From assembly GCA_904063045.1 (NCBI GenBank), contig CAJFCJ010000006.1, forward strand, positions 2,036,946-2,100,945: DNA of 64,000 bases, given 5' to 3'. The stretch comes from Dimorphilus gyrociliatus (taxonomy: Eukaryota; Animalia; Annelida). A model generated the notes under the pieces. That model ran no database searches, was not told the origin of the DNA, and saw only the letters and a program-made list of their open reading frames with translations. The translations under genes were made by a program, and so were the position numbers. Below, in pieces: positions 1-64,000 of the stretch. Each line of letters begins with the position of its first letter. Positions within the stretch are counted from its first letter, which is position 1.

Positions 1-266
1 TTTACTTTGCAATAAATGAAATTAATATAAAATAATTCCTTAGTGTGTTTTCAACACTGTCCAGGAAGCATAACAGGCATAACAAAGACTCTTTAAACAG
101 TATGAAAATGGCCGTTTTGGCACTTTTTCATTTACCTATTGTCTTCCGAAAGTCTATTAAGACTAGCTGATCGACTTGAATAGTGGTTTTAAAGTTTCTA
201 CATTAACATATATAATTATTGTACAACGACTTGTTCCCTGCTCCGTCACGTAGGCTTTTTACCAAG

Positions 267-309
267 TGCGCATGCGTGCCTCATTTGCATTTTAAATTTG
301 GTGACGTCA
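267..309. promoter_or_regulatory. NRF1-like (TGCGCATGCG, 267-276) and CRE (TGACGTCA, 302-309) motifs upstream of the first gene
   Basis: Exact motif matches about 250-290 bp upstream of ATG 554. Function is inferred from motif and position only. Confidence 0.45.
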
Positions 310-553
310 TTTCAACTCATGTAAACTGGTGGAGTTTTCCTGCGGATGTTTCGCTCGAAAATATATAATTAATAACAGGACAAAGGATTATCTTCTTTTA
401 GCGCCAAAACTGTTCTTTTTCTTATTTTTTCCGACTGCATATGATCAAAAATTGTTTTGAGCGAGATTTTTTATACCCTGACATCGACTATTTATCCTAT
501 CTTTCGTTAGAAGACATGCCTGCAGTCAATCTGAGTTTTCGGATTGCTCTACA

Positions 554-3542
554 ATGAACAAAATCGTGATTTCTACTATTTTTGTTTTTTGGTGCCTAAA
601 CTTAGGTCTGCTAGTTGTCATCAAGTATTGACATTTTTTATCAAAATTTGCTTTCAGATTTGATTACAAGCGGCCCTGTTATCAAGAATGATCGGAAGAA
701 AGACGAAATTGAAATGGGTAAATATCTCTTAAGCATCTCACTAAGCTTAGTTATAGGCGTATAACGCATTTGGATAAATAATCTAACTAAATATTAAGTG
801 TCCAAAATGTGGTACACGGTTAATGATCGATGTATGTACTTTTATTTAAAACGTTTCAAAGGGAAAAGTTTCTTAAAAAACAAAGAACATTCCAACTGTA
901 AGCTAGGACTTATTTAATAAAACGAAAAAAAACGTCAATATGGCAAAGCAGATTAGACTGTAAATCTATTGACTAATTTCTCATGCATGCCTTTCGCCTA
1001 TTTCCTTTTTCAGTAGCGAAGAGGAAAGAGCCTGTCGAGAGAGCTCCAATAGACGATGACGGTTTGTGGTGGAAATCTCGTGTTATTATAGCGTGTACCG
1101 GTAAGTAATCGTATACAGTAACGAGATATATAAGCCCAAAATATATGATTTCTTTTTTTTTTTAACGATAAAACTTTCGAAAGTTATTCTACTAATTAGT
1201 ATAAAAATTCTCAATGAAAAAGAACTCAACGAAAACACAAAATTCAGCCTAGTAGTTTAGTACATTGGTTTTTAAAAATTACATTTAACGCCTACGAAGT
1301 TTATCACACCCTTTTTTATAGAATCTATTTTTAAATCGTATTACCATTCGTTCAAGAATACAATTGCTGTTAATTAGATAGCCAATACTATTGCTAATAA
1401 AATGGAAAACTCACACTTCCCTCACCCCCCTCCCCTCTCCACGTGATAAAATGAAAGTTGTAATTGGCTCCAAAATAAATAAGAAATTTTATAATTTATT
1501 AAAAGATTAATGCTTATCTTTGAAACAAACTGTTACAAGCTTTACGATTCCCAAGTTGAAATATTACATAGGCAAAAAAGTTTGGTTTAAATAAATAAAA
1601 AGAAAAACCCCATAGCTTAGTCTTTCAACAACTGCGCCCCCTCTCTCTCCTCCCTCTCTACCACACCCCTACAACTGACAATCTTTGTTTATAATATGAA
1701 GAAAAATGCGAAATTTCCTCTCTTTAATTAACTTACCTTTTCCAATAGACTTGTTAATTGTGATAAATCTATCGAAATTCTAACCATATTGATGAAATAT
1801 TCTTTCGTTAGATCTGGAATTTTGCTTTCATTTTAATTAAAAATTGTGTCTTTTTTTTTTCCTAAACAGTAATTGCCTCCTTGGAAATTGTTATTGTAAT
1901 TGTCATGATTATATATTGGCGACAAATTCGATTCTATTTTACTAAAATTCATTGCCCATGTGATGTAAGTTTTTATTATTGTTATTTTAAAATTATTGTT
2001 ATTAAAAGTAAAATAATTGTGCTTTTATTCTATTAAATACAGGACTATCTGTATGAAAGGAGAATGAGAAGAGAATTGAATAGGGTTGTGCCACCTTCCG
2101 ACATCACTATGGAAGATAGACAAAGTCGAAGGACTTCCCAGAGGCCTATACCTACTGTGCAGCTACAAGCAAGGGCGCTTTTGGTTAGTTTTGGAGTGTT
2201 TATTTTTTTTATAGCATTATACTCTTTCATTATAGGCATTTTGTTAAATGATGATAAAATTTATTGGGCATTTATTTGATTGTAAAAGTCCCTTCCACTT
2301 CTTTCAGTTGCCCCACTTAGTATTCTGTTCTTTATCGTTTTTTTCTCACTACCTATTCAATACCATTTTTATTGAAACTTTTTAACCATAACAGAATAAT
2401 CCTTCGTCCGAACAACGTAATAATGCTTCTGAGGAATCAAATCAGCAAAGCGTTAGCGCTCAAGTTCACAGAGAGGCCGATCTTGAAGGTGAGCATGCGC
2501 AAATAGTTCGAAGGTCTATACGCTAGTTCACAGCCATACTTTCTCTTAAAAGTAGTCCAATAAGATAGGATACCTGTTTAATTTTGTCAGCTCGACAAAA
2601 ATATAAACATTACCTACTAACAGTAGCAATAGCTATTAGTATATTCTGTATAAAAGAGAGAAAATTATAAAAAAGATAATTGAAAGTTAAACTTTATTTT
2701 AATGCCATTGTCTTCCTTAGAAAGATATTTTATTACTCTTTAAAACGAAATATATATTTATTATTTCTAATTTTTAATTTATAATAAAATCAATACGTTA
2801 TAGGCGTAAGACGCCTCTTTATATAACGGTTAACACATGTTTCTAATATACAATAATATTTTATTAGTATATCTCGATTATTCTAATTTTTAACGATCTT
2901 TTTATTACAGATTCGAGTCATTAGCTATTATATATTTAAATACTCTTTATAGCCAAATAATTTACAACATACAGCGTTGTAAAACCTTTAAATTAATAAT
3001 TTGTATCGTAGAGGTCTTTTTTTTTGTATAACTAGGAAAAGAATAAAATAAACAAATAAACAATTGAATTAATGATAGGATATTAAATGATAGATGACTA
3101 CTTTTATCAACAAAATTCAGTCACTGAAATAGTTGTTATTACTGCTTTTATTACTGATTTTAAAAGATTTGCTAGCCTAAAGGAAGTAATTGGAGCTACA
3201 GCTATTTATTTTATAGAGATTTTTCGTTTAAATTAACAAAAACAGAAACCCAAATTTTATCATTTCCGTTAAAATTTAACAGAAACTGAACATCCTTCCA
3301 TAACACATTCCACAAATGTAGAAAGCTGCAATGAACAAGACACATTCCGTGACTTAAGTGTGAGCGATATTAGTGACGAAGAATTCGAAAATCAAGCTGA
3401 TGGATTCCTTAGCAAAAAAGGTTATGAAAATGCAAGTTTTGAAGAGGAACCTTCATCATCATCATTGTCATCTATTAAAAAAACTATGCCTATAAATAAA
3501 ACCAAAGAACCTGAATGCCTTCATAGACTTCTTACAAAATAG
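554..3542 (+). CDS. Orphan single-pass type I membrane protein (7 coding exons, ~260 aa)
   Basis: Hand splicing gives one continuous phase-compatible frame. Exons start at 554, 658, ~1015, ~1870, ~2044, ~2394 and ~3283, all GT-AG. Translation: MNKIVISTIFVFWCLNLDLITSG (signal peptide), short ectodomain, TM VIIACTVIASLEIVIVIVMIIYW, juxtamembrane HCPCD, then an acidic/Ser-rich tail ending RLLTK* (track ORF 3360-3542). No family recognised. Confidence 0.75.
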
Positions 3543-4536
3543 AAAAACATTTTCTTTACTGATTTCTAGAAGAAGAAAAGAATTTAAAAAAAAATAAACG
3601 GCAAATGAGAAAAATGAAAGTAAAAGTCTCTTTTTGGTTGGAATCAAAAAAAAAACATCTCTCTAGAAAACGAAAATAAAACAAAAACTTAACAACGTGA
3701 ATATAAATCAAAAATTCGTGTTGTTTGGAAAAGATAGGTCACTTTTTTTTTTTTTGCGGCTAAATACTTAATCGCTCTTTGTATTTTCTCTCCTCGCGTT
3801 TAATTTTTGTAGTATTCGCATGCCATTGTTTTTTCGTATTATTTTTCAGTTTTTTTCTTTTTTTTTGTATTGCTGATATACCTGGTGCTGTCATTCATCG
3901 CAAATATAAGGCAGTGTTATTTTTTTCAGTTTTTTTTTTTGCAATGAATGTTCTATCCATTTTCATGTTTCGCTTGTTTTATTCTTTTTTATCATTATAT
4001 AAAATAGTATATATATATATATACATATATGTATAAGTGTTTTTATATTGAATTGGAAAGAATTCTATTGGTATTATAGAAAGAGAATTGTTCCATTTTT
4101 ATCGGCGGGAAAAGTTACATTGATTGTTTACCTCTTGTTTTTATTGTTTTCCTCAAAATTCTTAGAGGCCATTTTTTTTCGTAGAAAAGAAAAAAGAAAA
4201 TATTTTGTACAGTTATTACTGGAAATCAATTTTTAAAAAGAATAAATGTTAAAAAAAAGAATTTTTTAATATTAATAATGTGGTTCTTTTAATTGAGCGA
4301 TAATTGCCCACTTTAAAACTTTTAGGAAATCGACTTTTTTTTAATTTTCTTTATTAATAATCATTTAACATCATCGATAACTAATAAATTTTTTTTATTG
4401 ATGGTCAATGCATAAAATGTATAATATTATATGTTTTATCGCTTAAAATTTCTTCAATATATACAAAATTATTCTTTTTGTATCCATAAAAGTATAACCT
4501 CTTCTTAAACTTCCGTCAATAGTAATTAATGATCTT

Positions 4537-5361
4537 TTAATCGACTAAACAACAGCAAATGTATGTCCAAATACAAGCAAAACAACAACAAGCATCTGAA
4601 TCAGCCTGCGCTTGTGCCGCTCTCTGAGCAGCTCCATCATCAACAACGACTCTAAAGAAAAATATATAATCATTAATCTTGATACAAAAGAAAGGAAGTA
4701 GAAATTTTATATTACTAAAAGTTCTTGTTTTTATTAAAATTGTAATAACAATAATAATTATAATAAATAAATAAATTCCCTAAGAAATTCGATGTAAATT
4801 TGGTTAATTATCAAAATTTGAAGTGATATTGACTAAATTGGTAAGTAAAAAAACGATAATCTCACTTCATTCGTTCTACCTATGAAGCTTATCTTTAATT
4901 TTGTTTTTTTGTATGTGTGCTTTACGTCAGAATAGAAAAAAAAAGCCTTTATAGTTTTAATTATATGAGAACTCGATATGGACATTCAATTAAGATTAAA
5001 GGAGAATATTATATTGAATAATTAATAATAATAGTAATACTTGTTACTATATGATATCAAAATCCTTTACTGGTGATTCTAAATTTTGAATGACTCATTG
5101 TCATATCGTTATCAAAGGAAATTGCAGACAAAATATGAATATGGAAAAAGAAATTGTTATCAACTGTAGCTCAACTTACACTGTTGTCGGTTGTTGCTGT
5201 TGCTGTCCTCCATGATGGTAAACGGTATGGTGTTCATGGATAACTTGTGATGGTGGGGCTTGGGGGGCGTAACCTTGACCATATTGTGGAGGATAATTTT
5301 GAGGAGGAGGATATCCTTGATTTGGAGGATAGGCTGGCGGATTATGAGGATTGTAAGCCAT
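4537..5361 (-). CDS. CYSTM-family protein (Pro/Gln/Tyr-rich head plus C-terminal cysteine-rich TM module), ~100 aa
   Basis: Exon 5361-5180 gives MAYNPHNPPAYPPNQGYPPPQNYPPQYGQGY...PTT. A gtaagt..ag intron follows. Exon 4651-4537 gives VVVVDDGAAQRAAQAQADSDACCCFACIWTYICCCLVD*. The PQY-rich head with a terminal CC..W..CCC tail is the CYSTM architecture. Confidence 0.8.
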
Positions 5362-6011
5362 AATTTATCCTAAAAAACTTTATCCTGAAACAAATAAAAA
5401 TTTAATAAAAGTTGACTCTGCAAGAAATATTTATTATAACTTAAGTAGATTATTAAAGTCATTTCTCAAAAATTCTGATAATCAAGATTTGAAAGTTGAA
5501 AAGTTTCCGTTAATTTATCAACGGAATGAAACATTTCAATACATATATATATATACTAATATATAGATCTCTAACAGCTTTTGTATATACATATATATAT
5601 ATGTATACATCTATATTATGGTTGCTTACCTGCAGTTGTCTGACTAACTCAAAACTAACTCTGTTAACTCTTATCTTTCTTCATTGATTTAAAGATAACG
5701 AATGCGTGTGTTAATTATCTTTATCACTAGGGCCTATATATGATATTGAGAAGAATGACTAAAAACTGGAAATACCATGTATACGAACAACTAACTTATT
5801 ACATTTATTTGATGAGTCATTAGTTATCTTGATATTGTTAATATTCATTAGAAATTCATTGTTATATATAATTTGCATTTATTGCAGTTTTTATTAACAT
5901 CTTTTACTGATATTTGTAAATAGTCAAGGAAATTATATTTTTTGTCCTTTTCATGTATTGATGAGATAATGTCCTGTATGTTGAACTGCTGATAACGTTG
6001 CCATTGAATCA

Positions 6012-9000
6012 TCAACTATTACTAACCATCTCTCTTTGCTTATCATCACTTCTAATGAAGGTAAACTGTACAGTTTTCTCAGACTTCTTTATTAAATCAA
6101 CCACGCTGAAAAGAGTTATCTGTTTATTCTCTAAGCCTATTTAGATTGTTATTTCCTCGCCCAAATACAATGGTTGTATAGTATACATATGTACGTAATA
6201 TGTGTACCATACCATCTAAAATGTAGGAAAACAAACCTATTGTACGCCAATCCCTCAATATCAACATTATTCACAATGATTAATTCATCTCCTACACATA
6301 TTCCACTCTTTATCGCCTCGCCATTAGGAAGTACAATTCTAACAAATATTCCACACCTTTTTAAACTTGTAAACTAAGAAAAAAAATAAATTTAATTAAT
6401 CACGTGATCAAGTTAAACAAGTATAATTTGATTCATTGCGCGAAGATGAATTTATATATACAAAAGTGAGGAGGAAAGAGAGAAAGAGAGTAAGAGAGAG
6501 AGAGAGAGAGAACACGTGATTATCTTTGTTAAAAACTATATTCATCAAAGTAAAATAAGTAAGATATTATAAGAATTATAGACATAAAATGAAGAAAAGA
6601 ATAGATTATAGTTCATATTCACACAAATTTCAAATTAGTTCATTTAATAGAAAATATGTAGAGAGTAGTTTTTCAATAAATATTTAAAGTAACACACTTT
6701 TCACAAAAGCGTTTTTTTTTAACAATAATTCTCTCTTACCATTCCATCAATTAGGCCTAATCCAAATCCATTTTTACCCTTACGTAATTGAACATTATAA
6801 TACCTTTGCCTTTCTTGTCCTTGTTGTAGTTTTTTGTAGAAAAAAATAAGAAAGAAAAATACAGATACATATAAAGTATATATACGACAATAAGAAAAAG
6901 GGTAGTTAGAAGACGATAACAGGGAACGATAGTATGTGCTATGGTTACGCTGTATAATTCTCATTGACTTGAAAGAGTTCGCCAGCCTGTCTAAGCATAA
7001 TCATTCTCTGTAAAGGAGTTGGGTTATTATGATCTAAAACTCTATTATCGATAGAGGAACGTCTGCTTTTTAGTTCCAGCATTTCTATATTAATATCGCT
7101 AATTGATTTTTCAGAGTTAGAGGAAAGTACTGACTCGGTTGGAGAGTTTAAAGTATTTCTAATATTTACGAGAGAAATTCCAGGCACGCTTAGACATGAT
7201 TTACCTGATGATGAGCTTGTTTCAATTTTCGTTTCTTCATCTTTTGCTGTTTCTGATAAACAACTAGACACCGACGCTTTTTTCTTTCGTTGCGGGACAA
7301 CCAGTTTCTTCTCTTCTACTTCAGAGTTAACCTGATCGCTCGTGTTTTTCTCTTCTTCTTCTCGTTCTTGTTTCGTGACATTTGAACTTTCTGTATTTAG
7401 TTTTTTGTGGTTCCTCAGTCTAGGTGGTCTGATTGGTTGAGGTGAAGAAATAATAACTTCTGGCATATTGTCTATTTGTTTAGTTGAAGAGGGAATTTCA
7501 AAACAATTTTCCGAGTAAGACATTGACCTGGAAGGAAGCTCTAACTGTTCTACTCCAAGATTTGCTTGTACAGCTGACGATGCTCGAATTCTGCAAGAGA
7601 ATTCCGGAGGAGTAAAGCTTTTTTCAATTTCTCCTAATTCTTCATCGACGATCGGTGCAGCAAAATCTGTTGTGCTAGAGAAAAAAGTTAAATCAGCGTT
7701 GATAGCCGACTTTGATGATTTCCTATTATATTTTGCTGTTATTAAATTATCATTGAAAGAAACCAAAGGAACTCTCGATAGAAGTTCGTAAAAAGATTTA
7801 TCTTCAATTCGGGCATATAAATCTAAAACATAGCCTCTTTTCGGTATTAACATTGTCGGATAATTGGTGAAAGTTTCAAAAATAAGATCCTCATCTTCAG
7901 CTAGAAGAAAATTATCTGGCCTCCACGAATCGGGCCTTTTCCTATTATTTTTCAGCTGATAATTTTTCAAGATGAAATTCAATTGAGCAGGATGTAAAGA
8001 AGGGCATTTCTTCTTCAATTCAAACCAACTATTCTATAAGTGAAGGTAACTTTTGCAAAACAATAAAAAAAGGCTAAGTCTTATTGTATAAACTAACCCT
8101 TATAAGTACAATATGTGACGTACACAATAGATTACTTAATTCTATCAATTTCTTCATTCTATTTATAACTTCAACTTGAAATTTATTCTTATTGGCCCAT
8201 TCAAGTATTAAATCCAAACGAGACTTTAAATGAACACCGAAATCCCACGTAAAATTTTCTTCTATTAAAGAATAGTTCCTTTTCAATATTCTTATTATAG
8301 AACAAACATTTTAAATTGACAAACCTTGCTTAAATATTTCATTTAAGAGTGTTGCATTAGTAAAAAAGAATATAAATTCAAACATTTGATGAAGAATATC
8401 TTGATGGATAAGGTTTCTTTCGGACATTTGAAGTATTTTTTGAAACAGGCTTATCATAGGGCTAAATTCTTCTTCATACTCGTCCTCTTGACATTTTCTA
8501 TAATTCTCTACTTGAACGGTTTTAATAAGATAATTATATAATAGACGAGTAGTATAGAATATTAATGATTGAATAGTATGAAGTACAACTTCGGTTAATA
8601 ACGTTTCTACTCTCTCTTCAACATTCTTTAAATGTTCGTCTTCAGGATGCAAAGATACTGAGGGATCCATTAAGTATTGAGTTATATTTTGAAGAATAAA
8701 GAACCGTACTTCAGAACTATTCGACGACCATTGCATAAGCCTATCCAAGTCATTCTCCAGATGCTTTATCTTGTCATCGCTAACCACTTTCTTATATTCT
8801 TCGGCCATCGTATCAATTAAATTCTATAGTAAAAGAAAACGCAGAATACATTAACGTTACACTATATTGGGGAATTATATGTCTTTTAGGCCTACCACAA
8901 CTTCGTTATGAACATATTCAGCGATAGTAAGCAAGAGTTGTCTTGTTTTACTTTGTTCCTTATGTATTGCATAGTATTCGATGGTCATTGCTAATATATA

Positions 9001-10323
9001 AGCTGGCGTTAGTTTGTAACCATGATTTCCTAGTTTAATAAGATTGAACGTATATTCAAGAACGCTTTCCACATTATCCGTATCAAAATTCATCTTGAAT
9101 CTTTTGTCATCTTTATCATAGAATTCACGTTTCATTGTGAACCATCTTTCAACTAATTCCTCTTTACTGTATTCTTTTAAATCTTCCTCAAATGATAATT
9201 CCCTTAAGTACTGTCTGTCTGTAGTAGGTTGCTTTGGGTCCTATTGCAGGTTTTTTGTATATATACATATATAAATTTATATATATATGTGTGTGTGTGT
9301 GTTAAGAGAGGAATGGGAGTCAGTATAAAATGTATGTTTATAAATGAGATATTAATAAGATTATTATCATTATCCCATTCCCCTCTTAAACCTTAAAAAG
9401 GAATGAATATATATTTCCAAATTGAAGAATATCCCCTGAGTATACATTTGTCGAATCTTTTATTCGGCGACCATTTATACGAACTTGGCAATCGGCCAGA
9501 GGTTCTACACTTAAGTATACTTGTTGATCTTCTCTGTGAACTTTTAACCAACAGTGACGCCGTCCAACTTCTGGACTATAGAGTCTTATGTTGCATCCAT
9601 TTTCGTCGTTACCAACAATGAGAACAGCGTTGTTCAATGGATAAATAACTTTGTCTACATTCTCATCTCTACCAGTCAAAAGAAGGAGATAAGGCTCTTC
9701 GGTAGGCATCATAACAGTTTTATAATTGGATGGCTGATTGTCTAAAGAAGAAATGGCTTCAACGGCATCCTCCAATTCTAAAAGAAAGGTTTTAAATGCC
9801 AAAAAAAGAAAAACAAAAGTAAAGAACAAAAGAGGAGCGAGAGCGCGCGAGCGCAAGAGAGAGAGAGCGAGAGAAAAAAATAAAATAAAAGAGCAGGACT
9901 TATACGATCAATAAACGAAAAGTACTTACGACTATTTCGTCGTCTCTTAACCTCTTTAACACGTAATTCAAATTTTCTACAGAAACCAGTCTGAGGTTTA
10001 AAAAACTTCTGTAAAGCTAAAGGTTTCTCGTAACTACCAAGCTTCCTTGAGCACTTTTCAACCCATCCATACGCACTTTCCCTACCAATTACCTCAAATA
10101 GTTCATAATCGTCAGCCTCACATTCACTAATAGTATACTTTTTCAAAGATTCTATTAATACTCGACCAACGTTGGTTTCCTCATCAATGGCAATACTTTT
10201 ATATTGAACACCATCAGATGAGAAATTTGCAAAGACTTTAATAAAATTAGGCTCCGTAGACGGACCAATATGTTTATCCGTTTTAGGTTGTTTAGGTAGT
10301 TTATACTCGTACTTACTATTCAT
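6012..10323 (-). CDS. RADIL: Ras-associating and dilute domain-containing protein (RA-FHA-DIL-PDZ)
   Basis: RA domain: IKVFANFSSDGVQYKSI...EKPLALQKFFKPQTGFCRKFELR. FHA-like: LYSPEVGRRHCWL...VRINGRRI...GDILQFGNIYSFLF. DIL: QMFEFIFFFTNATLLNEIF...LKSRLDLILEWA. The C-terminal PDZ is split over three exons: GKNGFGLGLIDGM | FTSLKRCGIFVRIVLPNGEA...GDELIIVNNVDI | VVDLIKKSEKTVQFTF, stop at 6014-6012. The GLIDGM PDZ and the domain order match RADIL/RASIP1. Confidence 0.85.
6476..6511. repeat. (AG)n-rich microsatellite in a RADIL intron
   Basis: Imperfect gagagaaagagagtaagagagagagagagagag run seen directly. Confidence 0.8.
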
Positions 10324-11097
10324 TGAAAATGACCATTAAGAAGGTAGGATTGGCATAAAAAAGAAAAAGTAAAAAAAGAATGAACGTTTCTGCAGGTTTT
10401 AATCAATCTAGTTGAGTCCATGAGTTATAATGAATTTTTAAAAAAATCATATCCATGAAAGGATTTTATGATATTTAGGTTTTAAAAAATATAAAATCCT
10501 TTTTTTTTTTACTCTAAAAATTAGGCCTAAGAGATATTGATTAATTCCACCAAATATTAATACTTAGTACTAATAGTCTATAATGCGGCACTCGATCATT
10601 GAAAAGCGTACAAACGGCCATGAAATAGAGCCATTTTACTCCATTTTTTCCACCCCCTGTTGTTAATCGATATGTATACTTAATTGATTTCTCATTTATC
10701 GTCGATTGACTGTTAAAACATATATGAATCTATACCTTTGTACTAACATTTCTAGGATTATCTCTAGATATATAGGAGAGTAAAAATATATATGTTCTAT
10801 TCTATTATTCTTCTTGTTCTTGTTCTTATTCTTCTTTCTCTTTGTAACTTAACTTCTTTTTTAACATTATAAAGTTCATTATTTATTTAAAATATACAAT
10901 TATAAAATATACACGAATTATTAGTTCTCATATTCATTGCTATGCTGTTATCAATTGTAAATAGCCGGGAAGAAAGAATGTGGAATACAGAAATAATTAT
11001 TCGTCTCATTTAAATAGATTATTAATTCTTTAATTGAATATTCATGAGACAGATTTTATTTTTTGAAACAAATTTTTTTTTTCAGTTTGTTTTTTTT

Positions 11098-11802
11098 CTA
11101 AAGAGTTGTAAGACCTTGCGAATAGTAGTCGCTATCTTTTAGATCACTGTCGTAAGCCCTGTTATCGTAGGCAATAGAAACCGGTTGTTTTTCGATAACA
11201 CTGTCTTCTTTTGTCGGGGTTGCAATTCCATTCTCTTCTGCTCCTTCAAGTAGATGAAGTGGAATGTTTTTCATTTCGATGGGAATATCTTCGTCATTCC
11301 AGGTCATACGACTATGAATTGCAAGTGCGACTAATAGAGCTGCCATAAGAGGGAGGGAGGTAGATAATCCGACTATTGTGGCTTTCTTATACTTTCTCCA
11401 AAGGTTACCAAAATAATAGCCGTTATAATTGAGACCTTTCTTAATTACGAATTCCTCTCCATTGGTAAGAGATCCAACGCAATAGTAAAAGCCAAAATGC
11501 TCCTCCTGAACTTTCGAAATCAGAAGAAATTCTCCATCTTCAATGACTTTAAGGTTGACATCTCCATCAAGCGATTTATAACTCTTATTATAGTTTTTAT
11601 CGGCAATATCCAAATTTGGAAGGATCCATTTATAAATCGTTCTCTCACTTGGAAGTGATCTAGAATCGTTACATTGCAAACTTATATTGTCGCCAAATCT
11701 TGCTTTAGTGTTGAATTCATCATTATCTCCGTATGGACTTTTCATCCAATCATTACTGTACGCAACGGCGAAGAAGCAAAAGAGAAATACCAAAACTTTC
11801 AT
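11098..11802 (-). CDS. Single-Ig-domain type I membrane protein (intronless CDS, 234 aa)
   Basis: Signal peptide MKVLVFLFCFFAVAYS. Ig motifs: ISLQC, YKWILPN, LLISKVQEEHFGFYYC. TM IVGLSTSLPLMAALLVALAI. Tyr-containing tail ending GLTTL*. Confidence 0.85.
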   Translation of the reverse strand: MKVLVFLFCFFAVAYSNDWMKSPYGDNDEFNTKARFGDNISLQCNDSRSLPSERTIYKWILPNLDIADKNYNKSYKSLDGDVNLKVIEDGEFLLISKVQEEHFGFYYCVGSLTNGEEFVIKKGLNYNGYYFGNLWRKYKKATIVGLSTSLPLMAALLVALAIHSRMTWNDEDIPIEMKNIPLHLLEGAEENGIATPTKEDSVIEKQPVSIAYDNRAYDSDLKDSDYYSQGLTTL

Positions 11803-12013
11803 GACTGCCTACCCTATTCCAACGTTTACAATGTTGTGATCAATCTCTTTGTATAGCTTAAGAATTTATAGAATGATAAGATAAGTTTCTGAGATAATCT
11901 GTTCTAAAAATTTTCTAGATAATATCCTTAGTTCAAAATAGGCTTACAACAGTTTATTTTGAAAATTAGAACTTGAATAACGAATAAAATAATACTAATC
12001 AGTAAAGAAGATT

Positions 12014-12014
<1 letters not shown>

Positions 12015-12064
<50 letters not shown>
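12015..12064. repeat. (GA)n microsatellite
   Basis: About 20 near-perfect GA units between the Ig gene and PTRH1. Confidence 0.9.
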
Positions 12065-12067
<3 letters not shown>

Positions 12068-12658
12068 CTAGAATAATAGATATAGACAAATTATTCAACT
12101 AGTAATTAATATATCTTATAGGTGGTTTTTTATTATTTCTTTAGCTTGATTTATTTCTACGATTTCAAGAATTTGTATTGTAATTTTTAAGAGAAAAAAA
12201 TTTGATACAACAGATAAGATAAGAAAGAAAAATGTAAACTTTTATCAACTTTCTCTTAGTTACGAAGGTAAAATTTCAATCAAACAAATTAGATTTAATG
12301 TATTCAAACTATTACAGTTTGTATGACTAATTTATGCATATAGGTATTTATAGTTTTACCAATAGATTCTATATGAACGATTCCCTTCTCTTTCCCCAGA
12401 TCAGTAAAAGTTATACAATGCTAAATAATTATATATCCTTTAGCGATCTCTTTGATAAGATAATTCGATAGGAGAACTACGTCACAATTAAAAGGCATTG
12501 TGATTTAAGTTTGTCTTATTGGTTTTATTATCTTAATAGCAAATAAAGAGAAAAACGTCTTTCACTACGTTTTAATTAAAAGAACATAAATAAAATCAAC
12601 AAGAGCTAACAATATAAAAACAAACAAACAATTATCCCTAATTATTCACAAAATGATG

Positions 12659-13508
12659 TCACGATTCTACAGATATAGTCCTATGTTTCTTTAAGATATG
12701 CTCGAATAAGACGTCAACGGCTATTGGTAATATCTCGTCTATCTTTTTAGATTGCAAATTATCAAAACTATTCAAGACGTAGTCGGCTACTTCATTCCTC
12801 GATGTAGGCCTATCAATTCCAACTAGTAACCTCGGAGGACTCTGATTATTTATAATATCATGAACCGATCTAACTCCATTATGTCCTCTTGGACTACCAT
12901 TCTCTTTTAGTTTATATTTACCAACAACCAAGTCTAATTCGTCATGAATCAAGTATAAGTTATGATCAAAGACTTGGTAAATTTTTGAGCATTTCACAAT
13001 TTTACAACCACAATTGTTCATAAAAGACTTTGGTTTGACTAAGACAAGTTCAATATCATTATTTTTAGGATGAGTCATGGTTCCAATAGAACATGAGCAT
13101 TTTTTATTCATTTTCATTTCAATGTTATACTGAGTAGCTATGAAGTCTATTAATCTCATTCCAACGCTATGTCTAGTGTTAGGCATGCTCCAGTTTCCTA
13201 GGCCAACCAACTGAAATATAAAGCTAAACTTATTACAAATGCTCCATTAATGATAATGCGATAAAATTGATGAAAAAAATTTGGCCGATCATCAACTTTG
13301 ATCTACTTGGTGTTCATTACGTTGAATAATAATTGAAGGCCAAATCCCTATTTAATTAAATAAATAGATTAGCTACAATTGTACTGACCATATACATGTC
13401 ATTTCTAGGTGATCTTGCCATTTCCGAATCATTTGAGTAAGCCAATCTATTCCAGTATCTATAGATTGATGTCAGTCGCCTTCTACACTCGGATATAATG
13501 ATACTCAT
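12659..13508 (-). CDS. PTRH1: Peptidyl-tRNA hydrolase 1 (bacterial-type Pth, probably mitochondrial)
   Basis: Pth motifs LVGLGN, TRHSVG, LVKPKSFMN, HDELDL and GHNG. Exon 1 (ATG 13508, MSIIISECRRRLTSIYRYWNRLAYS..., Arg-rich like a presequence) splices in phase 0 via gtcagt..cag to the TTG at 13210. Confidence 0.9.
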
Positions 13509-13888
13509 TGTCGGAAAGACTTTTATAATCGTTTCCACGTGTGGCGCAATAGGTGATTAAAAAGAACCAAACGGAAATCGGTATGTCTGGGGAAATCCCA
13601 GGGCGAATCCTTTATTCGACGTAGGCGGAGTCAAAATCGAATAGGCCAAGTGAGTCTTTTTAAGATTTACACTTTGACCCAACATACCAAAGGAACTCGA
13701 GTTCATCATAACTATCTCGATCATTGGAGAAGTACTAGCTAACTTTAGCTGCAAATTTAAAAGGGGTAAGTTTATTTAAAAAGTTAAAGTTAGCATTAAT
13801 CGAATAGGTCTATTATTTTATGCAAATACATGCAGATAAAAAAAAGCAAGTGACGGTGTAGTTTAACTATTCTCCCATCTGTTGAATA

Positions 13889-15840
13889 ATGGTGAGTTTT
13901 ATAGTAAAATAATGAACTAATTTTGTATAGCATGAGTTAGCTTAATTAAGAGGCAAATTTATTATACCTTTGGAGGTTCAATAAGTATGCTCCTTGATAA
14001 AAAAGTTCTAAATTTTCAAGTGGTCTTTTTAATTCGCGATAGACCAAATAATTAGGAATTGGATAAAATGTATAATTTCTATTTCTTTATAGGAATCTGT
14101 TAGCGTTGACCCAGCCAAAATAACAGCTTTTCGCGAAGCTTTCCTTAAAGAGAAGGCCGGTAAGATTATTATTTAAAACGTAACTAGGGAGCTTTCATGT
14201 GACAATTGCATATTTTATCTTTTTAGACGCTATTAAAAACGACGAATATGACCAGAGAGACATTGATAGAATGAATAACGATGACGATTATGTATCTTGC
14301 TTTGTGAAATCTGGAAAAACTGAAGGAGATCCCGTAAAAGGTGTTCAGCTGTTCCACGACGTTTTCACTTATAGAAAACAAATGAACATATGGGGTAAGT
14401 GGATTTTATTTAAATTGAAAAAGGCAAGTGTCACTACACTCTTTACATTTCATACAAATCTTTTACAAATTCTACTAAAAAAATTTGGTATGATAGAACA
14501 AGGCGATACTCCATTACCGAATTTATTACAATACATTATCTAAAAATGGAGGAAAGAGAACAAAACGGGGTAAAAGAAAATAATGACCTATGGGAAAATA
14601 TATTATTTTTCTCACTATTTTCCTTCTCTTTACATTTATATACGTTCTGTTTATAGAAATGATATCATAATCATATGACATTAAAATTCTCTTATCTCCA
14701 TCTTCTTATCATCTGATAAAGAAATATGTTCCCTTTTTTTTGTTTAACCTTCAAATACAACAATATAGGACTATTTTTCATATGAGGAAATGAAATGTTC
14801 ATTCAAAAAAGAAAGTATGAACATTTGGAAATTTTGTATAATAAAAAGATTTTATCTCTCTTTTTTTATTATTCCACATTTAATTAACTTTTCAACAATT
14901 GCATTGTTGAGGGATATTTTTAATTTTTAAATAAATAACTCATAAATTAATATATATTTCTTTTAAACCCTCCCTTCCCCTTATCCCATTCACTCCTCTT
15001 CTCTCAGATTTTCTTTCTATTATTTATCATCAGGCCTATGTTAAATATTGATTATTCATTACTTTTATAATACAAATATTAATTTAATAAGATGAATTAT
15101 AACAGCTAATTATGATATATTTGTTACTAAATTTCCACCTTAATTACATTCCATTTCCAATTAGGCTGTTTATATTTAGAATTATTATTAATTGAAATTA
15201 TTATATTGTTTTTCTTCTTTTTAAGATTTGAAACGTGAAGATATCAATCCTGAATTATTGGAAAAAGAGATTTTCATGTACAAGAATGTTGACAATAAAG
15301 GACAAAAGTTGTGTAAGTACTTTTTGTCTCTTCCTCTACAAAAAAAAAAACTGAGAAAAATTTGTTTTTCTCTTCTATTTGAATAGTTCATTTCCAAGTG
15401 GGCAAACACGCCAAAGGAACGTTTACTGATGAGATCAAGAAGTTATTGGCTTTGCTTATGGATGAATTTCATAGAGAGAATGCTGGAAAGAATTGTTTTG
15501 TTCTCATCTTTGATTTTACTAATTCCGGATTAAGCAACGCTGTAAGATTACTTCAATTTTACGACACTTATTACTAAGGAAAATGTAATAATCTTTTTAT
15601 ATTTATTATTTAAAGGACTTGGAAATTGTCAAGTACGTTATTAGCTGTGTAACTGTCTACTTTCCAAGAATAGTTGACTACATTCTACTCTTTGAAATGC
15701 CATTCCTTTTGGGTGCCGTATGGAAGATTGTTCAAGCCTGGTTGTCGGCTGAACAAAAGAAGTTTATCAAGTTTGTCAAAAAGTCCGACATTAAGCAGTA
15801 CATAGACGAAGATAATTTAGAAGATCACATGAAAAAGTAG
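13889..15840 (+). CDS. MOSPD2-like CRAL-TRIO (Sec14-like) lipid-binding protein lacking the MSP and TM domains
   Basis: First coding exon is ATG alone (13889-91, then gtgagt). Following exons give ESVSVDPAKITAFREAF | DEYDQRDIDRMNNDDDYV...YRKQMNIWD | LKREDINPELLE...VDNKGQKL | ...LIFDFTNSGLSNA | DLEIVKYVISCVTVYFP...FEMPFLLGAVWKIVQAWL...LEDHMKK*. This follows the N-terminal half of MOSPD2 as I recall it. Confidence 0.8.
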
Positions 15841-16005
15841 ATAGTTTTTGGTTCGAAAGCATTAATCTTTCTTATTCTCTTTGAGTATGCATTCTTCAGC
15901 TTTGAATTAATAATAAATTAAATTTGATTATTCCAATATTTATTATTCTCTTGAACATTAAAAGACCAAAGAATATTCATTCACACACTATAAAGTCATT
16001 TGGGC

Positions 16006-19000
16006 CTAAATTTTAGCTTCATTCTTCCATTTGTAAGTTCCTGTATAAGTGAAATTATACTTTTTGAGAAGGTCGTCGGATTCTTTTGGTCCTCTTGATC
16101 CAAAGGTGTATTTTACAGGTTTGATCCTCTCTTTGTCAATTTTATGGAGTAACGGTGTAAATATTCTCCAAGCTTCGGCTAATTCGTCGGATCTGACGAA
16201 ATGGATTTGTGATCCTAAAAATACGTCTAAAATTAAACGTTCATAGGCATCTGGTAATTTCACTCCGGCATAGCGTGATGCATAAGTCCTTAAAAAATAA
16301 ATAAATCATAATTCATTCTTTAAATTTACAACTTAGTTCCACTTACAAATCAAGCTCAGTTTCTTCACAATCAAAAGAGTTACCCGGCTTCTTTCCCATT
16401 ATCTTCATATAGACAGCTTCGTCCGGTTGTACACGTATAACAAGTTCGTTTCTTGCTAATTGACCTCGAGTAAAAATATCACCAGAGACATCCTTTAACT
16501 GAACTCTAACTTCGGCTTTACGTTCATTTAAAGCTTTCCCGCAACGAAGTATAAATGGAACTCCGTCCCATCTTTCATTTTTGACAAATAAGACAGCGGT
16601 AGCGAAGGTTGGCGTTACTGAATCTGTTAGTTTTTAGGCTATTTAATAACTTCTATATTACTTTTAATATATTTGTATATACGTTACCTTTAGAAACACC
16701 AGGATCGTCTAAATAACCTGTTCTTGAATCTTCATTAGGTCCATTAGGATCACCCATATATTGCCCAAGAACCACTTCAGTTATTTCAATAGGCTTTATA
16801 CATTTTAGAACTTTTACTTTCTCATTACGTATATCTTCAGCGTTTAATGATACAGGTTTCTCCATTGCAATCAGAGATAGCATCTGCAGTAGATGATTCT
16901 GCATCACGTCTCTATTAACGAGAGAAAAAAATCACAAATTAAAAAACCTCTAAAGGTATAGAAAACTCCAAGAAATGGAAATAATTAAATTTTTAAGTGA
17001 AAAAAAAAATAACAATACCTTATTATTCCAAAAGTGTCGAAGTAACCTCCTCTACCGAATGTTCCAAATGGCTCTTTAAATGAAATTACAACTGATGCTA
17101 TATTATCTCTATTCCACAATGGGGCAAACATTCTATTCCCAAATCTTTGTATGACCAAATTTTGAACCATCTCTTTACCAAGATAATGATCAATACGATA
17201 TAACTGATTTTCCACAAATAGGCCTATATGAAAAAGAAATAGACTATATATAGTATAATTAATTTGCTTATATTATTATATTGCTTACCAGATAAATGCT
17301 TAGATAGTTCAGCTGAAGATTGAGAATCATGTCCAAATGGTTTTTCTACGATGATACGAGTCCAGCATTCCCTAGAGAGTATTCAATGAGTTAATTCTTA
17401 ACGATAAAGGCGGGAAATTATATTATTTACTTTGGAGCCATACAATAGTCATGTATGTTTTTCGTTATGCTTTGATAGACGGTAGGTGGTAAGGCAAGAT
17501 AGATAATTCTATGAGCCTTACAGCCTATGCATTATAAAACATAAGGAATATTTAATCTAATCAAACAATTATATTTAATATAATTTTTCTTACTTAAGCC
17601 ACGTATATGGCTATCTAATGTTTGAAAGTCGGGACCCTTATCGTACGAACCAGCCACGTATGAGTTCATCTTCCAAAATTCTTCCAACACTTCATTTTCA
17701 TTTGGGCCTACCTTAAAAAAGGGTTCAACTTTCTCACGAAGTTCCAATATTGAAAACTTTGATCGAGCATAGCCAACGAAAAAAGTCTGTTTAGGTATTA
17801 ACTGATCCTTATAAAGTCCCCATAATGTCGGATAAATTTTCTTCTTGGCCAAATCTCCCTATAATTTAATAAAAGTGTAAAAAGTTAATTAATGCTATAA
17901 GGAATATCTTGATATTGAAAGGATAGAGTAAACTATAATTATTTAATGAGATAGTCATGTGATGCTGAACGTGAAAAAAACTACGAAAATAATGATCGAT
18001 TAGATATTGTACACCTATCCATTTTTCATGTAGAAAATAATAGAGTATCTAAGAAATTATGCATCCTATATATCTTACCGATGCACCACCAACTACAAAC
18101 ACATGAGGAACTTGATAATCTTCAGTCTTGTCCAAACTCTCCTTTAGTAATCGAATACCTTCTTCCTCGAATTTGATAACTTCTTCATGATCACTCATCA
18201 CTGCTTTTCGTACTAAGCTATAGGTGGAAGATGTTAGATGATCCATAGAAGAAGACAGACAGAGAATATGGATAATACTTTCAAAATTCCATAGAATTTA
18301 TTACATTAAAAAAATTAACTTCTAAAATTGAAAGTAAAAATAACAGGGAAGAAGATTGCAAAACTATTCAAGACGAATAAACAGCTCTTTATATAAATCA
18401 ATATAAAATCGTGGTTTTCATCGACCACATATACATATATAGTATCTATTTTTAGATCTTATCCACGCTTAAAGAATAGTTCTATCCCGATAAAATCGTC
18501 TTATATTTTAGGGTCGAATATTGCCAACAGAGAGCACTAATGGTTACAAATCGATGGCGTTTAATGATTTACATGATCACTAGTGGGGAAAATAGCTGAG
18601 TAATCTTACGTATGTTTAATCTAATATGCAGTCACTATGTTTAATATGAATTTTAAGAATATTGTTCCCAATTGTTAAACTTCTTTAGTTGAATGCGTTT
18701 TAACGCCTGGAAGAGGTAAATTGATCTCAAAGTTCACCAAAAGGGCACAAGCTATTACTGTCAAAAGTTTAAATAATATAAATCTAATTTAGAGAGTTTG
18801 TAAAAATTTCGAAAATTTAGGCGTAAAATAAAAAATTAAGATGAATTTGGAAAAAGAACAAAAATATTCCTAAATCTTTTAATTAAGAACTAACTATCTT
18901 ACCAAGATTTCTCGTAGCGTTTATACATTGTCGGCTTAAGTTGGCTATATCTGCTTCGGAACTGTATCAACTATAACTCTGAGACCTTCAAAGCTAGACC

Positions 19001-19255
19001 TACATAAGTTTTGCAAAGTAACAATGATCTCATTTATTACACTTAATGATTAATATAAATTCAGTCATGTTTGGATAATTTAAGTAAGTAAAAACTACTA
19101 AAGAGGAAAGATAGCATCATACTGCTTTCCTCTAATGTCATTAAGATGTAGTAAATCAATAAAAATGCAGCATATTTCACCTGACTACGGTAGTTCACTC
19201 GATCCTAATATCGTCCTTGACACGGTGCTGATATATCGCGAGATTCTCACCTCAT
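16006..19255 (-). CDS. G6PD: Glucose-6-phosphate 1-dehydrogenase
   Basis: Motifs GAS|[44 protein letters not shown] and [12 protein letters not shown]...FVRSDEL. Multiple short GT-AG introns. The 5' end is uncertain: candidate first coding mini-exons start at 19255 or 18928 and splice to the acceptor at 18217. Confidence 0.97.
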
Positions 19256-19587
19256 TTTAATAGAATTAACTAGCGCTAGAACTTCAGAGATTATAGTTAA
19301 TTTTAAGCAAGTTAATATATCTTGATATTAGTTTTAAGGAAACCGTCTGGTGTAGATATGTTAACAAAGTTTATTATTGAACATTTTAGATTTGTAAAAA
19401 CTAATATTTTTTTTCTATAATATGAATCGACATAGAACCAATAGTAGGATATAATGGATTTGTTACAAAAAAAATAGCAAGGATATCTAGAAAATGCAAT
19501 TTCAACCGTACATTCTACTTAAAATGTTGATTTTTAAACATTTCTTTGGCGCTAGGAAAATATTCAAAATTAGTACCAGTTATGAAC

Positions 19588-19601
19588 TTATGACGTCATA
19601 A
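19588..19601. promoter_or_regulatory. 14-bp perfect palindrome TTATGACGTCATAA (full CRE) in the G6PD/TMEM115 divergent promoter region
   Basis: Palindrome seen directly, ending 14 bp before the TMEM115 ATG. Confidence 0.5.
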
Positions 19602-19614
19602 TTGTAGACGAAAC

Positions 19615-20982
19615 ATGGCGCCTAGCGCAAGTTATGTGAAAGAGCAATTTTACCTCGTCGTAGGGCAAAGTAGCGTCGTTGTTAAATTTATTTGTGTTGC
19701 TGTGACAATAGGTTATTCCCTATCATTCAGTGAATCCGCTGTCAACGTCTTAAGGTACGTTAGTAAACTAGAAAACGAACGATAATAAGGAAATTCTTGT
19801 TATATTGTTTATTTACATGATGTCAGAGGTTGTACATCGAATGATTAAGAAAAGTATAAGTAAAAGATAATTATATAATTTGCATATAATATTTTCTGGT
19901 GTAGATTTTAGGGGGAAGGAACAAGAGTGTTGTGTTGAAAAAATTAATATTTATGTTTTATGTGTCTTAGCGTAACCGCTGGACGGATAATACCTCCAAA
20001 TTTCTGGATATGGACATTTTTAACGCATAGTTTAATAGAACGACATATTTGGAATTTAATTGTCGATATAGCTGTAATTTTTCTCTGTGGGAAGCTTTTG
20101 GAACCGTTATGGGGTGCTTTAGAAATGCTCATCTTCTACAACGTTGTAACAATAGGAGTTGCAATCAACACAACATTTTTCTATATGTTTATCTATCTCA
20201 TAACGAAAAATGAGACTTATTTATTTGGCACTCATATTCATGGAATGGCCGGTTATCTGGCTGGCTTTGCAGTTGCCTCAAAGCAAGTAATGCCTGATCA
20301 TGTTCTAGTCAACTCACCATTTGGAAAATTGCGAAATAAACATGTTCCCATGTTACTCTTTTATACATTTATACCTATTAGGCTGTTAGGCGGAGTAGAT
20401 GGTCCTTTTCCAATTATGTTCGGTTTTGGTATAATTGTTAGTTGGATTTATTTAAGATTTTATCAAAAACATTCCAATGGTAATCGAGGAGATTACGCCG
20501 AGAGTTTTTCATTTGCTAGGTAAGCTTTTATAATATTAATTCTATATTTTTCAATTCATTTTTCGTTTCATATTTAGTTTCTTTCCTACTGCGCTTCAAC
20601 CAGTAGTTTCGGTTATCAGCAATAGCGTATTCAACGTTTTTGTAAAGTTAAGAATCTGCAAGAAACCCCAGAGGAAATATGACGTTAGCAATCCAACTAC
20701 CATTACTGTGACACTTCCAGGAAACGATCCGGATGCTGAGCGACGAAGGTTAGTCAGCCTTAATTCTTTTTAATTTTATTAATTTTTGAACAATTGTTTT
20801 TTAATCATAGGCAAGTAGCTCTAAAAGCGTTGAATGAACGCTTAAATAAATCCGAACAACCATCGGATGCTCCGTCCTGGCCTGCAATGGATGACGAGGG
20901 TACCGAAGAATCTGGATCAGTGCCTAACGATTCATCCCCGACTTCAAAAGTAGAAGGTAAAGAAAATACATCTTCCAGTTGA
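19615..20982 (+). CDS. TMEM115: Transmembrane protein 115 (Golgi, rhomboid-like)
   Basis: MAPSASYVKEQF... | VTAGRIIPPNFWIWTFLTHSLIE...LEPLWGALE...WIYLRFYQKHSNGNRGDYAESFSFA | SFFPTALQPVV...PGNDPDAERRR | QVALKALNERL. These are the conserved TMEM115 motifs. Confidence 0.93.
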
Positions 20983-21087
20983 AGGGTGATAGCTCTCTGA
21001 TGTTTTTTTAAGAAATGAAAACTGCAAAAAAAAAACAAAACAAAACTAACAAAAAAAAAGAAAATTTGACATAAATATATTCCTTAA

Positions 21088-21136
21088 ATTTGTATATATC
21101 TATATATATATATTTATATATCTCTCTCTCTTTCCA

Positions 21137-21168
<32 letters not shown>

Positions 21169-21169
21169 G

Positions 21170-21200
<31 letters not shown>
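21088..21200. repeat. Compound (TA)n/(TC)n microsatellite
   Basis: Seen directly downstream of the TMEM115 stop. It explains the spurious track ORF 21090-21311. Confidence 0.9.
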
Positions 21201-21203
<3 letters not shown>

Positions 21204-22517
21204 TTGTATATGTATACATATAGTTTTTTTTATCAATTTTGTTTTTTTTCGTGCCCTAACCTCATTAAAACAAAAAACAACTATTATAACCAAATTGGCA
21301 GACCTAACTAATTTGAGAAAAGAAACAGAATAATAACACTGAAAAAAAGAATTATTTATTAATTTTTAGTTTAACTAATTATCTATTAAACTTGTACTAA
21401 TAGTTTAACGTTGACTTTGCTCGAGATGCAAGTATTTTCGTCATCTGGATGGATTTTATAAGCGAACAAAAAAATAAACCTTTTTTTTTATAATTCGAAC
21501 ACGCTTTTTGCTTTTTCATTTTACTATTTCTCTATAAGTTTATATCTGCTTCCATTACAATTATCACTAACGCGTAAAACCCGCCTTATTCGTCAATTTC
21601 ATATTTTACTAAGATTTCTTTCTCATCTTACTCTCCCTCCTTTCCATCTTAAAAGCTTATAGAAAGAAAAACACAATAGCTACTTTAGTAATAGAGATGT
21701 TTTATTTTTTTTATATCATTGTCTTTTATCTCTTGTCTCAAGTATTTTTATCTGATAACAGCTTGTAAATATGCTAGGTAAAAGACAAGAGTTAATGAGA
21801 AACAGTTGAGCCATTCAATTAAATAATTAGAATAAAATTATTGACTATTCTTTTTTTCATTTAAAAATATAAAATGTAACAAAAATGGCTTATGAATTAA
21901 GAAATGTCATCTTTTCATTTATTGTATCTTTGTGTCTACTAGAATCAAAATTAGAAAGACTTCTAAAAATATCATATATAAAATATCCTTTATATAGCTG
22001 ATGGCAGATGTTAGCAGATGCTACACAAAAAGAAAAGATATATTAAAATAAAAAAAGAAGTTTTAACAATTGTCTAAACGCATGACGCTTTTATTGATCT
22101 CTGGAACGAATAAAGTACACAATCAATGACATTATCACATAAAGAAATCATGTTTTTTTTTTAAATAAAAAAACCGATCACCTGTTTTTCTCTTCAAGTT
22201 CTTTTTTTTAAAATATTTAAAGCGAAATTAAATTTGTTATGTCTACAAAACTCGGTCATTAAAAAAAAAAAAATAAAGTAAATAGATATTAGTTTGTATA
22301 TGGTTAGTTGAGAGAAAGATAAAACGGACAAATGTGATGAATAAAATGATAAAAACTACTTGAAACATGAAGGTTTCAAATATTAATCCTTTCAAAAGAA
22401 AAAATTATATATATGTATGTAAATGTTTTTTTACGACTATAAAAGTATAAGTATACAAAAGAAAAGAAATAGGAAAAGAAGATAGGTAGGAGGATATGTT
22501 GAATTTCTAGCAATCAT

Positions 22518-24579
22518 CTAGTATACCCAACTAACTGGGACCCATTGGTTGTCAGCATTTAATTTATCAATTTCCGCTCTTAACTTTCTATAAGTTTCAT
22601 CCATGTTGTCATTGACGATTATACAATCAAAATATGCTTTATACGTCTTTTCAATCCTTGCTGATTCGGCAAGGGTCTTCTGAAAGTCTTCTTCCTATAT
22701 GAGGAAAGGAAAAATGTTAATATATAATGTATACAGTAAATATACTGTAAACTTACAGTTTTTATTTTATTAGTTTTGCCCCTTTGACGAGCAAACTCGT
22801 GCATATTTCTCATAATCTGAACAGGAGGAGCCGCAATGAAGACGATAAATGGTAGGAATTCACCACTTTTTATTCCCTTAAGCGCCTTTTAAATGAAAAG
22901 AATAGAAATTATATTTTAAACTATTAATATTTCGAATATTTTGAATCCACTTACAGCTGGATTTATATCGAGAATGCACATTTTATTCTGTTTCGTAACG
23001 TTTGTTATACTCTCGAATTTTGTTCCATAATAATTGCCTTCGTACGCTCCCCATTCAAGGAATTTGTTACCTTGGATTTCTTCTTCCATTAGTTCTTTAT
23101 CCATAAAATGGTATTGATTACCATCTATTTCATTCAAACGTTTAACGCGGCAAGTATGCGGTATAACACTGCCGAACCTATGTGGTTCAGCTTTCAATAA
23201 GAATTGTTTCAAGGTTCTCCTTCCGACACCTTGGGCTCCGATAAGAACCAGAGTTTTTCTATGGAATGGCGGTAATTTTGTAACTTCTTCATAAATGGCC
23301 AATTCGTATTTATCGAATTCGGAATTCTGTTTAGCCTGATAGAGCATTTTCTTCTTCTTTTTCGTAACTATACCGCATAGATAGGATTTTTGCGTATGAT
23401 CCAAATCAGGTTTAACGAAAGCTTGTCTTTTCTCTTCCAATGTAAGTGATGGTATAATACCTGTTTTTCCTGATCCATCTACTTTAGCTGCTTGCCACCA
23501 CTTAGAATCTTCCATATTAACAACTTTTAGTATATCGCCGTCTTTAAAGGCCAATCCAGCGTCACGACAAGGTATAACCGAATCCTTTTTAGGATCGTAA
23601 TTAAAATGGGCTTTAACATACATCTCGGTACGTCCAGTTTGTTCATCAAAGGCGGGAATAATCTTGATTTTTATATTTTCACCACTTTTACGAATTAGCT
23701 CTTGTAATTGTTGAGGAGTTGTAACCTCCTCTCCATTAACTTCCTTTATTAAATCACCAACGTGCAATAATCCTATTATCGTTGCATTGAGAAAGAGTAA
23801 ATGGAAGGGAGACATTTCGTATGAGTAAAGATGATAAACATCATATATCAATACATGAAAAGAAAATAAATATTCATTGATTAAAATATTAAATCATAAA
23901 AGGCTAATAATTAAAAAAACATATATAGAAATAAAGGAAATCAAAGGAAAAAATAACAATCTGTAATAAAAAAAAAAACAGAAAGAAATAAGAAAGTTCC
24001 TAAAATAATATCTTCTCTTAGTCTTCTTTAATAATACATTTATTCTGGATAGAGAGATAGATAAATAGAGAAACATTCTTATTTCTTTTTTCGTGTATCT
24101 AATTAATCATTTCACTAATTTTTTTTTCACCTTGTTCATCTATAGGTGAACCGGCAATAACTCGAGTTATGATTAAATCACCCATTTGACTGACACGTAC
24201 AGTAATTCCCTGTATAATTTATTATTAATTTTGGATAGTTAAAAACACTTGATACTTGATAAAATGCAGAGAAATATTAATGAATATTAATTATTATTGT
24301 TCAATCATGCTATTATACTTAATAAAATTGATAATTATGTGGAATTTTTTTAAAAATCTAAATAAAACTTAAATATTAATCAATATGGCCGCATTTAGAG
24401 AGGAGGGAGGGAGGAAGAGAGAGAAAGAGAGAAAGATAAGCAGCAAGAGATAGAAATCAAATAAGCAAAAAATGTAATCACCGCATTTAGCGACAACACT
24501 TCCTTCAATAATTCTAGCAATCATTAAGCCATTTGGTTCTTGTTGCAGAGTGATACCCTGGTTCAAAAGATTACAATTA

Positions 24580-24610
<31 letters not shown>

Positions 24611-25471
24611 CTGTATATGCTAATATATAGTACTATAATACTATTATATTATATTACTACTATTAGTAATAAAATCATATTTTTAAATTGATTATCATAA
24701 AGCAAGGAAGAAAAAGCTTAATTATCTTAATCATTTAAATACATTGATTATACTTCATATAGAAAATCTCTCTTTTGTTTTGTGTCCTATTATATAGATA
24801 TTATAATAAAAGTCGTACGAGTGATTCTCCAGGCTTCTTCTTTATTCCAATCATATTAAGAGCTAATTTGCTTTGTTGAACAGGAACAACATCTTCCGGA
24901 GGGACGAAATCATTTGATTCGTCTGGTTCCATTTCGAACTCGTAATTTTTCCACGCAACATCATCGTGAACTTTCAATAGAGCCTAAATTAATTACAATT
25001 TTAATAAATACAATTTAAATATTGTTTCTATTTCTAACAAACCTCCAAATGAGGATCTTGTAGAATTGTTGTCAATTCAGCAGCACCCTGACTTTTATGA
25101 TTAAATGGTTCGAGGTCGTACAAGATTTCATCAATTAAATTCTTTGAATAGCCATCTTGACTATTCGGTTCATTATATGCAATAGTTAATTTATCGTACG
25201 TCTATGGAAATTGTTAAAAATAGTAATAAAAGTATAGTAGATTATTAAAATAACTAATAAAAAACTTACATTAACCAGAGTTGCCAAAACTGGATTACTT
25301 AATATATTACCAAGTTCATTAACTTTTTCTTCATCATTTGGTTCATTGACCAAAGAATCCAAATTTTGTAAAATATTCTCAAGATCACCTAATTAAGAAG
25401 AAGGTAGAATTAACTCCGTAATGATGGAAATGTTTCTACTTACTCAATCCCGTTTCAGTTGGTTCGGGCAT
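22518..25471 (-). CDS. MAGUK p55-subfamily scaffold of the MPP2/MPP6(PALS2)/Varicose type: L27-L27-PDZ-SH3-HOOK-GUK
   Basis: Start MPEPTETGL at 25471. L27 region ...LLNHKSQG..LNPHLE|ALLKVHDDVA. PDZ GESL|GIT..|GLLHVGDLIKEVNG. SH3 YVKAHFNYDPKKDSVIPCRDAGLAFKDGDIL. GUK RKTLVLIGAQGVGRRTLK. C-terminus QWVPVSWVY*. Contains two alternative PDZ exons (see findings). Confidence 0.93.
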
Positions 25472-25861
25472 AATTTCTCTCCTTTTCAAAATTCTATAAC
25501 ATAATATAAACAATGATATTGAAAAGGCTAAAGAAACATGAAATTACAATAATTACAAATATCAATCTAATAATATAATGCCTTGAGAGTTTACTTATAT
25601 TTATTTATTTAACTATATAAGCAGTAAAATTACAGAGAGTATTTCCAAATAGTTAAAACAATATAACGATAAAATTATTACAAAATATATGTAGAACATT
25701 AGCTAAAATCGATAGAAATGTCGTTTTCGTAGCCATTCTTATAAAACCTTATTACAAACACATATTGCAACCTTTTTTTTGTATTCATAAAAACTATAAA
25801 ATCAGACAATGAAGAGAGAATATTACGTTTATAAATATTAAATAAAGTGCTTAATTGCTTA

Positions 25862-26044
25862 TTAGACATGATTTCTATGCTTTTCTGAGCAAACTCCTAG
25901 TTTATAGGCCATAAAAACGTATACTACACACATAACGCAAGCTATAAAGCAACCAAAAGCTATTAAAAAATATCGATAACTTGTATCCATGATGAACGGA
26001 TTTGTTAACATTCGAAAATCAAGTTCTATGGGATCGTTAGGCAT
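25862..26044 (-). CDS. Possible 60-aa single-TM microprotein
   Basis: ATG-initiated ORF with an A-rich leader, one hydrophobic Cys-rich helix (YFLIAFGCFIACVMCVVYVFMAY) and a short polar tail. No homology recognised. Confidence 0.35.
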   Translation of the reverse strand: MPNDPIELDFRMLTNPFIMDTSYRYFLIAFGCFIACVMCVVYVFMAYKLGVCSEKHRNHV

Positions 26045-26198
26045 TTTTTCTTTGTTTTCTTTTTTCTTTTAATTCAAATTTTTCCTATATGACATATATT
26101 ATTTAAATTACAATCAGGATAAAGTTCATCTTCATCGTCTTAGGTTCAGGAGACAAAAAAATTAATATAAGTGCCTCCTATATTCACGTTAACTAATT

Positions 26199-27168
26199 TT
26201 ATACTTTATAAGTTACGAATGAGTCTAATTTAAAGTGTGGTACATTCAAAGCTTGAAAAGGTAAATCTTCGGCATTCGTTAAAAATTGTGCTGAAGTTGG
26301 TTCAAATGTTTCCGGTACGCTAACATCCTTTTTTACAACTAGTAGTACATCGAAGATACCTGCAGTTTTTGGGGAAAAAGAAGGGAAAACAATAGAATAT
26401 CTTGCTTCGTTTTTTGTTACTTTTCCTTATATTTTGTAGGAAAGTTTTGTAATTGAAAAACATAGCATATCATATTATATGATAATTTTCATGCTCATTT
26501 ATCAGGGTGCAGGGGGGGGGGGAAGAAAAGAACTTACATTTCCCATCGTGAAGTGGTAGTAAATTCGAAGAAGCCTTTATTTGTTTTAATATGTCTGAAA
26601 ATTTCTTCTTAACTTCCTCAACGGTAGATTCATGCTCGGAAGATACTTCCTCCCTCTCATCCAAACGGATTGCCCACCTTTCCTTGGGCGAATGGTCTAA
26701 ACCATCGTATATAACAACGACAACTTGTTCTAATGACTTCTTCAATAGTAATTCTATACATTACGTTATATAGTGTGAATAATAAAGATAATTTCCATTT
26801 TAATATAACTACTCCCTTACCTTTACATTCAATTAAAATCTTATTTAAATAAGAAACAACACTCTCTTCGTCGCATTTCCAAACTCTCATCTTATAATCA
26901 TCCTTTTCGGTAAAATATTGGGGAGGATAAACACATCTCTCGTACAATATAAAATTGATGAACGTGTCTATTCAATACATTAAACAGATATCATTTACAC
27001 TCTAATCGATTTATTAATTAATATAAAAAAGAAAATGAATTTTTTTTTTTTAAATTATTAAACCAATAATTTTCTTTTTTTTTTAAATAAAGAAAAATCC
27101 AACATACCTAAGAAATTATTTATCAGCTTCGTTGATAATTTCAATGAGTTAGGAAGTGAATAATTCAT
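26199..27168 (-). CDS. Divergent HORMA-domain protein of the MAD2/REV7 (MAD2L1/MAD2L2) family, ~205 aa, 4 exons
   Basis: MNYSLPNSLKLSTKLINNFL | DTFINFILYERCVYPPQYF...YLNKILIECK | ELLLKKSLEQVVVVIYD...KERWAIRLD...ILKQIKASSNLLPLHDGK | CIFDVLLVVKKDVSVPETFEPTSAQFLTNAEDLPF...KLDSFVTYKV*. All junctions are phase-compatible GT-AG. ILYxRxVYP and VVVI..ERW are HORMA signatures. Confidence 0.85.
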
Positions 27169-28073
27169 AGTTTTTTTTGTTTATTTTTGTTTTTTTTTTA
27201 ATTGTAAATATTTTACCTAAAATAAAAAAAGAAAACGTTTTTTTTTTGGCGAATCGATCCGTCTATCCGAAAATAGAAATAAAAGAAATTATTATATAGA
27301 AAAAAAAACATAGGGATATTAATAATTTCATATAAAAAAAAGGAAGGTGATGGGTGAAGTGGAATGTGAATAGGAACTTTAGATAATAAGAAAAGAATAA
27401 TTAGAGTAAAGTAATAAAGGTAGATTGATATATATATATATATACAGTATATATATATCTGTTCTATTTAAATATTTTAACAATAAATAACAGTTTATCA
27501 ATATATATTGATATTAGCATTACTACAACAGCATATTTGTATACATTTCCTATTTCTTTATAGCTACAAGTTAATTTCTAGTATATTTGAGTAAAACTGA
27601 TTCATTCAGGTGGAGAAAAAATCCTAAATACTCATCAAGTTTACTATTAATCAGTGCAATATTAAAATATTTTTATATCAATTTGATGGAAAATTGTATG
27701 TATCTGCTAAAGCCCAGAGGGAGGGAATGGAATTTGAACTTGTCTTATTCTCCTCATATAATTGTTTCATATATTGCTCATTGATGATAAATAATATACC
27801 TAGCTCTCCCAAATTTAGGTCTTTTTTTAATCAGGGACTAGGCTGGATTAATAAACACACCGGTTAAAAATTCGATAACACGGACAGGTACCTTCAAATA
27901 CAACTCACATTCTAACGACTGAATAAGCTACGTAGCACCAAAAATTATGTCAAATAACAAAAGATACATATTATATATACAAAACACTCAAGGCATAATT
28001 ATTAATACATAAATAGCTATATAACAGTATGATTAAATTCAAAAACTTACTTTCAAGCAGATCAACACCTGGC

Positions 28074-28288
28074 AAAATGGCGCATTTATTTTGAAATGAG
28101 AAAATCCACCGGTTTCCTACTATTTCAAAAATGGCGCATGTTTGATAATATAAACAATACGCCATTTTTATTTTCTATACGTCTTACTCTATCAGTTTAG
28201 TAATACCTGTTTCACAACCCACTGTTCAGCTATTAAAATTTAATAGAGCTAATACATATGGAATGTATATTGCATGGTTGCCATTTTT
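28074..28288. promoter_or_regulatory. Cluster of four YY1/Pho-like (A)AAATGGC(G) motifs
   Basis: AAAATGGCGCAT at 28074 and 28128, and reverse-strand copies CGCCATTTT at 28160 and GCCATTTTT at 28280. Confidence 0.45.
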
Positions 28289-28649
28289 AAAATTCTGTTA
28301 CATTCGTTTGAATTAGTAGAATAGGTGTATTAACGTCGACAAAGCTATATCATATTCAAAATACTTAAGAAAGAAACTTAAGAAAGTCGATATAAAAAAA
28401 ACAATTAAAAAAGAACTATGTCAAGATTAAGCAATTGTTACGTTATTACCATTTCAACTGACCCTCAACTTTGGTCCAATTAGCAAGGAAAATAGTTGTT
28501 CCGCCTATTTAGTAAACTATAAAATGTTGTTGAGGAAAATCAGAACTTTTTTAAATAAAACACAATTTTTACTTAAATGCGTTTCGAGTATTCTATATAT
28601 CAGAGGAAAGTGACTCCAAAAGTCCATCTTCACTAAAATATTCACGAAC

Positions 28650-29980
28650 CTAAGCAAGACTCAATAACGATGATTGGTCAGGGGCTAAAAGTTCATGCTG
28701 TTGATCAAAAGATGCTTGAAATAAAAATTTCTTAACTACATCATTCGAATATAAATTTCGATAATATTGGAAAATATTTGGTTTCCATTTTTGAGCTTCA
28801 ATTGTTTCCATAGTAACAAATGATAGAAAATTTATAATATCTCTCATCCTCATTGCGTAATCATTTCCGTAAGCACTCTGGAGGTATCTTGTAAAGCCTA
28901 TAGTCATTTTATTATAAGGTGACTGAAAGTGAGGGTATTGTCGATTTGGTCGTAGGATGGACAGCATTACAATAAGTGTTAATTCTTCAAATGTTGGATG
29001 TAATTGACGATATCGCTCAAAAATTCTGCTCTTCATGGCTGCATCTTTTTTATGATAAAAACAATTTATAGTAACGAAGAAGCGGTGATCACGGATCATT
29101 AGAGTTAATTGTTCCTCATCCCAAGTATGAATGTTAAATCCCAAAACAGTCACATATATTATATCAATAAAAGACCTGAGGTGGTAGAAAATCTCATTTT
29201 CTGTTAATTCAGACACTCCTGGTATTCTCTTTGAAAGTTTGATCCACCTTTTGATACTAAATGCAATAACTTTTTCATCTGCTATGGTAAACTTCTTTCT
29301 ATCATTTTTCCAATCCTGCTATATGTAATATATCGTTGTATTGGTCCAATGAACAGTTCTGGTCCACACTGTCAATTCCTTCTTTTGCAGTTTTCAAAAT
29401 ATCTTCTAAATTTGGAAAATCATTTCCCCAGTCAATGTTTCGTATATCACAAAGTACTTCACAACATCTCATAAGCATTTCATCAGCGTCTGTAAAACTT
29501 GGTACAGACGGTATAGCATACATCATTCTCTTCTTGGAAATTTCGGTTGCTCTTTGATAATTCACCAATTTTTTCTCTTGTGAATAACGTCCTTGTTTTT
29601 TATTATTAACAGACATACCAACACTGAGACATTTCTGAAATCTACACTATCGACAAGCAAACACGGCACGTTGATTTGGACTACACTGAATTCTTCCATT
29701 ACGTTTGTAATGTTGATGTTTTTTTGAACTTCTTCTAAAGAATACTTTACAAGCCTCGCAAGTGAATGCGCCGTAATGAGATCTAACAAGATGAGTTTTT
29801 AAAAAGTTAGTGTGTCATAGTATGATAAATAAGATCAGAAAATAGAAAATATATGTACTAAATTATAAATATTTACCCAGATGAAGAACTGCCACATACA
29901 CAGCATGGGGGAAGAGATGTCCTATCCACGCCTAGAAATTCGTCTATTTTAATAACATGTTTCGTTTTTTCTGACTCCAT
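28650..29980 (-). pseudogene. Nuclear hormone receptor (C4 DBD + LBD) carrying an in-frame stop; pseudogene, null allele or assembly error
   Basis: Finger 1 is intact: CCVCGSSSSG|SHYGAFTCEACKVFFRR. Finger 2 reads YKRNGRIQCSPNQRAVFACR*CRFQKCLSVGMS, with TAG at 29649-29647 and Arg (CGT, 29703-29701) at the first Cys position. The LBD signature WIKLSKRIPGVSELTENE lies in a different frame after about 29320, and the LBD stays open to 28650. Confidence 0.7.
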
Positions 29981-31342
29981 TTCTTAAGGTACAACATATA
30001 TATTGCGAAGTAATACTGAAATTCTAAAACACATATTCAAACAAAACAATATTGAAGACGAGAATGAGACTTTCCGAGACGTCTGGAAGCAATGTATAGA
30101 AAAGATTTGCAATACTTCCTAGGAGTCTTATTTCGTGTAAGGATTTTTAAAAACTCGTTTTCATTTTTCAAATTTTATTACAATAATTAAAAAACCATGA
30201 AGAGAAGATAAAATCTTTGAAAGAAATAACAGTCGAAAAAAATACGAAAACAACTTTGATACAACAGAATAAAAAAATGAAACAAATTGCTTGTAGTTGC
30301 CATGCCAAAGGAAATATGCATTAGTGTTGATACTTATGATTTGCTTGGTATATATTACAGTAAAGTTAAGGCTAAAAGATCGACACAAATAATATTGTTA
30401 AAGTATATTGAAACATAAGTTTAAAGAAAAATTGAATAAAACAAAAAACGTTTCTATAAATAGCACTGTTTGCTATTATATGTTTATGCTATGCGTATGC
30501 ACAGTAGGAGATACAATCAATTTTTTTTATTTATATATTATATGTATATATTTTAATCACTGACAGTAAAATGTTAAAAATTTTCCTATCCTTTAGTAAA
30601 GTTCGAGTCTTTCACCAGCTGTCACTTCTTTGCGTTTCAATATTAAAATTCTATTTATAAAAGGTCTATTGAACACTTTTAGGTTTTCATCATACTTTTC
30701 CCGCTATTCAACAATTGATAATTATTTTACTCATTCATAAAATGCTTAGATAGTTTACCTTTTGTCTAGCTATTACTTATAATCTTCTCTTGCTGTATTC
30801 TATAGTTTAAAGGCAAATTACACAAAATAAAAGACCTGGGTCATTTGGAAACAGACCGAAAAGTTGTATAAGCTAGATATATGATAGATGAAGCTTTCTT
30901 CTATGTTATCGTTTAGATTTATTATTTTTTTTATATTTCTTTGCAAATTTAATAATATTTTAATGAATTTCTTCTCAACAGTCAGCTCAAGTCTTTAGGT
31001 TCAATTAAATAAAAGAAAAAAAATACTTATTTGGAGAGAGGAATTACGTATTTCCATTAGAGGGCGCTTAATGTTTAAACGTTAATAAGATGCAAATACG
31101 ATAGGCGCCCATTAGTAGGAGATAAATTTCTTATTTAATAAAAGTCATTTGGGGCGCGGTGTTATTAAAATTATCCTTTTACCACAAAAGATTCTAAAAC
31201 CGCAATTTATATATAATAATCATAACACTGTATGTACAAACATCTTTTCCGTACGGTCGAAAGGAAAAAAAACTAGCCATTAACAATAAACGAATTCTTC
31301 AATAGCTATACAACAAATAAATCGTTGCCCATTAAATGGATA

Positions 31343-32788
31343 TCAGGCGACTTTATGCAAGTTCCTGCCCAAAATAGACCGTACATCCTGAACGAAACGC
31401 AGAGCGTCGAGAATCGGTAATAAATTCAACAAACAAGTGTCAGTAGGATCGGAGAACCATGATTTAATAGGAATAGCATTAAGCGGGTAACTTCGGTAGG
31501 CGGCTGGCGAATTATCAACTATAAAAACCCCGCTTAGGTCATCGCTAACCGCTTTTAAATCCTTTGAATATGAACCGTTATCCATATGGCAATGCTGCCT
31601 ATAATATCGCCTCTTGAACATGCACTTGTTATGATCGAGTTTGTCGGCTACTGCTGAGCCATAAATCTCCATGCTGGCCGTGAAGACGACCAATTCGTAC
31701 CAGTTAGAGACGGTTTGCAGGAAGAAGTCGACATGAGGTCGTTTATGGACGAAGAAGCGAACAGGATGCTTGTCGATGGTCACTCTTAATACAAAATCTG
31801 CAGGCGTTCCCGGTTTCACAGTTTGCCGAAAATTACCGTCATGATGAGAGTGTATAAGAGTTTCGTCCAGATCGAGAATCAGCGTTTTCTTCCTTACACA
31901 ATCTGTAATTGTAAATATGTGTAACAATAATTTTAAAGTCACTATCTAGGACTGCCCTCCCTTTTTTCAATTCTCTTATCATACTTAAGTCATTATGTAA
32001 TAATTCTTTTCAAAAACAATAATCATATATATATAGATCACTTGATAAAAACGGATTAAGGTTAAAAATAGTAAATCATAACTATTAAATAGTCAGCTAT
32101 TAATGCAATTTTTAATATTAACTGACTTTTAAAGGACACACTCTTTCTTTGTTTCGTAAGTATCTAGGCGAATTTGCATAAGAGTGAAATTCCAGACCGA
32201 TTGCATCTAAATAAATGTTGCAATTGTAAAATTAAGAGATGTTCTAGCTAGACTATCAGATAGATATTAGTAAACCTTTCTTAAAATTTCCTATTTCCGT
32301 GGTGAGGTAAGCTGATGCGTCTAGTTGAATGTACGATATTGCTATTCATCATTTAGTTCTATCATGCAATAATCAGTGTCGGCGCGGACTATAAAAGTAA
32401 AATACTTACTTAATTGCGTTTTAAATGAGACGCTAAGAGGAACCATTTCATAGCGGACGGTCTGGTGTTGTACAACCTGGAAATATAACATACAATTTTG
32501 TAAGTGGAGTAGGCCTAATATTGACAATATATGACGTCACACGTGGAAAGTCGATGGCGGTAAAAACGTTATATATTCCGTTGGAATATAAGAATTTATA
32601 GATTTTAAGATCTATATGTAAACTAAAGTTTCTTTTGCTGAAGTAACTATAAAATACGTATAAATTGCTTTTGTAAAAAATCAACTTACGGCTCTAATTT
32701 GCTTCTTAAGGCAATAGCAGAGGAATCCCCATATTTTTGAGGCAAATAACAGGAAACCACGAACCCCCATTACGATGAACTTTAACAT
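31343..32788 (-). CDS. CTDNEP1: CTD nuclear envelope phosphatase 1 (Dullard), HAD family
   Basis: [33 protein letters not shown] | [15 protein letters not shown]...QL | [23 protein letters not shown]...[18 protein letters not shown]...[14 protein letters not shown] catalytic motif present. 3 exons. Confidence 0.96.
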
Positions 32789-33133
32789 TTATATGAAGTG
32801 TAATTAGGTCATTCGGTAGATGATTAAAAAAAATTATGATTTCTCGAAAACGCTGTTAAAAACAGTAAAATTTCGTCAAGAACCGCACGGAGGTTTCCCA
32901 TGTAGGGTCGTAACAGGACCGCACTGACGTAATTTTTAATTTTTAATGGAAATTTTACCAAACTATTAAAAAATGTAATTTTCTTTAATCAACATGTCAA
33001 ACTTAAATCAAAATATTCAAAAATTTTCTTTACGAAACCGAGAGCTTATAAAATCTAGTTCGAAATTGTAATTATACAGTGTCCTTGTCTTTGAAATATT
33101 CCTTTCTGGAACAACTTTTTCTGATTTGGTAAA

Positions 33134-33742
33134 ATGTCAAAGATATCAAATTCAGTCAACTCTAAACCGGTAATATTTTGTATAGTCGTGAAATTTTAAC
33201 ATTATTCTATATATTATTGCGATATTTTCAATTTGTTCTCAAAGTTAACGATAATGCATGCTTTTCAAGTTGTATTTCATTCGACCTAGTAGTTGTTGTT
33301 GATCAACAATTGCACGGGAATTACATAAGCCTTACTTCAATGCTACATCTAGAATGATTGGCACCTGTTAATTTTGTTTTTCAATGACAATGCAAACTTT
33401 AACAAAACCATTTCATTTATACACTTCAGCCCAGTGGAATAGACTTTAGAGACGAACTGAGGTCCTGGTTAAATAAAAGAATGAGAATAACCCTGACCGA
33501 CGGAAGAATTTTAATTGGAGTTTTTCTATGTACGGACCGTGACCAGAATATTATTATAGGTTCCTGTGCAGAGTATTTAAATGAAGAGGAGGGTAAGACT
33601 AAAAACATGAAAGTAACCTATCTTTCAATAGCTTTTTCAATTTACAGAAAGATTAAAGAGCACTAAAGATGATCAAAGATTATTAGGATTGGCTATGGTT
33701 GGAGCTAAGCATATGGTTTCAATACAAATTGACTCCTCTTAG
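33134..33742 (+). CDS. NAA38: NatC auxiliary subunit (LSm-domain; Mak31/LSMD1)
   Basis: LRSWLNKRMRITLTDGRILIGVFLCTDRDQNIIIGSCAEYL | ...QRLLGLAMVGAKHMVSIQID*. The first exon (MSKISNSVNSKP, ATG 33134, donor CCG|gtaata) is the best phase-0 candidate but is less certain. Confidence 0.88.
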
Positions 33743-35196
33743 ATAGTGTGATAATTGAAATATACAATTTTTTAAAGTTTGCCATTTTTCATTCAATGTG
33801 GGAATATATTTATACAGTTTATTAATTTAAAACTTATTCAAAAAATAAATCAGTATTTTTAAATGTTTTATACAATTTTGTGTAAAAAGTAGCTTGTAAA
33901 CTCGGGCACCAAAATCAATACTATGGGAATAATTGTTAAATACTGCACATTATAAATATCGCACTATTTATATCTTTTGTAACCAGGAAAAACTATTGAC
34001 AGAAACTGTAATAACAAAAGGTGGAAAATAGTTTACTTGTAACATTGATCCAATGGATTTTGATTTAAAATCCACTAAGCTATTTTTAATATTTTTTCTT
34101 GTCCTTCAATATTTGTCTTGAACTAATATCATTTATCTCTCTATTTTTGACCTAATTCTTTAATTACATAAGAAAGAAAACAAGCGAAAAAAGGCTAAAT
34201 ATTATTGACTTGTTTGTTTTTTCTCTTTACGCTACTATCAATCTAATTTCACTTTTAGAAATGTTTTTATAATTTTGTTACAATCTCAATTAAGCCTATC
34301 CCTAAGGGAATAAAAAAGATTCAGTAAGACAGAATGTGGAAATGGTTTATCTTTGAATTTAAAATGAATACTCATGAGATAGAATTATAATTTAATACTT
34401 TATACATTATACAATTTGATTTATTAGAATTATCTCAAGTTTTTTATCTCTCTCCTTCAGATAAAAGGACAAAAGAAAAATTGGAAAATTAAATTAGATG
34501 AAGAAGATTGTCACTGAAATCGAATTTGTAAATCTCCTTTGGTTTTAATCCTTAATAAATGAGTAATTCTTAAAATGCACTTTCCCCATATTAAGTCTCC
34601 TCGGAAAGTCTATAGGATAATAAATGATAACTAGTTCTATAAATGATACATTTATCCTGATAAGAGAAAATATCAAAAGGAGATCATTTAATCCTGATCA
34701 ATAGATTATATTCTCTTTCCCTCTTATTATATTAATAATGTTCTATTATTTTTTATATGTATATCAAACCTTGAATTGTCTTATTGATTATCATTCGCTT
34801 TCTATAATTGAAGGAGATCGTCCCAAGATAGAAAAGATTGTGTTTCGTTGAAAAGAAGGTATTTATGTTGAGACAGGAATATTAATGATTACTGGTTGCG
34901 ATCGATATATAAATAAGAATTAAACGAACTATGATTAGAAGAGAGATGTATAGTGTGTCCTAGATTGCAATAATAGCTGTATCTAGTACTAAATCATAAA
35001 ACCTTGTCCTTTCGATCAATTGAACGAAAAATCAAAGACAGAAAAATAGAAGAGAGAGTCTTAGCCGGAACTTAAACAGTTAAAAAAGAATATTCATAAA
35101 TTCATTTAAAGATTTATTAGTCTCTTGTGTATTTCAACTTGATACTTGGTTGAATTAAGAAGAATCAAAGTATTTTTCACATTTATCAAAAAGAAA

Positions 35197-37807
35197 ATGA
35201 ACTTGAGGATAATTCTTCTTATAACCTTTGGATTATCAATTCGAATTTACAGTTTAAGTCAGTTTTATAAATCGGTTGAAATATGAAATTTTCCCTAATG
35301 TTTTTCCAATAGATTTGGGTGATAGAGACTTTAAAGAAGCAATTAGAGCTGGTCCTCTAAATTTGGCTCAAATGGCAACTGTAATACCAGGACATTTACA
35401 ATCTTTAACTGACGGATGCCCGTTCTTCTCAAATTGGTCGAACTGCTGCGCATCGTTAATTAAGAGTCAAGAAGTTACTATTCAATTAGCGAGATCATAT
35501 TCGATTTCAACGGTAGTCATCTATTTTCAAACTGGAGAAGAAGGTATGTATCTAAGGTTATTTTAACTGACCACTAATTAAGAAATAACATATATAAACC
35601 GTTATTAAACTTTTTATAGTGCAATTCGTTGAACTTCTTGTAAAAGTTGGACTAATCGTATGCCAAGAATTTCATGGAAATGTAACAAATTATCACCCAA
35701 TTGAGCTAATATGTACTACAGTACTTAATGGAGATAATATAAATCTTTTGGCAATAGATAACGTTGCAGTATGTGAAATTGAAGTCTATTCTGGTAATTA
35801 CTCCAACTTTTGTTTTCTTTTTAGTCTTAATAATCATTGACAATGTATAGATATAAATTTATACTGTATATACATAAATATATAGATAATATAGCCCTTA
35901 AAGCTCCTCTAAGGGCTTGGAGACGTTTGAACGAAGCATTATCATTTAATGATGGCGATTTAGCTAATGGATATCCTTTCTTATCTATTCCACATTGGTT
36001 TATGTTTTTTCTCATTCGGCCTTATCTTATTAAAGAAATAAAGGTTTTTCGAACAATGAATAATTTACACGCTGACGGAAAAGTCTTCCAGCTACATCCC
36101 CAATACGATAGATCAAATGAAAAACTGTGCGGCTCTAAGATTTCTGACACTAATAATCTTCTTCACATGGAATGCCAACCGAATTCGGAAGGTGCCTATG
36201 TAGAATTTACTGTGAGAAAGACACATGCATTTTTCCAAATGGTCAATCTGGTTGAAATTGAAATCTATGGTGAAAGAATTGATAAAGAAAAATACCCCGT
36301 TAATGTGGCTTTTCAAAAACCAATTTCCGTTTCTAAGCCATCATCATCTTGCATCTCCGCTCTTACTGATGGTTCAATTTTTACTGCTGCTGATGCAGTT
36401 GTAGAAAGTGGCTCAACTTGGATGTGTATTGATATGCTTGCCGTATATTCCGTAACTTATTTCATATTATACAAGACATCTGAAAATGATAATAGCGTAG
36501 AAAAAATAGATTTTAAAGTGTCAAAACTTCCTACAAATGATCCTTTTTCATCTCTTTATGAGCTTTGTTACCGACATGATAGTCAAACTACAGGCTTTCA
36601 GTACAACTCCAAATGTCTTAACCCTAATCCAATTGGTAGATACTTTCTTATTCTTCAGAGAAAGACTGTCCAGAATAACATAGCCATTTCAGATATTGAA
36701 GTTTTTGGCATTTTCTTACAAGAGTGGAACTCTCAGTTAATCTCTCATAAGATAATCCAACGAAATCGAATGGATTTTCAAAAGTCACATGTACCTAACG
36801 TAAACCTGTGGAAAACTTCGGATCATTTTCCGTATAATCCAATAAACATAGTCCCTCAAACTTGTGTTGAAATCTCTACATGGTTCTTAATCCAATTCTT
36901 TAATATAAGTAGCGTTCATAACTTTACAATAGTCCCAAAGTGTTCGCAAACAGAACTGGCATTCGATAATCTGGAATTATCTGTTATTAATTCAAACTCT
37001 TACGATATAGATTTAAATAATTATCCAAATGGTATTGCAAAATGCCTTTGTTGGAGATCAAGTGATCATGAATCATTAAAACCTGGTCGTTTAATTTATG
37101 GTAATTGTATGAATACTTGTTATGGTCAAGCTTTATTTGTTCATACAAAAAGTTCAAATAAAATAAAAGTGTGTGAGATATACGTGTATGGAAAATCTGT
37201 TGACTTTATTCCTATTGAACACAAACCCTCATACTTTATTTTCAATGATTCTTATCACAAATGTGAACAGAATAAATCATTTTACTCTTTGGGTAAACCA
37301 TTTACAATATGGTTGGAAAGCTATGCCAAAGTCTATGGTTTGACTTTGAATTCAAAATCAGCTAATATATCAATATCCCTAAATCAAACAGATTCATTTG
37401 AAATTTGTTCTAATTACGATTTTACTGATGGAACGGATACGGAAATATTTTCGATATTTTGTAAAAATTTCCAAGTGGTTCAATATATTAAAATAGAAAG
37501 TAACAATATTGATATTTGTAGTATAAAAGCTTCAGTAAAATTTGTCAGATTATCTAACTATTTCAAACCTATAAGTTCATTTGGAATCTTTCCATTTTAT
37601 AAAAGGGATGAAAAGGAAAATGTGATGGAATGTGCTCAATCATGTCTCTCCTTACCGTATTGTCTATCTTTTGGATGGAATATAAAGAATAAAGTATGTT
37701 TACATTCAAAATTCTTAATACCGAAGAAATTAACTGGTCCTATTGATAAATCTGTTATAAAATTTACAAGAGAAATGAATCATATACCAAACTCAAACTG
37801 TATTTGA
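35197..37807 (+). CDS. Secreted protein with tandem F5/8-type/fucolectin-like (galactose-binding-like) domains and a C-terminal PAN/apple-like domain, ~810 aa
   Basis: Signal peptide MNLRIILLITFGLSIRIYSL. Repeated domain starts (LNLAQMA, DNIALKA, NVAFQKP) and ends (VCEIEVYS, VEIEIYG, SDIEVFG, VCEIYVYG). Terminal CAQSCLSLPYCLSFGWNIKNKVCLH. No TM. 4 phase-compatible exons. Confidence 0.7.
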
Positions 37808-37995
37808 AATAATGATTTTTATCTTTAAAAGATTAGGAGAACAATCATTCAAACAACACAAGATCAAGTGATTAAAGACAAACTGAATATTCATATTTTA
37901 TACTTTCCAGTATAAAAACACAAAAACTACCTTTTATAGTTATTGCAAGCCAGTATGATGTTAATCATTTATGTAAATAAGCATTATTATTACCG

Positions 37996-40900
37996 TTAGA
38001 AAAGATTTTTTCCACTTGGCGTTGGAATATCAACACCAGCTTTTGTTGCAATAAATAGTGATAAAAACAAGGCTCCGATGAATCCTCCGCTTGCTAAACA
38101 AGCTAAAATAAATGCTTTTAATGACCATTTGAAGTTTGGTGGACCAAATATAGCCAAAAATGCTGTACATGCAGTAAGAGTATAAACAATTGATATAGTA
38201 GTATTAATAGCAACAATTTCCCCAAATTTTGAGAAAGGAAGAATAACTGCCTGTGTTAAGGGAATGGAAGCGGCGATGGTTGTGACAGCTGAACTTATAA
38301 TAGATAAACCTATGTGTTTTACTGCCGCTCTAGCGCGCCATTCTCGTTTCTCCTTGTTAGTTTTCAATTTTGGGGGTAAGTTTCTTGCTGACAAAAGATA
38401 ACCTTCCACTAAATGAACACAATAATCTACAGAGGATCCGACAAGGATGGATAAACTAATGGCTTCTATAGCTCCCATTTCCCATCCTGCGATCCAGAAT
38501 ATTGCTACAACGAAGCAAATTACTCCTAGGATAGTCATGACAACGATTATTAGTAAAATAACGTGCCCAGTAAAAATTGTGACTGCAGCAACGCAAATAA
38601 CTAAAGAGAGAACAACACCATATATGGCACTCCAAATTGCAATTGTTTCCATCATAACCTAAAAAACATTATGTACAATTATTTATTTATCACTTAAATA
38701 TCGTTATGTTTAAACACAATTCCACATACCTGAACCCAAAATTCTGATGTGACCTTCATTCCGGCTAGCGGTGAATCGGATCCAGATAAAACTTTTTCTT
38801 TAACAGCCGAAATAAATTTCTCCCATTTTAAGTAATCTTCGTAAGCTTTATACGATGCTGTTCCTTTTAGTGTAGTCTAGAAATATTGCATTAATTATAA
38901 GAGATTTTTTAGTTGTTAATATTAAAACTTCTATTCGACTTACAGAAGAGAAAGCAAAAGCTATCCAATTAATACTAAAGGTTTTGTAATTAATTGATAT
39001 TCTTGATCTATCCGGTAGGAGAGCTCCATTTATCTTTTGATTTTTCGGAATATCTTTACAGTCGGGATCGGTTTTCATAAATTCAGTTAAAAAGACGGTT
39101 TGCTTTTTAACTATAAACAAAAAAAACATATAAATTATTCTTTTTTAATAGAACAGTAATATTTTAATATCAAATTACATAAGTTCATTTCTTCATCGCT
39201 CGGGAAACATTGGCTGCCATTGACCATAACTAAATCTTTATTATTTTGAAATAATTTGCATATTTTACACATTTTCCTAATTAAATCTGGATTGAGTTGG
39301 CCATATTGAAATGCATCTTGAAATTTTTTATCATAAACTACTGTTCCTTTATCATTCAGGACGTGTTTATATGATACATTACTTCTATCTATTGTATCTA
39401 TACCGAAAACTACATAGACTATAGTACCAGAGTCTAACTGAGGTTTTTCTTCGGGGTTACAGCCATTATTTTCGCACGGATCAAAACTAACTGGAGGCAC
39501 CGGAGAAGGATCAATTGGTCCAGGACGATCTGTAGGCTGAGGAGGGTTAGGTGGATTAGGTGGTATAGGAGAGTTTGTTGTTGGTACCACCGTTGGACGT
39601 TTTGTTTTGGGTATAATTTTCTTAGTTGTTGGTTTATTTGTGATAGTGGTAGTTGGTGTAGTTGTTGGTTTTGTTGTCGGTTTAGTTGTCGGCTTAGTTG
39701 TCGGCTTAGTTGTCGGTGCTGCTTTTTTGGATGTGGACGGAGTAGCACTTTTGGTAGTTGCCTTAGTTACTTTCGTCTTTACAGCGGTTTCTAAAAGACC
39801 CGTTGTTATTTCTTCCGTTTCAGGATTTTGTGTTACATTTGAATTTGATTCAGTGACTACTTGATGAGTTACTGGTATTATAGAATTTTTAACCGTCGAA
39901 ACGTCTTGTGAATCTATTGTGGTTATTAAATCATTAACCGTTGTAATTTCAACAGTCGACATTTGAGTTGTTTGTTTTGTTGTTGGTATTGATTTAGTAG
40001 TAGGCTTTATCGTTTCCTTAACTTTAGCAGTTGTAGGAGATTTTTTGGTGCTTAAAAAAACAGTTTTGGTTGTCGCCGTTGATTTGTTTGTTGTCGGTGA
40101 ATCAGTGTTTGGTGGCGGAGTCGGTTTTACGGGGTTAGCCTATTTTATTGACAGTATATAAATATTAATATTAGTCTTTAATAGTAAATGCTATCATAGT
40201 ATGGTCGAACAGACCTGATGAAAAGCTGAACATGTGTCGCATTTTAGATCAGTATGACTAAATTTGACGGATAAATCCAGTAACATCTGCAGGTTTGAGT
40301 TTGGATTAAACATCTGAGGTGGTTTAGTTGCCGCTTTTAATTGGGACATTAAACCAATAGATATTATCAATATAACGATGTATATTCCTTTTAAAAGAGA
40401 AAATAGATAGTTTTAGAAATACGTTTTGTTTTAATAAACCAAATAAAATAGATTTTTACCTAAAATTACCCATTTCCATCTAACAACCAATGAAGCAGTA
40501 AATTTATAAATATATCTTTGGAGGATCATTGATAAGCTACAACCCTCTACAACTCGAATACTATCGTCTCCCTCCGAACTTGTAATTTCAGATGTCTTAT
40601 CCGACTTTTTAATTGGCGATAACATCACTAAATAAATAATATAAAATTATTTAAGTATTCTTATTAATAATACAGCAAATTAAAGCAAAATGAAGGATAA
40701 AGATAAAAGCCAATCTAGGGTAAAATTATTAGAAGATAAAATAATCAAGTAAATTCAGGCAATTCAATCGAATCTCCAAAATAATTAGAATTTCATGATA
40801 TTATAAATAATTTTACATGCTATGTATATAAATATGATTATCTGAGTATTATATATATACAATGCATCAAAAATATATATAGATATATCAATAATGGAGA

Positions 40901-43260
40901 AGTTATAAATGGCATTGTTGTCGATCAATTAGTTTTACCTTATGAAAAATGAAAATATCTGAAAAAAATTAACAATAGAAGAAAGTTTCAAGATAAAAAG
41001 ACTAGATTGTTAAATAAAAACATAAAAAAATATTAATATTCTATTGAAGAGGAGAATGAAAAGTGAAGTAAAAACTTAAAAAATATAGCTAGCTGTGTAC
41101 AGTATATTCGATATTTACTATTAAGAGCTCCTAGGTATAAAGGCCAACCTCCTTCGGTGATTGTTGCTATTTCTTCTTTCTCTTCCAATTTAACATCACC
41201 CAAATCGTCATCAGTTTCATCAATGTTGTATTTATAATTATTAGGATTTGGTGATATATTAATAGCATCATCTTTAATTGATGCTTCCGTTTCATTTTCA
41301 ATTTCCTCTGCTCTATTGATTTCGAATTTGGGAGTAGTACGAATTTCCTCAGTTTCGAAAGATTTACCACATTTGCAATTATTGCATCTATAGAAGAGGA
41401 GGGAACGGGAGAAAATTAGAGAGTATTCGGTCAATAAATTTACAGTTATTTACTTGCTAAAGCACATCTTTTCGCAGTTACTAAATCTATTATACCATAG
41501 ATTAATGGCTGGAGGCATAATAAAAAGAACCGTTATCCAACAACAGCCAACTATTAGAGACATAAAAAGACCAAAGTCGTGCACTGCAGGAATCTTTTAA
41601 AACAAAATTATTATTATATGTAACATTAATGAAAAATAGAGGCTTTCATTTTCTAACTTACAGAAGAAGCAACGTTAGCAGCAAATGCTACTGCGGTTGT
41701 GAAAGAAGTGAAAAAAGTCGCTTTTCCAGCGGTAAGAAACATATAGAAAAGCCTCTCACCATGATCGGGTATAAAATGCGATTGTCTGAATGTATTTATA
41801 AAGACAAACACGTCGTCAACACCTAGAAAATATTAATATATTTATTTAAATTGATCATTTTTTTATTTTATTGAATCATTACCGATTCCAATGATGACGA
41901 ATGCAGCAGCTCCGTTTAGAATACCCAAACGTGTCATCTGAAAGACAGCTCTATAAAAGAAGAGTGCCAGCGGAAAACTTAAAAGAATTGAGTATATCCC
42001 CCAAAATGTTAGGAATCCGGAAAAGGAAGTTAAAATGAACATGAATAGGACAATAAAACCAAGAGAAAATGCAGCTAATTTAATATCATCCCAAAAGGTT
42101 TTATCTACTTCATAATCAAAAAGAATGTTTCCTCCGTACAAGATTCGTACCTCATCATTACTGTATTCTTTAAGAAGGTCAATATAGCCAACTATAAACT
42201 TTTCTGCCATAGCCTCTTGCTCACCGCCTTTGGAATGGGAGTATTCGAAACCCGGAAAAGGAGTGCCGAACTGAACCTCAGTTCTAAGGAGAGTACTCTT
42301 CTTCGAAACCGAATTAAAATTTTCATCGACATACCAATATGTTCCGGCATTTGTTAAAGCAAATTTAAGAGTTTGATTTATATTCTGTAATTCACTTCCT
42401 AAACCATCGTAGTGAATAGTTCCATCGAACCCTTGCGAGGGGTAAAAGTAAGTTAAGAGGCTATTTAGTGGACTGCATCCGTTGTATTTTTTATAAAGAG
42501 GATATGATTTTTGCTCTCTATAGCAGAAATTTGTAAAATCCTTTCTGTTCATTATTCCCATTTCTACTTTATGAATTTGTTCAAGTCTACTTCTAGTGAA
42601 AATATTTTTGTCTTTTCCAATAGCTGTATAAACCAATTGCATCTTCCATCGTGGAATAGTCTGGCAAAAATTTCCACAAGCGGCAGCTCTTCTAAATCTC
42701 TTTAAAATATGATCGAATATACTACGCTCTCCATAAATTTTCTTCACTATCCTTTTAGCTTCCACTCTAGAATCAATATCTTTGATATCTCGTAGTCTAT
42801 TATTACTAATGATTTTTTGATTGACCGCTGTAAGAGGTGGGGAGTCTAACCAATTATCCCTGGGAATTTCTCGTTTCCTTCTTCTTGAGAGTCCAGTATT
42901 TTTATCCCATTCGTCTTTAGCCATTTTGAATGCATCATAATTAATTGATACAGGATGATTGGGAATAGAAAAAGAATTCAAAGATTTATCGATAACAATT
43001 TCTGGAGTCATATAAAAGAAAGCATAAATAGCTGGTCCAATGCACACGGCGCTAGCCAAGAAAATTACAACGATTGACAAAATCTGCGACTTGAGAATAA
43101 ATACAGTGGCTCTTCTAATCTTTTGCCGAAATCTCTTTATTGAACTACCATCAGTATTCTTGGAATGAATCAAAGAATTTGAACTTATCTGCGAAGTCAA
43201 TTCTGATTGAGATGAATTGGTGGTTAGCTCCTTTGGAGAGTTCTCTTCAATAGTTGACAT
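37996..43260 (-). CDS. DISP3: Dispatched homolog 3 (PTCHD2), RND/sterol-sensing transporter-like, copy A
   Basis: IIGI|GVDDVFVFINTFRQ...TAGKATFFTSFTTAVAFAANVASS|IPAVHDFGLFMSLIVGCCW and GAIEAISLSILVGSSVDYCVHLVEGY are near-identical to DISP3 as I recall it. ECD1 contains NIFTRSRLEQIH...YWYVDE...LLRTEVQFG. Confidence 0.92.
39652..39717 (-). repeat. 12-bp coding tandem repeat encoding (PTTK)4-PTTT-PTTT within a Thr/Pro-rich insert of DISP3 copy A
   Basis: The plus strand shows repeated ttagttgtcggc units. Translation in track ORF 39135-39962. Confidence 0.9.
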
Positions 43261-44728
43261 TCTTTCAGCGTTTCTGCAATAGGAAATGAAATTAGGATGC
43301 TTATCCTATCGCTACATAATTAATTAATTATGAAAACGAAAGAAAAACCAATTAATTATTGTTTATAAATCCACATTACCCTAGTTAAAATTCTATAATA
43401 AATTCAATACTATATGATTACTACTGTTGAGAAAATTTGGAAAAATGATCTTTATTTAAGTATCATTTTACATAATATCCAATACATAGAATCTTCAATT
43501 AATTGACATTCAGCTACGCAAATCGATTGATTATAGCATATATTAAATAGGCCTAGAATGGTGAACATATAGAACATTACAGTTTCATACCAATATTATT
43601 TTTCAAAATGGTTAATATATGTAGAATCACAAAATACTAATGCAAATATTTCTTGCATAGAGTACAGATATTTTATTCCTATATTCTAAATAATAACTTC
43701 ACTGTTCTTTTTTCTTTGGAATATTAATTTATCTTTCTTTTGAACACGTATTAAAAAGGTTGAGGGCGTTATAGAAACTTTTCTTTTAACGACTCTACTC
43801 AGAATCTATCGATTTATGACGACTGAAATTTTCCGTAAAATGACTCATTGTCTAATATCGACCTAGTTCATCCTGGTAAAACCCAAACAATATCAAAACA
43901 AAACCTATGGCTACCCTCCTTTAAGCGATTTCAATAATCTTTTTTTAGATATTTAGTTAATACTTGAACACAATTACAATTATATTTTCTGCTTATCATA
44001 AAGCCGATCGTGATCTGTAATGTTTAATCATTTGTAGGGTAAAAAAATATCTTATGTTACTGTAAAAGAAAAAAGGGTAATGCCTTATAGAGATTCTTTA
44101 TAAAGAGAAAACCATCCACTTTCCTTATTAATTTTATAGAATCTTAACCTAATTATTTAAACGTGTCCTTTCGAAAAGTAATTTTCCAAGCCATTATAAT
44201 TTAGCATCTTTTTCTTGGAATTTTGTAATATTAAAAAGGGAGCGAACGAAAAGAGACCAACGAAATATAGAGCAATCTTTACCTTTGCGTAATGAGGTTA
44301 TACCTTTACACCTTATTATATATTTCAATGAAAAGTTTAATTAAATACTTACTACATCAGCATGTTGGTAATAATTTAAAATCTCCTTTAAGGAGATCTT
44401 TTTTAGAATTTAAAGATTGAGCAAAGAAATATTTTGGTCACGTGATTTATGTCTGAAGCTCGGTTAGCAGAGACAGATCATTATTGAGTGAAAGCTGACT
44501 GTACGAACCTTCTATAATATGTAAATTCGGCTTCTTAAACCGAAAAAGCTCCCTTAAATAATTTAATAAAATTCCTAGAAATATAATAAAACGGATTTTA
44601 TTCCTTCCATTAAGTTTATTTTCAAAAAAGAATAAAGAATAAAAAATAGCAATTATTTGTCAATTACATTCTCTCCCTGATAACAAACAAACGACAAATA
44701 TGGATGACAACCTCTGAATAGGTAACGC

Positions 44729-47700
44729 CTAGAAAATAGTAATATTCCATCCAAATCCGTTTATTATAATAGCAATGAGAAAAACAATACCAATTAACCA
44801 TATAGCAGAAATCGCTAAACTAAGTGTTCTCTTCCAAATTGAATTCCCGCCAATTTTTGTGATGTAAGATATAAATGCCGGACAGAGGGTTAGTGATGTT
44901 ATAATAGCTATTGCCGTATTTATTAAAATAATCTTTGAAAATTTAGATATTGGATAAATTTCAGCTTGAGTTAAAGGTACGGCCGCCATCATTGTTGTAA
45001 TCTTTAGACATGATTTATAATTATACTCTTAAAAATTAAACCGATTATAATTAACACTTACAGCAGAGCTAAATAATGAAGAACCTATAGAATACATTGC
45101 CGATTTTGTTAAACTTTTTCTATCGTGAGAATGAAGGATACTATGAGTAAACGACTGTTCCAAACTGTTAAAAGCTTCAGCAATATGCATACAATAATCT
45201 ACAGAAGAGGCGAATAGGATTGATAAGCTGACTGCTTCAATTCTACCAATTCTCCATCCAACTATATAGAAAATTCCAATAACAGAACTTATGATTGAAA
45301 GTGTCGTAAGTATAACTACAAGCAATAATTCAGAACTACGAATAAAAACCATTACAGTTATTATGCAAATTACTAAAGACAGCAAAAGATTTGATATAGC
45401 GTTTGTCATAGTAATTCTTTCGGTCATAGTCTGAAAAGAAAGCGCAAAATGAATTATTTACTGTGTAATAGACAAACCTTATTTGTATATATAGATAAGT
45501 TTTTCTTACAATTTCCCATATATTAGATGTTTGTCGGATATTATGTAATACTGAATTTTTCCTTAATAGCTTTAACTTTATATTATCAATTAGTTTTTCC
45601 CATTTTAAATAATCATCAGACGCTCTTGAAAATCCAACATCTTTTTTTGTTGTCTATAGCAGTTTGTATTTTATGGAAACATAGAGTAAAATTATATCAT
45701 ATTGTGTAGCTTTAGGATAGTTAAATCAAACCGTAAAAAAGGCGAAAGATAGCCATTTAATTGATGATTCATCATCGCTGAATCCTACTCGGAATCGTTC
45801 GTTTAATAATCTTCCATTGACTAACTTATTTGGCGGAATTTTCCAACATTCGTTTATCTTGCCCATAGCTTGGTCAAAGTCATAAAGTTTTTGCGCTAGA
45901 TCCCGTCTCAAAGCTTCAAGGGGGATTGTGTTAAAAATATAAAACTAATATAAAAAAAAAGGTTAAAAATAGCATACATACTTCTAACGAAATGATTTAG
46001 CTGAGAATTGCTGAAGTAGCATTGAGCTCCATTTTTTAAAACTAGAGGATGATTATGAACGTAATTACAAATGAGGCATAATTCTTTAATAAGCCTCAAA
46101 GATGTATTAAGGGAAGAAAACTTGAATTTATCTTGGAATTCATTATCGAAAGAAAAAACTGTTTTCTCCTTAACCCTATTATTTAGCTTCATTTTCTTTC
46201 GCTTAATTGTTTTAATTCCAAAGTACAAGTGCACTACTAATGACTTCTCCAAGGTCACATTCGTTAAAAAATTCCTTTTTGAAAAATTTTGAGAGTTAAA
46301 GTGTTGCTTGAAATAAATATCTAGTAGCTTCTGTTCGTTTGACTGTACTTGGAATAATTTCATGGGATTCGATGACGTTTTCAAATGGACCATAAGACAC
46401 ATCGATATAGCACCAATAGCGCAAAAGATTACTAAAATAGAATGTTATTTTTGTTATTAATTACCTGTTTTAATGAATTTAATTATGTCTTACAAAAGCA
46501 TATTCCATAATATTTAATAGTATTTTTAGCTACAAATCTGTAGATAAAGGACTGAAGCATGAGATTTACGTGCGAAGTTCTTTTCTTATTATCCACTATA
46601 TTAATTTATTGTAATTTCATTATATACTGTATAATACGAGTATAATAATGTAGTCTAATTACTTACCAATTGGGGGATTATTATCACTCGATCTAATTGT
46701 AAGCTGAAATTCTTCGGGAACCGCAAAAAGTGATGTTCCACAGCATCTAAAAGGATGGAATTTCATATAGTATAATTAAACTGTCTATTTTATTACAAAC
46801 CTAATTTTTTCGCAGCTTTCCATTAATTTATCATAATTAAATCTATCGTGTAGGTTTAAAGCAGCCGGCATTATGAGAACTACAACTAGCCAGCAACTCG
46901 ATACGATAATAGACATAAATAGACCAAAGTCACGAACAGCTGGGACCTAAGAATTTTACGGATTATTGAATCTAAAAGAAAGTGATTATTTAAAAACTAA
47001 CTGGTGAAGACATATTAGCAGCAAACGCTGCTGATGTTGTAAATGAAGTGAAGAAAGTTGTCCTCCCAGCACTTTTCAAAGTTTTCAAAAGTCTTTCTGC
47101 TTTATTAGAAATTGAAATATTTGATTGAAATGTATTAATGAAGATGAAAACATCATCAACTCCTGAAATATATAATTTATTTGATTAATCAATATTGATT
47201 GTTTAGATAATTAATTAATTATCAATTTACCTATTCCTATAATAACAAAAAGAGCCACTCCGTTAAAAATTCTGATTTCGTACTCATTAAAGATTGCTCG
47301 ATAGATAAAGATCGATAGAACACAACTAAGAAATATTGAATATATACCCATCAGAGTTAAGAAGAAAGAGAATGATGTCAGAACAAGCATTATTAAAAAT
47401 ACGAAGACAAAGGAGAAAAAAGAAAGCTTGACATCTCTCCAAAAAGCATTTTGCAGGCTGTCAGGTATAATATCTTTCCAAGAATACATGATTTGAATAT
47501 TCTTAGTATTCTTTAGCTTAACATATTCAATTAGGCTTTTTACGAATCTCTTTTCATCTTTAAAATTCGATCTTGGCGGGAAGCGTAGACTGGAGAATTT
47601 TCTAAAAGTTCGTAACAATCGTCCATTATACAATTTCGATGAGAAATTTAACTTTTTCTTCCAAATATCAGGGTTCATAATTCCAGAATCCCGATAAGGT

Positions 47701-48179
47701 TTTTCGCATACACTATCCAAATCATTCTTCTTCCAACAAAACCTATTATAGCCTGCTAGTTTTTCGATTCCACTTTCAACCTTATCAATATAAATAAGAT
47801 TATCTCGCTTGTAGATATTATCCTCCGTCTTATATATAATCTCAAATATTGATTGACAAACATGTTGATTTTTAATTTTTTCTCGATTATTATGATTCAT
47901 TTGCAACATATTTAATGATGGTGTTAACGACGATAAAGAATTATTAGCGTTTATCATTTGAAATCCTTCATAGTTTAAAGCTGCAGGATGACTCTTAACG
48001 AGAAATGAATTTAGTGAACTATCAACACGAATTCCAGGTTCCATAAACAATAATGCATAAAAAAATGGCCCAAAACACAAAGTCGAAACGGTAAGAATAA
48101 TGAAAAACGATATTGACGAAGTTTTCAAGATGAATAGTAAACTTCTTCCTAATATCTTCCTTATCTTCCTTATTTCCAT
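44729..48179 (-). CDS. Tandem, diverged DISP3 paralog (copy B)
   Basis: IIGI|GVDDVFIFINTFQ...SAGRTTFFTSFTTSAAFAAN|VPAVRDFGLFMS and RIEAVSLSILFASSVDYCMHIAEAF. About 9 exons splice in frame by hand. Several intron positions are shared with copy A (after IIGI G; before xPAV). Confidence 0.85.
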
Positions 48180-49082
48180 ATTCTTTTACTGTTAACAACA
48201 AACAGCTACCCTGGTTTTAAAAACTAAGCTCATGGAACAAAGAAGTTGACAAAGTTGCACAAATTTCCAGGCACTTTTTTTTAGTAAAAACAGAATAAAA
48301 ACGCTGAAGTCTTCTCTCTTTCGATTTTAGATCTTTTATAATTAATCTTGCAAACTATTAAGTATAAAATTTAGATCGAATTGCATCTATTTTAAGAATA
48401 GGATAATTCTTGTTAGGTCCGGTTCTTACTAATGGCCGCCTTAAACTGAGCTAAGATAAGCGTTTTGCCTATTATGTAAATACTCTTCTAAGACAGGTGG
48501 CTCTATGTTCCCCAAGACTAACGGTTATTAGCAATGCCCATAAAATCTATTACTACGTCACAATAATAATTTAATGAACTAATTCTCTTAGTAAGAGAAA
48601 TATTAAATTATTTTCGTAATTTTATACATTGAAGGCTTATTACATTTATTTACACTTATTTATATATAATTTTGATACTATATGGTAAAGGTACAAGCTG
48701 AAAACTTTAGAAAGATTTCCCACGATAATCCTCCAAAGCAATATTAATAATAATAAAAGAAAACATCAAATTCGATCATTCTTCAACTAAACAAACTTTT
48801 CGTGTTTAACTTTACGATTGATGATTGTTACCTCTTCCGTATTTTTTTTAAAAAAAAAACAAGGGCCATTGTTCAAGGATTATATAGGGAAAAGTTTACA
48901 GAGTTACCACCTATGTTATTTGTCATCGGATAGGCCTATGTTTTACCAATAAATATTTTCGATTTCTTCTCTCCAATACGTGAAAGAAATAATTTAACTT
49001 TTCTCTATAGATTTAGTAATTAAAATAAGTCATTAGCTATCTTTTAGAATAAGGCAGACGGTGCTGAACGGTCGGCTTTGAT

Positions 49083-52000
49083 ATGATAAATCTTTTATAC
49101 TATCTAACACTTTCGGCTTTTCCCATTTGGGGTATGTTATTGTTACTTTTGAGTTTCTAATAAGTTTAATGACCTATATTAAGAATAAGTAAAAGTTTGT
49201 TACAGGAGTAGTAACAGGAGTTGTAATAGATGGAAGTTTGGCTGTTGATGATTCGGGATTAAATAATACGTATTGTTATAACGATACAATTAAATACGAT
49301 TTTAGCTTTAATATCTCAAATTTTAACACCACAAATCAAACGAACTATTCTAATTTAACAATAAAAATTATCGGATCGGAGCATGTAAGCTTTCAGGTAA
49401 AAATTTTCCATACATTCTCATCTAATCTTCTATTAAACTTATATAGAGACATATATACTTGTATAATATATTTATTTATTATTAAATTAGGATAATTCCA
49501 GTTTGGATTATCAAATTAAATGGATTTTAAAAGTGTTTTTCGACGATAGTTTCAACAATTCCGTTGAAATTAATAGAACTTCTGCTGTCAATCAAACAAT
49601 TACAATTATTGAAGAACAACTTATTAACTCTTCTTATATTCTTACATTTTCAAATTTAGCTAATATCGTTAAATTCATTCTACAAGGAACTGCTTACTTC
49701 AGAATTACTGGTAAATCTATTTTGTAATTTTTAGTTTGGTGCGCCATCTATTGTTTTTTTTAATATTTTTATCTTTCATAAAGATGAGGTTGAATGGGCT
49801 TATCCTATAACTCATCCTAATTTTACTGTCTATGGACAATCAACCAATGGAAATTTTTCGGAAAGTTTGCTTTTGACAGATTTGAGATATGGAAGTTTCC
49901 CAAACATGCAAACATTAATCGACGGCTACGAACTGGTAAAATCCGGACAAAAGCTGAATTCTAACGTTACCGTTAAGGTTGATCGTGGAAAGGGAATAGT
50001 AAGAATTGACTTTATAAGTGGTTTTTACGCTCATTGGTTTGTTACGAATATATAGTGTATATACTGTATATTAACTTTATTATATCTTTCATTTTTGGAT
50101 CATTTAAGGCAACCTGAATCGACTATATTAAAATCACAAGCAATTGAATCGACTGGACTAAATCCATTTGTTTTCTCGAGGCATACACATTCTTTCGAGT
50201 ATTTTAATAGATATGATCAACATTGGTTCAGCACTAATACCAAAATCAAAAGACCAGCTGATAACCCCGAACCCGAAGGTATTATACGGGTCGAAGGACT
50301 TTTTAGGATTGAAGATTATCGTAGACTGGCAAACCAAACAAAAATCTGGATGAATATTGCTGTAAATGTAAACGGTATGATATGGATAGGAAGAATGGGT
50401 TCAAGATTTTTCGACTCTCCGAATAGAGTTTCAAATTTTGATACTCAATTATATGTTGTTGATCAACGACTTGAAAATAACAGGTTGCTCTCTTTGACAA
50501 ACTTTTGTTGAAAGTTTACAGTTTAAGTTTTTTTTAAGACAAGTTGTCAAGACAATTCTCCATGTTACTCATTTACCAGCATCTGAAGCCTATGGATCTA
50601 ACTATACTCTTACGTTTTACGGACTACCAGGAACGACTTTCGGTCAATTCGTACAATCCGGTAGAAGTGCACGCTCCACGTCAAACAAACAATATTCAGA
50701 TTGTTTTTCTATAAGAATTCCGACTCTCGTCTTTGCAGATATAGTTCACGTTCCTTTCGAATTTTCATTCCCTTTAAATTATTCTCTTGGTGGAGATCTA
50801 ACAACCTATATAGGAGTTGCAGATATCTACTCGTACGTTGATAGTTTTAATAGAAGTGAACTGTTGAAATTCGATAGTATGTTCTTAATTATTCCTATAA
50901 TAGGTACACTTTAACAAAAACTGCTTGATCTATTTTTAAAAGTTGTACTTTCAGTCCTATTACCGCCCCCAAAGATCACTGATTTTAGCAGTTTAGAAGA
51001 TCAGGAATGGCGGCAAATTTTCAATAAATCTATCGAGGGTCACGGAAATAGTAGCGTTATGCTAAGAGGGAATCATTTATATATCTGCAAGAAAGATAGC
51101 GAAATGAGATTAAGAAAGAACAGATGTTTCCTCCAACTGCAAGATAAAGGAAGATTCGAGGGTAATTTGCAAATTGTTTCAAGGTTGATTGTAAAAAAAG
51201 CCGTTCAATCTATAGCCGTTGATTCACAAATCGGAACTATACTCTATAAGCATAAAACTGAAGATCTATTCATAGCTACAACTAATAATGGACGAACGTG
51301 TCTCAGAGGTGAAAATTCCGGCACATACTGGGCTGCTGATAATTGTCGAATCTTATCAGACTTTATTGCATCTGATTGGGAAAAGTCTGCTCAAGTTAAT
51401 GCTCACGATATGAATCGATACTTTATCAGAAATGAAGGTAAGAAAATCAACTAGTTTCCATTTAGGTTAGGCGGTTTTATTTTAAGAATGAAATATATTC
51501 ACAGTTGTAACGGATAGCTATTTAAGTGCTCAGTGCAAGAAACAAGTTCTTTCCTTCAACAATCGTGACTGTGAATTTAACGGCCTGACTGGCTGGCAAA
51601 CAGTAGGCACGAACTCATCTCTTAATAGGACTGAAGAAAAGAGAAGATCAGGCGTAAGCAGTTGTAAGCTTGATGGTATTATGAAACAGAAAATTTCAGT
51701 ATCGTAAGTATTAATAGTCAATAAGTTAAAAAGCTTAAGTATTGATACACGAACAAATAGATCACTCGAATTACTAGTGTCTGTGTATAGTCAACCAATC
51801 GACAATCACTTACAGGTCAATTATGGAATGACAGCTGTGGTTAGTAGTTTTAATAAACAAAAGTTCAATAGATACAAATTAGTCAACTTTTTTTGTAATA
51901 ATCGTGCTTCATAATAATTGTAAATTTCATTCTTATGAATAATCTAAATTATTACGTATCAGGCAAAAACTGCAAGTGAAGAACATATTGTGACCACAAG

Positions 52001-52401
52001 TTTTGATTCGTCCCAGAAAAAGTGGCATAAACGAAGTATTCATTTCGAAACAGATTCGAAAATGGTAAGTCTAGAATTACAGATTCAAGGTTCTGCATAT
52101 TTCGATGATATTCATGTGGTGTCGTTGGAAAAGAGTGAATCTTCAATTTGTTTGACGTCGTAAGTGTTGAAAATAAATTTATTCAAGCAACGCAAAAATG
52201 CATAGTTACTTTAATCGCTCTACATTTGAAACAAAAATTTGTGTCGACACTTTAGTTTTTATTTACTACGGAGGAAAAAATTACATCCGAACTTATGAAA
52301 AAAAACAGAACATCAAACCGGACAGTAGTTCAGATATACCTGTTAAATTAGGTAGTAAATTAAGTTCTATCCAACTTTGCAATGATTTCTTCTTCCAATA
52401 A
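49083..52401 (+). CDS. Large uncharacterised secreted beta-rich glycoprotein with a C-terminal CBM4/9-like (galactose-binding-like) module, ~850-900 aa
   Basis: Signal MINLLYYLTLSAFPIWGVVTG. Many NxS/T sites. About 11 phase-compatible exons. Late module NRDCEFNGLTGWQ...KWHKRSIHFETDSKMVSLELQIQGSAYFDDIHV resembles CBM4/9. The exact last exon is uncertain. Confidence 0.65.
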
Positions 52402-53637
52402 ATCCGACATATCATTAGCTTGAACCTCCAAGGATAAACCCTCCAATTTTCTCTTAAGAGCATCCTTCGATGACGCTATTAACATCTTTCGCTTGATTGG
52501 TGCATTATCAGGTGCCCTGTAGATAAGTGACAAAAGAAAATTACAAATTTAGTCTTTTAAACAACCAGACTTAATAAACGATCAAAGTATTTAAATTACT
52601 ACAAAGCACTTGCAAAGCTGGCCAAGTAAATACATTTTATCAAGATGTTGGCAGTAAACGAGCTTGAACGCGAGAACGGCAGGTTTTGGCAACTTATATC
52701 ATTCGTATATATAAATGGGCTTGTAAATAAAATATCTTTCTTATTAAATTCTCTCCTAGCAATCATTAAGCCTTTAAGAGATACTAAAGTAATAAAAAAG
52801 ACTCCCCTAAGTTAATTTAGTTTCTTAAAATATTATCAATAAAATATGAGTCATTTTACGCAGAAACGGTAGCCGTTGTTTTACTCTTTTTAAAATGAGT
52901 TCAGTGTCAAATATACAAGATATATTGTATCAAACGCTGAGTAGTGTAAACTTTATTCTCTTTATATGTAAAGCTATTTAAAACACTCGACCTTTGGTAA
53001 AGAATAGCTTTTTTTCAGGAAAGCTTGTAGATAATACTCTCCGTGGTTGTTTACAATTGAAATCACAACCACAAGTATCTAAATATAATAATTGAATGCA
53101 TTAATTTAATGTTGGATGCATTGCGGTAAATTGAACGAATAAAAAATTGTGAAAAGCTTTTATCGTATTCTACCATTTTTAATTGGGAAATCCCAGATAT
53201 TATCGGTAATGATTCACCAAGTCTGTTAAGATTGATTTTAAACGAATTTTTTTAAAAATTAGACCAATGACCTAGTCGGGTCAGTGGGGCGGTAACGCCA
53301 ACATCTTAGGTGATCCCAAGAACATCCGCCATTTTAAAATTAAAGTTAAATAGTAAATTAAGGCTTACCAGTGAACGAATATGACTTTTTCTTGTTTCGC
53401 TCCATCAGACTTCTTATTAAAATGGAAGTCGACTACAGCATAGCGTACATCGCAAGGTGGAAGTTGGTCAGTAAAATCCTTCCATGCGAAGCCATCGTAA
53501 TTCTTTTTTGTCGTTTCCACTTCAATTTGTTTCAAATCATCAGAAAGTTTGAAAATGACGTACTTATAGTTATGTTGTAGTTGCAAAGCATTATAAGCTT
53601 CTAAAACTTTGGAGTTGACGTCAATTCCAGATGACAT
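52360..53637 (-). CDS. Cofilin/actin-depolymerising factor
   Basis: MSSGIDV (regulatory Ser3)...YKYVIFKL...DVRYAVVDF...KVIFVH|WAPDNAPIKRKMLIASSKDALKRKLEG..EVQANDMSDL...LDRT*. Two coding exons. Confidence 0.95.
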
Positions 53638-53728
53638 GTTTCTTGTTTCTTTCTGCAGGAGAAATAAGTTGTTTTAGTGACTTGAAGTTAACTTTTAGCG
53701 TAAAAAGACCAAAAATGAAAAGTCATTA

Positions 53729-53829
53729 CCGATAATTATACAACTGAAAACCAAATGACTGGTTGACGATGTAAACGATATATCGATATCGACGATTTTG
53801 CCAAATTTCCTGCTAGACAGCGCATGCGC
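53729..53829 (-). promoter_or_regulatory. Cofilin core promoter: Inr-like TCAGTT (~53746), DRE TATCGATA (53781-53788) and NRF1 palindrome GCGCATGCGC (53820-53829)
   Basis: Motifs are in the expected order upstream of a short non-coding exon ending in CG|gtaatg, whose intron ends at the cag acceptor (~53655) before the ATG. Confidence 0.55.
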
Positions 53830-56379
53830 AGTGTTAGGACACTGAATATTTGGCATTTCTTGAAATAGAATCATTTTTATTTGCTTAGCCCTATAACGGC
53901 TAATGACGCATCTTGGCATTAACTTTTTCCATATTACAAAATAATATCTTGAAATGTTTATTCATTAATGAATAATAGAGTGCGCAATCTTGAAAAATGC
54001 AGTACAATTAGCTCAACTTATATCATACAAAATCTAGTGGTACAGTAACACACAAAAATTATATTTCTCTCTTATCTACTTAACTTCTTCAAATATTTTT
54101 ATCTCTAAAGCGGTTTCTAAAATACTAAAATTGCCTATTATTCTATAAGACGTATCTCGGTTATACTGTTATCAGAAAAAGATTAAACACAAGAAAATAT
54201 AAAAAGATATCAAACCGGCTTTCAATATGGCGGAGAAAGTAGAAAAAAAGGATAACACCACGCCAGATGGCAGTGACTAAACTTAACCACGTGACCCAAA
54301 AATAATTCAAAGTTAACATCCAATTTACATTGATTTAGGTTAATATTTAATAGAAAAAATAAGAGGCAAATTATTTAATATAATTCTAAATTAAAAAAAT
54401 ATTTAATACCGCCAAAAAATTGTCCTATTTTGCATATTTGTTTATCTATTTGCTGTAACTATGTCTACGTAATAGAATGAGAAATTATAAAAAGAAACAT
54501 ATAGAAATATATAAATTACTTACAAGAATTAAAATGAGCTCGTACGACGTTACTCTTTTGACAAATGGTAAAAATTTTGAAATTCAGAATATAAAGGCTG
54601 ACATTGGCCAACTCCGTATAAAGAAATTACCATATATGGAAAATTACTGCCTTATATGGTAATTTGGGAAGTGAGTGTGTTTCACTCTATCGTTTAATAT
54701 TCTTTCGTAACGGGTTATGTTAAAATCTATTGATAACCATTTATTGATTTTAAAACCATTTTTGGTAATTATTATATAGTTGAATGCTAATTATACAATT
54801 TAGTAAATCTTTTTACTTGTACAGGTCATAATAAAAACCTTATAGAACAATACATTGTAATTAAACAATAACTACAAGAATATAGAGTTAAATAAAACAA
54901 TTGAGCTAATGAGAGGGAAACTTTCTTTTAAAACAATAATAGACCATAATTTTACTTATGATTTACTAACAACCTTGTCTATTTACCCACTGTTAATGAT
55001 TTTTCTTTTGTAAATTTTAACCAAAACTTATTATTTAATCAATAAATGATATTATCTTACTCATAGTGAAATGATAATCTTTAGTAAGAAGAAATGAATA
55101 AGTGTCATCTCTAATTAATCAATAAAGGAAGAAAATTATGATAATATTATAGGTGTACTCACGTAATACTGCCTTAAGTCAAGTTCTGTGGATAGCTTGA
55201 AAGTCTAAGATATTTTGGCTCTTTTAAAGTTCTTTATATATATATATATATATATATGTATTGATAGATAAGAGCCAAATGTAGTATAAATTCCTCAAGT
55301 CTTATCGGAAAACGACTTATTTTTTTTACGAATTCATTTAACTAATAGTCTGTTTAAGTGTTGATTTTACTTAGTTCGAGTGCAATATTAATACCTGAAT
55401 ATTATTTATTATTTTATTGATTACATAGTTTCCTTCTTTTAAAAGGATCTAAGATTATGTATTTAGAGTTCAAAGGAAAAAGATACAATAAAGTTCAATT
55501 TAGATGAAAGATGATTTTCAAGTACTTTTTCATAAATAAGGTAAATCGGTGCATATTCTTCTTAACTCTCAAATCAAAATGTTATTTACTCTTATAAATA
55601 TAAAAGAAAAAAGTAAGCATTGATTTTGAAGAGATAAATACTTTCTTCTGATAAGAATTTAACAAGATATCTATCTTTATTTATAATAAATGATATTGAC
55701 ATTGCCTTCAAACAATCGATATTCAATATTATCAATAATTGTGGAATCATAATTCTAAATATGAATGTTTGTCAATAATTTTTATATTTTCATTAATATC
55801 AAGGAAAATACACAAAATCTTATTAATAATCACTATTAATATTTATATGGCTACAAAATATGACTTTAAACCCTAAATTTTTAAGATTTTTAAGTTTTGT
55901 TCTAAAAAAAACTTATCTCCCTTTTCAACAGTGGCAGAAATAGTTGGCCAAGTATAAATAGTACGCTGTTTGTAAAGGTTTGTTAACCACTCTATATACT
56001 TCGCCTATATAGAGTATAGAAATTTTATCCTTCAGAAAATATACCGAATATACATATATAAACCAGACTACAGGTTATTTAAAAAAATTATAGAATACTA
56101 TTTCTAGCGTCAATTTTTCTAATTATGAATATTAAATAAATTAATACTTAAATTGCATGGAGTTTTTTCTTTTAATATTTTATGACTGGTTCTTCATAGA
56201 ATGTTTTGCTGTTGTTTATAAATTACTGCATATTATTAATTTTTCTTAGATTTTAATATAATACAAAGAAATTGATAATATTAATTTATTGTTAGGTCAA
56301 GTCGGATAGTATAGAACGAAATCACTATAGAGTTGAAATGCTTCGGTTTGCTTTCTTAGATTTAAATTGCCGCTTACGG

Positions 56380-56495
56380 AAACGGAAGAACTCAACAAAG
56401 AAAATTTTTAGGTCAATATCACAGCGCATGCGTGTTCTGCCTTCCCCTTCGGTCATTCGAGACAGTCGGAAGATTTCGGTAGCAAGTTAAAATCC
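56380..56495 (+). promoter_or_regulatory. GAPDH promoter and non-coding first exon (ETS-like CGGAAG, NRF1-like GCGCATGCG 56424-56432, pyrimidine-rich start, donor gtaagt at 56496)
   Basis: GC-richer island with motifs and a consensus donor about 440 bp upstream of the GAPDH ATG. Confidence 0.5.
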
Positions 56496-56928
56496 GTAAG
56501 TTAACTATGATTTAAATATTGTTTCTTCACAATTTTACTCTCAATTGGTAGATAATTTAGTAATGCACACTTATGTATTATTCGTATCTTAAATTAATAT
56601 TTTTTTAATGATTTTTTAAAGGGTTTTTATCAAAAATCGAATGACCTTCAAAGAACGAAAGAACGTTCTGTTAAAATTCACAAAGTCAACTTTATATGTT
56701 GCATATAATATTGCAAATATACTTTAATGCAATCATTAAAAGTAATTTTTATGTAATTTATTGCATTAAAATGTTGAACTTGAAGAATTAATTATTTTTT
56801 CTCTACTCAAAATAACAAAGCTGTCCCAGTATAATGATAGAGAAAAACTATTCATTTCTATTTAGTATTTTGACAATGACAAATTACCAGCTTTATCCTC
56901 ATTCAAATTTGTCTTAATTTCAGTCTAA

Positions 56929-58004
<1,076 letters not shown>

Positions 58005-59362
58005 AGAATGAACATGTATTTAGTATCGTGTGTTTAATGCATGCTTATTTTCCCTTACGTAGGGTAATTTGGTGTTTAGAAACAGCCGGTATTCTACTCC
58101 TTTTCGTTGCTAATAAATGTGCACAAAAATTAAATTATGTCTTATTTTACAATATTTCGGAAAATAAATCAGCACGCATGCAATTTTTTTCGGTGATCAT
58201 AAGTGCACCACAACTGCAATATCAAAGGAGTCGATAAAGGTCGCCCTGACCTATCATTCGATATTGTCAGATGGCGTTTGGTGTCTATAATAAGCGCCAT
58301 CTAACATTGGCACGCAAGACATGTGAAAATGGCCGTCAATACCACGTGATTGTAACTTATGTGCTGATTGGTCAACTGGAGCGTTTATGCGGAACACACT
58401 ATGGCGGAAGTTGTTCAGGGTCCTAGTAGCAGCGTTAATTAAAGCAATAAAATACTGTGATTAACGCCTTTTTCAGGCGCGTGCATTCTTAATTGGATTT
58501 CAGAATGAAATCAGTGAGTATTTTAAACTATTTTTGCTTGAAAACGAATCTTTTTTAGCGAAGTCCTACTTTGACCCCATTAATATACCTATTTGAGAAC
58601 AAGTGGTCGCTGTACAGATAGATCTTGAACATTTAACACGTAATATCCAAACGATGGATACTAATTTGAATAAAATATATCACGTGTAAAGCACTTTATT
58701 GATTCCCCACGGCAATTATGACTGCTGACGCGATCAATAATTTTCCATACCACAAATGAAATCATAAAGACATCCAAGTTCAAAATAAAATTTTTAATGT
58801 ATATTATATATTTTGAGTTAAATATATAAGCTGCAACTTACAAGTAATATACCTTATTCTCATCTTGCGGCTCTTATTGCCACTCCTAAATCGAACTATG
58901 GAATTTGAAGAGTGTTACGAAAATATTCGCTAGACAAATAGAGAGCTGAAGAATTTTTATCTAATTTTTAATAAATTAGAACAGTATAAATTCAATTTAC
59001 AACAGCCACAATCCTTGATACTCTTATAAAATAAGATTTATTCGATGCTTTCTAAAAGGAGTAGCATGAAAATTATTTATCGTTATTGGATTCGAATTCC
59101 TTCTCGAAAAATTCAATAGATTCTACGGGATTATTGTTAATAAAATAATGCTTAGAAAGCAATCGCAAGATTCTTGTTTATACTGTTTCAAATCTGAGCG
59201 ATAATCAAGGAATAAAAGTAACTCTCCCTTTATTATCATCAAGTTCTACGTGATGATCACCATGTAGACATTATAAAGCTAAAGGGTCGCTGTATCTACT
59301 GTATAAATAAGTTAAATAATATTTAATTACTTTACTAATGTCACTATATTTATTTAGCAAAT

Positions 59363-62300
59363 ATGAGCGACGATAATCAACCACCGAAGAAGATGCTTGG
59401 ATCTTTCAAGTGTCGCCAGTGCAAATACACAACAAACAACGAAAAGCTGCTTCGAAAACACCTTGCTAAGCATGGAATTCATGCTTGCTTGAGTTGTGAG
59501 TTTGAGTGTGATGACGCTGATGATCTCGGAATTCATGTAAGCGTCCAGCATCCGGTTCTCAATGGATCTGATCAATATAGATGCACTGATTGTCGTTTCT
59601 CAGCAAAGCGAGATGATCAATTAAAGAGGCACATGCAAAAGCATGGGATGTTCTATTGCTTTTCCTGTGACTATTTGGGAGGAAATCTAGCTGATTTGAA
59701 CAAGCATGCTAAAGAAGAACACTCCGTTAAGGATGATGATTCGGAAGGAGATCAAACACTTTACTGCGCTGACTGCAAATACTCCAGTAAACGATTAAAA
59801 CTGTTAAAGAGGCATAGACATGCTATGCATCGAGTTTACTGTTGTCCCCAATGTAACTTTGAGTGTGCGTCAAAAGATGATATGGAAACACACAAGTTAT
59901 GTCATAGAAAAGGGAATAGAAAAGTTGATAACAGATCTGAGAGCCATCAGTGCAGTCAGTGTTCGTATCACTCAAAGAAAATTCAATTAATTAGGCGTCA
60001 TATGCTAAAGCATGGAATCTATCAATGCGAAGAATGTGGACACCAAGCAGACGATGATCATGAATTAAACATGCATATAGATGCGATACATAAATCGAAA
60101 CCAATAAAAAGTACTGTTGATTTAAGTGATGACGATGCTGCTCCAACTTCTGGACCGATTGTTTGTCAAAGGTGTAGCATGGAATGTACTAGTGAAATGG
60201 AGTATAGACGTCATCAATCTGAGCATGGTGTCTTCTGCTGCACTCATTGCGAATTTATTGTTATAGATAGAAAGGACTACGAAGAGCATATTAAAAATGA
60301 ACACCCAGATTCTGGAGAAGAATTTAAGTGCTCTCATTGTTCTTACAAGACAAATCAAGAGCAATTATTTAGACGTCATGTTCATAGCAAGCATGCGGAT
60401 CAACCTTCTGAAAATACTGGTAAATTTCAATGTAGGAAATGCTCTTATTCCAGTAAGAAGAAAAAATACGTTTGGCGACATGAGTTGACCCATCAGCTGT
60501 ATTCTTGTTACGTTTGTGATGGGGAAGATTTCGATAGCGAAGCACAATTTACAACTCATATGGCTACTGAACATCCAGAAGTTAATTACTCCATTGATGA
60601 GCCAACCTTTGCCTGTACCATCGACGGTTGCCGGTAAGTTGAAGAATTTATAAATATAATATACTTTTGTATATACATATAAATTTATATGGTATGTATA
60701 ACTAATGAAATTATAAAGGAAATTAATTCCGAAATGCTTCTAACTAATTTCGTCATTTGCTGTAACCGAATCTAGATAGTAGTTAAAATTAACTCGCTGG
60801 CTATGTTCCAGGTTCATTTTCTAAGTGATTTAAACTGGAAGAGGTTGACTAATATTCATTTCTTTTTGTAAAAGATAACTAAGTATAGCTATAGGTTTTC
60901 TTCCAGTTCTATTAATACACCCTTGTGCATCCCCTATTTAAATATTCTACCAAGTTATTCTCTTTTACTGAATTTATTTGCACTCAAATGTCCCACATTT
61001 TTTCCAATTAATGATGAAATTGATAGAGAATATTACGAAAGATAATAGAATGAAGCTCAATCGATTTTGCTGTTGTATTTTTATATGACATGTCACTTCG
61101 TTTTCAGTTAGCTGAAAGACTTATTAATGTAATTATAAGAAGGGTAATCGTAAACATCAGGGGACTTTGCTGTTATTTGAGACAAAATCGACTCAACATG
61201 ATTTACAGTTAATTCAGTTTGAAATAGCTATAAATTTGTTTGAAGGATACTGCGCATTTGTTAGGCAGCTATAAATTTTTCTAATCTATTTTGTTAAAGG
61301 GAGAAGTAAAACAAGATCTTATTTCAGTCGAACTTGTTTTAGCAATTTATTATTAACAATAGAGATGGTTCGGTTGAATAATAGTTCGGCTATTTTTGGA
61401 TAATTCATAATTTTCGATATTATCTTGCACAGAAATTTTTGCTCATATTAATGGCTTGTTCTTTTTTCTTTTTAGATATACATCGAAAAGAAAAAAATTG
61501 CTGCAGAGACACCAATTGTCGAAGCACGACCACTTAAAATGCTCGGAATGTTCCAAGAAATTCGACTCTATACCTGAAATGGAAGAGCATCGGTGTGGTA
61601 AACAGGAGTCAGAAGACGAAGATGAATGCCTCGAATGTGGAGATTGTGACTTTGTAACTCATGATGAAGTCGCCCTGAAAAAGCATCAACATGAACATGG
61701 GCTATTTCATTGTCTGCAATGTGACTATTTGGCAGTTCATGAAGATGAATTAGATGATCATATAAAATCCGAACATCAGCATCAAAAATCTCCAAAGACG
61801 AAAAAAGTTCGGAAAAGGGTTTATAAAGATGAGCATAAGCCCTTCCCATGCCATCTTTGTCCCTATTCGTCCAAAAAGAAAAAATACCAAAAACGTCATC
61901 TTCGTGAAAAGCATGACATTAACTGCTGCATAGTTTGCGACTTTGAAGGATCAACCAGGGAGCAGCTCGATAAACATATGATAGAACAGCATCCTGCTCG
62001 ATACGAGATAGAAAGGAAATCTGATAGTGTACATTCTTGTTCTCATTGTCCCTATGAGACAAAAAGAATTAAATGCTTTAAGAAGCATGTTAAAAAGCAT
62101 GGTCCTTATGCTTGTCTCTACTGCAAATATACAGCAAAAAATGAAACATCTTTAGTTCAGCATTCCCTTGAGGCTCATGGGTCGAATGGGGGCCGAACTA
62201 TGCTATCCGACGATAGTGATTCTTCGGACAGCAGCGACGGTGGCATCGACGATACGAAGACACCTGTGGCAGACTCTCAACCTAAACAACTTTCCAATGA

Positions 62301-64000
62301 ATCTTCGACGTCGAAAACACATGAATGTGCTTTATGCGAATACGCAACACCATACAAAGCACAGTTAGCCCGTCATGTGGAAAAGGAACACGGTGAAAAA
62401 CCAGCCATGATAGCCTGTCCTCATTGCGATAAGACTTTCCAGAAAGAATCAGCTCTTAAACGGCACTCAAAATGCCACTCAACAGAGACGCCTTTTTCAT
62501 GCACTATTTGTGAAAAATCGTTTAGAACCATGTCGGCTTTAAACAAACATTTTTCAACGCACAAAAATGACTCAAATAGGGCTCAAGAAGAAGTAAGACC
62601 AAAGGCACCAAAAACCAAGGCAGCTTTGAAACACTTTGATGCTTCAGTCTATGAATTTGATAGTGGCGGTGAGGAAAAGAATAAGGTTCAAATACCCAAC
62701 ATTCCTCTAAGTGATTCAGACGGTGAAGATGAAACGTTTTCTCCCAATCGATTCACGAAGAGTTCACCAAAAAGAAAAAAGAAAGAGGAGACATCTAAAT
62801 CTAAAGGACGGTCAGGTAGAGGGAGAAATAACTCAAAGAAAGTATACTACGACGAGGATGAAGAGGATGAATTCACGGAAGTCTTGCCTCAAAAGAAAAG
62901 GAAAATGATACCCTCACCAATAATACCTCCAGCAATGGAGGAAATGGAAGAAAACCAAGAAGAAAATGATGTAGTAGAAATGGAACCAGAAAATAGAGAT
63001 GACAGTAGCAAGTCGTCATCTGATGAAAGTGATTCGGATTCGTCTGCAGATGAACAACAAGAAACTATGACTGAAACTGATCGAACGAGGGCAGAAGAAG
63101 CTCAAATTGTGCAAGACGACGCATCTTCCTATGCTCACTCGCTTGCAGACCTTGAGCCTCCACCTGCTCCAAGACCAAGAACACCCGAGCAATCTGATGA
63201 AGAATTGGACGAAGGTGTTCGAAATGGTAGAGAAGCACATACTAGCCTTGATTCGGGTATGGCAGATATGCAACCAGCAAGCACTGCACCCTTAGAGCAA
63301 ATGCAACAGCAAATTGACAACATACCCGGCTCTGTTCCCCCGGCTAGCCATGATAGCGCCATCTCTCACGCCTCCAGCGAACATAGGAGGGATTCATATA
63401 AAGAACCAATGAGTCATGAATATGCTGGAACCGATGCTCACACACCAAGAGACGTCTCGGTAATAATGCATTCTGATGAGGGGAAAAATCCACCACCACT
63501 AGCACATAGGTCACCGGCAAGTGCGGGACCCCCGTCTGTTCAAGGTCCGCCTTCGGTTCAGCGTCCACCGTCCGTTCAGGGTCCCCCCTCTGTGCCACCT
63601 CCACCCACGCAGGTTCAACAAGGTCCACCTTCGAATCCTCCTCAATCCGCCCCGGACGCAACCCGCTCCGTAAGCGGTCTCACGCCGTCCGAACGCGATT
63701 TTCTTGGCCAATACCTACAGCCGACGAATGTCGATCAACTTCCTTATCATCAACCATCTTTATCGAAACCTCCACAATTAGACCTGTTGACACCTAGGGG
63801 TAGCGGACCCTCTTCCTGCTCTCTACCAACAAGCTTACCCCCGTCCTTGCAGACCGGCTACACGTCGGATCCACTGTTTAGCCAACCTACTCCAGGGCAT
63901 TGGGATCCGTCGTTATACGCAAGAAGCGGCTATGGTGGTTATTTAGGAGCGGGCACCACAGCTCCTACAGCGCATGATTTCCTGAGACCTCCACATGCCG
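59363..64000 (+). CDS. Multi-C2H2 zinc-finger protein (24 fingers, then acidic and Pro/Ser-rich regions); 3' end lies beyond the window
   Basis: Exon 59363-60633 (donor CG|gtaagt) joins exon 61476 onward within finger 14 (CTIDGC|RYTSKRKKLLQRH). The second exon reads open to position 64000. It is missing from the ORF track because no stop occurs in the window. NLS-like SPKRKKK. Confidence 0.9.

Follow-up and report, generated by a model that had tools for sequence, protein, structure and literature searches.

Gene and exon layout

The window (the whole stretch of 64,000 nucleotides of Dimorphilus gyrociliatus DNA that was analysed) carries on its reverse strand a MAGUK gene of the MPP2/MPP6 (PALS2/Varicose) type, DgyrCDS4662 (protein P0135), which is the single such gene in this species. 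The exon chain read from the DNA reproduced P0135 residue for residue, and its introns were confirmed by spliced contigs. Precomputed Pfam annotation of P0135 listed L27, PDZ, SH3 and guanylate kinase domains, and both hallmarks of an MPP2/MPP6 (PALS2)/Varicose p55 MAGUK were present, namely the L27-L27-PDZ-SH3-GuK architecture and the C-terminal ...QWVPVSWVY. The named relatives of the protein were MPP6, MPP2 or PALS2 throughout, and the nearest solved PDZ structure was that of human MPP2 (2E7K, E 2e-19). Two small exons, referred to as cassette exons A and B, lie in tandem within the PDZ-coding region, and the product is 557 aa long with exon B and 556 aa long with exon A. The features are as follows:

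22518..25471, reverse strand: coding part of DgyrCDS4662, 8 coding exons plus 1 alternative exon
24819..24983, reverse strand: constitutive exon 4, 165 nt, phase 0 to 0, with joints 24982/25042, 24818/24556 and 24818/24208
24482..24557, reverse strand: cassette exon A, 76 nt (25 codons + 1 nt), phase 0 to 1, with ends cag/GGT...GCG/gtg
24210..24481, reverse strand: A-B intron, 272 nt, spanned by an unspliced contig (24180-24510) in run X3
24131..24209, reverse strand: cassette exon B, 79 nt (26 codons + 1 nt), phase 0 to 1, with ends cag/GGA...AAG/gtg
22955..23772, reverse strand: constitutive exon 6, 818 nt, entered in phase 1

Exon 4 encodes the last part of L27C, then betaA of the PDZ domain and the first half of the carboxylate-binding loop (...KKPGESL), and its last base, 24819, is followed directly by the donor site (...PGESL/gt, phase 0). 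Exon 6 encodes the PDZ domain from betaD to betaF, with alphaB among these elements, followed by SH3, the hook and the beginning of GuK. It opens at 23772 with 'ga', which together with the last base of either A or B makes the Gly codon before LLHVGD, as had been proposed in an earlier note on this DNA that joined both cassettes to GLLHVGD. The coordinates, translations, AG/GT ends and phases which that note gave for A and B were likewise exact when re-read from the sequence.

The two cassettes aligned with each other from end to end, with B one codon longer, and are thus homologous adjacent exons that have strongly diverged from each other in DNA. Each of them also matched the PDZ cassette found in orthologous genes. 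A 501-nt stretch containing both occurred once in the 77.9 Mb assembly, which marks the locus as single-copy. Because the locus is single-copy and A and B are so diverged in DNA, a paralogue or an assembly duplicate was rejected as the source of the second exon. The earlier note had singled out exon B as the one invisible in the ORF track; this needs correction, since the public gene model P0135 includes exon B, and it is exon A that is the unannotated copy. At a glance, the ORF translations of the neighbouring genes resembled glucose-6-phosphate dehydrogenase, a multi-pass membrane protein, a nuclear receptor and a CTD-phosphatase-like (Dullard-type) protein (at 16006-18246, reverse strand; 19960-20523, forward strand; 28650-29980, reverse strand; and 31343-31942, reverse strand).

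Only one cassette at a time preserves the reading frame

The frames of the four possible products were read by joining the exon pieces in a local script. The frame stayed open with A alone or with B alone. When both were included a stop codon fell inside B, and when both were skipped a stop codon fell 7 codons past the joint. The proposal that taking both exons in, or leaving both out, breaks the frame was thus borne out, and this frame rule as such is certain. All splice sites of the cassette region were ordinary GT-AG sites.

Both cassettes are joined to both neighbours in RNA

RNA evidence was drawn from assembled contigs of three sequencing runs (X1, X2 and X3) placed on 22400-26000. Run X3, which is labelled as Dimorphilus gyrociliatus and matched the locus at 100% identity, has no library type on record; that it holds RNA is evident from its spliced contigs. 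It contained all the ordinary introns of DgyrCDS4662, and also the four joints that the use of A and B calls for:

24818/24556, reverse strand: upstream exon to A, depth 314 in run X3
24481/23771, reverse strand: A to downstream exon, depth 252 in run X3
24818/24208, reverse strand: upstream exon to B, depth 164 in run X3
24130/23771, reverse strand: B to downstream exon, depth 222 in run X3

All four had GT..AG ends, lay on the gene strand and were 100% identical to the genome. The X3 junction contigs extended only 27-30 nt into the shared exon, which is expected of a branch in a k=31 graph but is shorter than the 31-nt bridging rule requires. Summed, the A and B depths roughly equalled those of the neighbouring 5′ exons in X3 (about 419-526), and both forms were commonly used at comparable depth in this run, with A somewhat ahead by this rough measure. 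Run X1, a coral metatranscriptome from a separate study with contigs 95-99% identical to the locus, again yielded both A joints, and one of its contigs contained exon A in full (76 nt), spliced to 165 nt of the exon upstream. Independent support for the use of exon B came from the public gene model P0135. The full set of junctions by which the earlier note proposed to check both exons was therefore recovered in X3, and the A pair a second time in X1.

The same proposal included the absence of a direct A-to-B junction. Neither this joint nor one skipping both exons was present among the contig joints of X3 and X1. This agrees with the proposal at the level of contigs, which drop rare variants, and transcripts with A+B or with neither exon may therefore occur at a low level.

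Unspliced X3 contigs covered the A-B intron (24180-24510) at a depth of 92 and the intron between B and the downstream exon (23745-24159) at a depth of 37, and a bin at 24699-24819 in the intron between the upstream exon and A had an X3 depth of about 15. Since it lies inside the removed piece under either exon choice, the A-B intron may be longer-lived in splicing intermediates. A deep pile of run X2 at 23852-24093 was set aside as low-complexity sequence of other organisms and not of DgyrCDS4662. Transcripts of this gene did occur in environmental RNA, at 95-99% identity in X1 and at 85-95% identity in X2 (a marine metatranscriptome), and Dimorphilus or close kin must therefore have been in those samples.

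The exon pair is conserved in annelids and a nemertean

In a relative represented by a Logan genomic contig (L001; 85% identical in protein over the large exon), exon B was kept at positions 493-571 with equal length and AG/GT ends. Because this contig starts inside the A-B intron, the comparison with the relative covers exon B only. Eleven codons differed from Dimorphilus exon B, 6 of them by silent and 5 by replacement changes, and codons 14-26 had silent changes only. The introns flanking exon B in the relative were essentially unalignable with those of Dimorphilus.

In Capitella teleta (KB291945.1), the annotated cassette (L002:10508-10583, 76 nt) was followed after 118 nt by an unannotated second copy (L002:10702-10780, 79 nt, AG/GT ends). 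This copy was found by tblastn within the 22.6 kb locus with an E value of 3e-07, so that the search of relatives suggested in the earlier note did return a second cassette; the public model CAPTEDRAFT_181775 uses the first exon only. Owenia fusiformis, which belongs to the earliest annelid branch, has two annotated proteins of 564 aa (CAH1788609.1 and CAH1788610.1; P0129 and P0234) that are different only inside the cassette. The nemertean Lineus longissimus has two RefSeq isoforms (XP_064646403.1, X1, 608 aa, and XP_064646404.1, X2, 607 aa; P0144 and P0235) with a cassette-only difference, and in its genome a 76-nt exon is followed in tandem by a 79-nt exon about 1.5 kb later. In Dimorphilus, Capitella and Lineus alike, the frame was open and the AG/GT ends were kept in both copies. 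Since the duplicated exon is found in Capitella as well (E 3e-07, with intact AG/GT ends) and in Lineus, the A/B duplication is not a chance resemblance.

No second copy was found in the following intron in Helobdella (leech), Lamellibrachia (tubeworm), Liolophura (chiton), Glandiceps (hemichordate) or Porites (coral), and a search with the B-form PDZ region alone gave 3 matches and no further isoforms. The cassette exon itself has the same boundaries from coral to bilaterians, and must therefore go back at least to the cnidarian-bilaterian ancestor.

The suspicion that one cassette is a decaying, unused duplicate and that the gene makes one protein only, to which the single exon in each of the Dimorphilus and Capitella public annotations might lend some colour, runs against the joining of A and of B to both neighbours at similar depth in RNA contigs, the open frames and AG/GT ends of both copies in three species, the mainly silent changes in exon B of the relative where the introns have diverged past alignment, and the two isoforms annotated in Owenia and in Lineus; because both copies are kept in distant relatives, we regard such a dead duplicate, which the earlier note had named as the outcome that would overturn its proposal, as ruled out or very nearly so.

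Our main reading is that A and B are a mutually exclusive exon pair that is real, expressed and conserved, to which we assign a probability of roughly 0.87. According to this reading, the small exon for betaB-betaC-alphaA of the MPP2/6 (Varicose) PDZ domain would have been duplicated in tandem to give A and B, each of which is spliced to both common neighbours, with exactly one entering each mRNA. The choice between them may be regulated by cell type or stage, and any A+B or skip-both products would presumably be cleared by nonsense-mediated decay.

Two further sequences touch on the cassette boundaries. An annelid-like Logan transcript (P0127) had a cassette with Thr in place of the near-invariant betaC Ala and with Glu in place of Gly at the exon joint, and may, judged by these residues, be a B-type isoform or a paralogue in another species. 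In a predicted isoform of chimpanzee MPP6 (P0075; Pan troglodytes MPP6 isoform 5) an upstream exon is skipped and ...EPHFQ is joined directly to GVTFRV, from which it follows that primates have the same exon boundary immediately ahead of the cassette.

The cassette covers one wall of the ligand groove

The position of the cassette in the domain was read from an AlphaFold model of the B-form PDZ domain (P0135:139-233), built with 26 orthologues and having a mean pLDDT of 84.8, in which the following elements were seen:

residues 7-12: betaA
residues 21-25: betaB
residues 31-36: betaC
residues 41-45: alphaA
residues 53-57: betaD
residues 65-74: alphaB
residues 78-84: betaF

In its B form the cassette corresponds to model residues 20-45. 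This segment starts with the final residue of the carboxylate-binding loop and runs on through betaB, the loop between betaB and betaC, betaC itself and alphaA. The model thus matches the extent that had been proposed for it (the end of the carboxylate-binding loop, betaB, betaC and alphaA). As modelled, the cassette forms one wall of the groove (betaB) together with betaC and alphaA, and the alphaB wall and the other domains are constant. In the PSD-95 PDZ3-peptide structure, ligand positions –1 and –3 are contacted by residues of betaB and by the betaC residue that would align with the Ala of 'IARI'. We put at about even odds that the A and B PDZ forms would bind different sets of C-terminal ligands, or would bind such ligands with different affinity.

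The betaC Ala of 'IARI' was found in 25/25 canonical cassettes compared, from coral to ape. It is replaced by Thr in Dimorphilus exon B and in the relative, and by Ser in Capitella exon 2 and in the second Owenia form. Each copy therefore appears to be under its own constraint, as is suggested by a Ser/Thr shared among the annelid second-type exons versus a near-invariant Ala. This bears on the explanation that both exons are used but that their PDZ forms are functionally equivalent, the choice being unregulated noise, maintained because there is nothing to be gained by the loss of either exon. Such equivalence would sit well with the occurrence of both forms together in one whole-sample run, and with the leech, tubeworm and chiton, which manage with one copy; it accounts poorly for a pair retained since the base of the annelids or earlier (Owenia, Capitella and Dimorphilus) and for the Ala-to-Ser/Thr change at a near-invariant betaC position that the annelid second-type exons share. 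On balance we consider it unlikely, at something like one chance in a handful or slightly better.

As an observation on the same region, the single cassette of the siboglinid tubeworms Lamellibrachia and Ridgeia (P0123 and P0223) has a 6-residue insertion in the betaB-betaC loop.

One duplication or several

The order of a 76-nt exon followed by a 79-nt exon was common to Dimorphilus, Capitella and Lineus, and an MG[DE]L motif was common to the second-type exons of Dimorphilus and its relative and of Capitella. A reliable tree cannot be built from sequences as short as the cassettes. A single ancient duplication with later losses is the probable history.

Separate duplications of the same exon in Dimorphilus, Capitella, Owenia and Lineus would fit several of the observations: in overall identity Dimorphilus B resembled canonical exons and Capitella exon 2 to about the same degree, the betaC Ala is retained in the second copy of Lineus, the chiton has a single exon of 26 codons, and several lineages have one copy only. 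Against repeated origins stand the three lineages with the same 76-nt-first, 79-nt-second layout, and the Ala-to-Ser/Thr change shared by the annelid second-type exons, two of which also share MG[DE]L. We therefore think that recurrent duplication is improbable, though it deserves to be kept in mind.

On the assumption of a single duplication, the exon pair is common to annelids and nemerteans, and the switch may thus be more than 500 million years old. We tentatively suggest, and would not yet wager on it, that an ancient spiralian switch (annelids plus nemerteans) re-tools the PDZ groove of MPP2/6/Varicose and so might direct a junctional scaffold to different membrane partners in different cells.

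Relation to known splice switches and PDZ scaffolds

In FGFR2, mutually exclusive tandem-duplicated exons (IIIb and IIIc) swap part of the binding domain, with a demonstrated change in ligand specificity. The Dimorphilus pair resembles this system in that exactly one of two neighbouring exons, homologous and equal in phase, is used, that part of a ligand-binding domain is swapped and the rest kept constant, and that the arrangement is old and conserved. It differs in that the domain concerned is the PDZ domain of a MAGUK scaffold, and in that the change in ligand specificity was demonstrated in FGFR2, whereas here it is inferred. We consequently regard the Dimorphilus locus as a well-supported further case of a known kind of splice event, and not as a new kind.

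Within the gene family, the PDZ domain of Drosophila Varicose binds the C-terminus of Neurexin IV (PMC2414870), and the known isoforms of Varicose and of human MPP6/MPP2 are different in the L27 domains and not inside the PDZ domain (PMC2414870). The Dimorphilus gene belongs to the same family and has the same PDZ domain; unlike those isoforms, its two forms differ inside the PDZ domain. A survey of human tandem-duplicated exon substitutions mentioned PDZ once, as a PDZ-binding motif, and named no MPP, MAGUK or DLG gene in its text (PMC8373072). No description of mutually exclusive exons in PDZ, MAGUK, MPP2/6/7, PALS2 or varicose genes, or in Dimorphilus, was found in the full-text literature searched, which was of limited coverage. 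The statement of the earlier note that it knew of no report for MPP2/6/Varicose genes hence holds for the literature searched, but the Owenia and Lineus annotations already contain isoform pairs that differ in the cassette only. Those pairs are the closest likeness to the present case, being products of orthologous genes that differ only in the same cassette. They exist as database entries only, with no account of them found in the literature searched. The Dimorphilus and Capitella models each lack one of the two exons.

Two gene models are consequently incomplete, that of Dimorphilus without A and that of Capitella without the second exon. The diversity of PDZ scaffolds is usually ascribed to the gain or loss of whole domains; here, a conserved splice switch alters the binding surface of one domain and the rest is kept. 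A and B also constitute a natural pair of PDZ variants in which the part of betaB, betaC and alphaA in ligand choice could be studied. The switch further predicts a septate or cell-junction scaffold with two sets of partners in annelids and nemerteans. If the ancient-switch reading is true, this PDZ domain would be the first one described as being reprogrammed by mutually exclusive exons.

Control of exon choice

Steric hindrance between the splice sites of the two cassettes was rejected as the basis of exclusion, because the introns between the copies are too long (272 nt in Dimorphilus, 118 nt in Capitella and about 1.5 kb in Lineus). In Dscam1 exon 6, competing RNA structures built from docking and selector sites control the exclusive exons, and the present locus is similar in having tandem alternative exons of which one is chosen. 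Complementary docking and selector sequences had also been suggested for the flanking introns here. Inverted-repeat scans for such pairing gave only weak AT-rich inverted repeats, and the inter-intron duplex energies of the three introns, compared with dinucleotide shuffles in what is a coarse test, were without excess in Dimorphilus or Capitella (z 0.0 to +2.6). Unlike in Dscam1 exon 6, the complementarity between introns was thus no higher than in shuffled sequence in either species, and the suggestion found no backing. Exclusivity may owe more to a regulated choice of splice sites or to the decay of wrongly joined products.

With regard to the composition of these introns, a (TA)n run lies at 24570-24620 in the intron before A and a CT-rich tract at 24397-24442 in the A-B intron, and a similar CT-rich tract is located upstream of exon B in the relative (L001:100-220).
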